A stretch of DNA of 63,967 nucleotides, filler included, from Diploschistes diacapsis (Eukaryota), in assembly GCA_023645945.1 (NCBI GenBank). It is 4 parts of 4 records of this genome, joined end to end, with 100 filler letters (N's around TTAATTAATTAA, not from the genome) between each part and the next. Parts side by side here need not be neighbours in the genome. Positions count along the whole stretch, not along the records: positions 1 to 16,608 come from JALAIB010000497.1; 3 more parts are not named here. One strand, 5' to 3'. The notes beneath the pieces were generated by a model. That model was not told where the DNA came from, did not search any database, and saw only the letters and a list, made by a program, of their open reading frames with translations. Of this stretch, positions 1 to 63,967 are shown one piece after another. The stretch's first letter is position 1; each line of letters begins with the position of its first letter. Position numbers and translations under genes: made by a program.

Positions 1-683
1 GGGGAGAGGAGGTTGGTGGGTGATGAGGATTGGGGCGAGGGAAAGAGTTGGAGATGGGGGAATTGAATTGAGGATTGGGAGGTTTTTGGTATCGGAGATG
101 AAGAGTGCGGGAAGTATTTGGATGATTGTACTAGAAAAATCCTGTGCTGAAGGGGGATTTGGTAAAGGGGTTTGTTAGTCCAAAGGTGCTAGAGTACTAT
201 TCTTTGCTAGGAAATGATACCCCAATATAATAATATAGCACACCCAGAGTCGGTATTCTCCTTAAAGTTTATTAAGAAAAAGCATCAAAACCTAAGAGAT
301 TAGGCTGTCCATTCGCAGATGGTCCGAGAAGCTTGTTTTTCCATCAATAAAAGTATTCGCTAGTCATGTTTATGGAAAGTACGTGGGAATACAGATATTG
401 GTACAGAAGTATCTATCTGAATCTATGTACTAGTCCAGACAAACTACACTACATGCTCCTCTGCTGACAAAATCCAAGACGAAGCCATTCCAAAGATCTG
501 TGCCATGCATGTGCAAGCGAGCTCGGAATCCAATCCATACAAATACTCATAGCCAGGGTAAAACAAATGAAGACCAGAAGCGCTTGCCTAACAAGACCCG
601 ACAATATCGCCTGCCTCTCACATTACAAACAGGCATGCCCACAAACCGCAAGTACAAGGCCAATCCTCCAAACGCTCCTCTGT

Positions 684-2650
684 CTACCCACCAGCCTTCG
701 TCATGTTCGTAAGCCCAACCCCGGCGTCCACCTCGCCGTCTCTGACCATAACGACACCTCCCCAAACAGCCTAGACAATCCACGTTAGCCATTCCCTCAC
801 CCCTCTGCTCCCCTCCCACCTCCTTGCCTGCTCCACCGCTCCACTACTCCAGATACGGCCAAGACAAATCCACGTACCTGAAATTGCGTGCCTCCGCTCC
901 CCACTGCGCCCGCCATCCAATCATCGTTCCATGCGCCCCCACTCCCCGTCCGAACCCTCCACTTCTCCTCCCCCGTCTCCCAGTCCAGCGCAACACCGTA
1001 CCAGACCCAGAGCCCCTGTTTAGCGAGATCTTCGTCCTGCGTGTACCCGTACACCAGGCCCGTTTTGGTGCTCAACACGGGCACGGCTTTCATGCGCAGG
1101 GGATTGCTCCATTTGACGCCACACTTCGTGGTCAGCGAACTTGTAGCTGCGGTGCTGCTGCTGCTGTTGTTGTAGGCTGGGTCGGAAGTAGAGGGAGTCG
1201 AGAGGGCAGCGGACACGTCGACCCTCACCAAGCCTCCTGGCATCCCGCTCATGTTGTTCCAGGACCCGTTTAGGTCTTCGTCGACGCCACGGTAGAGTGG
1301 CGGACCGTTGTATGTATTCATAAGCAACAAGCTGCTCGTTCCTTTTCCATCCGAGTGTGCAAGGGCGCCCAGATCCGTAGCACTAGCGCCGGGCTCGAAT
1401 AGCGGTACCGAGCACACTGGCTCTATTTGGATAGCCGCGTTAGGATCCAAGTTCGTACTGAGGTTGCCTGAAGAAAAAGTGGATAGTTGCTGCGGATAAA
1501 TCATCAACGCGATCTGGTCGTCCGAATTGTCCGTAACAGCGACGAACAAGTGCTCGAGGAGCGCGGGAGTGGTACCCGAGCCCCTAGCGAAGCCGCCGGG
1601 TTTCAGACGCGAGCCAGCTGGATAAGGGGATTGCCAAAGGGTCCGCACCTGCAGTTCGTTGGATGACGAAGAAGTTTCAGACTCCGACATAAGAGTCGAT
1701 GCTGTGAACGCATACATCCAGCCTGTCGCATTTGTCGTGTTTGCCGCCCCCGAAGGGCCTGTGACGATATACGCACTGTGGTTCGAGAGCGCAATGCCGT
1801 TCTCTATGAATTGATCCTGTAGTCGCGTATAGGCGATCGTATTGTCGGACGCCAGCACGCCGATCACTGCGGTCGATTGCGGGGGATCCCCCATCCCAAG
1901 AATGCCGCCTGTGGTAAACCAGATGTTGCCTGAAGAGTCGAACATGGCATTCAGGATGTACTCTGCCGGCCGGAGGACGCCGTCGGCGAGGAGGTCGACT
2001 GAGCGATTCAATGTGAACGTTGGCGACCCGGTGGCGTCAGAACGGTGGACGACGTAGATTTTTCCTTGCTGAGAAGTTATGAGAAGGATATCGTTGGTTA
2101 GGGAGAGTTCCATGTACGGAATATTAAGTGTCTCATTTGCGGTTGGCGGAGACCAGGTGGAGAGGACACGGAGAGTTGCTGGATCGAGGGCTGCGAGGCT
2201 ATAGGCAGGGAGGCCACCGTGCCAGGCGCCAGCTTGGGCGGAGGTTAGGCGACCATCGGAGTGCCAGAGGAGGATGGGAAGATTGACGGCCAGGCTGGAG
2301 GCGGTTGTATTGATACCGAGGGGACCGTGGTCGTCGACGCTACCAGTATTGCCACTATCTTGATGCATCAAGGTGGCGCTTGGACTGAAGCGGGCCTTGG
2401 GCTGTATGAGCTTGGCTGCCACGGCGGCCCCGGAAAAGGCGGAGCCAGCGAGCGGTTGGGAGTTCCGAATGGGGACGCCAGAGGTATTGGCTGTAGCAAA
2501 GACTTGGGAACGTTGCTGTTCGTCTGTCAGCCTGATCTACCCTGTGGTACCCCGTTGCTTGTATCTTACCGTCCCTCCGTTGGGGCTTGGGAGAGCTAGT
2601 ATAGTCCAATGGCACACAGATATCGTAAGATACCTGATTAGCAAGTTCAT
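684..2650 (-). CDS. Secreted beta-propeller-like hypothetical protein, 3 exons
   Basis: ATG 2650 gives signal-peptide-like MNLLIRYLTISVCHWTILALPSP. A 54-nt intron (GTAAGA..GCTGAC..CAG) joins it to the frame of ORF 797-2422. A second intron after GGTQFQ (GTACGT..GCTAAC..TAG) leads to last exon AVWGGVVMVRDG.., stop at 684. Propeller-like motifs FDSSGNIWFTT, ALDWETGEEKWR. Confidence 0.75.
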
Positions 2651-3420
2651 TAGAAACGAACACACTCAAAGGATTGGAGGGAGTGATATTAGCAATACAA
2701 AGTTGAGCAACTAGGTTCAAAGAAAAACAAACGGAAACGGAATGGAAAATGGAAAAGAAAAAGCAGAGACTTATGCACCATAAGAGTAATGCGGACATGA
2801 CAATCCCACCATATAGTGAATGAAGACATGAGAACGATCATCGTGAGAACGGTCATCTGGTCATGCATGATTCTCCAAAGAATTGACGATGTTTGCCAAC
2901 TTCCACATAGCCAGAGTATCGTGCAGCAGATTAATTCACTCCTTGACTAGTCTCAGAGGCTTCTAGGCATAATTGTAACAATAAACCAGGTAGAGGCAAT
3001 ATCCGAAGACTTTCCGTCATTCTATCACAGCAATCGAACTGCAAGCTTAGCTATGGACAAAGTGCCTCGGAGGAACCGGCGGCACCGGTGCCTGTGGTCT
3101 TGACGAGAAATCCCTGAGTGCTGCGCAAGAAGATGATTTTCCAGTTCTGCTTGTGTCCACAATTGTGAAAAGAACCGCACTTACAACACCTGATGCGGCG
3201 CAAAGTCTCTGACTGTCTTCCGAGCACGTAGTCCCAGATGACGATCCTATATTAGTAAGGTGAATCTAAAGCAAACAGCAGCTTGGCTGATTCAGACCTT
3301 CTGTAACCGCTTAGGGAGCAGTTGCGTAGATTTGTTGTACTTAAGACCACCGAGTCTCGAAAGTCTCTCATGCCTATGAACCATTATCGTAGTTTCCTTT
3401 GATGATGCTGAGCACGCATT

Positions 3421-4015
3421 TTGACAAGAGATCTTGCTTCTCTTAGCGTGCATAAACATGGTTCGAGCAAGACCCTGTCTTTGGTATATTGGAATCTTGT
3501 CAACTCGCAGCCCGCAATTGATACGGAGGGCGATAACTTCACGGCCAAGGCGTGTGCTGACAAACTCTATATGCAAGATGTGCTGAGGATAACCAGGCTT
3601 GACAGCGGGAAGTTGGAGAGGAATCTTAGTTTCAAATATATGGCAGTCTCATATCGACATGGACCTTGAAACACTCTGAACAGTGATTCTTAAACCTCTT
3701 GATGCTCTAGAAGCTTGCAATGAACAGGTATGCTGAAATGGAAAGCGCGGATGCAGGGCTGCGAATACGGATGTGATGCGATGCAATTGCTGAAAAGCGA
3801 GCTGGAGAGCCAACAACTAGCAAACTGAGATGAACTACCCAATGAATATGGACGCTGGGAAACTTCTATCTCATCCATGTAAACTAAGTGTACTTGAATA
3901 TTGTCACTTACTACAACTTGCTAATCTCAAGATGATAGAACGAGGAATTTTGCTACTTGTAAGAAGCGAGGGTGTCGCAGCTCGAGGCCTGCAGGTCTCC
4001 CTGGTTCTTGGGTAA
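3421..4015 (+). pseudogene. Possible decayed HET-domain gene fragment
   Basis: KYMAVSYRHG resembles HET YxALSYxWG. Downstream LRIRM*CDAI resembles LWIDAxCI. Multiple stops and frameshifts. Weak. Confidence 0.2.
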
Positions 4016-4083
4016 TATCGAAAAAGAGCTTGATAGATTGTTCCCCATGTCATTCTTTCTTTCAATGTCGTGAAGGTAAAAGA

Positions 4084-4091
4084 TGACGTCA
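4084..4091. promoter_or_regulatory. CRE/ATF-type palindrome TGACGTCA
   Basis: Perfect palindrome about 210 nt upstream of the ATG at 4300. Confidence 0.4.
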
Positions 4092-4299
4092 CAGTTGGTA
4101 AAAAGGAAATCGATCGTGCTCGTCATCTCAATCGCATCCGAAAGATAAGCCCGAATCGCTTTGCTCGCTCCCCAGCAACTGCATATGCAAAAATGGTATG
4201 CCTGTGCGATTCGAGGACACTCTCTTCACCACTAGCCGTCGGTGTATGATGTCCTCGAGTCCTGAAAATCCGGCGCTCGACTCTTAACTACGAGTCGCT

Positions 4300-5184
4300 A
4301 TGCCGCCGTTACCTTCGCCACTAACGCCTACCTTGCTATCGGCTATCCGAAGCCAACCCCATCTCCCTTCGCATGCATGGTATTTCGTCGCTGGCGTCAC
4401 TCTGTCAGCACTCAACAGAGCGGACGACATAGCGGCTATCTTGAAACATGCCTTGGAGAAAGGCCCGGCTCACAATGACGCGAAGCCGGGGCATGACGAG
4501 CAATTGGTTATTGCGCGCAAGATGCGCGAGGCGTTAGTGAAGGCTGCAGCCATCGGAGGGCTCCCCAAGGTTTGATGCCTGTGGTCGATATTTTATCCAA
4601 TCAAGAGCAAGAAGCTCATGGTGGTACCAGACAATCAATGCACTGTTCGCGCTAAAAGGGGCAACGCCTTCGTCTTTGCTCGATGAGCCTTTGGGCTATT
4701 CGCCCACCGGAAGAGCGGTTGATGTCTACGATGTGCCTTCGTCGACGGTTCTGCATCGGGGCCAGATATTCTTCGACAAGGTGTATGGCAAGGTTTCGAA
4801 GCGCGTCATGGGCCAGATGGATCGGTCAGGCACTGAAGACCTAGGGTTGACGGCAAGGCTCATGTACGGATACATATTGAGCAATACGACCGTCTTGACG
4901 CCCGCAGAGAGCAGCTTCGTGCTTATAGCGGGTCTTATACCCCAAGACGTGAGAAGCTTGACGGCCAATCGAAGCAAGAGGGGCAATGCTGATCACATAC
5001 GCTTTAGGTCAATCCGCAATTAAAGGGGCATCTGAAAGGGGCACTAAACAATGGCGCAACTTTGGACGAGATCAAGGCCGTGCGCGCGGTGGTCATCAGG
5101 ATTTGTGAGGCTTCGGGGATGAGGAGGCTTCACGAGAAGTCAGCTAGCGGATGGGGATGGACAGATGAGGTTGCGGATCTCTAG
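4300..5184 (+). CDS. AhpD/carboxymuconolactone decarboxylase-like protein (yeast Pxp2/YJR111C-like), 3 exons
   Basis: Introns 4570-4630 and 4949-5007 join WYFVAGVTLSALN..REALVKAAAIGGLPK|TINAL..IPQD|VNPQLKGHLKGALNNGAT. Ends WTDEVADL, TAG 5182-5184. Confidence 0.85.
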
Positions 5185-8100
5185 GCGAATCGCAGTCGAT
5201 AGGCCCCCCCCCCATCTGTCCGTATATACATATTATTGTAGCGACATCATGCTCCTCTGGCGTATCGGAGCGAGGACGCCTCATCTCTGGGACCTTGCCA
5301 TTTCGGGTTGCTGATTGGCTCCACGGGAAAAATAAACGTTGATAATTTGTACTGGATCTCGAACAGTTGAACTGCTTCCAAACCTTGCCTAGTAGTATGA
5401 GTCTTGCAGGGTCCTCGATATCCTCCACAATTTGCGCCAGTAGGTAACAGCTCTCTAATGCCTACTGAGTCAAGTGCGGCTATATCATCTTCGAACTAGC
5501 AGATCAATCTCCTCTGTGTGGTAATTTGAATATCATGTTATGAAAGAGAACAAATTTCCGCGGAAAGCAAGTTGGTGAGCAACTTCAGATTATTCTGTGG
5601 ATCTGACCCAACGGTGTGCACACTGTATCTGTAAGCACCCTCTTACAAGTCGTTGGTTGCACTGGGCGGGGAACGTTTCTGGGAAGCTGTGGACGGGCTT
5701 GGAATGTGTGGCAATGGCCGGGTGGTTGGGGACTTGGGAAGGAAACTCTGCCCCTGGGGCCGTTCCGAAATGCGTCAAAGCATTAGCGACACAACTCACC
5801 TTGCATGAATCTGAAAGCTGATCAAGCATGGATGGAGAATGACTGTGCCTCTGTCCCAGCAGAGATTAATTCTTCGATAGTTGATGGGAAGAACGATGCA
5901 CTGCTTAGCTAAGCATTATAGGGTACACAGGTATTAGTTATAGCCCTACAAGGCAGAAGTCCCAAAAGGAATGGACTTCTAAGCTTGCTGCTTACTCATA
6001 CACAACAACGTGCTCGAGTTGCTTTTTCTTTTTCCGAAATGTGCATTGCCCACTGCGGGGACCTCCGAAGTCTCTTCTCTTACTACTGCGCTCCATGGTC
6101 CATGATCCATGATCCATGATCCCATTCACCCAAATTAGCTTCACACCCACCCAAAAAATGGAAAAAGATATATGGTCGTGGCTTTTCACCGCCCCTCTCC
6201 ATCTATTTTCATACTTCATCCTCCTCTTTTGCATGCGATCAAGTCGGTGTCCAAACAGGCTGCAAGCGGGATATTGTGGCAGCCTCCTCCCATGCCCTGC
6301 TAGCGAGGTGGGTATGCCGAATCAGGCCCGATAGTGTGGACCTCTCGCTTCTGCAAAGCTTGATTGTGAGCATGGTATGGTATGCATAGCCTGGCCGAAC
6401 CTTTTCAGGAAGAGAAGCCATGACGAGCCGTTGTGACACCATCTCAATGGCTTGGTCCGACATAGAGGTGTGACGCTATCCGTCGCTAGGACATCCGATT
6501 TCCAAAAGCGAAATACATCGACTCTATCTGTGCACCAAACCGCTCAAGTCTTAAATGAATGATAATGATTCGTGACCTGATACGGTGCAATGCACGTAAG
6601 CTCTCGCTTTACGACCACTGAAGCCCCACTAAACAATGGCAATCCAATGGCGTTGCTTGCGGGATGGGATGGGTCGTGACCGTTCAAAGACGGGACCCGC
6701 ACGCCAGACCACATTATTCGTCCGACTCAAGCTTACGGAGACTCGACTTCCAGCCTTATATGGAATGAGCTCCAGGTACGCAATGACTGTGTGATAGATT
6801 GATAATTAATACAGATACGCTCCGTACCCGACATAAAGTCTCCTCCACTTTGGGCATAACAGCCAAAGATGTCGAGTTGGAGCTCAAAGGATCAAACCAT
6901 ATGAGGTTACCCGAGACGCCAGTGCAAGGCAGACTCAATCCTACATCGGTTGATTGGGCAAACGGTGTAGCATCGATGCTGCTCTTCATTTGCTTTGAGA
7001 TTGGCTCATCTGCTAAAGCTCTCCCTTGCTCTGTACGGAGTAGAATGTTCTTACGTCCGTGTCGTTCGTATTGCTTACTTCAAGAAGGCTACAGTCCGCG
7101 GAGGATGCTACACGAATCAAGTCTATCGTATGGATGTTCAGTCGACGACTCGACGACTCGACGACAAAGCTTACTGTCGCCCTACCGCTGCAGACGTCTC
7201 AGCTCACACGAGGCTCGCGGATCGGGTCCTTGTGGTTGCCGGTAGGAACACGAGTTTGGCGATATGTAGGGCGGTTCCAAGAAAGTCAAGCTCGGAAGCT
7301 GCATCTCTACACACAATATACGCTCAAGGGTTCTTGTTCTTCTCCTTACAGGAGCACGGTATCTCTCGTATCATGACAAAGTTTCTGGCATCTCTTTGCA
7401 AGGATGCCGTTACGGGAAAGTATGGGTCGAGATGTGCGTACATGACAGATGCGGAATTGGTTCTAGAGTAATACTTCGCAGATTGGGCTTACGCACGCAT
7501 GGATACGATACGCGTTGCCGTTTCGTACAGGGTCGGGACAAGCTCACAGATAGCCATTTATCTAGTTGTGTTGAGCAATAAATGCCTACTGCTGTTGTTG
7601 AGCGTCGCAGCACATGCATGGCTGGGAAGCATGTTCGTATGCTCTGCGTCATATCCGTTTCGGGACTGTGCTGCATTAGGGAGAACGGTGTTCTCTGGGT
7701 GTGCGCACGCAAATTGGAAAGAGCAGCAAGGTTTGGGGATCTAGAACATGATGATTTTTTGGTACTGGCATCTCTTGCCTTGGTTGCATTCATTACCCCT
7801 TCGAGTGTACGAGGCAAAAGGGTTTGTGTGCTATGCGAACCCAGACCAGGCACCTCTTTGCGATCGTGGCTTTGTAAAATTTCGCAATGACGCGTAGTGC
7901 CCAGAGGAACAGGGAGGCTCCGAATTACTTACTCAGTTGCTCGCGATGGGCATATGGGGGAGTAAGCACCAAAGCATCTTGATCGCCATGTTTGACGTGC
8001 CGCATCACTCTGAAACAAGGCCCTGGGGAAGGGCACACCTGGCATGGTGGTCTACAGCAAATTTTCAGGTGACATACAGACAGACAGACACGTTGCGGCA

Positions 8101-8442
8101 AGCAAGCGTTGCAGGCGGTTAACAGCACGTTGTTGTGATCGACTGCTGACCTCCGTCACGTACAGAACAGGAAAAGGTGATTGTGGTGGTGGTGGGGCTT
8201 GCTCGTTTTACACAGACAAAGATAGGCACAACGCATAACAACACTAACAACACAACATTATTCTCGGGGCCTGCCTTTGGGAAATAGAGGGTAAAGGGGG
8301 GCCATGCAAAGCTTCGAGTGACGAGCAGGGATCAGCAACGTGGCTCAGCCCTTTTTGTACCAGATGGAAATGGCCGTAAAGAGAGCCAAAGAGAGCCAAA
8401 GAGAGCATACCGATATAGAGTGGGCCCGACAGGCTGGGAACT

Positions 8443-8517
8443 GTAGCCTGTAGCCTGTAGTCTGTAGTCTGTAGTCTGTAGTCTGTGTAGTAGTCTGTGT
8501 AGTAGTCTGTAGCCTGT
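8443..8517. repeat. Compound microsatellite (TGTAGCC/TGTAGTC)n
   Basis: Tandem 7-mer units visible directly in the sequence. Confidence 0.9.
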
Positions 8518-9328
8518 ACCCTCCTCTTCCCATCACACAATCAATCACAACTGACACGAATGTGCGGGATGTGACTCGCTTAACCGTAGTGGGTTACGGC
8601 CTCGCTTGACTTTCGCTCTGATTGGATACAAGGTGAAAAGAAAAGTGGTCTAGCTTCAGGTGTTCATTTACTAACTGTTTGCCTAACGCTGCTGGTGGTT
8701 GATAGCACACCGCCCACTCGCTAGACCTTTTGCACGTTCTTACCATCTTTCTGGTGGAATCTTCACCACCGCTTCGCTCGAAAAGGCGGAGACATGCACT
8801 GCATTATTCCCCAGAACTTATCTGTCCATCTTCGACGAGGAAATCTTCGAGACTCTGCATGCCCTACCAAGTGCTACCACCTTGCACGTATGGACTTGCA
8901 ACTGCAGTAAGCCTTAGGCCCTATCGAGTAGGAGCCTGCGAGTTGCGCAATAGCAGAGACAAAACGGTGGGTGCGAGCGTGCTCGAAGCTTGCGGGCAGG
9001 GGAACGAACAGCGGCTCCCGCTCGGAGCGAATTCGCTGTGTTCCTGCTACCGCTGCTGCGAAACACAGATCACCAGCTAATTTCATCCTTTCTGTAATTT
9101 AACCCATATTCTGATTCGAGGGGTTAGTAGATTATACTACGTCAGTAGATTTCTTTTTCAAAACAGTTGCTCTTTCCATCTGCCCTACAGGTTCAGGAGG
9201 ATGTTAGGGGGGAACACCAAGTAGTTATTGGAGAAATAGGGGAGTGTGTTTTTGTTCACCGCACTCTGCTCGTACACTAGCGGGCGCGACAGGGCTAGGT
9301 TGACGGCGGGAGTCACCCTTGCATAAAA

Positions 9329-9360
9329 ACCATACCATACCATACCATACCGTACCATAC
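9329..9360. repeat. (ACCAT)n pentanucleotide repeat
   Basis: Directly visible tandem units. Confidence 0.85.
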
Positions 9361-10222
9361 CTTTCCATACGGAAACACCTTGCCGTGCTGCAGCCCTACG
9401 AGTATGTAGGAAAATGTGACTACTAGCTACGTATGGAAATGAAATAAAAAGGAAAATAAAACTAGGCTAAGCTACCTCTGCCCCATGTTAGCACACCGTG
9501 TCGGTGACTTCCTCACACCCACCCCCTCTAAACTCGTGCTCACGCAAACACTTCACTCACTCCTCACTTACTCACTCACGCTCACAGAGAACTCTAATTC
9601 TACTTTCCCCCCAAATCCCGAACCATCGGCCCACAAGGCTACCGCTAAGCCTACCACACCCATGCTTCCCACCCTTGTCGCCGAGTTCCCCAAATCGCCC
9701 ATCACCACCATCACCACCACCACCACCACCCATCCAATCCCTCCAATGGTCAATGCTCTGTACATTTCTTATTGTTGTTTGCGTTGTTGCTATAAGTCGT
9801 TTCTGATGCCCACCTCCTCCGCCTCGCTTCACGATCACCATAGTCATCATCATCATCCCTACAACCATAACGTTGTTCATTTCGGCCTCCCTCTATCAGC
9901 CATCTACAACCATCTGTTAGGCCCAGGTCATTCTCGAAGTCAGGTATCGCCATTCGCCCTCACCATTCCAGCCTTGCACACTAAGCCGCAACCTATCCTT
10001 AAAGAGAGACTGATTTCTAATTCTGACCCTCGACCATCGAACAAGCCTAGTTGATCGAAGGAATTCCTTACTCAAACAGATTGAAAGGGGAACCCTAATT
10101 ATTTTTGAACCAGCCCACGCCGATCCTCTCATACTTACAGATAATCGTCTCTGCATCGGCTGCCATTACAGTGCTCTACCGTTATTCGCCGGTTCGAGCA
10201 GGTCTCTCCTAGGGCGGGGTCC

Positions 10223-12656
10223 ATGGCGACGGAAGTTCTCACAGGCTTCAACGACTTTGTCCTATTTCCTCAGCAGCGGAACGACATCTATCCGAGCTTT
10301 CAGCTTCCCTTCGCCGACGGCAGCGTAGACCAACCCTACCAAGATATGGGTTCCAACTTCCCTCAAGGATTCACCAGCTTCGGCAACTACTACGAACCAT
10401 ACCATCAGGAGCATGTGCACCACAATGCTCCACGCTCACAGGCAGACGAGCATGCATACTCAAAAAACGTCGCGTCGGCATCTCCATCCATTTCCCTCTC
10501 TCAGTTCCTCGACCAGGCACCGTCAAACTTTTCCCACACCTCGGTAGCATCCGGTCAGAGCACAGCTTCGTCGGCGGTAGGTTCGCCTTACTCGCAACAT
10601 CAGAGCCTTCCTGCCGGTCAGGATCAGTGGAACGAGATGGGTCTTGGAATTGCTGGCACCCTAGCACCCACCGACATGTTCCCCGGCACCTACCAGCTTA
10701 CATCCACGGAGGCTGAAAGAGTCTTCGACGACAAGTTTGCCAGTACCTTTGTTGGTGAGTCCCCGCAGGTTTTTCAACACGTCAGCTCCGCGAGCTCGAC
10801 CATGTCTTCTGTTTCTTGTTCTTCCTTCTCAGAGGCATCTTCCGCCGAATTTCCTTTGACTGCTGTTTCTCCCGACTGGGGCAGCATTCCCACTTTCGAC
10901 GATTATTCTTTCGATAGGAGTCCAGCAGCCTGCAGGGGTTCGAGAGCGGCGAATGAAGTTGGCGGTGCAGGCACGCCCGCTTTTCAGCCTTCTCGATTTC
11001 CTGGCTCACAGCAGCATCGAGTTTCCCAAATTCATAATACTTTCTTTGCTCAGAGCAGTGGCAATTTTGTTGCTCCACTCGAGTCTTCCTGTTGGTTTTC
11101 CTTTGCACCTCGAATCCCTGGACGGGTTCATGCTTTAGATTGAAATTCGGTCTTATATTTTCCGTAGCGCTGGTTTTACTGGTATCTAACAGACCTTTCT
11201 CATAGATCCTACGCTCCTGTGCTCATTGGACCGACCCGCCCTGAACGCACCGGCCTCTCCATACCCAGCCTACATGCCAGCATCCTACTCGACTCCTTCG
11301 CACACGGTTCAGCCGCCCTCTCCGGCTCCTTCGGACGTCTCCAGCCATGGCTCTCACCGGAACTCTCTCGTATCAAGGACCCGGCACCCTTCGCCGTATC
11401 TGTACAACCCGTATCCAACCCCGACACAGAGCCGCATGGGCCGAAGAGGCTCCATCTCGAGTTCCCGGTTCTCCGTCGACAGCCCGAGATCGGTCAGCCT
11501 CGGGTTCGAAGAGGATGGCAAGGAGCGAGAGCGGTGTCCTCATCCCGAATGCGGTCGACCGTTCAAGGACCTCAAAGCCCACATGCTCACGCATCAGGCC
11601 GAGAGACCGGAGAAGTGCCCGATCGTGACGTGCGAGTACCACACAAAGGGCTTTGCCAGGAAATACGACCGTTGCCGTCACACCTTGACCCACTACAAGG
11701 GCACGATGGTGTGCGATTTCTGTCCGAACAGCGGCTCGGCTGCGGAGAAGAGTTTCAACCGTGCCGACGTCTTCAAGCGGCATCTCACTTCGGTCCATGG
11801 CGTCGAGCAGTCTCCTCCCAACAGCAGGAAGAAGGCCCCATCGGGCGCGAAGAAAGCTGGAAATATCGAGGCCAAGGTCGGCAAATGTTCGACTTGCTCA
11901 TCCACGTTCAGCAACGCACAGGAATTCTACGACCATCTCGACGAGTGCGTCCTCAAATTCCTGGATCAGGGAGAGCCCAGCGAGAGGGTCAACGAGCAGC
12001 GCCTCAAAGAAATCAACGAAGACCCAGACGTCAAAGAGACGCTCGAGAGGCACATGCTTCCAACGGAACTCGAGATGACGACGCGAGCGAACTTGGAAGC
12101 CGAAGAAGGGGACGAAGACGACGAGGGGGAGGGGGAGGAGGAGGAGGTCGACGCGGCGTGGATCGGCAACGCAGCCGCCAGCTCCCGTTCCGGCAAGGGC
12201 AGCATCGCGGCCAGGAAAGAGGATTCGAGCTGACAATCAGCACATCCCCGGGGTGTCGGATTGCACGTCGGGGGTGGCAACGCCGTCTCGAAACCCGGTC
12301 GGGCCTCTGGTGGGAACGGCCGCGGCTTGACCCGCTCCAAGGGAGGCATCCCCGTGATCGGCAAGGGTCGCAAGAAGAGAAAGCACTACCCCAGCTCCTG
12401 GGGCTGTGCGATCGACAAGATGAAGATGAAAAAGCGGGTCATGTGCGTGTACGACGGGCAGCGACGGCTGATGAAGGACGAGATGATGCTCGACAACGAG
12501 CACCAGGTTCGCATGAGCCTCGGACGGAATAGCAACGCCTACGTCACCGACCTCGACGTCCACTCCGTCGAGCGAGCCGATGCGCTGCACAACGCCACGG
12601 AGGAAGAGAAGGGGCCTTGGGAGCCGAACCACGAGGTGGGACGGCTAATGCTCTGA
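10223..12656 (+). CDS. C2H2 zinc-finger transcription factor with alternative 5' donors and an internal TGA (12231-12233)
   Basis: Fingers CPHPECGRPFKDLKAHMLTH, CPIVTCEYHTKGFARKYDRCRHTLTH, CDFCPNSG..KRHLTSVH and CSTCSSTF..HLDEC. Donors at 10755 (GTGAGT) or 11091 (GTTGGT) to acceptor 11205 (CTAAC..CATAG). The short form ends at 12233; the same frame stays open to 12656. Confidence 0.9.
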
Positions 12657-15580
12657 GGGGGGGGAGCAAAGCAAGAGGATGTGGTCCCAAACATGTACAT
12701 GTGCTGCTCCCATATGGTTTATGTTTTTTTTTCTTCTCCTTTCTGGCTTGTTTGGATCGAGAGATATCCCATTCTTCTGTTCTACTTTTATATCGAACCT
12801 GGGGGATGATTCTGCCATGATTGCCCGCACCACCACCTCGTATGATTGACGACGAGATAGGGAAGGAAGAGGGGCACGGAAGGAGCGAAATTTGATGCAC
12901 CATGCAGAGGGCAATGCAGCACGGAACTTGGTTGACGTCTTGTTTATTAGACTAGCGACATCTCGAAGCCGTGCGTGGCCTACTCAGACTGCGGGCCGCC
13001 GGGGGAGAGGCAGAGAGACAGGAGGCAGAGATAGAGAGACGAATGAATCTAGATGCTGGCCATCCAAGGTCCTAACCCACCCAACACAGACCCCTCCCAC
13101 CCCCCAGCTTGGCAAGGTGCATCATGCGCATGTTGATTGATCAAACGCAGCAGTTCTTTCCCCGTAGAAGTCGCGAAAATCATAAAAATGAAGACGGATA
13201 GAAAAACGGAAAAAGAACAGCTGAAACGCCCAACAGCTTCTGCTATCGGCCAATCTGGGCTGAGGAGAGGTAGATAATATACAGGGAAAGTCGTACTTGT
13301 GTAGTCAGTAGGTAGGTAGGTAGGTAGTTAGGTGGTGGTTTGTATTGCCACCACGTGCGCAGGCCGGCAAGTTAAGGGAGCGTCTATAGCCCAAGGAGAG
13401 GAGAGGAGGAGATGTGACGTTGAGCTGCAGTGTTGTTGTTGTTGTTGTTGTTGGTTTTCTTTTCTTTTTTTTTTCTTTTCTTTTTTCTTTGTTGCTGGTA
13501 ATGCAACGCTATTCTTTTAGCTTAAGGGGAGGAGGAGATGATGCTAATGTTGAATGGAGAACAACTCGAAGGGGAGATTGGCAGCGCGCGCTCAACCCCT
13601 CAAACGCGTTCAAGCTGTGTCTTTGGAGACAACAGACGGGGTCGAGCCTGATGCCCGATATATACACGTAGATACATATGCCAGACCAAATCGAGTTTTG
13701 TACCCACCCCGTTTTTATGGGCCTTGTAGATCCCCAACATTTAGGATGGCAAAACGTTGGTCTCGGACTCTCAGCCTCCCTTTTCTTTTCAATTGCCCAA
13801 GTGTGAGGACATTCTTTAGGCATCGGCTGCATTTGCTTCGTAGGGCTGGCTGGCTGGCGGCTCCTCAGACTCTGCGCATGGTGGCATGGTGAACTACTAG
13901 GTACCTAGTAATAGGTACCTAGTAATAGTTACCTACATCGTTGTAGATACGACCTTGCAATAGATGGTACTACTGGGACAAATTTTTATTATTCTTTTTC
14001 TGTCCATCAACAACAACCCAAACCGGCCTGGGTCGGGGCAATTGACGTGAATGCTGACATCTGAAGGTACCCAGAAAACCTTGCTTACTTGTAAGCTCAA
14101 CCCTTTTTTTTTCTCTTTCTTTTTTTTCTTTTCCATGCCCCTGGTTCGGGTGGCCATTGGCGGCTTACGCTGATGCCGACGCTGACTGACGCCCATTGCC
14201 ATTCTCTGCCTCTCGTTCGCTTTGTCCTTCGGCATCGTACCCTGGCCCTGGCTGCCTTTGTCTCTCTAAATTCTCACTCGCTCACTCACTCACTCACTCA
14301 CAAACAAGACAAGCACAGCCGGCTTCTCCAGCATCCGCTCAATCTACTTCTCACAGCAAGTACTGTGTACGTGCAGAGAACCAAAGACTACGAACCAAAG
14401 GAAATTGGTGGCCAAACGACGGAGATGAGCCTGTAACACGCCACATCTCGAGGCTGTTCGGATCTTCGGCCAAAAGAGTCGAAGAGAGACGGACGATCTG
14501 GCGGCGTGGACGGTATCGGTAGTTCGTGCAGGACATGAGGTTCGGACATGCATGCAACGATCTAGACTGCGGGTCAAAAGGTTAGAATCTCCTCTTCCCA
14601 CCCCATCTACCTAAGGTACGCCTCTAGAACCAGGCCCATACTACTACGACGCTTCGTCGAGCACAAGCAAGTCACAGCTGAGGCTCAAGCACGCGGTCCT
14701 GCGCAACCTGAAGTTTGTTGCCTACTCCGCTCACTGAGTTATCCCTATCCAGACAACAGAACCTCACCAACTCAACACCTGTGCATAACGGGAACATCAC
14801 ATGCGTAGTGTAATAATCTACTTGGCCGCTTCTTGACTACTCGACATTTAGTTGACACTGACCCCAGTGCCTGTATGTCCATCCAGAGGCAAGGGAAACC
14901 TCATTCGCCGAGCATCTCAATCTCTCAGCGTCATTTTAATTGGCCATGATCCCGGTAGAGGTCTCGCGGATGATGTGTACCTATACTGCTAGCGATGGTG
15001 TACGTTCCATGGTAAGGCGACTTCAAGTCAGGCGGTAAGTGTGCTGACTACTGGTAAAACAACCGTGAATCCTGCGATCCGTCACTGGGCCAGATGGTCA
15101 TTTCAATTGACTTGCTAAGTTGCCGGCGAGGCAGAAACAGACGGGGAAATGGGAAGAGAAGGTTCAGGCCGGGCATCTACGATTTATGCATTTACGTGGT
15201 GTCATTAAGGCGGCCTGGACGCTTCACCTCTGGAGTCCGGCGGTACGAAGGTTTTGATTGGTAAGGAGGTAGGGGAAGGGAGATGAAGTTGCGGGTGAAC
15301 TTCACAACCAGGAAGCTTGGGTTTGTTAGCGGAGGAGCTGTGACCTCGGTATGCGTGGTGTTGCATCGTGCTATGAATAGAGAGACTTTGAGTCCGCGCC
15401 AGCGAAATGCCAGAGACTTACGAAGTACCGTTATACTCAACCTTGGACATATTGGATGGTGCAAGCTTTTGTTTATATTAATCAACTGTCTGGTCTTTGA
15501 TGTGGGTTGTGGTGGCTTCGTGGACGCTTGTTCCATTGCTTGTGCTTAAAGTCTATAAAGTCTATCAATTACTGAAAGGT

Positions 15581-15619
15581 GCGAAAATGACGCGTTTCAC
15601 TTACTTACCGCGTCGCGTC
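15581..15619. promoter_or_regulatory. MCB (MluI cell-cycle box) cluster upstream of PRI2
   Basis: ACGCGT at 15590-15595 plus CGCGTCGCGT nearby and GCGAAA, about 200 nt before a DNA replication gene. This is the standard MBF-target arrangement. Confidence 0.65.
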
Positions 15620-15805
15620 TCCTCACCTCACCTTTACCCTACATCGCAATTACAGTGGATTCGTCTCAATAAGCGCAGAAGCTACAGCGCTGCCTCTAAT
15701 TCTCCCATTCCAGAAACCTCTATCAATCAACAATAACACCCTCGCCGTCTCACTCTCTCCCGCCTGCCGCCTTCACGGGCTCAATCTTCACAGTCCATTG
15801 CCACA

Positions 15806-16608
15806 ATGCTCCGCAGCGACTCCCACTCCCAGAACAGCCGCGTGGACGCGAAGCGGAGGAACATCAATGCGAGGCGCAAACAATTCGCAGACCCGACGTA
15901 CAAGCAGCAGGAGTATCCCTTTCGGCTGAACTTCTACGATGTGCCGCCCACGGCCGAGATCACGCTCGAGCAGTTCGAGCAGTGGGCTATTGATCGTTTG
16001 CGCGGTATGTCCTGTCACATCCCCGGTGCTTCTGTAGGCGGAGTAGGTACGACGAAGAAGTCAGAATGACAAAGCAGTGGATGATGTAGCTACTCCATTG
16101 GCGTGGATATGTGCACCTTCTCTACCGCGTTCCCCTATGCTGCGCTCTTCTCACTCGTTTCCCTTCCAAGACTCTTTCTCCATCCTCACATACAACACCG
16201 CCCTCCCACAGTGTCTCCTCAATTTGCAACGCTAACGCCCCGATCCAAGTCCTCGCCGAATTGGAATCCACCTCCCACCGCAACCTCTCGCCCGCCGAAG
16301 CCTCCCTCCACATGCAGCCCGTCATCTCCAAGTACCTCCCCCTCTCCTCCAACTCCTCCACCTCCCAAGGCTTCTCGGACCCTCTACTCCGCTCCCAGCG
16401 CCAAAAGGACCACTACTCCCACTTCATCCTCCGCCTAGCCTTTTCCTCCACCGAAGAACTCCGGCGCAGATTCGCCCGGGTGGAGCGGGAGCTGTTCAGG
16501 CTGCGATGGAAGGACGACGACGGGCGGGAGCGGAGGGAGTGGATCGCGACCCAGGAGTGGGAGTGGGAGGCCGTGGGCGAGGCCGAGCGGAGGGAGCTGA
16601 AAGAACAG
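15806..16608 (+). CDS. PRI2: DNA primase large subunit, 3' truncated by the spacer
   Basis: YPFRLNFYDVPPTAEITLEQFEQWAIDRLR, intron 16005-16249, then VLAELE..RQKDHYSHFILRLAFSSTEELRRRF. Confidence 0.93.
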
Positions 16609-16708
16609 NNNNNNNNNNNNNNNNNNNNNNNNNNNNNNNNNNNNNNNNNNNNTTAATTAATTAANNNNNNNNNNNNNNNNNNNNNNNNNNNNNNNNNNNN
16701 NNNNNNNN
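16609..16708. other. Artificial contig-joining spacer
   Basis: 44 N + TTAATTAATTAA (stops in all six frames) + 44 N. Confidence 0.98.
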
Positions 16709-17598
16709 TCCATGGATGGGGGGGAATCCGAGCAATCGAATGGGTCGTTCTCGGAGATAATAGTATTTGTAGGATTTTCACTGAGAGTCTCTGCGAGCAG
16801 GGGGTGGGGCAGATGCACGCATGCTTTTTTTTTCCTTTTTTCTTTCTACTTAGTAGGTGTGTATTATTACTACTTGAAGTGTAAAAGATGGAAGAAGACC
16901 CATCACGATCTACCACACGATTATCTACATTATTATCTATATTATCAAGGAGAAAAAAAAGAAAAGCATCCAATTCTTCACGCGCAGAAAGAAACATCCC
17001 GCCGGTCAATAAATATATATACGAATAAAAAAGCTATCAGTAAGCGAAAAAAAAAGTTATTCGCAAATAATTTCTTTATCCGTTGACAAAAATGCCATCC
17101 GTAACAGAAGCCCGATCATCCAATGAACGCGCAATCAAGCAAGCATGTCGAACGAACGTCCCCTGCGTCCTCGCCCGCCCCCCTCGTAACTCTCGTACTC
17201 GTTGTTAATATTATTATAACCAAACCGGTGGTCCAAAGTATCCAAGCAACCAAGCGAAGCAACCAAGCAGATAATTCTCGCCGGCTCGCGGAGCCAAGCT
17301 ACAACAACCCGCTTCTCCGTAAGCTAGTAGCCAGCTACCCCAGCAGCGCATCAGCATCACGATGCACGCGTGCAAGCAAAACGTCGCGTCGCGCTTCAAT
17401 CCTACAGTATCCTATCTTATCGTGAATATCGTGGGCCCCCCCTCCCTTGTTGCGGCCTGGCTACGGCCAGTATGCCTCCCGTCGCCGCCCCGCCGGCCGC
17501 TGGCCGCTCCCGAGCCTCTCAGCTCCGACTCCCCTCCGGCCCCGAGCCCTTCCTGGCTCGGACCGTTCGCCCCGGCCTTTCCACCCCGCGGGCTCGCC

Positions 17599-19228
17599 TC
17601 AGCGCTTCTGCCACAGCCCGCCCTGCGTCTGCTGGATCCTCCGCTCCTGCGCGCGGATCATCTCCTCCGTCTGGCCCTTGCCGTGGCCCTGGCCGTCGAT
17701 GTCCATCTCGTCGCCCCCCTGGTGCACGAACCGCTCACCCGGCTCGCCCTCTACCTCCATCTTGTCGCCGCGGTCCACGTTTGCAGTTCCATACCCGCTC
17801 ACCTCTGCGCCCCGATTTCCGTTTCCGTTCCCATTCCCGTTTCCACCCACCCCGGCCCCATTTCCACCGAAACCCGGCCCTGGACCCGCACCCATCCTCG
17901 CCTGCGCCGCGCTGCTAATCCCACTCAGCTGCACCGGCGGCGCCGCCACCGCCTGCTGCCTCTCCGGATTCCTGCTCGCAGCCCCATTCATCATGCCGTG
18001 CGCGCCGCCCTCCCTGAGCTTATTGATAGCGCGTATAGTATCGATAGCGGCATGCAGGGTGCGGCGGGCATTGAAGTTCTTCTTAACGACAGGCAGCAGA
18101 TCCTCGCCCGTGCCGCTGGCGCCGGCGTCGGCGCCCGCCGCAGAGGGGTTGATCCAGGCGTGCTCGAGGGCACGGTGGGCGGTCATGCGCTCCTTGGGGT
18201 CGACGGTCAGGCAGCACTTGATGAACTGGCGGGCCGTGTTGCTGACCCCGCGCCAGTACTCGAGCGGGGTGAAGGAGTAGTCGGCGACGAGAATGGCTTG
18301 CATTTCTTCGAGGTTCGATTCGCGGTCGAAGGGCGTGTAGCCGCAGAGGAGAAAGTAGGTTATTACGCCGATGGCCCAGACGTCGCTGTTGGGCAGTTAG
18401 TGGGGGAGGAGGAGGAGGAGGGTGAATTAAGGGTAGAGGAGGAGAAAGATACATAGACAGAGAGGGGAAGAGGAGTTGGTATACGGAGAAAGAAGGAAAG
18501 CGTGGCCCGTCTACGTACACTGGCTTGCCGTGGCCCGTCTTCCTGAATATCTCTGGCGCCATATAGCCCGGCGTACCGCAGGTCGTTGTCAACACGTGGA
18601 AGGCTTCCTCGTCCATGATTCTCGACAAACCAAAATCGGCGATAAGGAGGTCGGCGTTGTCTTCCGGGGTCCTGAACAAAAGGTTCTCAGGTTTCAGATC
18701 TCGATGCACGATGCCATGATCGTGGAGATACGCAACAGCGGAGAGTGTCGCCCGGATGAGCTCGGCCGCGTCAGATTCGTAGTAGCTGCCCTTTCTGCAT
18801 ATCCGGTCGAACAGCTCGCCGCCTAGGGCAAGATCTGTGACAAGATAGACTAGAAGGGAATTTAGTACATGCGCGGTTCCCCGACACCTTGCAGGCCAGA
18901 CTGACGGTTGTTCATGGTCTCGAAGTAGTCGACGAGGGTCAGAATGTTCCTATGGCCAACCGAGACCCTCTTCAGCACGGCAATCTCGTTCCTGACCTGC
19001 AATCGGTTCTAAGCTTCTGATGCCATGCCCCGGCTCGTCGTGCTGTTTTCCACCTACCATGTGCTCGCGCCCGGCCATCATCCTCTTGTTGATGACCTTG
19101 GCCGCATAGTAGTGACCAGTGTCGATGTGCACGCATTCCTTCACCACCGAGTACGATCCCGCGCCCAGCGTCTTGCCCGTTTTGTATCGGCATGGTTGGA
19201 TCTGAGGCTTCTGGCCCGGCGCAGCCAT
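17599..19228 (-). CDS. cmkB: Calcium/calmodulin-dependent protein kinase (CaMKI type), 4 exons
   Basis: QPCRYKTGKTLGAGSYSVV, HRDLKPEN, DFG, TCGTPGYMAPE and CaM-binding FNARRTLHAAIDTIRAINKL. Three GT-AG introns. Confidence 0.92.
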
Positions 19229-19834
19229 GGCGCCTCAGATGCTGCTTCTCTCGGAATCGCTGGCGGGCTGGAGGCTAGATCTATACCAATTGCGAAAGAA
19301 AAGACTCGTAATATAAAGTTGTCCGGAGAAAGTCAGCAGCAGTGCATATATTATTGCGGGCGCCTAAGTTGAGAGTATGGGGTCTGCGAAGGATGCGGGA
19401 GTAAGCGGTGTTGAAGATGTTACGGCAATGCGAGGTATGTGTTCTAACTGGATCGAAAAGACGCGGTGAATTTTCGATAAGTTTTCTCTTCGAGAGACAG
19501 GAGCTGAATTCACGGTTGTTTCCAGATTAAAGCTGTTCAGACGTGGTAAGGATATATAGGGCGACCAGTTCGGTAGAGCGGGGTGGCTTGGATTCGCATG
19601 GGGTCGATGCAACCTAGAAGTTGAGGGTCACCATTGTTGGACGACTATCTTTCAGGACGATGTTTTAAACGACGAGTGAATGGCGCCCAAATATCCTCAT
19701 AAATCGTTACTCCTACTAGTAAATTGCAACGAACTTGTGACTATAGGGGTAGATCACTCGTTTTCCGTATCCCAACGCCTCCCAGGGTATCTCTAAATGC
19801 TGCATCCCAATCCGATATATCTCCCTCCAAAATA

Positions 19835-20983
<1,149 letters not shown>

Positions 20984-21954
20984 TTACTTCGAAGAAGGCG
21001 AATATCCAGTAGTCTACCTGTTCCATCACTCTCTGGCCATACAGGAGCTTGAGAGTAGCTTCAGACCAATCATAATATATTAAATATTCTTGGGATACTT
21101 GAAGCTCTTTCTGAAATTTAAATCTTTATGTCCTCATTGACCCGATGCATTTTTTCCTCTCGTACTCTTGTATGTCATCAAGTGGCGGAGGAGGTTAATT
21201 TTGCCTGCTTTGGCCTGCATTTCTATTGTCAAGCGTTCTTCTACTCCACCTGTCTTGAAGCTTTTGCCCCGGAAGTATTGAAGCCACAACGCTTTGCCCG
21301 GAATGAGGCAAGAGACTCCTCTCACTTATCGAATATACAGCCGGCATCCCCCTCTCTCCGTGTCCTGCTTCGACCTCGTCTGTCACACATTACGGAGCAC
21401 TTTCGGAGCGAAAAGTCGTGAAGAGTTTCTAGGAACGTCCGTTGGGAAATCATACCAACAAGCACGCGGCCTCCCATGGGCGCCTCAGATTAAGTGGAAG
21501 TGTTGCATCCCAAATGCTGCTTTACGTACTCGAAATGATATTGAGGCCCGAGGAACTTCGTCGATTCTCAATCTGGACAGAACAAGGATTTTTTCCCACT
21601 TTCACGAGCCCAGTGCATGCAGAATAGTCTATAAATGACGTTTCGATCCTGCAAGATGCACACTATATGTCCCATTGGTGTCTGCACATCTACTTCTCGT
21701 TTCGATAATTGCCCGTGGCGTGGTAAATCCATGATCGATGGATTCGGCCAGACGCACCCCCTCATTGAGGTAGTATCTCTGTGGGTATGGGTGTCCTACG
21801 GAAGGAAGCTAAGAAGGTAGCAAGAGTTCTCTTCAGCTGGCGCTATATCGCTATATTTCCTGTTTTGTTTGCTCGTCTTGCAGTAGTTTTCCGTACCCAG
21901 TCCGCCACGCGAAAGCTGAGTCGCTGACACGACTTATATTGCATACAATAGGAA

Positions 21955-22005
21955 CAGTACAGTACAGTGCAGTGCAGTGCAGTGCAGTAACAGTAACAGT
22001 AACAA
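21955..22005. repeat. (CAGTA/CAGTG/CAGTAA)n microsatellite
   Basis: Directly visible tandem units. Confidence 0.85.
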
Positions 22006-22447
22006 GTAATGTCCTGTTCGGGCCCAGCTGTCGTACCTGCCTCCCTACCTCCCTATACGAGGCATGGCTATTAATGCAGCTGCTTGCTGTGGGATACGAG
22101 CCTGTCAGCCAGCCTGTCAGCCAGCCAGCGCCTTCCCGCGCTGTTTTTCATGCCGGAAGGAAGTAGTTGGGTGTCACTGATGGACCCCTGCCACGACCCA
22201 GGCTCTCAAATCCTTCCCATAAACAATTCAATCCTCAAAATATAAATTTCCTTCTCCGTTCCGTTTCTTGTGCATTTACCTTCAAGCGTTCATTGCGTTA
22301 TAGCTCCCTGATTTCCTTGCTTCCTGTATCACACACTCATCGCCGTCAATCTCACGTCAGAACTTCCCTCTACCGAATCGTATTCAGACGTCATACCACA
22401 ACCAAAAACTCTTCCCACTACAAGACCTACGTCTCCAGGACAGCAAG

Positions 22448-22912
22448 ATGCTTCTCGAATCCATCACATCCCTAGCTCTCCTCGCCGCTTCCGCCACCTC
22501 TTCTCCTCTCCTCCGCCGCGCCGGTGGGCCGGCGATTGTTCCCATCCCTCCCAACTGCTCCGTCAAATGCTCCGCTCCAACCTATCCGACCGACGCCTTC
22601 AAGCCCACAGACGCCTTCGCCGCCGCTCACGGCGTCTTCTCGAGCTATCTGACCAGCGACAGCGTGTACAACGTGTCAAAGACGTACAACACCTGCCTAG
22701 AACAGTGCTTCGGCTTCGGAAACCCAGGGCAGTGCGTCAGCACCCTATTTGCGAGTAATGTTACGTACTCGGCGTATGGCGTGACGAACACGGGCTATGC
22801 GTGCTTGATGTTTGGTGTGCCGCTTGAGGGGGATGATCTCGTGGCGGTGACGGATGGAAGTTATGCAGGGGCACGGGGAACAAACATTGGGTGCAAGCGG
22901 TCCGGGTCGTGA
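22448..22912 (+). CDS. Small secreted cysteine-rich protein (154 aa)
   Basis: Signal peptide MLLESITSLALLAASATS, Kex2-like LLRR, 7 Cys including CLEQC..C..CLMF. TATAAA near 22241, CT-rich leader, coding-like GC3. Confidence 0.85.
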   Translation: MLLESITSLALLAASATSSPLLRRAGGPAIVPIPPNCSVKCSAPTYPTDAFKPTDAFAAAHGVFSSYLTSDSVYNVSKTYNTCLEQCFGFGNPGQCVSTLFASNVTYSAYGVTNTGYACLMFGVPLEGDDLVAVTDGSYAGARGTNIGCKRSGS

Positions 22913-24229
22913 GCGGATCGGCAAGCGTAGGGTTATGGGAAGGTTGATTAACCATTGGAGACGGAGAGGAGCAGCTCTGGATGGAGTGAACAAGTATGAA
23001 AGAGGTGGAGAACGTGGTTGATGCAGAACGCTCCAGGGATCGACGAGCAGAAGTGGAAGAGAGCCGGTTGTGGATGCTGCGGAAAGATTGATGACGGTCA
23101 CGACACGCTAAAGCACCATACCAGAGCATTGGTAACAGACTAAGCAGCCTAGGAGGGCCCAAGGTACCTCATGTACAGCAGTTCTATCCCGTGGCACCGG
23201 AAGCTCATGCTGGTAGCTACACTACTTACTCCTAATGCATAATGTTTTATTCCAGCCGCTCTCAGCCACGAACGTGCACCAGTACCATCAACTCCCTTTT
23301 ATACATTAAAAGATGTCTGGGAGCACCAGACTGTGACCAAGCAGCTCTTGCCTCTATTACTTGCTCCTCTGATAGGGCATACGGTCAATTTAAATGCTCC
23401 GAACTTCCTGAGGTGGTGATTATACAATTTATATACTCATGTACATCTTCCGAGCGGTTGAACTGCTAGTACTTTCACTGCTAATCCGTGCTCTTATTGG
23501 TTCGGCCTAGGAATTGGCTGACAATAACCTTAACAGTTTGGACCAAAATACTGAGTTAATGCGTACGTACCTACGGACGGACGGACGGACTGAACGCAAA
23601 CGACGCGACTCTTTCCAGGAAACATCCTCAACTCCTTGATACACCAGAACTGCTTTTTGGGAATGGATAACTCCTCAATACCTGGATTCGGCTCGGCGCT
23701 GGGAGAAATGCCGAAATCTTTCTTTCTTTATGTGAAGGGGGGACCTGTCAATCATGTACAGCTCGGCTGCAACGGATATGGCCGCCTCGGCCTCCAGAGT
23801 TGGAACGGACGATGGGGTTAAGCATTCCAAATCTATGCCCAACTGTGCCTTTTGATATTAACAAAATACACCCTCGGCTTCAGACCTAGAAGCTCTCTTC
23901 TCCACTTATCGTGTTCTCTTTGCTGTTGTAGGCTGATTGGCGGGCCAACTGAAGATTTATGTCGGCCAAATCTCACGCCGGCTTTCTCGTCGGACCAGGG
24001 GTCTGGTGAGATGGACGATACCGGCAATTCTTCATGGCAGCGAACGCTGCTGCCGCTTCTTGTTGTTGGCCAGTGTTAGTTTTATCATTCCTCAAGCTCA
24101 ATTTTGCTTTTCCGTATCTTCATTGTTTCAGTCTTTACTATTGTCCCTTTTGTACAATCCCAAGTATTTGATGACCCCATTGCTAGCTTCAACAACCAAG
24201 TTGGAAGACCTAGATACGCGCCATCTCTC

Positions 24230-25530
24230 ATGAATACTCTGCACGATGACTCTCTGCCAACTTGTCTGCTGCCCAACCTCCGCCGGGGGTTCAGTCAAAC
24301 TTTATTGACCCGTCCGCACAGGCGGACACTTTAATGGCACTCAAAGCGATATTCCTAATCTTGATGTTGACATACGTGTCAATCAGGGTATATTTCAGAG
24401 GCATCGTCATGCATGCCTTGGGCTGGGATGATCGTAAGAGCTCCTGGAGCACTTCCTAGCCTAATGCTTGATCGATGTCTAGACGTTTGCTTGCTCGCTG
24501 CAGCAGCTTCCATCGTCCATAGCGGGCTGATGCTCGGCTCCATCCAGCTAGGCTTTGGGTACCACATGTGGGATATGCGGGCCAGCGAACTACTCGACGA
24601 AAACCATATACGCCTACTGAACAGCACGGCACTGGTCTATCCAATCGTGATCTTCCTGGTGAAGCTCTCCATGGTCCTCATGTACCTACGCATCTTCTCG
24701 ATAGACATTCGAGTGCGGACCACCATCTACGTGGGCATCGCCGTCGTTGCCGCCGTGCACGCCACGGCCCTGGGACTTCAAGTGGGATCAGAGGTCCTGT
24801 GCGTGAACGAGGAACCACCGACCTCCATCCGCTCTGCGTCAACCAATACCCTATCAACGTTATCGAAAGCATACTCTACGTCCTCACGGATTTGTTCGTG
24901 TTCTTATTACCCATCGACAGAATCCTCCGCCTCCAAGTCAAGGGACGGGAAAATCAGGGCATCCTCATCGTCTTCAGCGTAGCCTCGTGCTCGCTGCTGG
25001 TATCCATCGCCAGGCTCGTCATCCTCTCCGTAACATTTCATGCCGGCGAGACCTTCTGGACCGCCGCCCTGTGCGCTGAGATGTCGTGAGTCCGGCCCCG
25101 CAGCCATCAAAAAAAAAACAAGCATCTCAATAACGCTAACTCTCAACAGAGTCGTCGAAATCAACATGGCAATCGCCACCTCTTGCGCGCCCGTCATGCC
25201 ACGGTTCTTCAGCCGCGTCAAAGTGGCCGGGTCCTCGGCGTTCCACAACTTCCGGAGCCGTGCCTCGACCGCGACCAAGGCGTCGGAGCTTCCGACCGGT
25301 ATGAGCGATTCGAGGCGCAGCGAGCGGGGCACGGCGAGAAGTATGGAGGGACGCATACGGCTTCGACGAGGGGCGTTTTCGACAAGAGCTGGGTTCGGCT
25401 GAAGGACATGCCGCGTGCTGATGCCGCCGCGGCAGCTGTGGGGAGCTATGATATACGGCGAGCATATCCTGTAGCACAGCATAGCATGGCACATCAAACC
25501 GAGCTATCCGGCCGGCCAGATGGGAAATAA
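24230..25530 (+). pseudogene. PTH11-like (fungal rhodopsin-domain) integral membrane protein with frameshifts
   Basis: PPPGVQSNFIDP, GWDD, GFGYHMWD, VKLSMVLMYLRIF, TDLFVFLLPI and VEINMAIATSCAP. Introns 24434-24482 and 25086-25149. Frame breaks near 24256 and 24810, possibly a third near 25340. Confidence 0.75.
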
Positions 25531-26560
25531 ACATACTTGGACACAAGGATGGGTTATGCGTTCTGTTTTTGAATCTTCAGTTCTTGGGTGCTCAGAACCT
25601 GACGATAACGTGGGACGATGAAAGATGAAAGCGGATTCGAAGGCAGCCCAGGAGGCCAGGAGGAGGGAGGAAGAGGAGGGGAAGGAGAAAGAAGGGGATG
25701 GAGGAGAAGAAAGGTACCTCTCTAGCGAGGAATGAAGCCCTATGTGTGTCACGTGATCAATACAGGAGGCAGGAAGAAAACACATAATAGCAAGACAATG
25801 TCATCAATAAGTTACCCCCCCCCTCCTCCCGGCGGGGCCTCTACAGGATTTCTCCTATTAATTGATGTTTATATAGAAGCGAGAGAGATGCTTTCGCATT
25901 AATGATGAAACAAACCTGCGATTCCGAAACACTCCCCGGAACTATTAGGTTTACTTTATCATCGGTCTGAAGCATCTTTCGACTTCTTGTATAAGTGGAA
26001 ACTGGTGGAAAAAGGTACGGGTTGGGCAAAGTGTTATTGATGCTGCCTGAATAGGTGCCCAGATGGGTATCTTGGGGGAGGACTGATCTATTGCGTTGAG
26101 CTTGAATAGAAGCAAGCCGGGTGTTTGGACGCTTGCTTTTCCTCTGGCAGCAATAGGTACAAGTGTTTAGGAGCCATAACCTCGAATGGGATTGTTCGAA
26201 CTGGGTAGAAAGAGGACCCGCCTTATTGTGAGACTTTGTTCACGACAGAAAGGATCGACAAAGGGAAGCGTGTCGTTTGACGCCGACCTACTGGGCGCCC
26301 GTGTCGTTGTCAACACTCGAAAGCCTTTGACTGGGTCTTGGTCGGTTAGAGAGTATACCACGAACAAACGAACGAAATAACACAATGGCTCTGGGCTGCA
26401 AATATAAGCGTTATGATCCACTCCCATTTTCCTGTCATCCTCTTCCATTCCCATCTTCAAACGGAAGGCAGCAAGTAGCCCTGATCCTCCTCAGCACTCG
26501 ATACTTCCCCAATTCCCCACTCAAAAAAGCCCCGATCACTAACCTAACAAAAGGGAAAAC

Positions 26561-27064
26561 ATGCGGTCACGTCCTATCGTCTCGGACATCCGCTTCCTCC
26601 CATTACCTTCAGACTCACCCGGTCGCTGGATCAACGACCGGCACAGAATCCTCTCCCTCCTCTCCCTCCTCTCCGACGAAGACCTCGCGTATAACAACGC
26701 ACCCACTTTCCGCACCCTCTTCTTCTGTCCCACGACCGAAGTACTGGCGGTCTACCAGCCCCCTCTGCACCTGGATGTGCAGATCCTCTTCATGAGCGAG
26801 GATAGGCTGTACGTTGCCGCGGTCGATTGGCATCGCGGCATTATGCCAGGAGCGATGAATATTTCGCTGGAGTTTGGAATGCTCGGAGGGATGGCTGTTA
26901 CCGCTGCGATGCCGCTAGTGAGTGTCCTCGAGCGTTGTTATCGTCAGGGAGAGTTTGAGGTCAAGGACCTGGAAGAATACGAGTATGCGACGGAGCCGTG
27001 CCCGCGGAGGATCTATTCGGGGCTCCTGGATTGGATAGTGAGTGGGAACGGAGCTGAGTGTTAA
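26561..27064 (+). CDS. Hypothetical protein (167 aa; may have an upstream exon)
   Basis: Open frame with globular composition and coding-like codon use. CTAAC..AAG acceptor-like sequence just upstream. No family recognised. Confidence 0.5.
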   Translation: MRSRPIVSDIRFLPLPSDSPGRWINDRHRILSLLSLLSDEDLAYNNAPTFRTLFFCPTTEVLAVYQPPLHLDVQILFMSEDRLYVAAVDWHRGIMPGAMNISLEFGMLGGMAVTAAMPLVSVLERCYRQGEFEVKDLEEYEYATEPCPRRIYSGLLDWIVSGNGAEC

Positions 27065-28060
27065 GGTTAGAAGTTAAGAATGTGAGGGTGTTATTGGTGC
27101 GATGGTGAGTCCTCGGAAAAGCCCTGATGGTTGATTTTATCTCATCTGGAACGAGTTTCCTTAGCGTTAGCTAGGAACCCAGCACGCGAAGAGCAAATGC
27201 TTGCATGCGGTAGCAAAAAGAGTTTCTGGATGATCAGATCCAGTAGCAACTTCAGGTAATAATGAATTGACATCATTCCATTTCTGATACTGACATGTGA
27301 CGATCACGTACGCTAAACATTCGTTATGACTCGCTGTAGCAAGTCAATCAAAGATCTGAAAAGCCATCTTAGTGGAAAGAGTAATGTGCTGGTGCACCGT
27401 ATCGCTAGAGCTGGAGATGTTTTGCGCTGACTGAAGAGCCATCCCAAAGGCTGACACAGGGATCAAGACAAAGAGAAAGGGGGAAAATGGAGCGCATGTA
27501 CGTACATCTAGATGTACATGTGTGCGTGTATCTTCCTGTGTATATGTATGTCGGGCTAGTGCGTTGCTTCTTCGAGTCTGGTGTGTGAGTCTGGCTTTCG
27601 ATCTGAATCAACCCAATAGACCTAGGAATCGGATCTGTGAGCTTCCAGTCAAGTCGAGTCGGCGAGACAAGCAAAGATAAAACAAGACAGACAAGGTGAA
27701 ACAATGGCATTCATACATTCCAGATCATGCTCATTCATCCTGCTCATTCGTGCCCATTGTCCTGCTCATATAAAGAAAGAAAGCCTCTCGCCTTACCCTG
27801 TCTCGAGTTCCTAAGACTTGGTCCCAGCCGCCTCTCCTCAGTTCTTCTTCGGTTTTGCACTTTTGTCTGTCTATATTAGTCTCCCCCTTTATACGCCTAC
27901 CAGAGCTATACCAGAGCTAGCCTCATCCTCGTCCTTGCCTTCCAGCAACAAGGCCCTTCGCTCTCGATTCTCAGCGCCTAGTTCGCGTTCATACCCGCGC
28001 TTTCAATACACGTATCCGCCAACTCATAGTTTTCGAGAGAAAAGCCGGAAACAATCGGAC

Positions 28061-28336
28061 ATGCTGCTCTGCCGCTCAGCAACCACAACCCACCACTGGC
28101 TCCTCTGTCTCTCTATTGCGTTCGCTGTCACCACCTTTGGCGTTGTTATCGGGATCTACTTCGCCCTCCACAACGCCCGATCCTTTGCTCTTTCATCTCC
28201 TCCTTCGTCTGCTGCATCCGCACCGAGGATCTCCCTTACTGTGCCTGCCGGGCCCGTGACGTCGATGACAACTACCGTTACCGCCACTTTCGTTGCCACT
28301 GCTATGAAAGGCGTGCCGACGTATGGACACCCATGA
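28061..28336 (+). CDS. Small single-pass membrane protein with Ser/Thr-rich tail (paralog A)
   Basis: WLLCLSIAFAVTTFGVVIGIYFAL hydrophobic helix, then an S/T/P-rich segment. Similar to the gene at 29206. Confidence 0.55.
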   Translation: MLLCRSATTTHHWLLCLSIAFAVTTFGVVIGIYFALHNARSFALSSPPSSAASAPRISLTVPAGPVTSMTTTVTATFVATAMKGVPTYGHP

Positions 28337-29205
28337 GGTTGGTCTCGAAGGCCACGTTCAAGGCGTTGAGGGAATTATGGCCGCCTGGCACACAAACACT
28401 GTGGCGAGGATAACACGACTTGGGTTACTCTTGTTGCGTAGAGGGGAGCTGCGACGAAAGTAGGGCAGGAGGGTGCGCTTATGACCAGAGAGTGTAGGGG
28501 AAGCATGTAAGGACTAGAACGTTTGTCTAGATATTGAGAGTGCGGGAACGCGTTGCGCGTTTAAAACATTATTCCGTGTTTACTATAGTGTGTATAAGAG
28601 AACTGCGCGTGCGCGTGTGCATGTGAATTGGATGACTTGAAGCCTATTTGTTAAACTTTGGTGGGGAAGACGTGTGCGGAACAGTACAATGAAAAATGGT
28701 TAGATCCTCTTGTCCAGAATCCATTCAAACACGGTTCACTAGAGATACTTTGAAGCGCGTGGTTGGTAGTATAACGACTTTCTAGATGTGAAGCTGCACG
28801 CAAGTTTGTTCGCTTGTTTGGTTTTCCATGAAACACTTTGCGGCGATTGGTGCAGAACGGCCAAAAGTACCGCCTGCCCCTGCCCCTGCCGAGCGCGGGA
28901 CAGACGAAACACGCGAGCTGCATATCTCTCGAGAAACATTGTCCATCGACGACTGATTGCTAAAATGTCAATGGAACACTTGCGCGACTTGAAAGGGATG
29001 TGGTTGTCCACGTACCCTGGATAGGGATACGTGGAACAAGGTGCGCTTTGTTTGAGACAAAGAGGAGTGACATAACAAGCCGACTCACAAAGTCATATAA
29101 CCATCACAAGGCCTCACCTGTCTTTCGAAGGCCCTGTTCCAACTCTACTTTCTTTTAGCGATAGCCAAGAAATTTCTTCTTTAGTATACCTTTAATCCAG
29201 CCACC

Positions 29206-29868
29206 ATGTCCGATAAGCGATCATCGACGCGAAAGTCAATGTTGAAGGAAGAGCTGGATCTCTCGCCTTCCTGGTCGGAAATCATCCTCAGCGAGGACTT
29301 CAAGGGTTCAAAATCGCTTGAGCACGCCCACGAGGCCGGCATCCTCCCACCAGAATACTTTGAGCTGCAATCAGCAGCCGTTCCAAACCCACCACCTCCA
29401 CCTTATGGCCAAGTCGCAACCGGAATTAGGTCAACGACACGGAGGTGGTTGATATGTTTGAGTGTCGGGCTATGTCTCCTAGCCATCGCATTGTTTCTTG
29501 TCATTTTCTTTGCCGTCCGGCCTCATCCGGCCTCAGCGGCTCCGTCAGCCAACAGCACAACCTCTGTGGCACTTTCAACAGCAATCGTCACAGTTACCGC
29601 TTCCATTACGCTGAAAACGACTGTTTCTTCCTCGTCACCACTACCAACGACCCTAATGAAAGCCACGACAGTCGTCAGCTTTGAACCGCCTCGATTGACG
29701 ATCGGTACTTTTCACCCATACGCCAGCCATGCTCCGCCCATTATTTCCGAGACGGAAAAGAAGACCACGGCCAAGCCAAGCTCCAGCCCAAGCCCAAGCC
29801 CAAGCACTAGTGTTCAGAATGAAGTAGTCGCCTCCTTTCTTTTCCCTGCCGTTGTTGGAGGAGCCTAA
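29206..29868 (+). CDS. Type II single-pass mucin-like membrane protein with PPPY motif (paralog B, 220 aa)
   Basis: CCACCATG start, PPPPPY, TM RRWLICLSVGLCLLAIALFLVIFFAV, S/T-rich C-terminus with NST sequon. Confidence 0.7.
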   Translation: MSDKRSSTRKSMLKEELDLSPSWSEIILSEDFKGSKSLEHAHEAGILPPEYFELQSAAVPNPPPPPYGQVATGIRSTTRRWLICLSVGLCLLAIALFLVIFFAVRPHPASAAPSANSTTSVALSTAIVTVTASITLKTTVSSSSPLPTTLMKATTVVSFEPPRLTIGTFHPYASHAPPIISETEKKTTAKPSSSPSPSPSTSVQNEVVASFLFPAVVGGA

Positions 29869-31662
29869 CAGAAGGAGTAGGAAACCAGCGAAGCCGGTCC
29901 GAAACAGACTGGCATTGACGGGCCGGTTGGATTTCGGCCGGTTGGACAGGCCAAGCAGATAGTTCCTGCGGAGTAGTACCTCAGAGAAAGGCCCCAGCGA
30001 AGAAATGTAAGGTCATAGAGGGCGAAGAGATACCGACAGCCTTGAAACAGGGTTCTGGTGGCAGCTCTGCTCCAGTTCCTGTGGCTATCCTTTTGACAGT
30101 GTAACGAAATGAACAAGCTTGCATGCCAAATCTTCGACATGAATCTTGTGAGGTGTCGTGAATTTTCGTAGAACAAGTAGGATGGATAGCTTTGGACATC
30201 AGGTGCCTACTTGGACTCTCTGTAACTGCACGGGCTGTATATATATACTCGTGGTAAGCAGAAACTAATATCAGGTTTGAGATCAACAAAGCGATTCCAG
30301 AGATCGTCCTGGGCACACAAAGCCTATCTTTGCCATACTAAGAATTATCGGATACCCATCCAAGAGAACCTGCGTTTCTTGCATTCAAAGCCTACCACGA
30401 TCTACTCATCAGCATCGAGCTTCTGAGATCCAGACATGGAAAGCAGCCGGCCTGGAGAGGAACCCGTCTCTCAACTGAGGATTGGACGAGAGCACATGTG
30501 ACGATCTGGACAAGTCGTCACTTATCTTCCAGTCCACCATACAAGTACGAAGGAAAGAACCACGAACACATCTCGTTGTTGAGAAATACGAAATACGAAA
30601 ATACGTAGATGCGTTGCCAAGCACATGCCAAGCCCATGCCAAGCCCATCACGGCCCCGGAAGCAGCCTAGAGTGCCAAGCCCACTAGCCTTCCCTCCCAA
30701 ACACGTGCCTTGAGTCTTGGCAAGCCCTTACGCTCTTTGTCTCAACTTCTCTTGCGCATAAACGACTCGAAGCTCTCCCCGTCTCAGCCCTGTGGGGAGG
30801 CATGAACTCCCCTTATGCTCCCTCTCTCCTCCCTCCATTGCCCACACCGGACAGAGACGCAGATGATTCCACGCATGACAACACGTCGCAGAATGCCGAG
30901 CCCGAGTGTTGACATTATACCAAAAAATATCTCCAGGCCATCCCTGCGCCGCCTGGATGCAGGGTAGAAGGATAGATACAGCTTGCAGGCAGGCAGGTAC
31001 CTCTGTCAGAGCATGGCATGAATGTTCTATATGCCACTTCAAGCACCAGTAACCGCCCGGCTGTCGAGACCGTTGTTGCTGTACTACTGCCAACCCGACC
31101 AACTAGCGCATTGCATGCCCGATCTCAGGACCGCTTGCTTTGCCCTTCAATCTAATCTACTGATCTACCAACACCCGGTGTCTTCTTTCTCATAAGCAAG
31201 CAAGCGCACGACGAACGGCCAGTGCCAACCCAAACAGCCGAGCTGATATGCAACCATAACCGCGCCCTCACCATCCATTCATGCAGCCTTCAGTAGCTGC
31301 AGTATCCACGCGCTGCAAAACCCTCCACGCTCTATCCCACAGCATGAATCTCCTGCATCTCATTGAACCCCTCTCATCCTACCTATCTCGAGACCTCCTC
31401 ATATCCTCACATATCCTCCTCAGCCAATCTTGGCAGACAATAAGTACCATCCCCCTCCCACCGCACTCCCATTCTGTCCACTCTCTCTTTATCAAGCAGT
31501 CCTCATCCCAGTCCAGTCTCTTCCCACCAGCACACTCAACCCACATACACACACTCCCTTACGTTCTTCAAAAGACCCCCCCCATTTCCCATTTCGATTC
31601 GCTCTTTGACCGTCGCCGCGCGACCTTCCCAAGACACGCAAAAAAAATCAACAAAAGCCATA

Positions 31663-32235
31663 ATGAAGTTCCTCCTCGCCACCATCGCCCTCTTCCTCTC
31701 CGCCGTTATGGCGGCTCCTATTGCTCCTGATGGTGAGTCTTCCCTTCCCTTCCTTTCCCTTCCCTTCCCCCCCGGGCTACAGAAGCACCTTGGGCGGGAG
31801 AGAGTGGAAGCCAGGAACGAACAACCCATGGATGGAGGGTGTTTGGAAGCGATGAAGGAGCAACTTGAAGCAACGAAAGAACAACCAGCTCGAGGGGGAT
31901 ACAGCCGCGGAGGTAGCACCCTTCAGGAGTCCGTTGCCTTGTTTTCGCCTGTCTCGACAACTGATCCATATGGTAAGTAACCTTGCTTGACAGCCCTGGC
32001 ATCGGCGCCGCGAATTTCTTTCTTTCATGCAACCAAGTGTTATTATTTCATTATCAGTGGCAAAGAAAGGGACAGCGTTATGGTGACTCTGAGCTCGTTT
32101 TGCTGATGGCAACCCCGTACACCCCCGATATCGCAACGGCACGTTCACAAGGCGCGAGAAAATCATACTGTATATATATACCCCAAAGTGCATAATCTTG
32201 CTAATGGAATCGAAGGCGGTCAAAAGGTATTCTAA
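31663..32235 (+). CDS. Small secreted peptide/protein, exon structure uncertain
   Basis: MKFLLATIALFLSAVMA-APIAPD signal peptide. Donors at 31733 (GTGAGT) and 31973 (GTAAGT). Candidate acceptor GCTAAT..AAG at 32215 gives terminal GGQKVF*. Confidence 0.55.
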
Positions 32236-33291
32236 GCGGTAGCGTAACTTAGCGGGAGCTGATGTTGGACAGAAAAAAACTAAGGTATTTATTTCAGTTC
32301 GCCTTCAGAAGCTGGCCATATTGCAACTACTGAAAATCCACAATTGCTCGACATAGCACAGCAGCACTTCACTTTTCGCAAGATCCAAGCGATGCCTCGC
32401 CACCTGGGGGGAAAAACCAAGAAAAGACGTGACGAGGCTCGATTCGGCATTGCTGGTCGACTCGTCATAGATTCAATAACTATGAACCACATTGGTTTTG
32501 CCACAAAAGGGTTGCATGTTGCATCGAGAGGTCCTTAATCTACCATAGTATACCTAATTGATGGGCAGTTGGGCAGCACCCCCTTATTTCATGGAAGCAT
32601 TTTGGTATGAGCAAAAAAAAAAAAAAAACCAACAACTTTGATTGATTACACCACCAACCTTAGTCAGGCATGGTAAGTAAGTTTGCCCATTATCCCACCC
32701 GCTCCTTGTCTTACTGTAATGTCGCCCCAAGTTGCTGCCTAGCTGAAGGACAGAGTGGACCACTCCAAGCAGCCTTTCCGCCAAGAGACAGCGCCCTTTG
32801 GACGAACCCTTCTGCCGCCCTTGAACCGCCAAGTCAGAGTGGGCAGCTTTTTATCGACACCAGCTGCTCGCGACCCCATACGGGGCATCTTTTGAGAGAA
32901 GAGGCCCTGAACGGGAGGGCCCAGCACATGGAAAGCTTCTCAAAGAGTTACCCATGCCCGCAAAGGAGGCGTGGGCTCAACTGAGAAAGGAACCAACTTC
33001 TGAGAGGAAGATATGGCTCTGGTACCCGATCGGGTGCTGCAGCCGCTTCGCCGGGGGAAGGACGCCAGCGGTGCCTCCGGAAAGAGGAAGGAAATCAGGG
33101 TAGATACACACGTTTGAGGCGACTTGTTTCGCAGCACAAGGCATCGGAAAGGCAAACCGTGCAAGCCTCGTCAAGCACAACTCGTACCAGAGTTATGTTA
33201 TCCGGGGGCTTGGACCTTCACCTGCTTTTTTCTAGTTGCCGTGATCCTACAGCTTGAAATCCCCCATCCCCCTCTCCCACCCGCTCCTCGC

Positions 33292-33391
33292 NNNNNNNNN
33301 NNNNNNNNNNNNNNNNNNNNNNNNNNNNNNNNNNNTTAATTAATTAANNNNNNNNNNNNNNNNNNNNNNNNNNNNNNNNNNNNNNNNNNNN
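33292..33391. other. Artificial contig-joining spacer
   Basis: N44-TTAATTAATTAA-N44. Confidence 0.98.
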
Positions 33392-36003
33392 TGGTGGTGG
33401 TGGTGGAGGAGGCGGGGGAAGAAGCGGTCGTAGTGTTTGCCGTAGCGGGGTGGGAGGCGGCAGACATATAGTTGGTGTTGGTATTGGCCGCCGCCGCCGC
33501 CGCCGCCATCGCTGCTGCAGCGGGTTCGACGCTCAGCCTGCGGACCTGGTGCGTTGCACGCGTCGAGGCGTTGAAAGGCGTGCCGCGCAGCTCCTGCCAG
33601 AGGAAGAGCAGCTCGTTGGCCTGGGTGATGCGCGCGAAGACGTTGGAGGCCACGCGGTGCATTTCCCGGGCGGAGACCGTGCCCGGTTCGGGCTCCGCGG
33701 GGTAGAATCGGTTGATGTAGAAGAGGATGGCGAGGTCGCCGACGGATTCGGAGCGGTTGGCATCGTTGTCGCGGAACAGAGGGTTTTCGTCGCCCGATAG
33801 TGAGAAGATGGTGCGGCGGAGCACAGGGGACCGCTTGCCGGCAATGTCCTTGGCTTTAGTGCGAGTCATGCGGCATGGTATGCCACGCTCAAAGACGGCC
33901 ACTTTGACGCGGAGGTTCGATAGCTCGTCGCCGCACAGAAAGAGGATTGCGGAAGAGGGGGCTTTGGTCACTACCAGGTTAATGACGTCGAAGCCGGCAC
34001 CGTACTCGGCATCCCAGTCGAAGTCGACTTGGTGATTTTCCTTGCCGAATGCGGTGATCATCGCCTCCATCTCAGCATTGTTGGCTGTCGATATGGCCCC
34101 GGCCGTTGCTTGAAACTTGGACTTCGCGCCTTGGCCCCAGATGCGGGTGCGGGGCCGGTTGGTAAAGGTACCGATGTTGCGGAAAGTGAGGGAAATGCGC
34201 TGGCCGCCGTAGGCGCGTTCTTCGTCGCTCTTTTCCGTCTGGGGGCGCTTGTCGGCCCGGACGCCGTGGAGCCATTTCGAGTTGGTCCGCGAGCCGAGGA
34301 CGAAGACGGAGTTATGTGGCATTGGGACTTTTTGTGAATTTCGAGGGGTCGAGGAACCGGCTTTTGCCTGAGCAGGGTGAAGGACCTTCTTGGTTCGTAG
34401 CGTCATATTGCGTTGCGCGCCGAGGCTTAGGTTGACGATGCTTGAGCCGCGTACGATGTCCAGAGTCTATGAAGTCTTTAGTGCGCTGCCTATTCAGTTC
34501 TGCGATCCTCTGCCATACCTTGTCAGCATGCTCGGAGATGTTGTCCTGGCCGTTTCGATAGAGCTGCAGCAAGCAGTGGTTGAATGGTTGCTTGAGCAGA
34601 ATCTGGATCTCGTCACATATCTTCCGCACCGTCGATGTAAAGTCCTGGAACCGAGGCGTCTCGTCAGCAGGGTGCCTATAAAGTGGGACAGCACCCTGGG
34701 TCCCGTATTCGCCCTGTACGGCGACTCTCCTGGGAACTTCCCCGTTCCTGTGCCTCATGATCTGCCAGTCAACCTCGTCCTTGACTAGCTTGAACGCATT
34801 TTCCGCCAGCCTCTTCGACAGAGCATTGTGTATTATTTGCGAATCACCCTCACCTATACGTTGGCCCGGCCCTAGTGTCGAGCTCGGCGTCCTTTTCTCG
34901 ATGCCATCCATTTCCGTTGGACTAGCGGAGCCCTCGGGCGATATTCTCCGACCAGGCTCTGGGAGGGTCTGTGCTTGCATCTTCAATTGCGTCTTTGCTT
35001 TCACGGCCTCGGACGAGCCGAGAGTAGTCTTCCTCAAATGCTCCCGTATGGTCCTAGATACAGGATCGGCCAGATCCGCGCGACTCCTAATGCCCTCCAG
35101 ACCTGGCCCCGAAAACAGGTTTGGATCGGCATCTGGCGGTATCCTGCCGCCCGACTCCTCTATGATCTCTTCGCTATCGATTCCGCTAACGCCGAGCAGG
35201 TCGGCCATTTTCTGCATTGCGTCGTAGTGACGTGCTTCGCTCCGGTATCCGATGCAGTCCTCAACAACCGTCACCTCGAAGCCATGCCGAACAGCATCAG
35301 CGGCCGTGGCATAAATCGAAATGTTGCTCAACGAGCCTGCGAGATAGATGTGGGTAACTAGTTTCATACGGAGGGAGACCAGTAGAGGGGTCGCATCGAA
35401 TGCGGAGTAATGGTTCTTGACCAGGATGATATCGTTCGACTCGTCGATGTTTGCCAGCGTATCCGGAGTGAACTCGGCGCCGCGAGTACCGGGAACGTAG
35501 ACGATGGCAGACGTGCCTTTTCGGGGCTTGTCAAGGTAGGCGTCACCTTCTTCGTCGCTTTTGAAACCCTCGGCTTCTTCCTCGCGGAAGTCAGCCCTCG
35601 CTTTCTCCGATGCCTTCCTCATCTGAGCCTTTAACCGGCTAGAGGGGAAATAGCCGACTATGGTTCCGCCATCGATCTGTCTCGACCTGAACTCGGCCTC
35701 GGTAAGATCGTCTATGGTAAGCCTGGCGGTGCGATCCTCGTTGACCTCCTCAGATTCCACTTCCGGCGGTGCAGACTGGGATTTAGTTTCCGTGTCGGAG
35801 CCCCCAAACTCAGTTCGTACCCATATGATATCGCCCATACGCCTGAAGCAGGGGACGACTTTTTGGATGGTGTCTCGGAAGTCTTGAGGTTCGCAGACTG
35901 CAACACCTCCCCGTCGCTCGAAGGTGTCATTTTGCATATTAGTTATTATCATAGCCTTCTTCGTCTCGAATTTCGGCATATTGGCTTGCAGTGCGGCGAA
36001 CAT
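33392..36003 (-). CDS. Isochorismatase-like + AlkB-type 2OG-Fe(II) dioxygenase fusion, 3' truncated
   Basis: NMQND, VKNHYSAF, YATAADAVRHGFEVTVVEDCIGYR; then VPRRVAVQG, LLQLYRNGQDNISEHADK, intron, TLDIVRGS, WLHGVRADKR, RISLTFR. Confidence 0.88.
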
Positions 36004-37088
36004 TTGGACAATATTGCCGGAAACGAATACTTGGAAACCAAAATGGGAGGAGGCCGAAGATGGCTTTCAACATTTGAGTTGAACGGCTGGTCGAGGGCAA
36101 AGAGAGAGAGGGGGGGAGGGAGGGAGCGAGAGAGAGAGAGCGAGAGAGAGAGCGCGGAGCGGAAACCCTCCGCAGCCGGCCGTCCTTTCTTCCGTGGGTG
36201 GACGGTAAAAGATTTTGAAGATCAGCGCATGGAACAGCGACAGTAGTCTACTAGTGATTGGCAAATGTAGAATACCTCCGTAGCTGCCAGGGACCAAGCG
36301 CGGCTGTAATATGATGGTGGAGGGGTTCCGTGGGGTACTGTCGGAACGTTCAGAGAGGTAACGAGGATAGGCCCAAAAAAGAAAAAGAGGTTGAGCCTGG
36401 TGCGCGCTGATGGCGGAGAGGTACACACTGACCACACGGTAGTTTAGCCGGGGCAGCACGGGTAGAGGCAAGCGTGCTAGCCAGTCCGACCAATTTTGAA
36501 TATGCGTCTCGCGGTTATGAGATGGGGGTCAAACGGTCCAGCCCAGCAACACAGTCAATAAGGAGACTGATACTAATCTGGCAATGGCTCCCCTCTGATA
36601 GAGGTTGATGGGAGTTGACGGTATATCGACGTTGTTGAGGTTGCATACAGTAATAAAAAAGCGTAGCCGCACCCCTCTTTCAAATTAGCAGCAGATAGAT
36701 TGCCTTCGAAGGTAGACGGTAAAAAGGACCACGACGGCAAGCACCAGCACAGAGATCAATAACGGAAGCCGAAGCAAGAGCCATTTGCCGGCCTTTGTTG
36801 CGCAAACAATGGAAGATAATAGTACCTCGACTCTGAGGTGCTGAGGGAGAATATGATAGGGAGGACGCACCAAAGTACAAGGTGGTCCGCCAAGCAAAAT
36901 AAAGGTGTTTCCGGAGTTTGATTGATGTTGGTGTACTATCTTAGTAGGTATACACAAAACTTGAAGGGGTGGGGCAAAGGAGGAGGTTAACGGTGATGGA
37001 GATGCAGATGCAGACTGGAACAGTTCTATAAGGGTCAAGTAACCTTGCACAAACTGCATGTAACTGACCGGGGGCATCGCTGAACAGG

Positions 37089-37112
37089 ATATATATATAT
37101 ATATATATATAT
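37089..37112. repeat. (TA)n microsatellite
   Basis: Directly visible. Confidence 0.9.
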
Positions 37113-38592
37113 GCGAGACCACAGGGCAAAGGACGGAGGATCACATGACTGGAAAGGGGGCACTTGGTTCAGAAGTGGTTTTTAGTTCGCACTTCAGATT
37201 CCGTAGTGGAGTGGACGGCTTCGCGTATATTCAGTTGTAGAAAGAAATGCTATATTGTAGTCCCAAACCGCTATTGTATGATACAAAGGTAGTAAGTTAC
37301 CCTAAAGAAGAAGCTGCGTTGTACTCTATACTGCAGCGGCGGAGCTTCAACCAGACAGCCAACCAATTTCGGCTCGCGAAGTGATATTTGCTTTCAATCC
37401 ATTTCTCTTCCGCCATCTATCACCGTGACTAGCGTGACTGCATGGGATTGCACCTGTCCCAAGGTACCTTATTGTGCTGGTCCCCGATCTTTTCGCACCC
37501 TGGCAAACAAGATTCGAGTATCGGGGGTCGAAGCCATGCAGGCAGCTGCAGCCCACCCTGAAGGAGCCACTTGATCAGTTGAAAAGCCCATGTAGCGCTG
37601 TTGTATATCCATACCTGGCCTCTCACAAACCCGCCATCTCGCTCAAGCCTCGATGGCCTCCTCCCTTAAGAGAGCTAGCATTTACCCTATCGTAGCACAT
37701 TGGCAGCACAGCACCAAACAAGAAATAACCATTCCATTCCGGCGCTTGCGCGGTCAGCAATCAATGCCAGCTCAGCAAACGTCCCCACAGGATCTGCATG
37801 CTGCAATGTGATAAGTTCTGCTTTGATTCTTATGCGTGTGTGTGTGTCTGTGAGTGGAGTCTGAGCCACCGTCGTTCTTCTCTCAAGATTGTAGTCGTGC
37901 AGCGGACAATTTCCGCTGTAGTTCCGCCGACCTTCTAGTCCCCTTTTTTGCTTTTTGACAGATGCTGCACTATTAAACTATAAACTATTAAATATTATCA
38001 TTCAGTGCTATGTGGCTCAGCTGTGGCTTGCTTCATTCTTAACTACGCTTAACCGAAGGGGGACAAACACAAACACGTAGAAGTAGTGCGACCCCGTCTA
38101 AGTCGGTGTGCACAACAACACACACCCTCGCTGTCTAGTAATAGGCACACAATGCTTCATTCCGTGAGTAGGGAAGCCATCCATCATGCCAATTTATGTA
38201 CCATCAAGGCGCAAACAACACTCAGCGAAGCCTTCAAGCTCTACCAGGAGGGGCGGGTCAAAACTCCGTCGAACACTCCTTGGTGCACATGGAGTTATTG
38301 TGTCCATGGACTTTCCATAATCCACTGGTAATCTTTTCACACAACGGCTAATAGTTGCTGCAAAGAACATGGACTTTCACCAAAGATCTCACGACCAAAG
38401 TATAGCGATGCGGATTCGTGATCGCTGCGAGCTTGTTCTCGGAGGCATTTCCCGTGGCAGGATTCGAGTGCTGCGCTGCGCATGTGGATTCCGCAGTCAA
38501 TATTGACCTGAAGCTTTCTGCAGTGCTACGGCACAACAATCTAGCAAGTGGTCAGATGCGCCAGCAAAATGCCTCCAAGCTGGCATTGGAGT

Positions 38593-39999
38593 TTACTTGT
38601 TAAAGAAGCTGGTAATCCTTTGATTTCCGTCCCCGGCCTTGGAAGGACTCGACTTCGGAATTGTTCCGTTGCTGGTTGAGCTTCTTAGCTTCTTCTTCAC
38701 TGGACTGGGCCCTCTTGCTGGCTTGAAATCTTCCTGTGATGCCGCTTTGCTCCCTGAAGACAAAATCTTCTCGTCTGCTTCATCCAGGGACCGCTTCGTA
38801 CTTTGCTTTGGCGAAGCCTTAGGCTGAGGCATTGGAGCATTGTCTTCGCTTCTTGGTGGGTTTACTGTTTTCCGATCATCTTTATTGCTTCCCTGCTCGC
38901 GTGCATGATCCGGTGCTGCTTCACTCTTCATTTCACTACTGTCCTTCGGGTTCTTCTTTGTCTTGTCTGCATTGGCAAAGAAGTTTGCGATGTTGCCCTT
39001 GTTTTGCGTGCTAGCCACGGGAACAATAAAATCAGGAGTATTGTTGCCAACTTTCCCCACGTCCTTGTTCACGGCGTAACAGTCTAGCTCACCGTCGAAT
39101 GGCTTCAGCAGGGACTGCAGTTCCTTGCTCCACTCTGTCAGCTTGGGGTCCAGCCAAGTTCGTATCTGTTCCGAGCCGTTCTCAAGCATCACGGGCATTC
39201 GATCATGCAAGAAGTTCAGCTGCTTGTTCGAGTCGGTCGTGATGATAGTGTAGGTATACACCTTCTCGTCAGAACCTAGCCACTTTAGCCTCATGGGGAA
39301 CTAGCGCTGAACCACACAGACCTTCATACTGGACGCAGTCCCACAGTCCAGCAAAGCACATCAGCTTGTTGTCTCTGCGCTTGACATAGTGCGGTATCTT
39401 TTCCTTCCCACCATTTTTCTTAAGCCACTCGTAGAACCCCTGGGCCAACACGATGCAGCGTTTCTTCTTCTTCATTGACGTCCACATGCCTCGGTTCTCG
39501 AGCAGAGAGTCGTCGCGGCAGTTGATGGTTCTCATCATGCTTCCGTATTCTGGGTTTCTCTTGGTCCAGAAAGGGATCAGGCCTGCAAGAGTCAGTAGGC
39601 TTCCTACATCACTCTAACTCACGGCGAGTATTTACCCCATCTCATAGCCTGAAGCTTGTACCTGGTGTCGTCCCCATTGAGCGGCAATGTTCCTTTATCC
39701 ACAGTACTTTCAACCTCGGCTTGTTCCGTGTCTCCAATGGTTGGCTCCGTTGAACCCGCATTCCTTTGTAGATCCGTGCTGGCGATTTCTGGCTGCTGGT
39801 CGTCTGCATCTTCTTCCTCAGCCCTTGCGCCGATGTCTGGCACATTTGCCCTATATACAAGCCCGTTGTACCCTGGAGCGAAATTGTAGGTCTCGCGAGT
39901 CTCGTCATCTTCCGCCCAATCATCTACCTGCATATTATCTTGTTGAAGTTGGCGACGGACAAAGGCAGCCCGAATGCCGAGCGCATAGCGGCCGCACAT
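38593..39999 (-). CDS. SRAP-domain abasic-site processing protein (HMCES/YedK/DUF159 family), 3 exons
   Basis: N-terminal MCGRY, YNFAPG, MRWG|LIPFW, INCRDDSL, RCIVLAQGFYEW, FAGLWD, LHDRMPV. Introns 39583-39635 and 39276-39321. Confidence 0.95.
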
Positions 40000-40448
40000 G
40001 TCGGAAATGTCGACTATCAGTTCTCTTAGAGACTCAAGACCTGGCTGGGGGATCAGGAGCTGCAGAGATAGACACCGTGGGCGTGAGAGTAGGCAATCTT
40101 CAGGGAATAAAAGTTTTGGATTGCCTACGAGGAGGATTCATCAATGTCTCCAAACGTGAGACTACCTCATGATCGCTACCACTGATGCTACATAAAAAGA
40201 ATAAATTCATGCTCTTGTTTTGCAGTGATTCACATATCGAATCTACCGTAAAAAGTCAGATGCGAACTCTCAGATGGTATTGCGACCTCTCCAGCAGGAC
40301 TTAAGCTCTCTACGTCATTTGCGGTCGTAGGGCTGAGAGCTCAGAGCTTCATAATTGATTCGCTGAAGCTTTTTCGACACTTTTAACAGTTTATCAGGCC
40401 TCGTATTTACTGCCAATATCAAAAGTAGGGTTGCGAGAAGCAGTCAAT

Positions 40449-41901
40449 ATGTTCCTTTGCACAGCTTTCAGAAGCCTCCAGCCTCCCTCAAAGGCGTGTC
40501 TGAAGCAAAGTACCTTTCGACTCTACCTCGCTCCGCAGCCCCCATCCACTCTCACGAGGCAATCTTTCCGCGGATACTCCACACGTCAGCAGCAAGCCTT
40601 CCGGCGCACTCCCATGTTGCGGCTTCTCTTCTCTGTCACACGAAAACCCGTTCAACAGCCTCTCCGCTGTTCCAGCTACTTTACTCGTGAAGCACGCAAG
40701 ACCTGGCATGTCCTCAAAGTCACATTCTTCGAGCACCCTTTCCAAGTGACCCTCGCCTTGTCCGGGTACCTCCTCCCTTCCCCGCCCCATTCTCCAATCC
40801 TTACCCTCTGGTCCGCCTCTCTGACATACCCCCAGCATCTTCATGTGCTTCGTCCTGTTCGTCCTCTACGTCCGCTATCACCTCCGCGTTATCACTCCAC
40901 TGTCGGCCGTCTACCCCGAGCCCGTCCTTAAACAGCTGAAGCGCGCCCTCTACTACACTAATATCGATCACAATCCCGTCAAGGCCACCCAATACTTCAA
41001 GCGCTGCTTCGACGCCGCCCACGAGATGGGTGTCTCTTCGGCTTCGGCGGAGATGATCGACATCAAGTGGATTATGGCTGGGATGCTGTGCAAGTTCGAC
41101 CAGTATCACGCGGCCATCATGGTGCTCAAGAGTGTGGACCACGACTGCTACATGTGGAACGCCAAGATCAACCGGGATGCGAAGAACCTTCACCGCACGC
41201 GCCTACTAAGGGCGCGCATCGCAGCGTGTTGTAAGATCGGCGAGTACGCAGCGCACGAGCTCGTCAACGACATGGAGATGGCGGAGGAGTACTTTATATC
41301 CGCGACGCAGCTCTCTTTGGCGGAAATGGACCGGCGGGAACGCGAGGGCGTCGGCGAGAACGAGGGCGAGTTCATCACCCAGGAGGCCGTGGCGAATACC
41401 TTGGAGAACCTGGCGGATACGTTTGAGGCCAAGAGCAACCACGCCCTGGCTGCGCCGCTGTACCTGAGAGCTGTCACCCTGATGCCCAAGAGCTGCCATA
41501 CCGCCGTGCTGATGAACAACTTGGCAAGCTCGCTGGCTCAGACCCTACCGGAGCAGGCAGCGGGCGTGGCACAGGTAGGGGCCGCGGAGGTACCGGCTAT
41601 GTCCCGAGACATGCTGATTCAAAGTGCGCGGGCGTGGGCGGAGAAGGCGATCAGGATGACGGCTGCCATACCGCCACCAGAGAGGACGGAGGAGTGCGAG
41701 GTGGGTTGTGCCGTGGCCACGCACAACCTGGGCGAGTTCGCAGAAATGGAGGGGCTGGTGGAGGAAGCGAGGAAGATGTATGTCGAGGCGGAGAGTCTGG
41801 CCAAGGCGATTAAGTTCAGCGAGGGCGTTGACAATGCAAAGGCTGGATTGAAGAGACTCGAGAAGAAGGCGGGCGGTGGGGTGGAGATACGCAATGGGTG
41901 A
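40449..41901 (+). CDS. Mitochondrial TPR membrane protein (Mgr3-like), 2 exons
   Basis: Arg/Ser-rich presequence, TM segment across intron 40766-40835, YPEPVLKQLKRALYYTN, TPR-like helices (MNNLASSLAQ, CAVATHNLGEFAEM). Confidence 0.8.
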
Positions 41902-43066
41902 ATTGAGTATGAGTGAAAAGGGCGCTGTTATTGAGGTGGTAATGAAGTGATATCTGCGCGTGTATATCCACACGGGGCTTCAAGTTGTTTATGGCAGGGA
42001 GAAGAGATTAAGCTGGAGCTGGAGCTGTGCACAGCCGCCGCTGCCGGTATCAGGCGCAATGCGCCCCTTTCGGGACTCCTCTTCCGGGGAAACGAGGGAC
42101 ACCGAAAAATAACGCTCCTGCTTTCTCGAACTAAACGCTCATTGCTTATGCATCCCGACAATGGAAGGATGGCGCTCGCTTGACCCTACTCCTCGCAGAT
42201 TCAAGTCGAGGAGAGGGTAGGCCAGGGGTGGTGCTGGGGCTTTGCAAGTAGTGGTGTTGGAGGTGGTCATGGTCATGGTTCACAGAAGCGAGGGAGAGTT
42301 ATCTACACGCTGGTGTCGCTGTGCCACGCCACATCATATCATGTTAAGTATTGTCCATGACAGGTAGCACAATAGGAGGGTGAGAGAACAATCGATCCCA
42401 TAACCTTCCTTTTATCCATCAATGTAGAAATAGTATATATACTGTATATAGTACTGCTTCAAGTAGAAAGTTAAGGCTAGCGATAGAGGGATAGTCCAAT
42501 TCTATATAAGAATATCCCAACTCTATACGAAGATATAAGCGAAAGCACCACTCCAGTATGTCTTGAATTGATGCCTACTACTACATTAATAATTTAGTTT
42601 CGCCAATATTCCGGCTTGTATCCACCTTGGCTTTAGCTTGGGAAAACTTGGCACAAACATGATTAGTGAAACTAGAGTTACAATCATTTTATTATTAGTC
42701 TTTGCTCAACTCTTAGCATCAGATACTCCTTTTTGTATGTGAGCTAGAGAGATCTATCTGTCTTCTAACATCTGGAGCATGACTAGAGGCTGTATCTAAG
42801 CCAACTTCAAGTTACGGCCCGCTGTCAGGCTATTACGAAAACCCCTTGATAGCTGCCCATCTCCTTTCCAAAGGCACCTCCTCGTCTCTCCAATCATAAG
42901 AACTACCTACCACTCAGCCTCTTGATCATCTCACTAACATGGACATTGAAACATATTGAACGCAGTAGCACATAACCGTTGCTGCTTCACGCTACGCTAC
43001 AAGCCGCATTGAAACCCTACCAATGCAAGCTGTGCCGCACCTTTGGCACCAGAAGCAGTAGCAAAG

Positions 43067-46000
43067 ATGGGCAGAAAAGACAATGTGTCCAAAGCTACGA
43101 GCCGCCAGCCTCTGGGTGCTACCACACCACACCAGTCGGTTGAGAAGCAGTACGACGCTTCTCCGCCTCGCACCCCTCCGGCGCAGATCGGTCGAGCTAG
43201 GAAGCCAAGAGGAGGAGCCAGTGCGCCTTGGACGCGGCCCTCGCTTCAGGATGCCTTTGGCGATGAGATGAACGAAATCACAAACCAGCATGGCAGGAAC
43301 AGGAGTAATTCTCACGACCTGTCATGGTCGCCCAAAAATGCTCGACACTCGGTCGTAGACAATATGCTGCTCTCTTTGGATAGGTTCGGCGTCGCATCTG
43401 GATCATCGCGTGATACCATACTCCCATATGCCGATGACACGCGATATATGCCTGTGCAACGAGGCTTCGGATCCTCCATTGGCCGTCCTCGGGGCCACAC
43501 CACTTCTTCTTCTGTCTCCTCCGATTACAGTCTCCGCGCAGAATCGCCACTCTCTGCCCAAAATCGGGCCCACCGAAGCAACAGCAACAGCAACTATCAA
43601 ACCTCCCTCGGCCGCATTGACAGCATCCGTCTTCCTGAGAACGAGGCGGCCGGAAACAACGGTTCGAGAGGTTTGATGGACGGTCAGAAAGAGAGGGCTA
43701 TCGCAGGTCAAGGGAACCTAAGCAAAGCTGGAAAGAGAAGTACTGCTTTGAATTCAGATGCCAATCGAACCTATGGTGGTATGTCAAGACCGCAAGTACC
43801 ACCAGGAAGACGTTCGGCTAGCTTCGATAATGGTTACAAGCAGTCGGAACTTTCGAGAAAAGCCCTGGGCTCTGTCGAAAGCCAGAACCCTTACCTCTAC
43901 GGCGACATTGAAGCTGCCCCAACTCCCACGATTCCTGCTGGGCCTCGCAAAGAACATGAAGGACCGCCTTCTTCAAGCTTCACTGCAGGCTCTTCGCTGT
44001 TGAGTACACAGCCCCCGCCCGCTCGCCGAAGGAGTAGTGTAAGGAACCCGGTAGCCCTGTTTGCTCATAATGACCGATTGGAAGTTTCGGATGGTCAAAA
44101 TACTGATCAGGGCTCTCAAACGCTCACGAAGTGTAATACTCAGTCAACCGATGCCAGCGGTCAGAATCCGGTCACTCCCGTGAAGAACTATCCTCTCCCT
44201 CCGAGCACAGCTACCTCTGCATCTACCTCAAGAGAGAAGGAAAGACCCGGTTTCTTTAAGCGCGTCTTTGGCTCTTCGAGAGGCACACCTACTTCGTACA
44301 ATGAATCCACAATCTCCAAAAAGCAAGCATATCCTCAGAGTGGTACAAGGACAACAGGCCGAGTGGACAGCTTGCCCATAGGTGCCGGCCTACCCGGAAA
44401 GTCGATGGCTCCCAACCCACAGCAAGCGCAAACCTTGCCGAAAACAGGTGCAAAAGATAGAAATACATCAAAGGATACACCGACACTCAATAAGAAGACC
44501 TCGTTTTTTAGGCGAAGAAGGAAGTCGATACAAGAACCAGTTGACGCCATCCCAGTGCTTCCGTCTCAGTCTCACACAGCCTGCTCGGACCAGCAGATGG
44601 ACTGGCCGAGTCTGGTGCCACCTGACAGACCCACGGTTGAACAGCATCCCGATAGCCCAAGCAGTCTACGTAGAGTGATGAACCCTTATTTGGACAACCA
44701 CAGAAGACTCGAAAGCATAAACAGCGTTGATACATCTGAAAGTGCGAGGAAGAATAGACAGCTTCCAACTAGTAATGCTTACTCTACGATACGCACCGTC
44801 ACAGCTACAAATACCGTGACAGCTGGCCTTGCGAAAACTACCAACACAGTTTCTTCAGCATCTACTGAAGCCGAGTCATCTCCCTCGACAACTGTACGGG
44901 ACCGCGCTCGGGTGCAGCATAAGAGAGCCAGTTCTGGCGAGGACAGGGTACCAGCAGGCCAGCGTCCACCAAGAAAAAGTCTGGCGGAAAGCTTTGGACA
45001 CAGTCCATCCCATACAAGAACACAGTCTGATATCGACAAGGATCTGCCGAGACTACCTATCGATTACAATGCAGTTGCACCTACCTCCGGGAAAGAGGCT
45101 CTAATAACATCCTCAGATCAGCCAAGCGACAAGCCAGGATCAACGGAAGAAGACAGCGCTGATGTCGCCAAGCCTAGTGTTCGAAAGAACTCTGAACATA
45201 ACCTCCCATTGCCCGAGCGTACTTCAAGCCAGCAACAGTGGCATGGTCCTGCAACATCTGACCCCAGGGCCAATCCGGATGTTCTACCACGAAATTACGA
45301 CTCTGCTTTGAGCGACAATAAATCGGCATTTTCAAAGCCAGTATCGCCCACGTCTACGGCCCCTGCAATTTCAAACCTAGCAGACGAAAGGCTAGAGGCG
45401 ATCAGCTTCCCGTCAGTGGATCCATTCGAACCTCTGCCCGAGCATCGTGCATTTGCAGAGAAGCTCTTCGCCGGTACAGCAAATATCGACCGAGCGGAAG
45501 TAGCTCCTTGGTTGGGCGAGTTGGGACCAGACCGCGCAAAAACAAGGCGAGCATATATGGAGCTCTTCGACTGGAAGGATTTGAGTATTCTCGCCGCTCT
45601 TCGTGGATTCTGCAGCTCCGTGCAGCTCAAGGGAGAGACGCAGCAGGTGGATCGACTACTGGATTCGATTTCAAGTCGTTGGTGCGACTGCAATCCGAGT
45701 CACGGGTTCAAGGCAACAGGTGCGATATTTGATGCTGTCCCTGAACTACGCTAATCGGTGCAGATGTTGTTCATACGATCTGCTACTCCGTACTATTACT
45801 GAATACCGACCTGCATCTCGCCGATATCGAATCCAAAATGACCCGAAGCCAATTCATCAGAAACACAATGCCTACTATACGCAGAGTTGTGGAAGATGCT
45901 GCCCCCAATGCTTTCGATAACGCTCGAGCATCCATGCTCCCTCCGCCCAGGCGCCCCCAGCTTTTGGGCGAGCAAGGATCCTCAAATTCTAGATACAGTA

Positions 46001-47790
46001 TCATTTCGTCCGAGGTGTCGGAGCCGGGAGATTTGGGTCGGTCGACGTATAGGCTATCGACGAGGCCGTCAGATCATTCTGGTAGCGAGTCGTTTGCTAT
46101 AGATGACGACTGCGGCCCCTTAGTAAAGACACCCTTCACGGGAAGGCAAAGCTCATGGGAGCTTCTAGTGGAGGTTGTGCTCAAGAACTTTTACAATTCG
46201 ATCCGGCAGCATCGTCTGCCGCTTTCCACTAGCGAGGAACAACAGCCAACTCCCGATCATCAGCAGTCTTCTGTCAGTTTGTCAGCCATGACCGGAGTCA
46301 TGCTGCGAAGGACTAACAGTCTCCTGAGCAAAGCAGGCTCAGAAACGCTACCCGCAAGAGGTCGTTTAATGGAGAGTAGGAGTGGCAGCAGATGGTCATC
46401 AAAGACTAGATCGCGACCTCGCCTGCACCCTGCATCTCTAGCGCAAAGCCGGACCAGTTTCGACGAGGATCAATCGGCAATGAGCCCTTCGATGTCAAGC
46501 ATGTGGAGTAAATACTCGCTCGTCAGGACGCAGACGTCCATGTCGGCCAACTCCTTAGGCTCTGACTACCCCTCAGGTGACTACCAGCGATCCATAGGGT
46601 TCGCGAATGCTCTTAGTCAGGCAATCATCCGGGATGATCCTGCGACTGATTCGACAGAGGAGCTGGTCAAGGTGGGTCCAATGTTGGAAGATGAGAGTCT
46701 GGAGCTGGAAGGTGCGCCGTGGGCAAAGGAGGGCATCCTTAAGCACAAGCACCACCTTGAAGCCGTCGACAAGAGGGCTAAAGATCGAAGCTGGTCTGAG
46801 TGCTTCACCGTCATCGAGAAGGGGTGGATACGGCTGTTCCAGTTCAACGTTAATGCGAAATCTCTGCGTCAAAAGGCACGCAACAAGGGGAACGTGGGCG
46901 GTGTTGTTGGCGGCGGCAATTGGACGGAAAACGCGCAGTCACTTGGCCAGTTCCTGCTCCGTCATACCATCGCCAGCGCCCTTCCACCACCCGGCTACTC
47001 GAAAGTTAGGCCGCATGTCTGGGCGCTCAGCCTTCCGACAGGCGCCGTACACCTTTTCCAAGCCGGCACGCCCGAGATTGTCAGAGAGTACGTCAGCACT
47101 GCCAACTACTGGAGCGCTCGGCTTTCGAAAGAGCCGCTCATGGGCGGTGTCAGTAACGTGGAGTACGGCTGGAGTGAGCGCGTCATCAACTTGGCTCTCG
47201 TCAGCGATAACAGCACCAGCAACAACAACAACGACAACAACAATAATAATAATAATACTAACAACCGGCCACCAAGCACCATCGCCGGTCCTCGGCCGAG
47301 CTTCCAAGCTTCGATCCGTAGCTCCATCGACCAGAACAGCAGCCGCCCGAAACTGCCGGGCGACAGAATCGGAATCAGCGACTGGGCACCGCCTACGCAG
47401 AGCATGATGGCCAGTCAGCTGCTGGAGGTGGACCAGCTGCGGGCCCTGTCAACGTACGTTAAGAACATCGAGGAAGAGCTGCGCAAGCACAATCAGCTCC
47501 GAAGCCCGATGCTGCTGGCCTTTACATCGCGGCATGCGAACCACAACAAGGCCATGGGCAATTGGGAGAAGAAGTCGGCCTATCTACTGCGCGAGATTGT
47601 GAAGTTCACGACATACCTGGAGAGTCTGCAGTTTGCGCACAGGGAGAAGGAGAGGGTGTTGGGGGAGCGGGAGGTGAAGGAGAGGAGTAAGGAGGCAGCC
47701 GGAGGCGAAGAGCTGGAGGGAGATGCAGGGGTCGAGATGGCGGGAGGGAACCATTGGGAGCAAGAAACGGTATTGGAACAGAGGGCTTGA
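43067..47790 (+). CDS. Sec7 + PH domain Arf guanine nucleotide exchange factor (Syt1/Yel1/PSD-like), 2 exons
   Basis: LKGETQQVDRLL, WCDCNP, intron 45720-45763, DVVHTICYSVLLLNTDLH, PH region WAKEGILKHKHH..STANYWSARLSKEPL, C-terminal coiled coil. Confidence 0.92.
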
Positions 47791-48249
47791 ATGGAAAGAG
47801 GACGATGTTTCTGGGCTGGTATTTGTTGAAAGCGCTGCTGGTCGTTGAGTGTATGATTTATGGTTTGTTTCTGTTTTCGAGAGTGCTGGAGAGAGAGATA
47901 TACCCCTTCTGTTGGCTTGGCTAGACTAGATACTACAGTACCTACATATGCACTTTGACACAGCCTTCTCTTTTCCCACTTGTCTTCTTCTTCCTTTTCC
48001 ATAGAAAACAATAGCACAGTCTTGGGTAATTCTAGTTGGAATCGCGCCTTCGCCTACGCCTACGTGCAGGTCCGCGTCGGTTGCTCTACGCGTGTTTCTG
48101 GAGTGCTTTCTGAAAATATAAAGGGGCGTGCTTCTTTGGAAGAGTTCAAGTCTTGATTTTCTAGGAAGGCAGTAAGGTGGATACTTCATAGTATATTATC
48201 GAGCAAAGACTCCGTACATCTCTGAGTTCCCATATGCCCTCCGGTACTC

Positions 48250-48276
48250 AGGGGAACAGCACGTGCACGTGACGTG
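48250..48276. promoter_or_regulatory. STRE + tandem CACGTG + TGACGT cluster
   Basis: AGGGG 48250-54, CACGTG 48260-65 and 48266-71, overlapping TGACGT, about 160 nt upstream of SDS23. Confidence 0.5.
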
Positions 48277-48429
48277 TTGACCCCACACATATGAGATGCG
48301 GAGCTTTCGGTTTCATTTGACACCGCTGGTCGATAGCAGCTTAACTTAGTTCCCTTGTTCTAAACATTTTGGTTGATACCATTTCTTTAACAGCGAGTTT
48401 TCTTTCTTTGAGTATCAATCCCGCCTGGA

Positions 48430-49971
48430 ATGGCCGAACGCGCCCAGCGCTCTCTCGACGCTCAATCACGCCAGAATCAGCCCTTGGACAGCAGCACCAA
48501 GCATCGCAGCAATAGCAACACCAACGCAATCTCGAGCGCCTCCAGCAGCACCATGGTCACCCCCCGCTCGAGCGAAGAATGTATCCGCCCGCCCGCGCCC
48601 CGCTCTCCCTCTATTCGCGTGTCCAGCCCGCAAAATTCCCACCGACACTCTTTCTCCGACAGTCTGCGCGGCGTCCCTCCCTCCCCACGCACAAGCCGTC
48701 ACTTCTCGCAAGCCTCTCTCGCCGCTGTCCAGGACCTGCTGAACAATCCGCCCAAAGCTGGCGCCGCGGATCCCGCCTTCGTGGGGCGTGACTGGCACAC
48801 CATCACTGCGGGCGAGCTGGTCGATGAAGGGGACGTTGTTTTCGTGGAGGTCGACACAGGCATCGAGGAGGCTACACACATACTGATCGAGACGAATGCA
48901 CCGGTGCTGCTGGTGCGGTCGAGGAAAGAGGAGAAGAGCGCGGTCGCGACGTTCGACTACAAGGACCTGAACCAGTACCTGCTGTTCGCAACGGGCAGCC
49001 TGCGGCCGGACTCGGAGCATCTACCATTCTTCCAGAACCTCGCAAAAAAGGCGCAGGCGGGGAGCAAGATTCCAATCAGGGAGGCCAAGAGCCTGGGGAC
49101 CAAGGAGCCGTTTGTAATTCTGCCGCACACGGCGAAACTAACGAAGGCGTTGGAGGCGTTTGGCAGTGGAGTGCACCGGCTGATCATCGTGCGGGAATGG
49201 ACGAACGAGGTCGTGGGCGTGCTGAGCCAGTTTCGGCTGGTCAAGTTTCTGTGGGAGAACGGGAGGAGTTTCCCGGTTATCGACCAGCTGTATGGGCAGC
49301 AAATCAAGGATCTGGGGTTGGGGGAACAAAAGAGCATCGTTGCTATAAAGTAGGTGGCACTGCTATGGGAAGGAGAGAAAAAAAGACATGGCTAATGTAT
49401 GGTAGTGGCGACAAGCCTCTGAGGGAAGCGCTCCTGCTGCTGGACTACGAGGGGGTCACGTCGTTGGCAGTTTTAGACAATCAGTACAACGTTGTCGGAA
49501 ACATTTCAACTGTAGACGTCAAGGTATTTCCTCGGCACCCATTTTTCTACTTCTGTTCTGAAAATTAACTTCCTCGCTTTCAGCTCCTCACTAAAGCCTC
49601 CTCCGCCCCTCTCTTGGACAACACCTGCATCCACTTCATCTCCGTGATTCTCTCCGCGCGAGGCCTCGACGACGGCAAGGACTCCTTTCCTGTCTTCTAC
49701 ATCAGCCCGCACTCGACTCTTGCACACACAGTGGCCAAGCTAGTCGCCACGGGGTCGCATCGGTCAGTCTTCTCTTTTTTATTGTCCGATTCTCCTCTTC
49801 CATCCTTTTCCACCCCTTCCCTCCCGTTTAACTCTACCGTCCCCACCTTTCTCCCTTTCCCCTGTCTCAAAAACAGTCTCCAAAGTCACTAAAACTCACT
49901 TTCTCTCGCCCCACAAATCTCCACACTACTGACCCCTCCCGTTATACAGCATGTGGCTCACTACACCACCC
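48430..49971 (+). CDS. SDS23: CBS-domain protein Sds23/Moc1, 3' truncated
   Basis: [74 protein letters not shown]. Multiple introns. Confidence 0.9.
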
Positions 49972-50071
49972 NNNNNNNNNNNNNNNNNNNNNNNNNNNNN
50001 NNNNNNNNNNNNNNNTTAATTAATTAANNNNNNNNNNNNNNNNNNNNNNNNNNNNNNNNNNNNNNNNNNNN
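49972..50071. other. Artificial contig-joining spacer
   Basis: N44-TTAATTAATTAA-N44. Confidence 0.98.
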
Positions 50072-50138
50072 CCATTCGCCTTCTCCTCCTCTTGCTTCCC
50101 ACCCACTTCCACCGCCCCCAAAGCATCGCACCATCCCC

Positions 50139-51097
50139 CTAAAACAGCCAAACATACCAAAACAGCACCACGAGCGCCGCAAAGAACCCAAGCCACACCC
50201 TCCATCCAACCCCGGTGCGCTCCGCCATTCGTAGCATGCGGTTCATCGTGCCGCGCAGCCGCACGCGCGTGCCCTCGAAGGAGTCGTTCATCTTGTCCGC
50301 CAGCGACGACGAGTCGCGGATCTCGTCGCCTATTGCTACTGTGAGCTGTAGAGGGGGGGGAGAGAAGTTAGCTGGGATTTAGTCTGGGTATAGGCCGGAG
50401 TAAGGAGGGTGTGGGAAAGGGACAGAGGGGAAAGCAAAGAGGAAGGGAAGGGGAGAAGAGTACATCTTTCAGCATGCGGACCCTCGAGCTCATGCCCTCC
50501 ACCTGCTCGTCGTTCTGGGACTCGAGTTCGGAGAGCACGGCGTCCGAGTACTGGCCCCTGCGCTCCGTGGCCCTGTTAGCTCTCATATTCACAGCACCTT
50601 ATCAAGCCTCATAAGTTCTTGCTCCTTCTGTTACCCTGTCTGCATGTACTCGCCCACTCTTTGTACTCTTCCGTCGCTGCTCCCCCCATCTCCGACCATC
50701 CGCGCGCTTCACTTCACTTGACTCCACGTAAGAAAAAGAATGAACGCACTTCTTATTCGGCGTCGCAGGCCTGTATTCCCCTCCTCGCCCACCTGCTCCG
50801 ACAACCGCGCTGCTGCTCGTACCGGAATACTTATAACCGTGATTATTGCCGGCGCTGTAAGCGCCCGGCCCGGCCCCGGCTCCGGCTCCGGCTCCGGCGC
50901 CCTGGCTAATGCCGAAGCGCGCGGGCGATTGGCTATTCGTGCGGCTGGAGCGGTCGCCGGTGTATTTGTCGAAGAGGGAGGAGCGGGTGTCGCGGTGGCC
51001 GAATCTGGAAGGGGGAAATGTCAGTGCGCCGGGAATGGGATAAAGAGGATGCGGATTGGTGAAGGTGGGAAGAGCTGGGGAAGGACCTTGAGGACAT
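50139..51097 (-). CDS. BET1: ER-Golgi Qc-SNARE Bet1, 4 exons
   Basis: MSSR|FGHRDTRSSLF..YRPATPNK|KGQYSDAVLSELESQND..MLKD|LTVAIGDEIRDSS..RMLRMAERTGVGWRVWLGFF..YVWLF*. Reconstructed by hand across 3 introns. Confidence 0.85.
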
Positions 51098-51701
51098 TTG
51101 CTGCGGTTTATGGAGGTTGAGGGTGCATTTTAGAGGGATCAAGGGAAGAGTAGAGGCTGAGAGATTCGGAGATTGAGAAGTTCCTTGGTTGTGCTTTGTG
51201 AAGCTGGAATGGCCTGGTAGCCCTAGGTGGAAAAAGTAGATGTCTTTCGGACTTAAGATCGTTGATGACGGAGATTGGATGCGGGTAGTTTTGTAAAGGG
51301 ACATGTTCAGGGAAACAGGTGCGAGAGCTAATTAAGAGGAAACTAAGAATATTAACCATATGCGTGATGCTGTAAATTATTGCAAGAGCTACTCTCAATA
51401 GGTCCAATTGTCCTAGATCACGATGTTTGCACGAAATTAGGAACGCGGACCCAGAGCGTGGATGAACAGTATGTTGAGTGCAAGCTCTATGCAACTATCA
51501 TGCCATATGCTCTCTGTACGATATGCCATGCCTCGGAGAACCGCCAATAATTGGTCGAAACGGTGGCGACTGACATAATGCTCGTTAAGATGCTCCATGC
51601 ATATCCATAAGTCGTAGGCTTTGGCGCTCATGAGGCATTCAATCAACCCCGCATCTTGCTCCACACAGAAGCAGAGACCTTAATGTTTTGTGAGGAGCAT
51701 T

Positions 51702-52157
51702 CTACTCCTGCATCGCATCCTCCTCGTGGGTCTCGAAATCCTCATCATCGTCTTCGTCGTCATCGAGGTCCTTGGCCTCGGCGGCGGCTTTTGCGTAGTC
51801 GATGTCCTGCTTGCCTCTTGTGCGACGGCCGGAGATGATGTTTGCGGTTGATATCTCCTCCATGTTGTCTTCGTCTTCTTCTTCTAGTTCTGCAAGTTCG
51901 TTAGTCGGGGACTGCAATCAAGTTGCGAAATGTGCACGCATACCACCTTCACCACCTTCCTAGAGAGATTGTAAGCGTTTTTCTATTAACAACTGGAAAA
52001 CGTGAGGGCTTACCTCTTCAGCGGCTTCTTCCTCGCTCGACTCTTCCTCGTCCATGCTCATTTCTTGGTGCTGCTCAATGGCCTTGCCTTTGCCCTTTAC
52101 TTCAGCCGAGTTTGCGCCATCGACGTTGCCGGAGATGGTGGTAACTTTGTCGCTCAT
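51702..52157 (-). CDS. CHZ1: Histone H2A.Z chaperone Chz1, 3 exons including a 16-nt microexon
   Basis: Acidic protein with KGKGKA and CHZ motif DNMEEISTANIISGRRTRGKQDIDY. Confidence 0.85.
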
Positions 52158-53279
52158 GGTGATATGGACAAGTGCTCTGACAGTTAATGAGGAAAGAAGA
52201 GTAGAGTCTTGAAGAGCGAATAAAGAATTTGTATATCAAGCGACGCGGCTGAAGGAGTGTTTGGTTTGCTGTAAAATGGGTTCAATCAAGGTCAACAAGC
52301 GAGCCAGGTGTGCCCTGACACCTTATGACACGCTAATTTCTTGGCAGACGAATGAGGAATATCGCCCTGATCGGTCACGTGTAATATACTACTTTCGTGT
52401 TGCCTTAGTATTTCAGACTATGATCCTGGCGCGCTAGTTTCTCAGCTAAGCCCCTTCGGGTCAGGCTCAATTCCTGTGATTGATTAATCTCTAGATAATG
52501 CAGCAGGCGCTAAAAAAGAACAAATTACCGCTTAAACTCCCAGACCCAGGAGCCTAAACGCGCACTGTCAGCGCTGACTGGAGGGAGCCTAACAGATAGG
52601 GGTCTGAGTCCTGAAACTATTCAGGCCAGATTCAATTCTATTAAATGAGTCATAATCTGTATGTCAAAGGCTTTAATTTGGCCTGGGGCTTTTCTTTTGT
52701 TTCATTATACAACTTTGTCATGTACAGAGTGGATTGCCAGGATTGCCAGCCATACAAAAACTACCTACCACCTCTCAGCCCAGCTAGGTCCTCGAATAAA
52801 GCTGAATCGGTACTGTGATATGTTCAACCCAGGCACCCCTACAGAACCTTGGGAGAAATTGGAGAAGAAAATAGAATTTTTATCATACAGTCTTATTATT
52901 CCCTTGGTACCTTCATCCGAATTACATGCGAAGACCCGCCAGCACATCTGCTCGTAAACCGATTGAACCTAGTATCTAAGGATTCTGCTTCATCTTTAGT
53001 GGATTTGGAACCTGAAATACTACCTAGACCTCCACCTGTTGAAACTTTAAGGAATCCATCTTCAGACACTTGAGCAGGTTTCATGAATTTAGTTCTATTA
53101 CGATAGAAGGGTTTTAACCCTATCGCTTTTGCCTGGTCAACATTTCGGGACTCAGACACAGATCCAACCGCTCCTTTACTGAAGCGGCACTTTACATCTA
53201 CAAGTACCCCCCTTTTGTCGGAACCGATGAGGATCATGGTGATGCCCAGGGGTGGGATGAGGCCAAATACTTCAGCGCC

Positions 53280-54190
53280 ATGGCATCCTCCAAGCCCGAC
53301 TTTCCCAGCACCTACGGCGGTGTGGTCAAGAACCAAGAGCTCCACAACAAGGAATTCATCTCCACTGCCCTCCAGATATCGCCACCGACACCCGCATTAT
53401 CGCCGTTTGTGGTATCTCAGATATTCTTGACCATGCTTCTCCCAATGAAGACGGATGGTTTTTCAGTGACTTCTTTCTTTTCAACCACCTGCTGCGAGGA
53501 GAGGGAAGCTACCAGCTGTGGCTTTGTGATGAAGATTGTACCCCGCATGGACTGTTGAAGAAGTACGGCAACAAATTTCCGTAAGGATACTTGCACGGAG
53601 ACCCATTTGGAACGAGCAAAGTGGTGATGGATGAGAAAATTATCAAGTCAAGAGATTAACAAAATCCTCCTCAACTACCAAGCACAAACTGCTCCCAACT
53701 TTCCTGCAGACCTTGCAAAACCAATGCGAGATTGGAAAGGGACGGAAGCAGCCGGTGCTAGTCATGATCTTTGGTCATGGCGAGATAAAAAACAAAGGCA
53801 TATACATTGGTCATCCTAATGCGGTTGATAAGCCAGACTGGGTACATGATGGCAAATTAAACATCCAACAATTCAATCAAGCAGTAGGCCAAGACGTGAG
53901 TGTAACCCTTCTAACAACCGCTTGTTACAGTGGTGGTTACCTGGCCCAATGCGAATTTTTTAGCTATGACTGCAGCTGTTCCCGATGTTGTCAGCCATTC
54001 ATGGCCCGCGAGCAGGAGCCTTGGAAGGGCCTGCGGATCGATCTGGGCAAGCGACGTCGTTAAAGTGCTTTCGGCAATGGATTCGCCTCTGTTGGTAGAG
54101 AAAGTTGAGCCTGATTTCTCATTCCACAAAGCTATCGTGGGATTTCCCCCGCCGGATGCGGAAGGTTTTTTGCGACTTTACAGGATATTT
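53280..54190 (+). pseudogene. Decayed clan-CD (caspase/legumain-like) fold gene
   Basis: Pieces RIIAVCG..DGWFFSDFFLFNHLL..YLHGDPF, VLVMIFGHG, VTLLTTACYSGG, SWPASRSLGRACGSIWAS. Stops at 53582 and 53657 and at least 3 frameshifts. Confidence 0.7.
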
Positions 54191-54351
54191 CACCAAAGCC
54201 AGCATAGACTCAGCAGGGTCTGGCTGCCGTTCACTGCGGAGCGTTATCGAGCGACCGCCTACCACCACCTCTCCCTCCTCATCTCTCCTCTCAACTCCCC
54301 CACCCGCCTCGGCCTCATCGGCCTAACGGCCTCCCTATTCCAACCCGCCGC

Positions 54352-55003
54352 TTACCCACCCCAACTACCTCCAACCTCCCCAGCTTCGGCCCCAGTGCCG
54401 ACTCCAACCCCAGCCCGATCTCCACCCACAGGCGCCCAAACCTCCCTCTCCATCCTCGTTTCTCTCTCCACCTCCATCTGCATCCCCGCCGGCACCACGG
54501 AAGCTCCGAGCTCGACATCAACGAACGAGGGCTCCCTGGAGGATCTCCTGCTGCATAGTTTGGCCATTATGTGCTTCAGCTTGCTTTTGGCGAGCCCCGT
54601 TACTTTGCTCTTGAGGGTTTTGAGATTCTTGAGCTTGGTGGCCTTGGCGAGGGCGGTGAGTTTTTGCCGCGTGCGGTCGGTTTGTTCCAGGAGTTGGCGC
54701 TTGCAGTAGCCGATCAAGACTATGAGGAGGGCGATGCTGAGGGGTGGGGTCAGCTTGTTGATTAAACAAGAGCAGGGCAGAGGGATGAGAAGGGGCGCTG
54801 GTGGTAGGGCGTCGAAAGAGGGAAGGGGAAGGTAGTGATGGGAGATAGGGGAGGAAGTGAGGAAGGACGGGAAAGGAGATGATGGTGAGGAGATCAGTGG
54901 ACGAGTGTGAGGGGTTGTGAAGGGGCTTGGTGATTGGTTTGGTAGGTTCTTGGGAGACAGGTACTTGTACTCACGCAAATAACTTGTGTATAGAAAGATG
55001 CAT
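54352..55003 (-). CDS. Small N-terminally anchored, Lys-rich hypothetical protein, 2 exons
   Basis: ATG 55003. Intron 54737-54974 (GTGAGT..GCTGAC..CAG) gives MHLSIHKLFAIALLIVLIGYCKRQ.. followed by a basic helix. Confidence 0.55.
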
Positions 55004-55893
55004 CTTCGATTCAGCGTCGATCAGACTTTCAGGAGAACTTTGGTGCGTCTTATTGGATATGTCAATGGTATAGGAATGCTCCTCAGAAACTCAGCACATT
55101 CAGGAAAATAGTGAGAGTGAAGAAAACTTGTTGCGAATAGGATACAGAAAACATGAACTGAACATGTCTTCCGAGAGAGTACGTGACTATATACATGTTC
55201 TCTAGACGAGACTGCAATCGTGCAAATCCATGAATAACTCCAATTCTCCGCACGGAGCCTAGGGACAGTCCGATTCTACAGTCTTTCCAATCCCGACAAA
55301 TGCTGATGCTGCAGGAGCGATTTACACTGAGTATATTGTTGCTTCACATTGAGGTTAACATCCTCGATTAATGCGGTGTGAGCTGTGATGGGTTATACTG
55401 GGAAGACCTAGGCTCTTTATTTGATATTGACAGACAGCTTCGGGAAGCTCGAAAAAATAGGTTCTGGATTTCTTGCGGGTTGTGGCTAGGTTACAGCTAG
55501 TTGTTGATCATCTCCTAGAGGCCCTTGCGTGCTTTTGCTTGTTGATGCTGTTAGGTTCTGGAGTACTTCAGAGCGCTGGATTCTGGCATTTAGTGCGGTA
55601 GCTACAGAAGGAGAAGGATGACTTACACAGCTATTCAATTTAAATCAAAGACGAGGCTGTTACTCTTCCAACAGGCAAAGATACGCTGTGATAGTAGGTG
55701 CGCCATGTTTTCTTATTTCTGCTGCGCCCTTTCTGGTGGCGTGGGGATTGTCATGTGCGATGGGATGTAGTGGCAAGCATGTGCTCCTCTCCGGACAATA
55801 TCGAAGCTACGATTGGTCCAACTGGAGCAAGGTCAAGATCCACGGAACAGGGGTAAGTAAATCACCGTTGCGTTGTCGCGGTATATTCTGGGT

Positions 55894-57804
55894 CTATCCA
55901 CTTCCATCTGTCTCCTCTGCTTCGACAACCCACCGCGTGCCCTTCTCCCCTTTAATTGTATACCTCTTGCCCTTGATTACCAAGTCTTTCGCTACGATCT
56001 CTCGAGTCCTCCCTAGGCTCTCAATAGCGGCTATCCTGTTGAGCGTCTTTTGCAAGTGCTCCTCGAAGCCAGGCTCAAGGCAAATCTGCCTAAAAGCGTT
56101 CTGCATCGGTACACTGTCTGCTCTGACCATGGCCTTCGAGTCGATGGTGAAGACGTTGATATGGTCATAAGACTGGATGAAGTCTGCCCGTGTCATAATC
56201 TGCCGCGCGATGTGGAGGGGTAGTTCTGGCAGCCTTGAATCGTCGGATTCTGTGTCGTCCAGGGGGGCCGTGGTTTGCTCCTTTTGTGGCTGTTCTACAT
56301 CGACCAGCGCCTTCGCCAACAACATCGCACTTGCCGCGTACTTCTGCTGATCCATGACGTCGTCGTCCATTTCCTCACCCAGGATCCAACACTGATTAAG
56401 GAACCATGTCTTCTCCCGCTGGCAGATATTCTCGCATTCCTGTAGCATGTCGGGAGCCTTGGCGACGCGGCTGAGGTACGTCAATCGGCCGCCAACACAG
56501 CCATATATTTGAGAGAGAAGTTCAGAGGTGGGGCTAGGTTGCGAGGTGAAGTGACAGGTTCGGTATGAGGCCAGGGCTGAAAGGGCTACAGACCGGGGCA
56601 AATCGCCTATGGCGAGAATACGCAGGCGCGTGGCGAGTTGCTTGAGGCGCTCGTAAACCCAGCTGATGTTTGTGATATCAGTATCGGATGATTGTGGAAG
56701 CGCGTAAGGGAGACTAATCACTAGGCATGGTGGAATTGGACAGTGGGCAAGATAACAGTAGAGGATAGTTACTGAGGCTATTTCGGTACAAGAAAACAGA
56801 TGGGTTCAAAATAAACTCTTTTTTGGAAAATGAATAGCTATTGAGTAGCTGGGCTGAGCCGCAGTAGTGATCAAGTGAAGTATGACTTACTAATCGTCAG
56901 AATTCAGAATGACAGTCACCAAGTTGCTCGCCGCCCACTGCTCGGCCCGCTGTTGGATTAGCTCGAGCAGATTGCGGCCATCTCCATCATCTCTGAGCAG
57001 GTGCGTGCCATTGATGATCAAGATGAGAGGTCTACCTACTCTGTTTCGCCTGCGTAGAGCAATCTTGTCGAGTTTATTGAAAGCCCGCTCTATGTCCAGT
57101 AGAGCTGTCGTATCTCGAGGTCCCTTGATGCTGAATAGACTCCCAATATAATCCTCGTGGAACTCGTAGTTCAAAGCTTTTCCAAGGCGAATCCGGAAAA
57201 TCTCCAGGTCAGCGTGAGCGTCGAACATAGCGACGCCTTCTCCATCGACTTTACTCATCGCCTCTAGAAGCATTGACGACTTGCCAGTACCCTTTTCGCC
57301 GATTAATAGATGGTAATGGCCCTTTTCGTTCCCGTTTACGATGGCGTCAACAATGTCCTGTTCCTTTCTGCGCACCCACTGCCGATTCTTCCTTTCCAGA
57401 ATGCTTTCTGACTTCTGCCCGTCCAGTTCAGCCAGAACGAGGACAGGGTCACCCGGTTGGAAAGCAAGCTCCATCTTCCGGAGAACAAGATTTTTGTAGT
57501 ACCTATGGTACCCATATCCGGCTAGCCCTAGGATGAATAGTGAGGCAAAGGTTGTTGCTGAAGTCTCTAATACTTTCTGTAGTAGTGCCGGTGCATGAAA
57601 CCCTTGATTGCTTTTATTCTCCTCATTTCCCGAGTCATCTTGCTTGGGGTCGATATCTGATGGAATCGACAAATACCTGCATCGCCTATAAAGGTACACA
57701 CTTGGAAAGGGCCGATACCGCGTTCGCAAGCCGGCTATAGAGGAGTAGAGTACCCTTGTTCCTTGACTATTACTGGACATGAAAGCGGACGTACGGAACC
57801 TCAT
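55894..57804 (-). CDS. Membrane-anchored P-loop (AAA-like) ATPase, probably mitochondrial, 2 exons
   Basis: Presequence-like N-terminus, one TM, Walker A GEKGTGKS, intron 56663-56890 (SDDY|WVYERLK), VGGRL, C-terminal RADSVPMQNAF. Confidence 0.88.
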
Positions 57805-58033
57805 CGTTTAAATTTGATTTCAAGGAGAAACTCGCGGCAGGCTTCGTTTCGTGCGCCTGGTATACCCCGTCGAAGAGATTCATAGCCAATGCATTGTTCT
57901 CCGCTAGTCCTTCTTTCTGCCTGAATGCCTGCAGTGGCCTGAATCGTAATGTGAAACGATAGTTAAAGGCTAAAGGGCTTCCGTCGTAGAGCAAAAGTGA
58001 GGTGCGGCAGATCATTCTTCCGGCTAGCCATCC

Positions 58034-58041
58034 TCACGTGA
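58034..58041. promoter_or_regulatory. TCACGTGA bHLH-type palindrome in a divergent promoter
   Basis: Perfect palindrome 230 nt upstream of the ATPase start. Confidence 0.35.
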
Positions 58042-59060
58042 TGACACCTGACGTGCAACTTGTCGTAACACTGCCTGCAATACCCCCTATGCGTTTGTGG
58101 TCTCGCATATATATATTATTGAACTAAAAACCCAGTATTGTTGGTCTTTTGGCTACATGGCCTAGCAGTATTAAACTGGCGCTTTGTCATATCGCACGTT
58201 CTACTTACATCTAGTGCTTTATGCGATCGACACTCGTGATGTTTTGGACTGGGTGACAATTGTTGCTACTTCGAAACAACGTGAACAAAAATCGGGGACA
58301 AACTCAATGCAACCTACACTTCAGAATAAGGAAGGCCTTATCCATACTGAATGATCCTGTATAGCCGATAGGAGCGCTTACTGCTATGTTCTAGCAGTTG
58401 TTGATGGGTCCGAACATGGTGGTGGTAGTTTGGCTTTGCTTTGATTTACTCTATCTAGGAGCTGTATCGCATTTGATGCTTTCTCCCCCCATATGCAGGC
58501 CGGTCGCGAGCGCCGGGAATCACTCGCATTTACTGTTACGGTTCCAGGTCATTTGGAATACTCCTCTATAGACCCAGATGTCAGTCGCTAGCTACCGGCC
58601 TTGGCTCTATCGCTAGTCGGGGGAATGGGTTGCTTTTGGGTCCTTGGATTCGATGATCTGTTGTGTAATATTATGGCTGATGCTAGATTAGAGTCGAAAA
58701 GCCCTATTGTGTACTATACATCTCGATCATGGAATCAATGCCAGAGGCGACGGCAAGGTTCTTCCTAAATTTTAATGAACTTAAGGGGTTCCGAGGACTA
58801 ATCACACCTAACGGAATCAAAAACATGGAACATAAACCCCCAACCTTTGACTTTTCACATTTAGACCCCCATTTCGCTTTTCTTCGGTTCCGAATTCTTC
58901 ATTCTTATAACATCTCTCTCAACTTGTTTCGTCTTGATTGAGCGAAAAAAACGTCTCGGAGCTGTGCTCATTTCCAATAGTACGAGCTTCTCTTTAGCTC
59001 GCTTTCTGTCTTTTCTGTTGCTGGATATCGCTGGCCGATCACACATTGCTGGCGACAGAT

Positions 59061-61118
59061 ATGTTTTTCCTCATGATCAGCGTCACCTGCCTTTTTGCTC
59101 TTGTCCTTGTGATTTCCTTTCATCTTGATGCTATGGGGAGGGGTACCGGAGTTCTGTCGCGTATGAGTAGCCAAGATGAGGCTGGACTACAAGTATCGCG
59201 CCGGCAAGCTGCAACTTCGCCATTCACAGGTAGTGATTTCGTCCGCCTTGGGTTCCATTCATGTACGTTTAGATCCTGTGGTCTGGAAATGATGGCAACT
59301 GATATGTTAAATCGCAGCTGTTGTTGTCGGGAATACTTTGTATATTGATGCTGGAGAAACCAGTTGGACGTCTAACGGGGTCGTTCTTCCACAAGTACCG
59401 AGTATGACGCGAGATATACCTGCTTTGAATCGCCTTAACCAGGACAGATAACAACACTCTCAGCATCGACCTTTCACAGTCTTGGTCACCTGCAGGTGTA
59501 ACAATCAACACGATCGAGAAAGGCAGCAATGCGCCGGTGTTGCTTTTCGAAGCGTTATGGCCCGGCACTGACAACCAGTCCTTTTACTCTTGGGCCGGGA
59601 GTGTCAGTCGATCAATAGGCAATGCTGATGGTCGCAATCCGACCAACGGGCTTTATCAGTTGCGTGATGGAGTTTGGTCGCAGGTCCAGATTAACCCTGG
59701 TTCTATATTCCCCAGCCTGGTCAGGCCCGCCGCTGGTGCTACGGCTTCTGGAAATGGTATGGCATACTACCTTGGTGGCTACAACGCCCAGCTCGAACCG
59801 TCAAGCAACGGACCATTTGATGCTATAACTGGTTTAGTAAGTTACAATATGTCATCGAATACATGGAGTAACACATCCTCCCTTCCATACAACTACGATG
59901 GAACAGCCTTCTGGGGAGCGATGGAACATATTCCGACATTTGGCACAGAGGGCCTACTCGTCATGTTCGGCGGTGAAGAGTCGGCGCCGGGCTCATGGTC
60001 AGACAACGGCTCAAACTTTCAGTCGTTCGGCAATATATCCATATACGATCCTGCAGGCTCCGGAACGTGGTACTCACAGGATACAACTGGCAATACCGGA
60101 TTTGGAGACATTCCTTATGACTCGGACTTGTTCTGTTGGGTTGGCGCACAGAGTGATATTGGGACTTATGAGATGTAAGTATTTACGCCCAAGCTACACT
60201 GAGCTTTGAAAGTTCTCCGATGCTCATCGTTGCCAGTTTCATATATGGCGGCCACAACGATTCTTATGTCAACGGCTTGGATATCCCAACCCCTGCCCAG
60301 CAAGAAGGGCAAAGCGCCTTCAACCAAGTTCACATCCTCAGTCTTCCAGGCTTTGTCTGGTTCAAGGTCAACGATACTTCTGCCGAGCCCCGCACGGCGC
60401 ACACGTGCGAACGTGTGGGCAATCGGCAGATGCTGAGCATTGGAGGATTGAACCCTGCACAGCAAGCTACCGTTAACTTTAGCACTGTGGACACAAATCC
60501 TCAAGGGCTGGGGGTGTTTGATATGGTACACCTCAAATGGACGAACACGTATGACGCAAATGCAGCACCGTATACTGCGCCTGACGTTGTTAAACAGTGG
60601 TACAGCAAACCGTGAGAATACCAAGTCCCAATATGCCCGCTATTGCTAATTATCTGATTAGCGGCTCGACCTCTAACGTCGCATGGAGCTCTCAGGAGCT
60701 AAAGAATCTTTTCCAGCACAAAGTTAGTTCTAGTGCTTCGTCTCCATCCTCTTCAACGCCGTCTCCTTCGTTGCCACCTTCGTCATTGCCACCTCTGTCC
60801 AACTACGAAACTATTATTGGGGCAGTCATTGGTGCACTTGCAGGTACAGCGCTTTTCGTTGCAGCGTTGTGGTATTGCCTGCGCCGGAGAAAACAGCAGC
60901 AAAGAGGGCCGATGCCGTCGTTGCACCATGAGGATGGGAAACCCTCGAAAATAGCACCCTGGGATGTTGATTGCATGATAGAAAAACAATACCCTGCTCA
61001 ACTGGTGTCAGAAGTCAGCGGTGACACGATGAGGCAAGAGCTGGGCTCTCAGCCTGTAACGCTGGAGTTGGAGTCACCAGTGGCTCCGATACAGCAACGA
61101 TTGCATGAGTTATACTAA
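59061..61118 (+). CDS. Kelch-repeat type I membrane protein, 5 exons
   Basis: Signal peptide, LYIDAGE, TLSIDLSQSW, YYLGG, VMFGG, FIYGG, LSLPGFVW, RQMLSIGG, TM IIGAVIGALAGTALFVAALWYCL-RRRK, tail with ELGS/ELES motifs. Four GT-AG introns. Confidence 0.88.
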
Positions 61119-61769
61119 AGATAAGAATTCTTTGTTTCTTCAGTTAGAAGGCTGTTGGAACGTAACTCCATTTCGCTTAGTTAATATATAACGAAAATAT
61201 CCATTCGTCAATGCTTCAATTATAAGAGCGAATTCAGTATCGGTGACATGGCACGTAGCACTCTAATAGACCTTTAAGGATTCTATAACACCCCTTGTCA
61301 GCAACACCTCTAAGATTTTTGGGTGAGGTTCTTCAAGCTTCTATCCTCCGAGCCATGGAGCCTCGGCATTCTTGGAGCGCTTCAACACCATATCGATCTA
61401 TAAGGAGTCTCACTACCTGTTATCGAGATTGTTATAAACCATACATATATATATATCTCTCTACCATATTACATTTTGCAGAGCCTGCCAGGAGGTCTGC
61501 CAGATAACTGGATTGTTTGAAGGAGAGAGCCAAGACTTTGTGACAGTGGGGGAGCGGATAAGCTTTTGAAATGTATGTGAGCACAAGAAAAGTCATGCTA
61601 TCCTTCGCCTGATTGGTTGGAGATTTCCAGGCCGACGTCACTCTTTGAACGCGTTCCAGCCCAGCCACTTTCAATTCAAACACACTTCCTCGACCTTAAT
61701 CGTACAAGGCGAGCATCGCATACAAGCTTCTGTCCAACCTCACTTCGAGCTGCATCCAACATCGTGAGT

Positions 61770-62874
61770 ATGGCACCGCGCAAACGTATCTCCAAGTCGA
61801 ATGGGCCGCAAGGAGGCTTCGTCGCGAGTGCAACTTCAGTCAAGACGCCTGTGATACCTACGAGCAAAATACCTGCACCCCTGCGCTTTCCACTTCTTGC
61901 GATCCTGAGTATGGCTTTGTCAAGTATACTGTATACGATATCCGCCGAGTTCACTGCTGGTGATCTAGCGAATGTGAGCAGGAGTGTCAACGATTGGCCA
62001 CAGATTACCGGACTGGTCGTGTGTAAGATCATGGAGCTTGGAGTGTCGTGGTTCAGCGGCTTTGATGGTGAGGACCACCTGACGAGCTTGCGCGCTCCTC
62101 CTATATTGTCGCATACCCCGATCATAGCTAATACGGACGATAGGCTACGATGTTGCTTCTCTGACCTTGCTTTCGCATCTCCCGCCTCTCGTCCTTCTGA
62201 CAACTTGCTATTCAATTCGCCCTACGACTATGCTGTCTTGCCTGGCAGTCGACCTGCTCGCCATGGCCATACCGTTTAACCTTTTGCGACGAGTATCTCC
62301 AGCACACGCCGATGATGCGCCGCAAGGCTCGATTGCCAACCGCTCCATCGTAACTGACCTGCCAACGCAAGTCTTTGCGTCTCTACTTGCTTCCGGAGTG
62401 TATGCATTCGTTGTCTATGGCAGCTATTATACGTGGTTGCCAATCCACCTCGTTACAAACTTCGACGGCCTGCGGTCCATGGGGGGGATCTACGAAGCTC
62501 AATTCCTTACGCTGGCCCTATTATATATTCCAGCCGGTGTGGCAGCAAAAGTCTTCCTGTTTACCCCGGCAACAGCTTCCAAGAAAGACTTTGCAGACGC
62601 GCAGAGGGCAGCATTTGATCCCAAGACGGCGACGCTGGAAGAGACCTTGTGGTACAACGTATGGGGCTTTTCCAAGCGCGGAAGAGTCATGATCTCGCGC
62701 ACGGCGATTCTGTCCGGAGTAACATTCCTCTACAGCTGGTTACAAGTATATGCCAGCATAGAAGGAGCGGAGAGTCTCGGTGCTGCCGGCTGGGCGTGTG
62801 TATGGGCCATTGCAGCGGCCCTCACTGGCGTAGCGTACTACTGGGTAATCAATGTGGAAGAGATTAGCAATTGA
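61770..62874 (+). CDS. Conserved fungal multi-pass membrane protein of unknown function, 2 exons
   Basis: LRFPLLAILS, AGDLANVSRS, intron ~62068-62143, YDVASLTLLSHLP, WLPIHLVTNFDG, FDPKTATLEET. Several TM segments. Confidence 0.82.
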
Positions 62875-63568
62875 AGGAAGCAAAGGAAAAATGAAGTCGG
62901 TAACGGACGGCAGGATTTACTGATTTCATGTTTTTCTATTTCGTTTCTGTTGAAAAGGAGATACTTCAGTAATTGGGCGCGGGTCATATGGTCCATCTCG
63001 TTCGTACCTCGAGGCGAGGTTGCGATAGAAAATCGGTTGCTTGGCGTGGCCGGTACGCTGGGTTTGTTTAGAGTGCCAGAAGATCTCGAGTCATACAGTG
63101 TTCTTGATTGTGCTTTGGCTTGCTAATTGACACGAGTTTACAATAGTGGCTTTTCCCCCAATGACTTCCATACAGAGCAGGCGCACCAATGTCGAACAAC
63201 TTAAATTGTTCGTCTATAATCATTGCCAAAAGAGCCCACAAGTCCTGATTAGCCTGGCGATATGTACCGATCATCACAGTGCTTTGTTTCGTACTACAAT
63301 CTCTTTCCTTTAGGCTTTGACCTTTTTCTTGATCCGATTGTTCTCACAATGGATGCATTCTTCTCACGCAATCGAAACTTCTTCTTTGTTCTAGTATATC
63401 CTGAAATATTATCAAGCTGCACCTCAACCCCTAAATCCATTTGGAAGGACAACACTTGCCGGACTGGTTCTGAATTCTTGTATGAAACTTCTGCGAAACT
63501 TCTGCTTTCGACGTGTCGTATCACTAAATCACTAAGAGAAAGCCAGCCAACTCAACCTCGACAGACAG

Positions 63569-63967
63569 ATGTCTATTACGAAATTCCTCAACGCCCGTAA
63601 CCCCCCAGAGCCACCAAAGCTCCCTGAACGACGATCCCGCGCCCATGCAGTATCTAATCATCAACGGAACCATGCTGTGGACATGGGCCGCCCATTAAGG
63701 CTAACGCGAACAGAAGACAGCGCAACACTTCTCCGAACCCTCTCCGCCGAAAACGCTCATCAAATCCGTCCCACTTTCCGCCTCCAACCGCCACCACTAT
63801 GCAAAAAGCGGCGTCTAACCTCAACCAAGTGTTTCACCGTCTCAAAGACCCCCATAGCCTCCACCACCTCCCTGGACCGCTTAACACCCTCTCTCATCCC
63901 CCATCCCCTCAACATTATAAAAGCCAACCGCCGCTCCCACACCCAACAACACCAACTCTCCCTCTCC
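63569..63967 (+). CDS. 5' part of a hypothetical gene running off the window end
   Basis: ATG 63569 opens 133 uninterrupted codons (MSITKFLNARNPPEPPKLPERRSR..). Absent from the ORF track because there is no stop. Confidence 0.4.
   Translation, partial: MSITKFLNARNPPEPPKLPERRSRAHAVSNHQRNHAVDMGRPLRLTRTEDSATLLRTLSAENAHQIRPTFRLQPPPLCKKRRLTSTKCFTVSKTPIASTTSLDRLTPSLIPHPLNIIKANRRSHTQQHQLSLS

Follow-up and report, generated by a model that had tools for sequence, protein, structure and literature searches.

A conserved UGA-CARYYA stop site followed by a 3' stem-loop points to programmed readthrough in a fungal C2H2 transcription factor gene

Programmed readthrough of UGA in cellular genes of fungi is said to have been described by Stiebler in 2014 (cited in 10.1101/2022.12.06.519325): in a UGA-CUA context, metabolic enzymes reportedly acquire a peroxisomal targeting signal by an extension of a few residues. 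The locus analyzed here is similar in that a programmed UGA readthrough, giving two isoforms, is proposed for a cellular fungal gene. It differs from the peroxisomal cases in its context, which is CAA, and in its extension, which is 140 residues long, contains a presumably folded domain and belongs to a transcription factor. In the tobamovirus type of readthrough, called type I, the stop is directly followed by CAR-YYA (Skuzeski 1991, cited in PMC3542737). This hexanucleotide acts on UGA as well as on UAG to stimulate readthrough (PMC3542737), and a mammalian reporter carrying it showed about 15% readthrough, UGA and UAG being about equal (PMC4132726). As in type I, CAA and YYA stand directly past our stop, and the TMV version of the second triplet, TTA, is present in 20 of the 49 distinct sequences compared below. 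Unlike type I, we are dealing with a cellular fungal gene and not a plant virus, with UGA and not UAG, and with a conserved stem-loop alongside the hexanucleotide. Stem-loops located about 8 nt downstream of the stop also stimulate readthrough (PMC3542737) and characterize the type II class of alphaviruses and coltiviruses (Firth 2011 and Napthine 2012, cited in PMC3542737). Our locus has in common with this class a UGA with a stem-loop 9 nt past the stop, but the codon past the stop is CAA in 34 of 34 clusters, not CGG or CUA, and the stem is short (13 bp).

A comparison can also be made with transcription factors. Like our gene, CHE1 from Fusarium graminearum encodes a C2H2 regulator, has short and long isoforms and carries an internal stop that is conserved and lies under false annotated introns (PMC11169179). 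It is nevertheless another gene, coding for 310 aa, in which the stop is TAG, lies before the fingers and is corrected by A-to-I editing, and its conservation is described among close Fusarium species only (PMC11169179). Animal transcription factors such as Drosophila Drifter/vvl (PMC8417969) and human VDR (PMC5868278) likewise reportedly receive a C-terminal extension by readthrough; they belong to other kingdoms and other contexts, and share no sequence with our locus. In the open-access full-text literature, we found no description of the site studied here, nor of a cellular readthrough gene of the CARYYA type in filamentous fungi. Preprints on the Zymoseptoria annotation and on the S. osmophilus genome mention readthrough for transcripts and retrotransposons only.

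The window, by which we mean the whole stretch of DNA analyzed (63,967 nucleotides from Diploschistes diacapsis, filler included), contains on its + strand a two-exon fungal C2H2 gene that starts at ATG 10223. Exon 1 (10223..11090) extends from this ATG to a donor GTTGGT preceded by T, inside a frame open over 10145-11143, and its N-terminal region can be aligned with full-length orthologues. Intron 1, at about 11091..11205 (115 nt, GTTGGT ... CTAAC ... AG), is predicted in the window from the reading of its sequence. It is homologous to a 110-nt intron of contig L025 from a relative, which is missing from contigs L028 and L030, and in these intron-less contigs the exon junction PLESS/YP is uninterrupted. 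The part of exon 2 that precedes the stop (11206..12230, + strand) encodes the zinc fingers, an acidic stretch and the basic linker SRSGKG. The zinc-finger frame is open over 11190-12233, and the predicted short isoform has 631 aa. The Pfam score for zf-C2H2 in exon 2 (E 0.00076) falls below the family cut-off; the fingers are atypical C2H2 fingers, the first one having a C-X4-C spacing (CPHPEC). This spacing does not fit an NsdC-type C2H2/C2HC regulator, a lead that we rejected by comparison with the description of NsdC: NsdC carries two C-X2-C-X12-H-X3-H fingers and one C2HC finger (PMC13599534).

The zinc-finger frame ends at a first in-frame TGA (12231..12233), proposed here to be leaky, which is directly followed on its 3' side by the CARYYA hexanucleotide CAATCA (12234..12239). 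The same frame then stays open for 140 codons (12234..12653, the putative readthrough extension) up to a second TGA (12654..12656), where the predicted long isoform of 772 aa would end; this position of the second stop was read from the open frame and from the comparison of 34 clusters. No in-frame ATG occurs after the first stop until 12420. GC3 in the extension is coding-like, at 0.81 in frame, the two alternative frames having 0.62 and 0.45. On all these points (the stop, the six bases past it, the 140 codons to 12656, the late ATG and the GC3), an earlier sequence-only reading of this DNA had said the same and was right. Within the extension, a conserved C-terminal domain is located at 12324..12620 (+ strand), with the motifs GLTxSKGG ... 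KGRKKRKxYPxSWG ... KMKMKKRVxCVYDGxRRL ... YVTDLD ... EEKGPW, which correspond to invariant alignment columns.

A wrongly called base was one objection raised by that reading against the first TGA. A matching stretch was found in three DNA samples. One of them, X1, is identical to the window and possibly is the window's own source; the other two, X2 and X3, which belong to other studies, depart from the window by 17 substituted sites and 3 indels over 801 bases. TGA 12231-12233 is covered and unchanged in the contigs of both X2 and X3, the nearest difference being at 12210, and a base-call error is thus excluded. Ten differences of X2 and X3 fall within 12234-12656, six of which are at third codon positions. 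As for the motif itself, TGACAAYYA is seen three times in the whole window with 1.9 expected, and 32 of 100 shuffled sequences reach three. The remaining two matches, at 28266 and 59569, lie within no long open frame and were taken as chance. The bare motif is no commoner than chance, and it is its conservation that exceeds chance.

We scanned metagenome contigs for this conservation and retained 80 loci, which are the best 80 of 342 confirmed relatives. Among these best 80, 62 carry a single in-frame stop, located at the homologous site, and 18 have no stop; in all 80, the zinc-finger part and the C-terminal part are in one frame. The window and the stop-bearing loci represent 49 distinct sequences of 213 nt, grouped into 34 clusters (less than 10% difference inside a cluster). 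The homologous stop is TGA and the next codon is CAA without any exception (49/49 distinct sequences, 34/34 clusters). The third codon, past TGA CAA, is TCA in 23 distinct sequences, TTA in 20, CTA in 5 and CCA in 1, so that across the 34 clusters no variation occurs at +1 to +6 or at +9, and +7 and +8 hold pyrimidines only. The stop plus CARYYA that defines type I readthrough is consequently present in each of the 49 distinct sequences and 34 clusters, and this despite a saturation of synonymous sites among the clusters (median pS 0.68). The conservation of stop and hexanucleotide in orthologues, proposed as a check by the sequence-only reading, is thereby established. Since the YYA pattern is constant despite the change of the residue after Gln, which can be Ser, Leu or Pro, the constraint bears on the nucleotides, that is on the RNA. 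At position -1, the window has C where T is usual, which counts against the readthrough reading.

A second conserved element, the stem-loop at 12243..12276 (+ strand), was found both in the minimum-free-energy fold of the window and by RNAalifold on 29 lineages. In the window, 12243-12251 pair with 12268-12276 and 12253-12256 with 12263-12266, for a total of 13 bp. The stem begins 9 nt past the stop, at +13, a spacing close to the ~8 nt of type II signals, and the stem-loop is present in 29 of the 34 clusters. Taken as a single sequence, the fold is ordinary (z = -1.04, with 29 of 200 shuffled sequences folding equally well). On the 29 clusters that possess the segment, RNAalifold returned the same 13 pairs, at -23.56 kcal/mol, three of them with compensatory changes; one pair is GC in 12 clusters, AU in 10, GU in 6 and AC in 1. 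On all 34 clusters RNAalifold gave no pairs, which appear only when the five clusters lacking the element are left aside. When this particular structure was imposed on the 34 clusters, 95.4% of the cells were paired versus 42-59% with the partners slid, and the covariation score was 0.199 versus 0.115 +/- 0.010 after shuffling, with none of 500 shuffles as high; both controls are lenient, since one member of the alignment supplied the structure and the sequences compared are related to each other. At the third codon positions +12, +15, +18, +24 and +27, conservation reaches 28-32 of the 34 clusters, far above third positions upstream of the stop. The five exceptions (L047, L048, L049, L060 and L062) keep TGA CAA YYA without the stem-loop. 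The peptide motifs encoded by the two arms are both present in 58 of 63 stop-bearing sequences versus none of the 18 stop-less loci, and for this reason the presence of the stem-loop fits with a purpose tied to the stop. The sequence-only reading had seen one short element as the signal; the hexanucleotide stands, and the conserved 3' stem-loop had been missed.

What lies beyond the stop behaves as a protein domain. Of 1637 candidates, 543 proteins matched residues 290-488 of the read-through translation at E <= 0.001 (best E 3.5e-58), all of the 120 matches listed bear the precomputed database label PF28332.1, and full-length orthologues are about 800 aa long. On account of these matches, labels and lengths, the extension is, as judged by homology, the normal C-terminal domain of a C2H2 family of Lecanoromycetes, Dothideomycetes and Eurotiomycetes. 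The dN/dS ratio in the extension has a median of 0.137 and a maximum of 0.40 (443 finite values out of 561 pairs from the 34 clusters). By this measure the downstream frame is under purifying selection, and the ratio is below 1 as the sequence-only reading wished to see verified. A Pfam search of the extension found no family in the copy of Pfam used, and a search of the ESM Atlas gave no usable match. The predicted structure of the extension is weak (mean pLDDT 56, pTM 0.34, with only residues ~65-130 near 70), and a Foldseek search of this weak model against the PDB retrieved nothing at E <= 0.001.

Altogether, we consider it quite probable that this gene undergoes programmed UGA readthrough promoted by CARYYA and a 3' stem-loop, with isoforms of 631 and 772 aa as the products. 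Most ribosomes would stop at UGA 12231-12233 and release the 631-aa protein, which comprises the N-terminal region and the complete set of zinc fingers. Some of the ribosomes would decode UGA with a near-cognate tRNA and translate 140 more codons, yielding the 772-aa protein. The long isoform would thereby gain a basic NLS-like stretch (KGRKKRK) and the conserved C-terminal domain. The leak would be promoted by the CAA-YYA hexanucleotide directly past the stop and by the 13-bp stem-loop located 9 nt past it. Readthrough had already been envisaged in the sequence-only reading, and the comparison strongly supports it, with stop and CARYYA in 34 of 34 clusters, a dN/dS of 0.14 and a conserved domain. 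From these comparisons we infer that ribosomes do read through, at some rate and with some residue inserted at UGA, and that selection maintains the isoform ratio. Since the stop has persisted through saturated divergence, selection may act on this ratio or on a small amount of the long form.

A different way past the stop would be A-to-I editing of the mRNA, converting UGA to UGG (Trp), in the manner described for CHE1 of Fusarium and its conserved premature stop. We judge this quite improbable. The idea finds a fungal precedent in an edited conserved premature stop within a zinc-finger regulator, where annotators had also drawn false introns (PMC11169179), and one relative (P0121) does have Trp at the stop site. 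Edited sites strongly prefer U at -1 as well as hairpin loops (PMC11169179), but in the window a G precedes the A of the stop, and this A is within a weak stem of the fold, not in a loop. Moreover, editing leaves the invariant CAA-YYA unexplained, and the mRNA-like contigs discussed below read TGA, in which a minor edited fraction would not show. To our knowledge, A-to-I editing is described in Sordariomycetes and Pezizomycetes and not in the classes concerned here.

The stop could also be removed at the RNA level by a short in-frame intron, spliced constitutively or alternatively. Both candidates exist in the window, in phase: 12193-12240 (GC-AG, 48 nt) and 12187-12240 (GT-AG, 54 nt), with CTGAC as the branch point. 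The sequence-only reading had rightly pointed out GCTGAC/AATCAG as well as GTTCCG at 12187 and GCAAGG at 12193, and had proposed that the stop doubles as a branch point ahead of an acceptor at 12240, served by these weak donors. In relatives, public gene models frequently draw an intron across the stop site too (P0003, P0004, P0006, P0013, P0014 and P0097), yet the boundaries in these models conflict, even for close species. The signals themselves do not hold across relatives. The GT at 12187 is part of a CGT codon, in place of which most of them have CGC or CGA, and GCAAGG at 12193 simply encodes Gly-Lys-Gly. The AG at 12239-12240 requires a G after YYA and is absent from the lineages with TTAA, CTAA or TCAA, and AG is conserved nowhere else, +21 being G in 18 of 34 clusters. 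What would be the body of the intron is conserved as protein (SRSGKGxIKSxK), stop-less lineages included, and the agreement of the frames before and after the stop in all of the best 80 of 342 relatives also speaks against an intron.

Intron-less contigs of relatives argue in the same direction, since they keep the stop region. Contig L053 matches the genomic contig L055 at 100%, minus two GT..AG introns of 111 and 295 nt, and retains TGA CAA CTA. Contigs L027-L030, with 94% identity to L025, are devoid of two canonical introns found in that contig, two of the four using an alternative upstream donor, and retain TGA CAA TTA. These five mRNA-like contigs are therefore continuous through TGA CAA YTA. 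We take them to be metatranscriptome assemblies, processed copies being an unlikely alternative; they derive from Pleosporales-like relatives, not from lichen fungi, and represent the major form only, in which a minor spliced or edited form would not show. With no conserved donor or acceptor in relatives and with the region retained in five intron-less contigs, the signature of a spliceosomal intron is missing there, and we find removal of the stop by splicing highly improbable. The earlier proposal of a branch point and acceptor at the stop thus finds no support in relatives, and of its more general idea, namely a short and a long transcription factor made by readthrough or by inefficient splicing, the first half is favored by the conserved stop, CARYYA, dN/dS and domain and the second is disfavored by the lack of conserved splice sites.

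We see only a slim chance that the TGA is a plain terminator, with the short protein as sole product of the zinc-finger frame and a downstream domain that is decaying or separately expressed from an internal promoter or by reinitiation. The in-frame ATG at 12420 could serve such a separate expression. A dN/dS of 0.14 over saturated divergence speaks against this reading. Regarding separate initiation, in 27 of 34 clusters the first in-frame Met lies beyond the conserved motif YPxSWG, leaving about 30 conserved residues before it, which makes such an initiation unlikely; separate expression would also not need the strict continuity of frame seen in 80 of 80 loci (the best 80 of 342). Finally, a selenocysteine or a reassigned sense codon, for which the invariable use of UGA is the sole argument, has a likelihood close to nil, the long frame being itself closed by TGA in 22 of 34 clusters, so that TGA is not reassigned to sense, and an Rfam search of 10000-13600, SECIS included, showing no family at E <= 1. 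We know of no selenocysteine machinery in Ascomycota.

Programmed readthrough thus being the preferred explanation, one would wonder how old it could be. Among the best 80 of 342 relatives, those with the stop have their nearest matches in Teloschistaceae, Parmeliaceae and Acarosporaceae (Lecanoromycetes) and in Pleosporales (Dothideomycetes), and those lacking it mostly in Chaetothyriales and Verrucariales. Lineages were looked up for Neocucurbitaria (Pleosporales), Wetmoreana (Teloschistaceae) and Pleopsidium (Acarosporaceae); beyond these three genera the placement of taxa, for instance that of Parmeliaceae in Lecanoromycetes, is assumed. A quick IQ-TREE gene tree requires at least three changes of stop state, and it nests the stop-less L010 and L012 within a well-supported stop-bearing clade. 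At the stop site, stop-less relatives have Gly, Ser, Arg or Trp, and the codons of each of these residues, deduced from protein, include a one-base neighbor of TGA. One old origin followed by repeated loss would be the simplest history. We incline slightly towards an ancient translational switch, in which UGA-CARYYA and the stem-loop were already present in the common ancestor of Lecanoromycetes and Dothideomycetes, set the ratio of finger-only to full-length protein, were kept across saturation and disappeared on several occasions when a single base change turned the stop into a sense codon. The isoform ratio might also respond to conditions.

The stop site has left its mark on public gene models, which are inconsistent at this junction: some read through with a sense residue, others excise differing pieces as an intron. 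In an Alternaria model and several models from lichen fungi, the stop is, on the present comparison, hidden under mutually inconsistent false introns or the protein is truncated. The site would hence expose a systematic annotation error. The recoding is of a known kind, and it stands out by how deeply it is conserved, by a signal in two parts and by the errors introduced into annotations. Fungal cellular readthrough is known mainly from short peroxisomal tags, and in the present gene it would control whether an entire conserved domain is added to a transcription factor, in two fungal classes. If true, this would be the most deeply conserved site of cellular readthrough in fungi known to us, and a natural cellular use of the hexanucleotide of plant viruses. 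As some lineages have replaced the stop, the family would offer a natural system to understand why a stop persists where sense codons work.

The base directly preceding the in-frame TGA (12231-12233), position -1, is T in 31 of the 34 clusters of stop-bearing sequences, whether the codon that it closes encodes His, Ser, Cys, Asn or Asp. It stands in contrast to the third codon positions of these genes, where G or C is favoured. T at -1 may be part of the proposed readthrough signal. In the window itself, the corresponding base (12230) is C, not T.

Upstream of the stop, a purine-rich GAG/GGA run (12108-12159) codes for an acidic stretch directly ahead of the basic SRSGKG linker. This run was handled as a repeat in the contig alignment, and the contigs of X2, one of two other samples covering the TGA, break at it. 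Directly past the second stop, at 12665-12685, both X2 and the other sample, X3, carry small indels relative to the window (4-5 bases missing, one C extra), which fits with untranslated sequence starting at about this position. Further 3' of the gene, 13300-13500 contains simple repeats, namely (GTAG)n-like near 13310, (GTT)n near 13430 and long T-rich runs.

Several public gene models of relatives (P0097, P0003, P0004, P0006, P0013, P0014, P0051 and P0065) place introns over the stop, with mutually inconsistent boundaries. Models skipping the stop come from Alternaria infectoria, Xylographa, Lambiella, Alectoria and others. P0097, for example, is 93% identical to the metagenome locus L039 and is missing 25 of its codons. 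These stop-skipping introns are probably misannotations.

We compared the upstream intron (2463-3004) of L025, a genomic locus from a Pleosporales-like relative, with the mRNA-like contigs L027/L029 and L028/L030. Two donors, GTGAGT at 2463 and GTCGGT at 2895, share a single acceptor in this intron, and one contig pair consequently has 432 nt more N-terminal coding sequence than the other. This suggests that alternative donors constitute a second source of isoforms in this relative.
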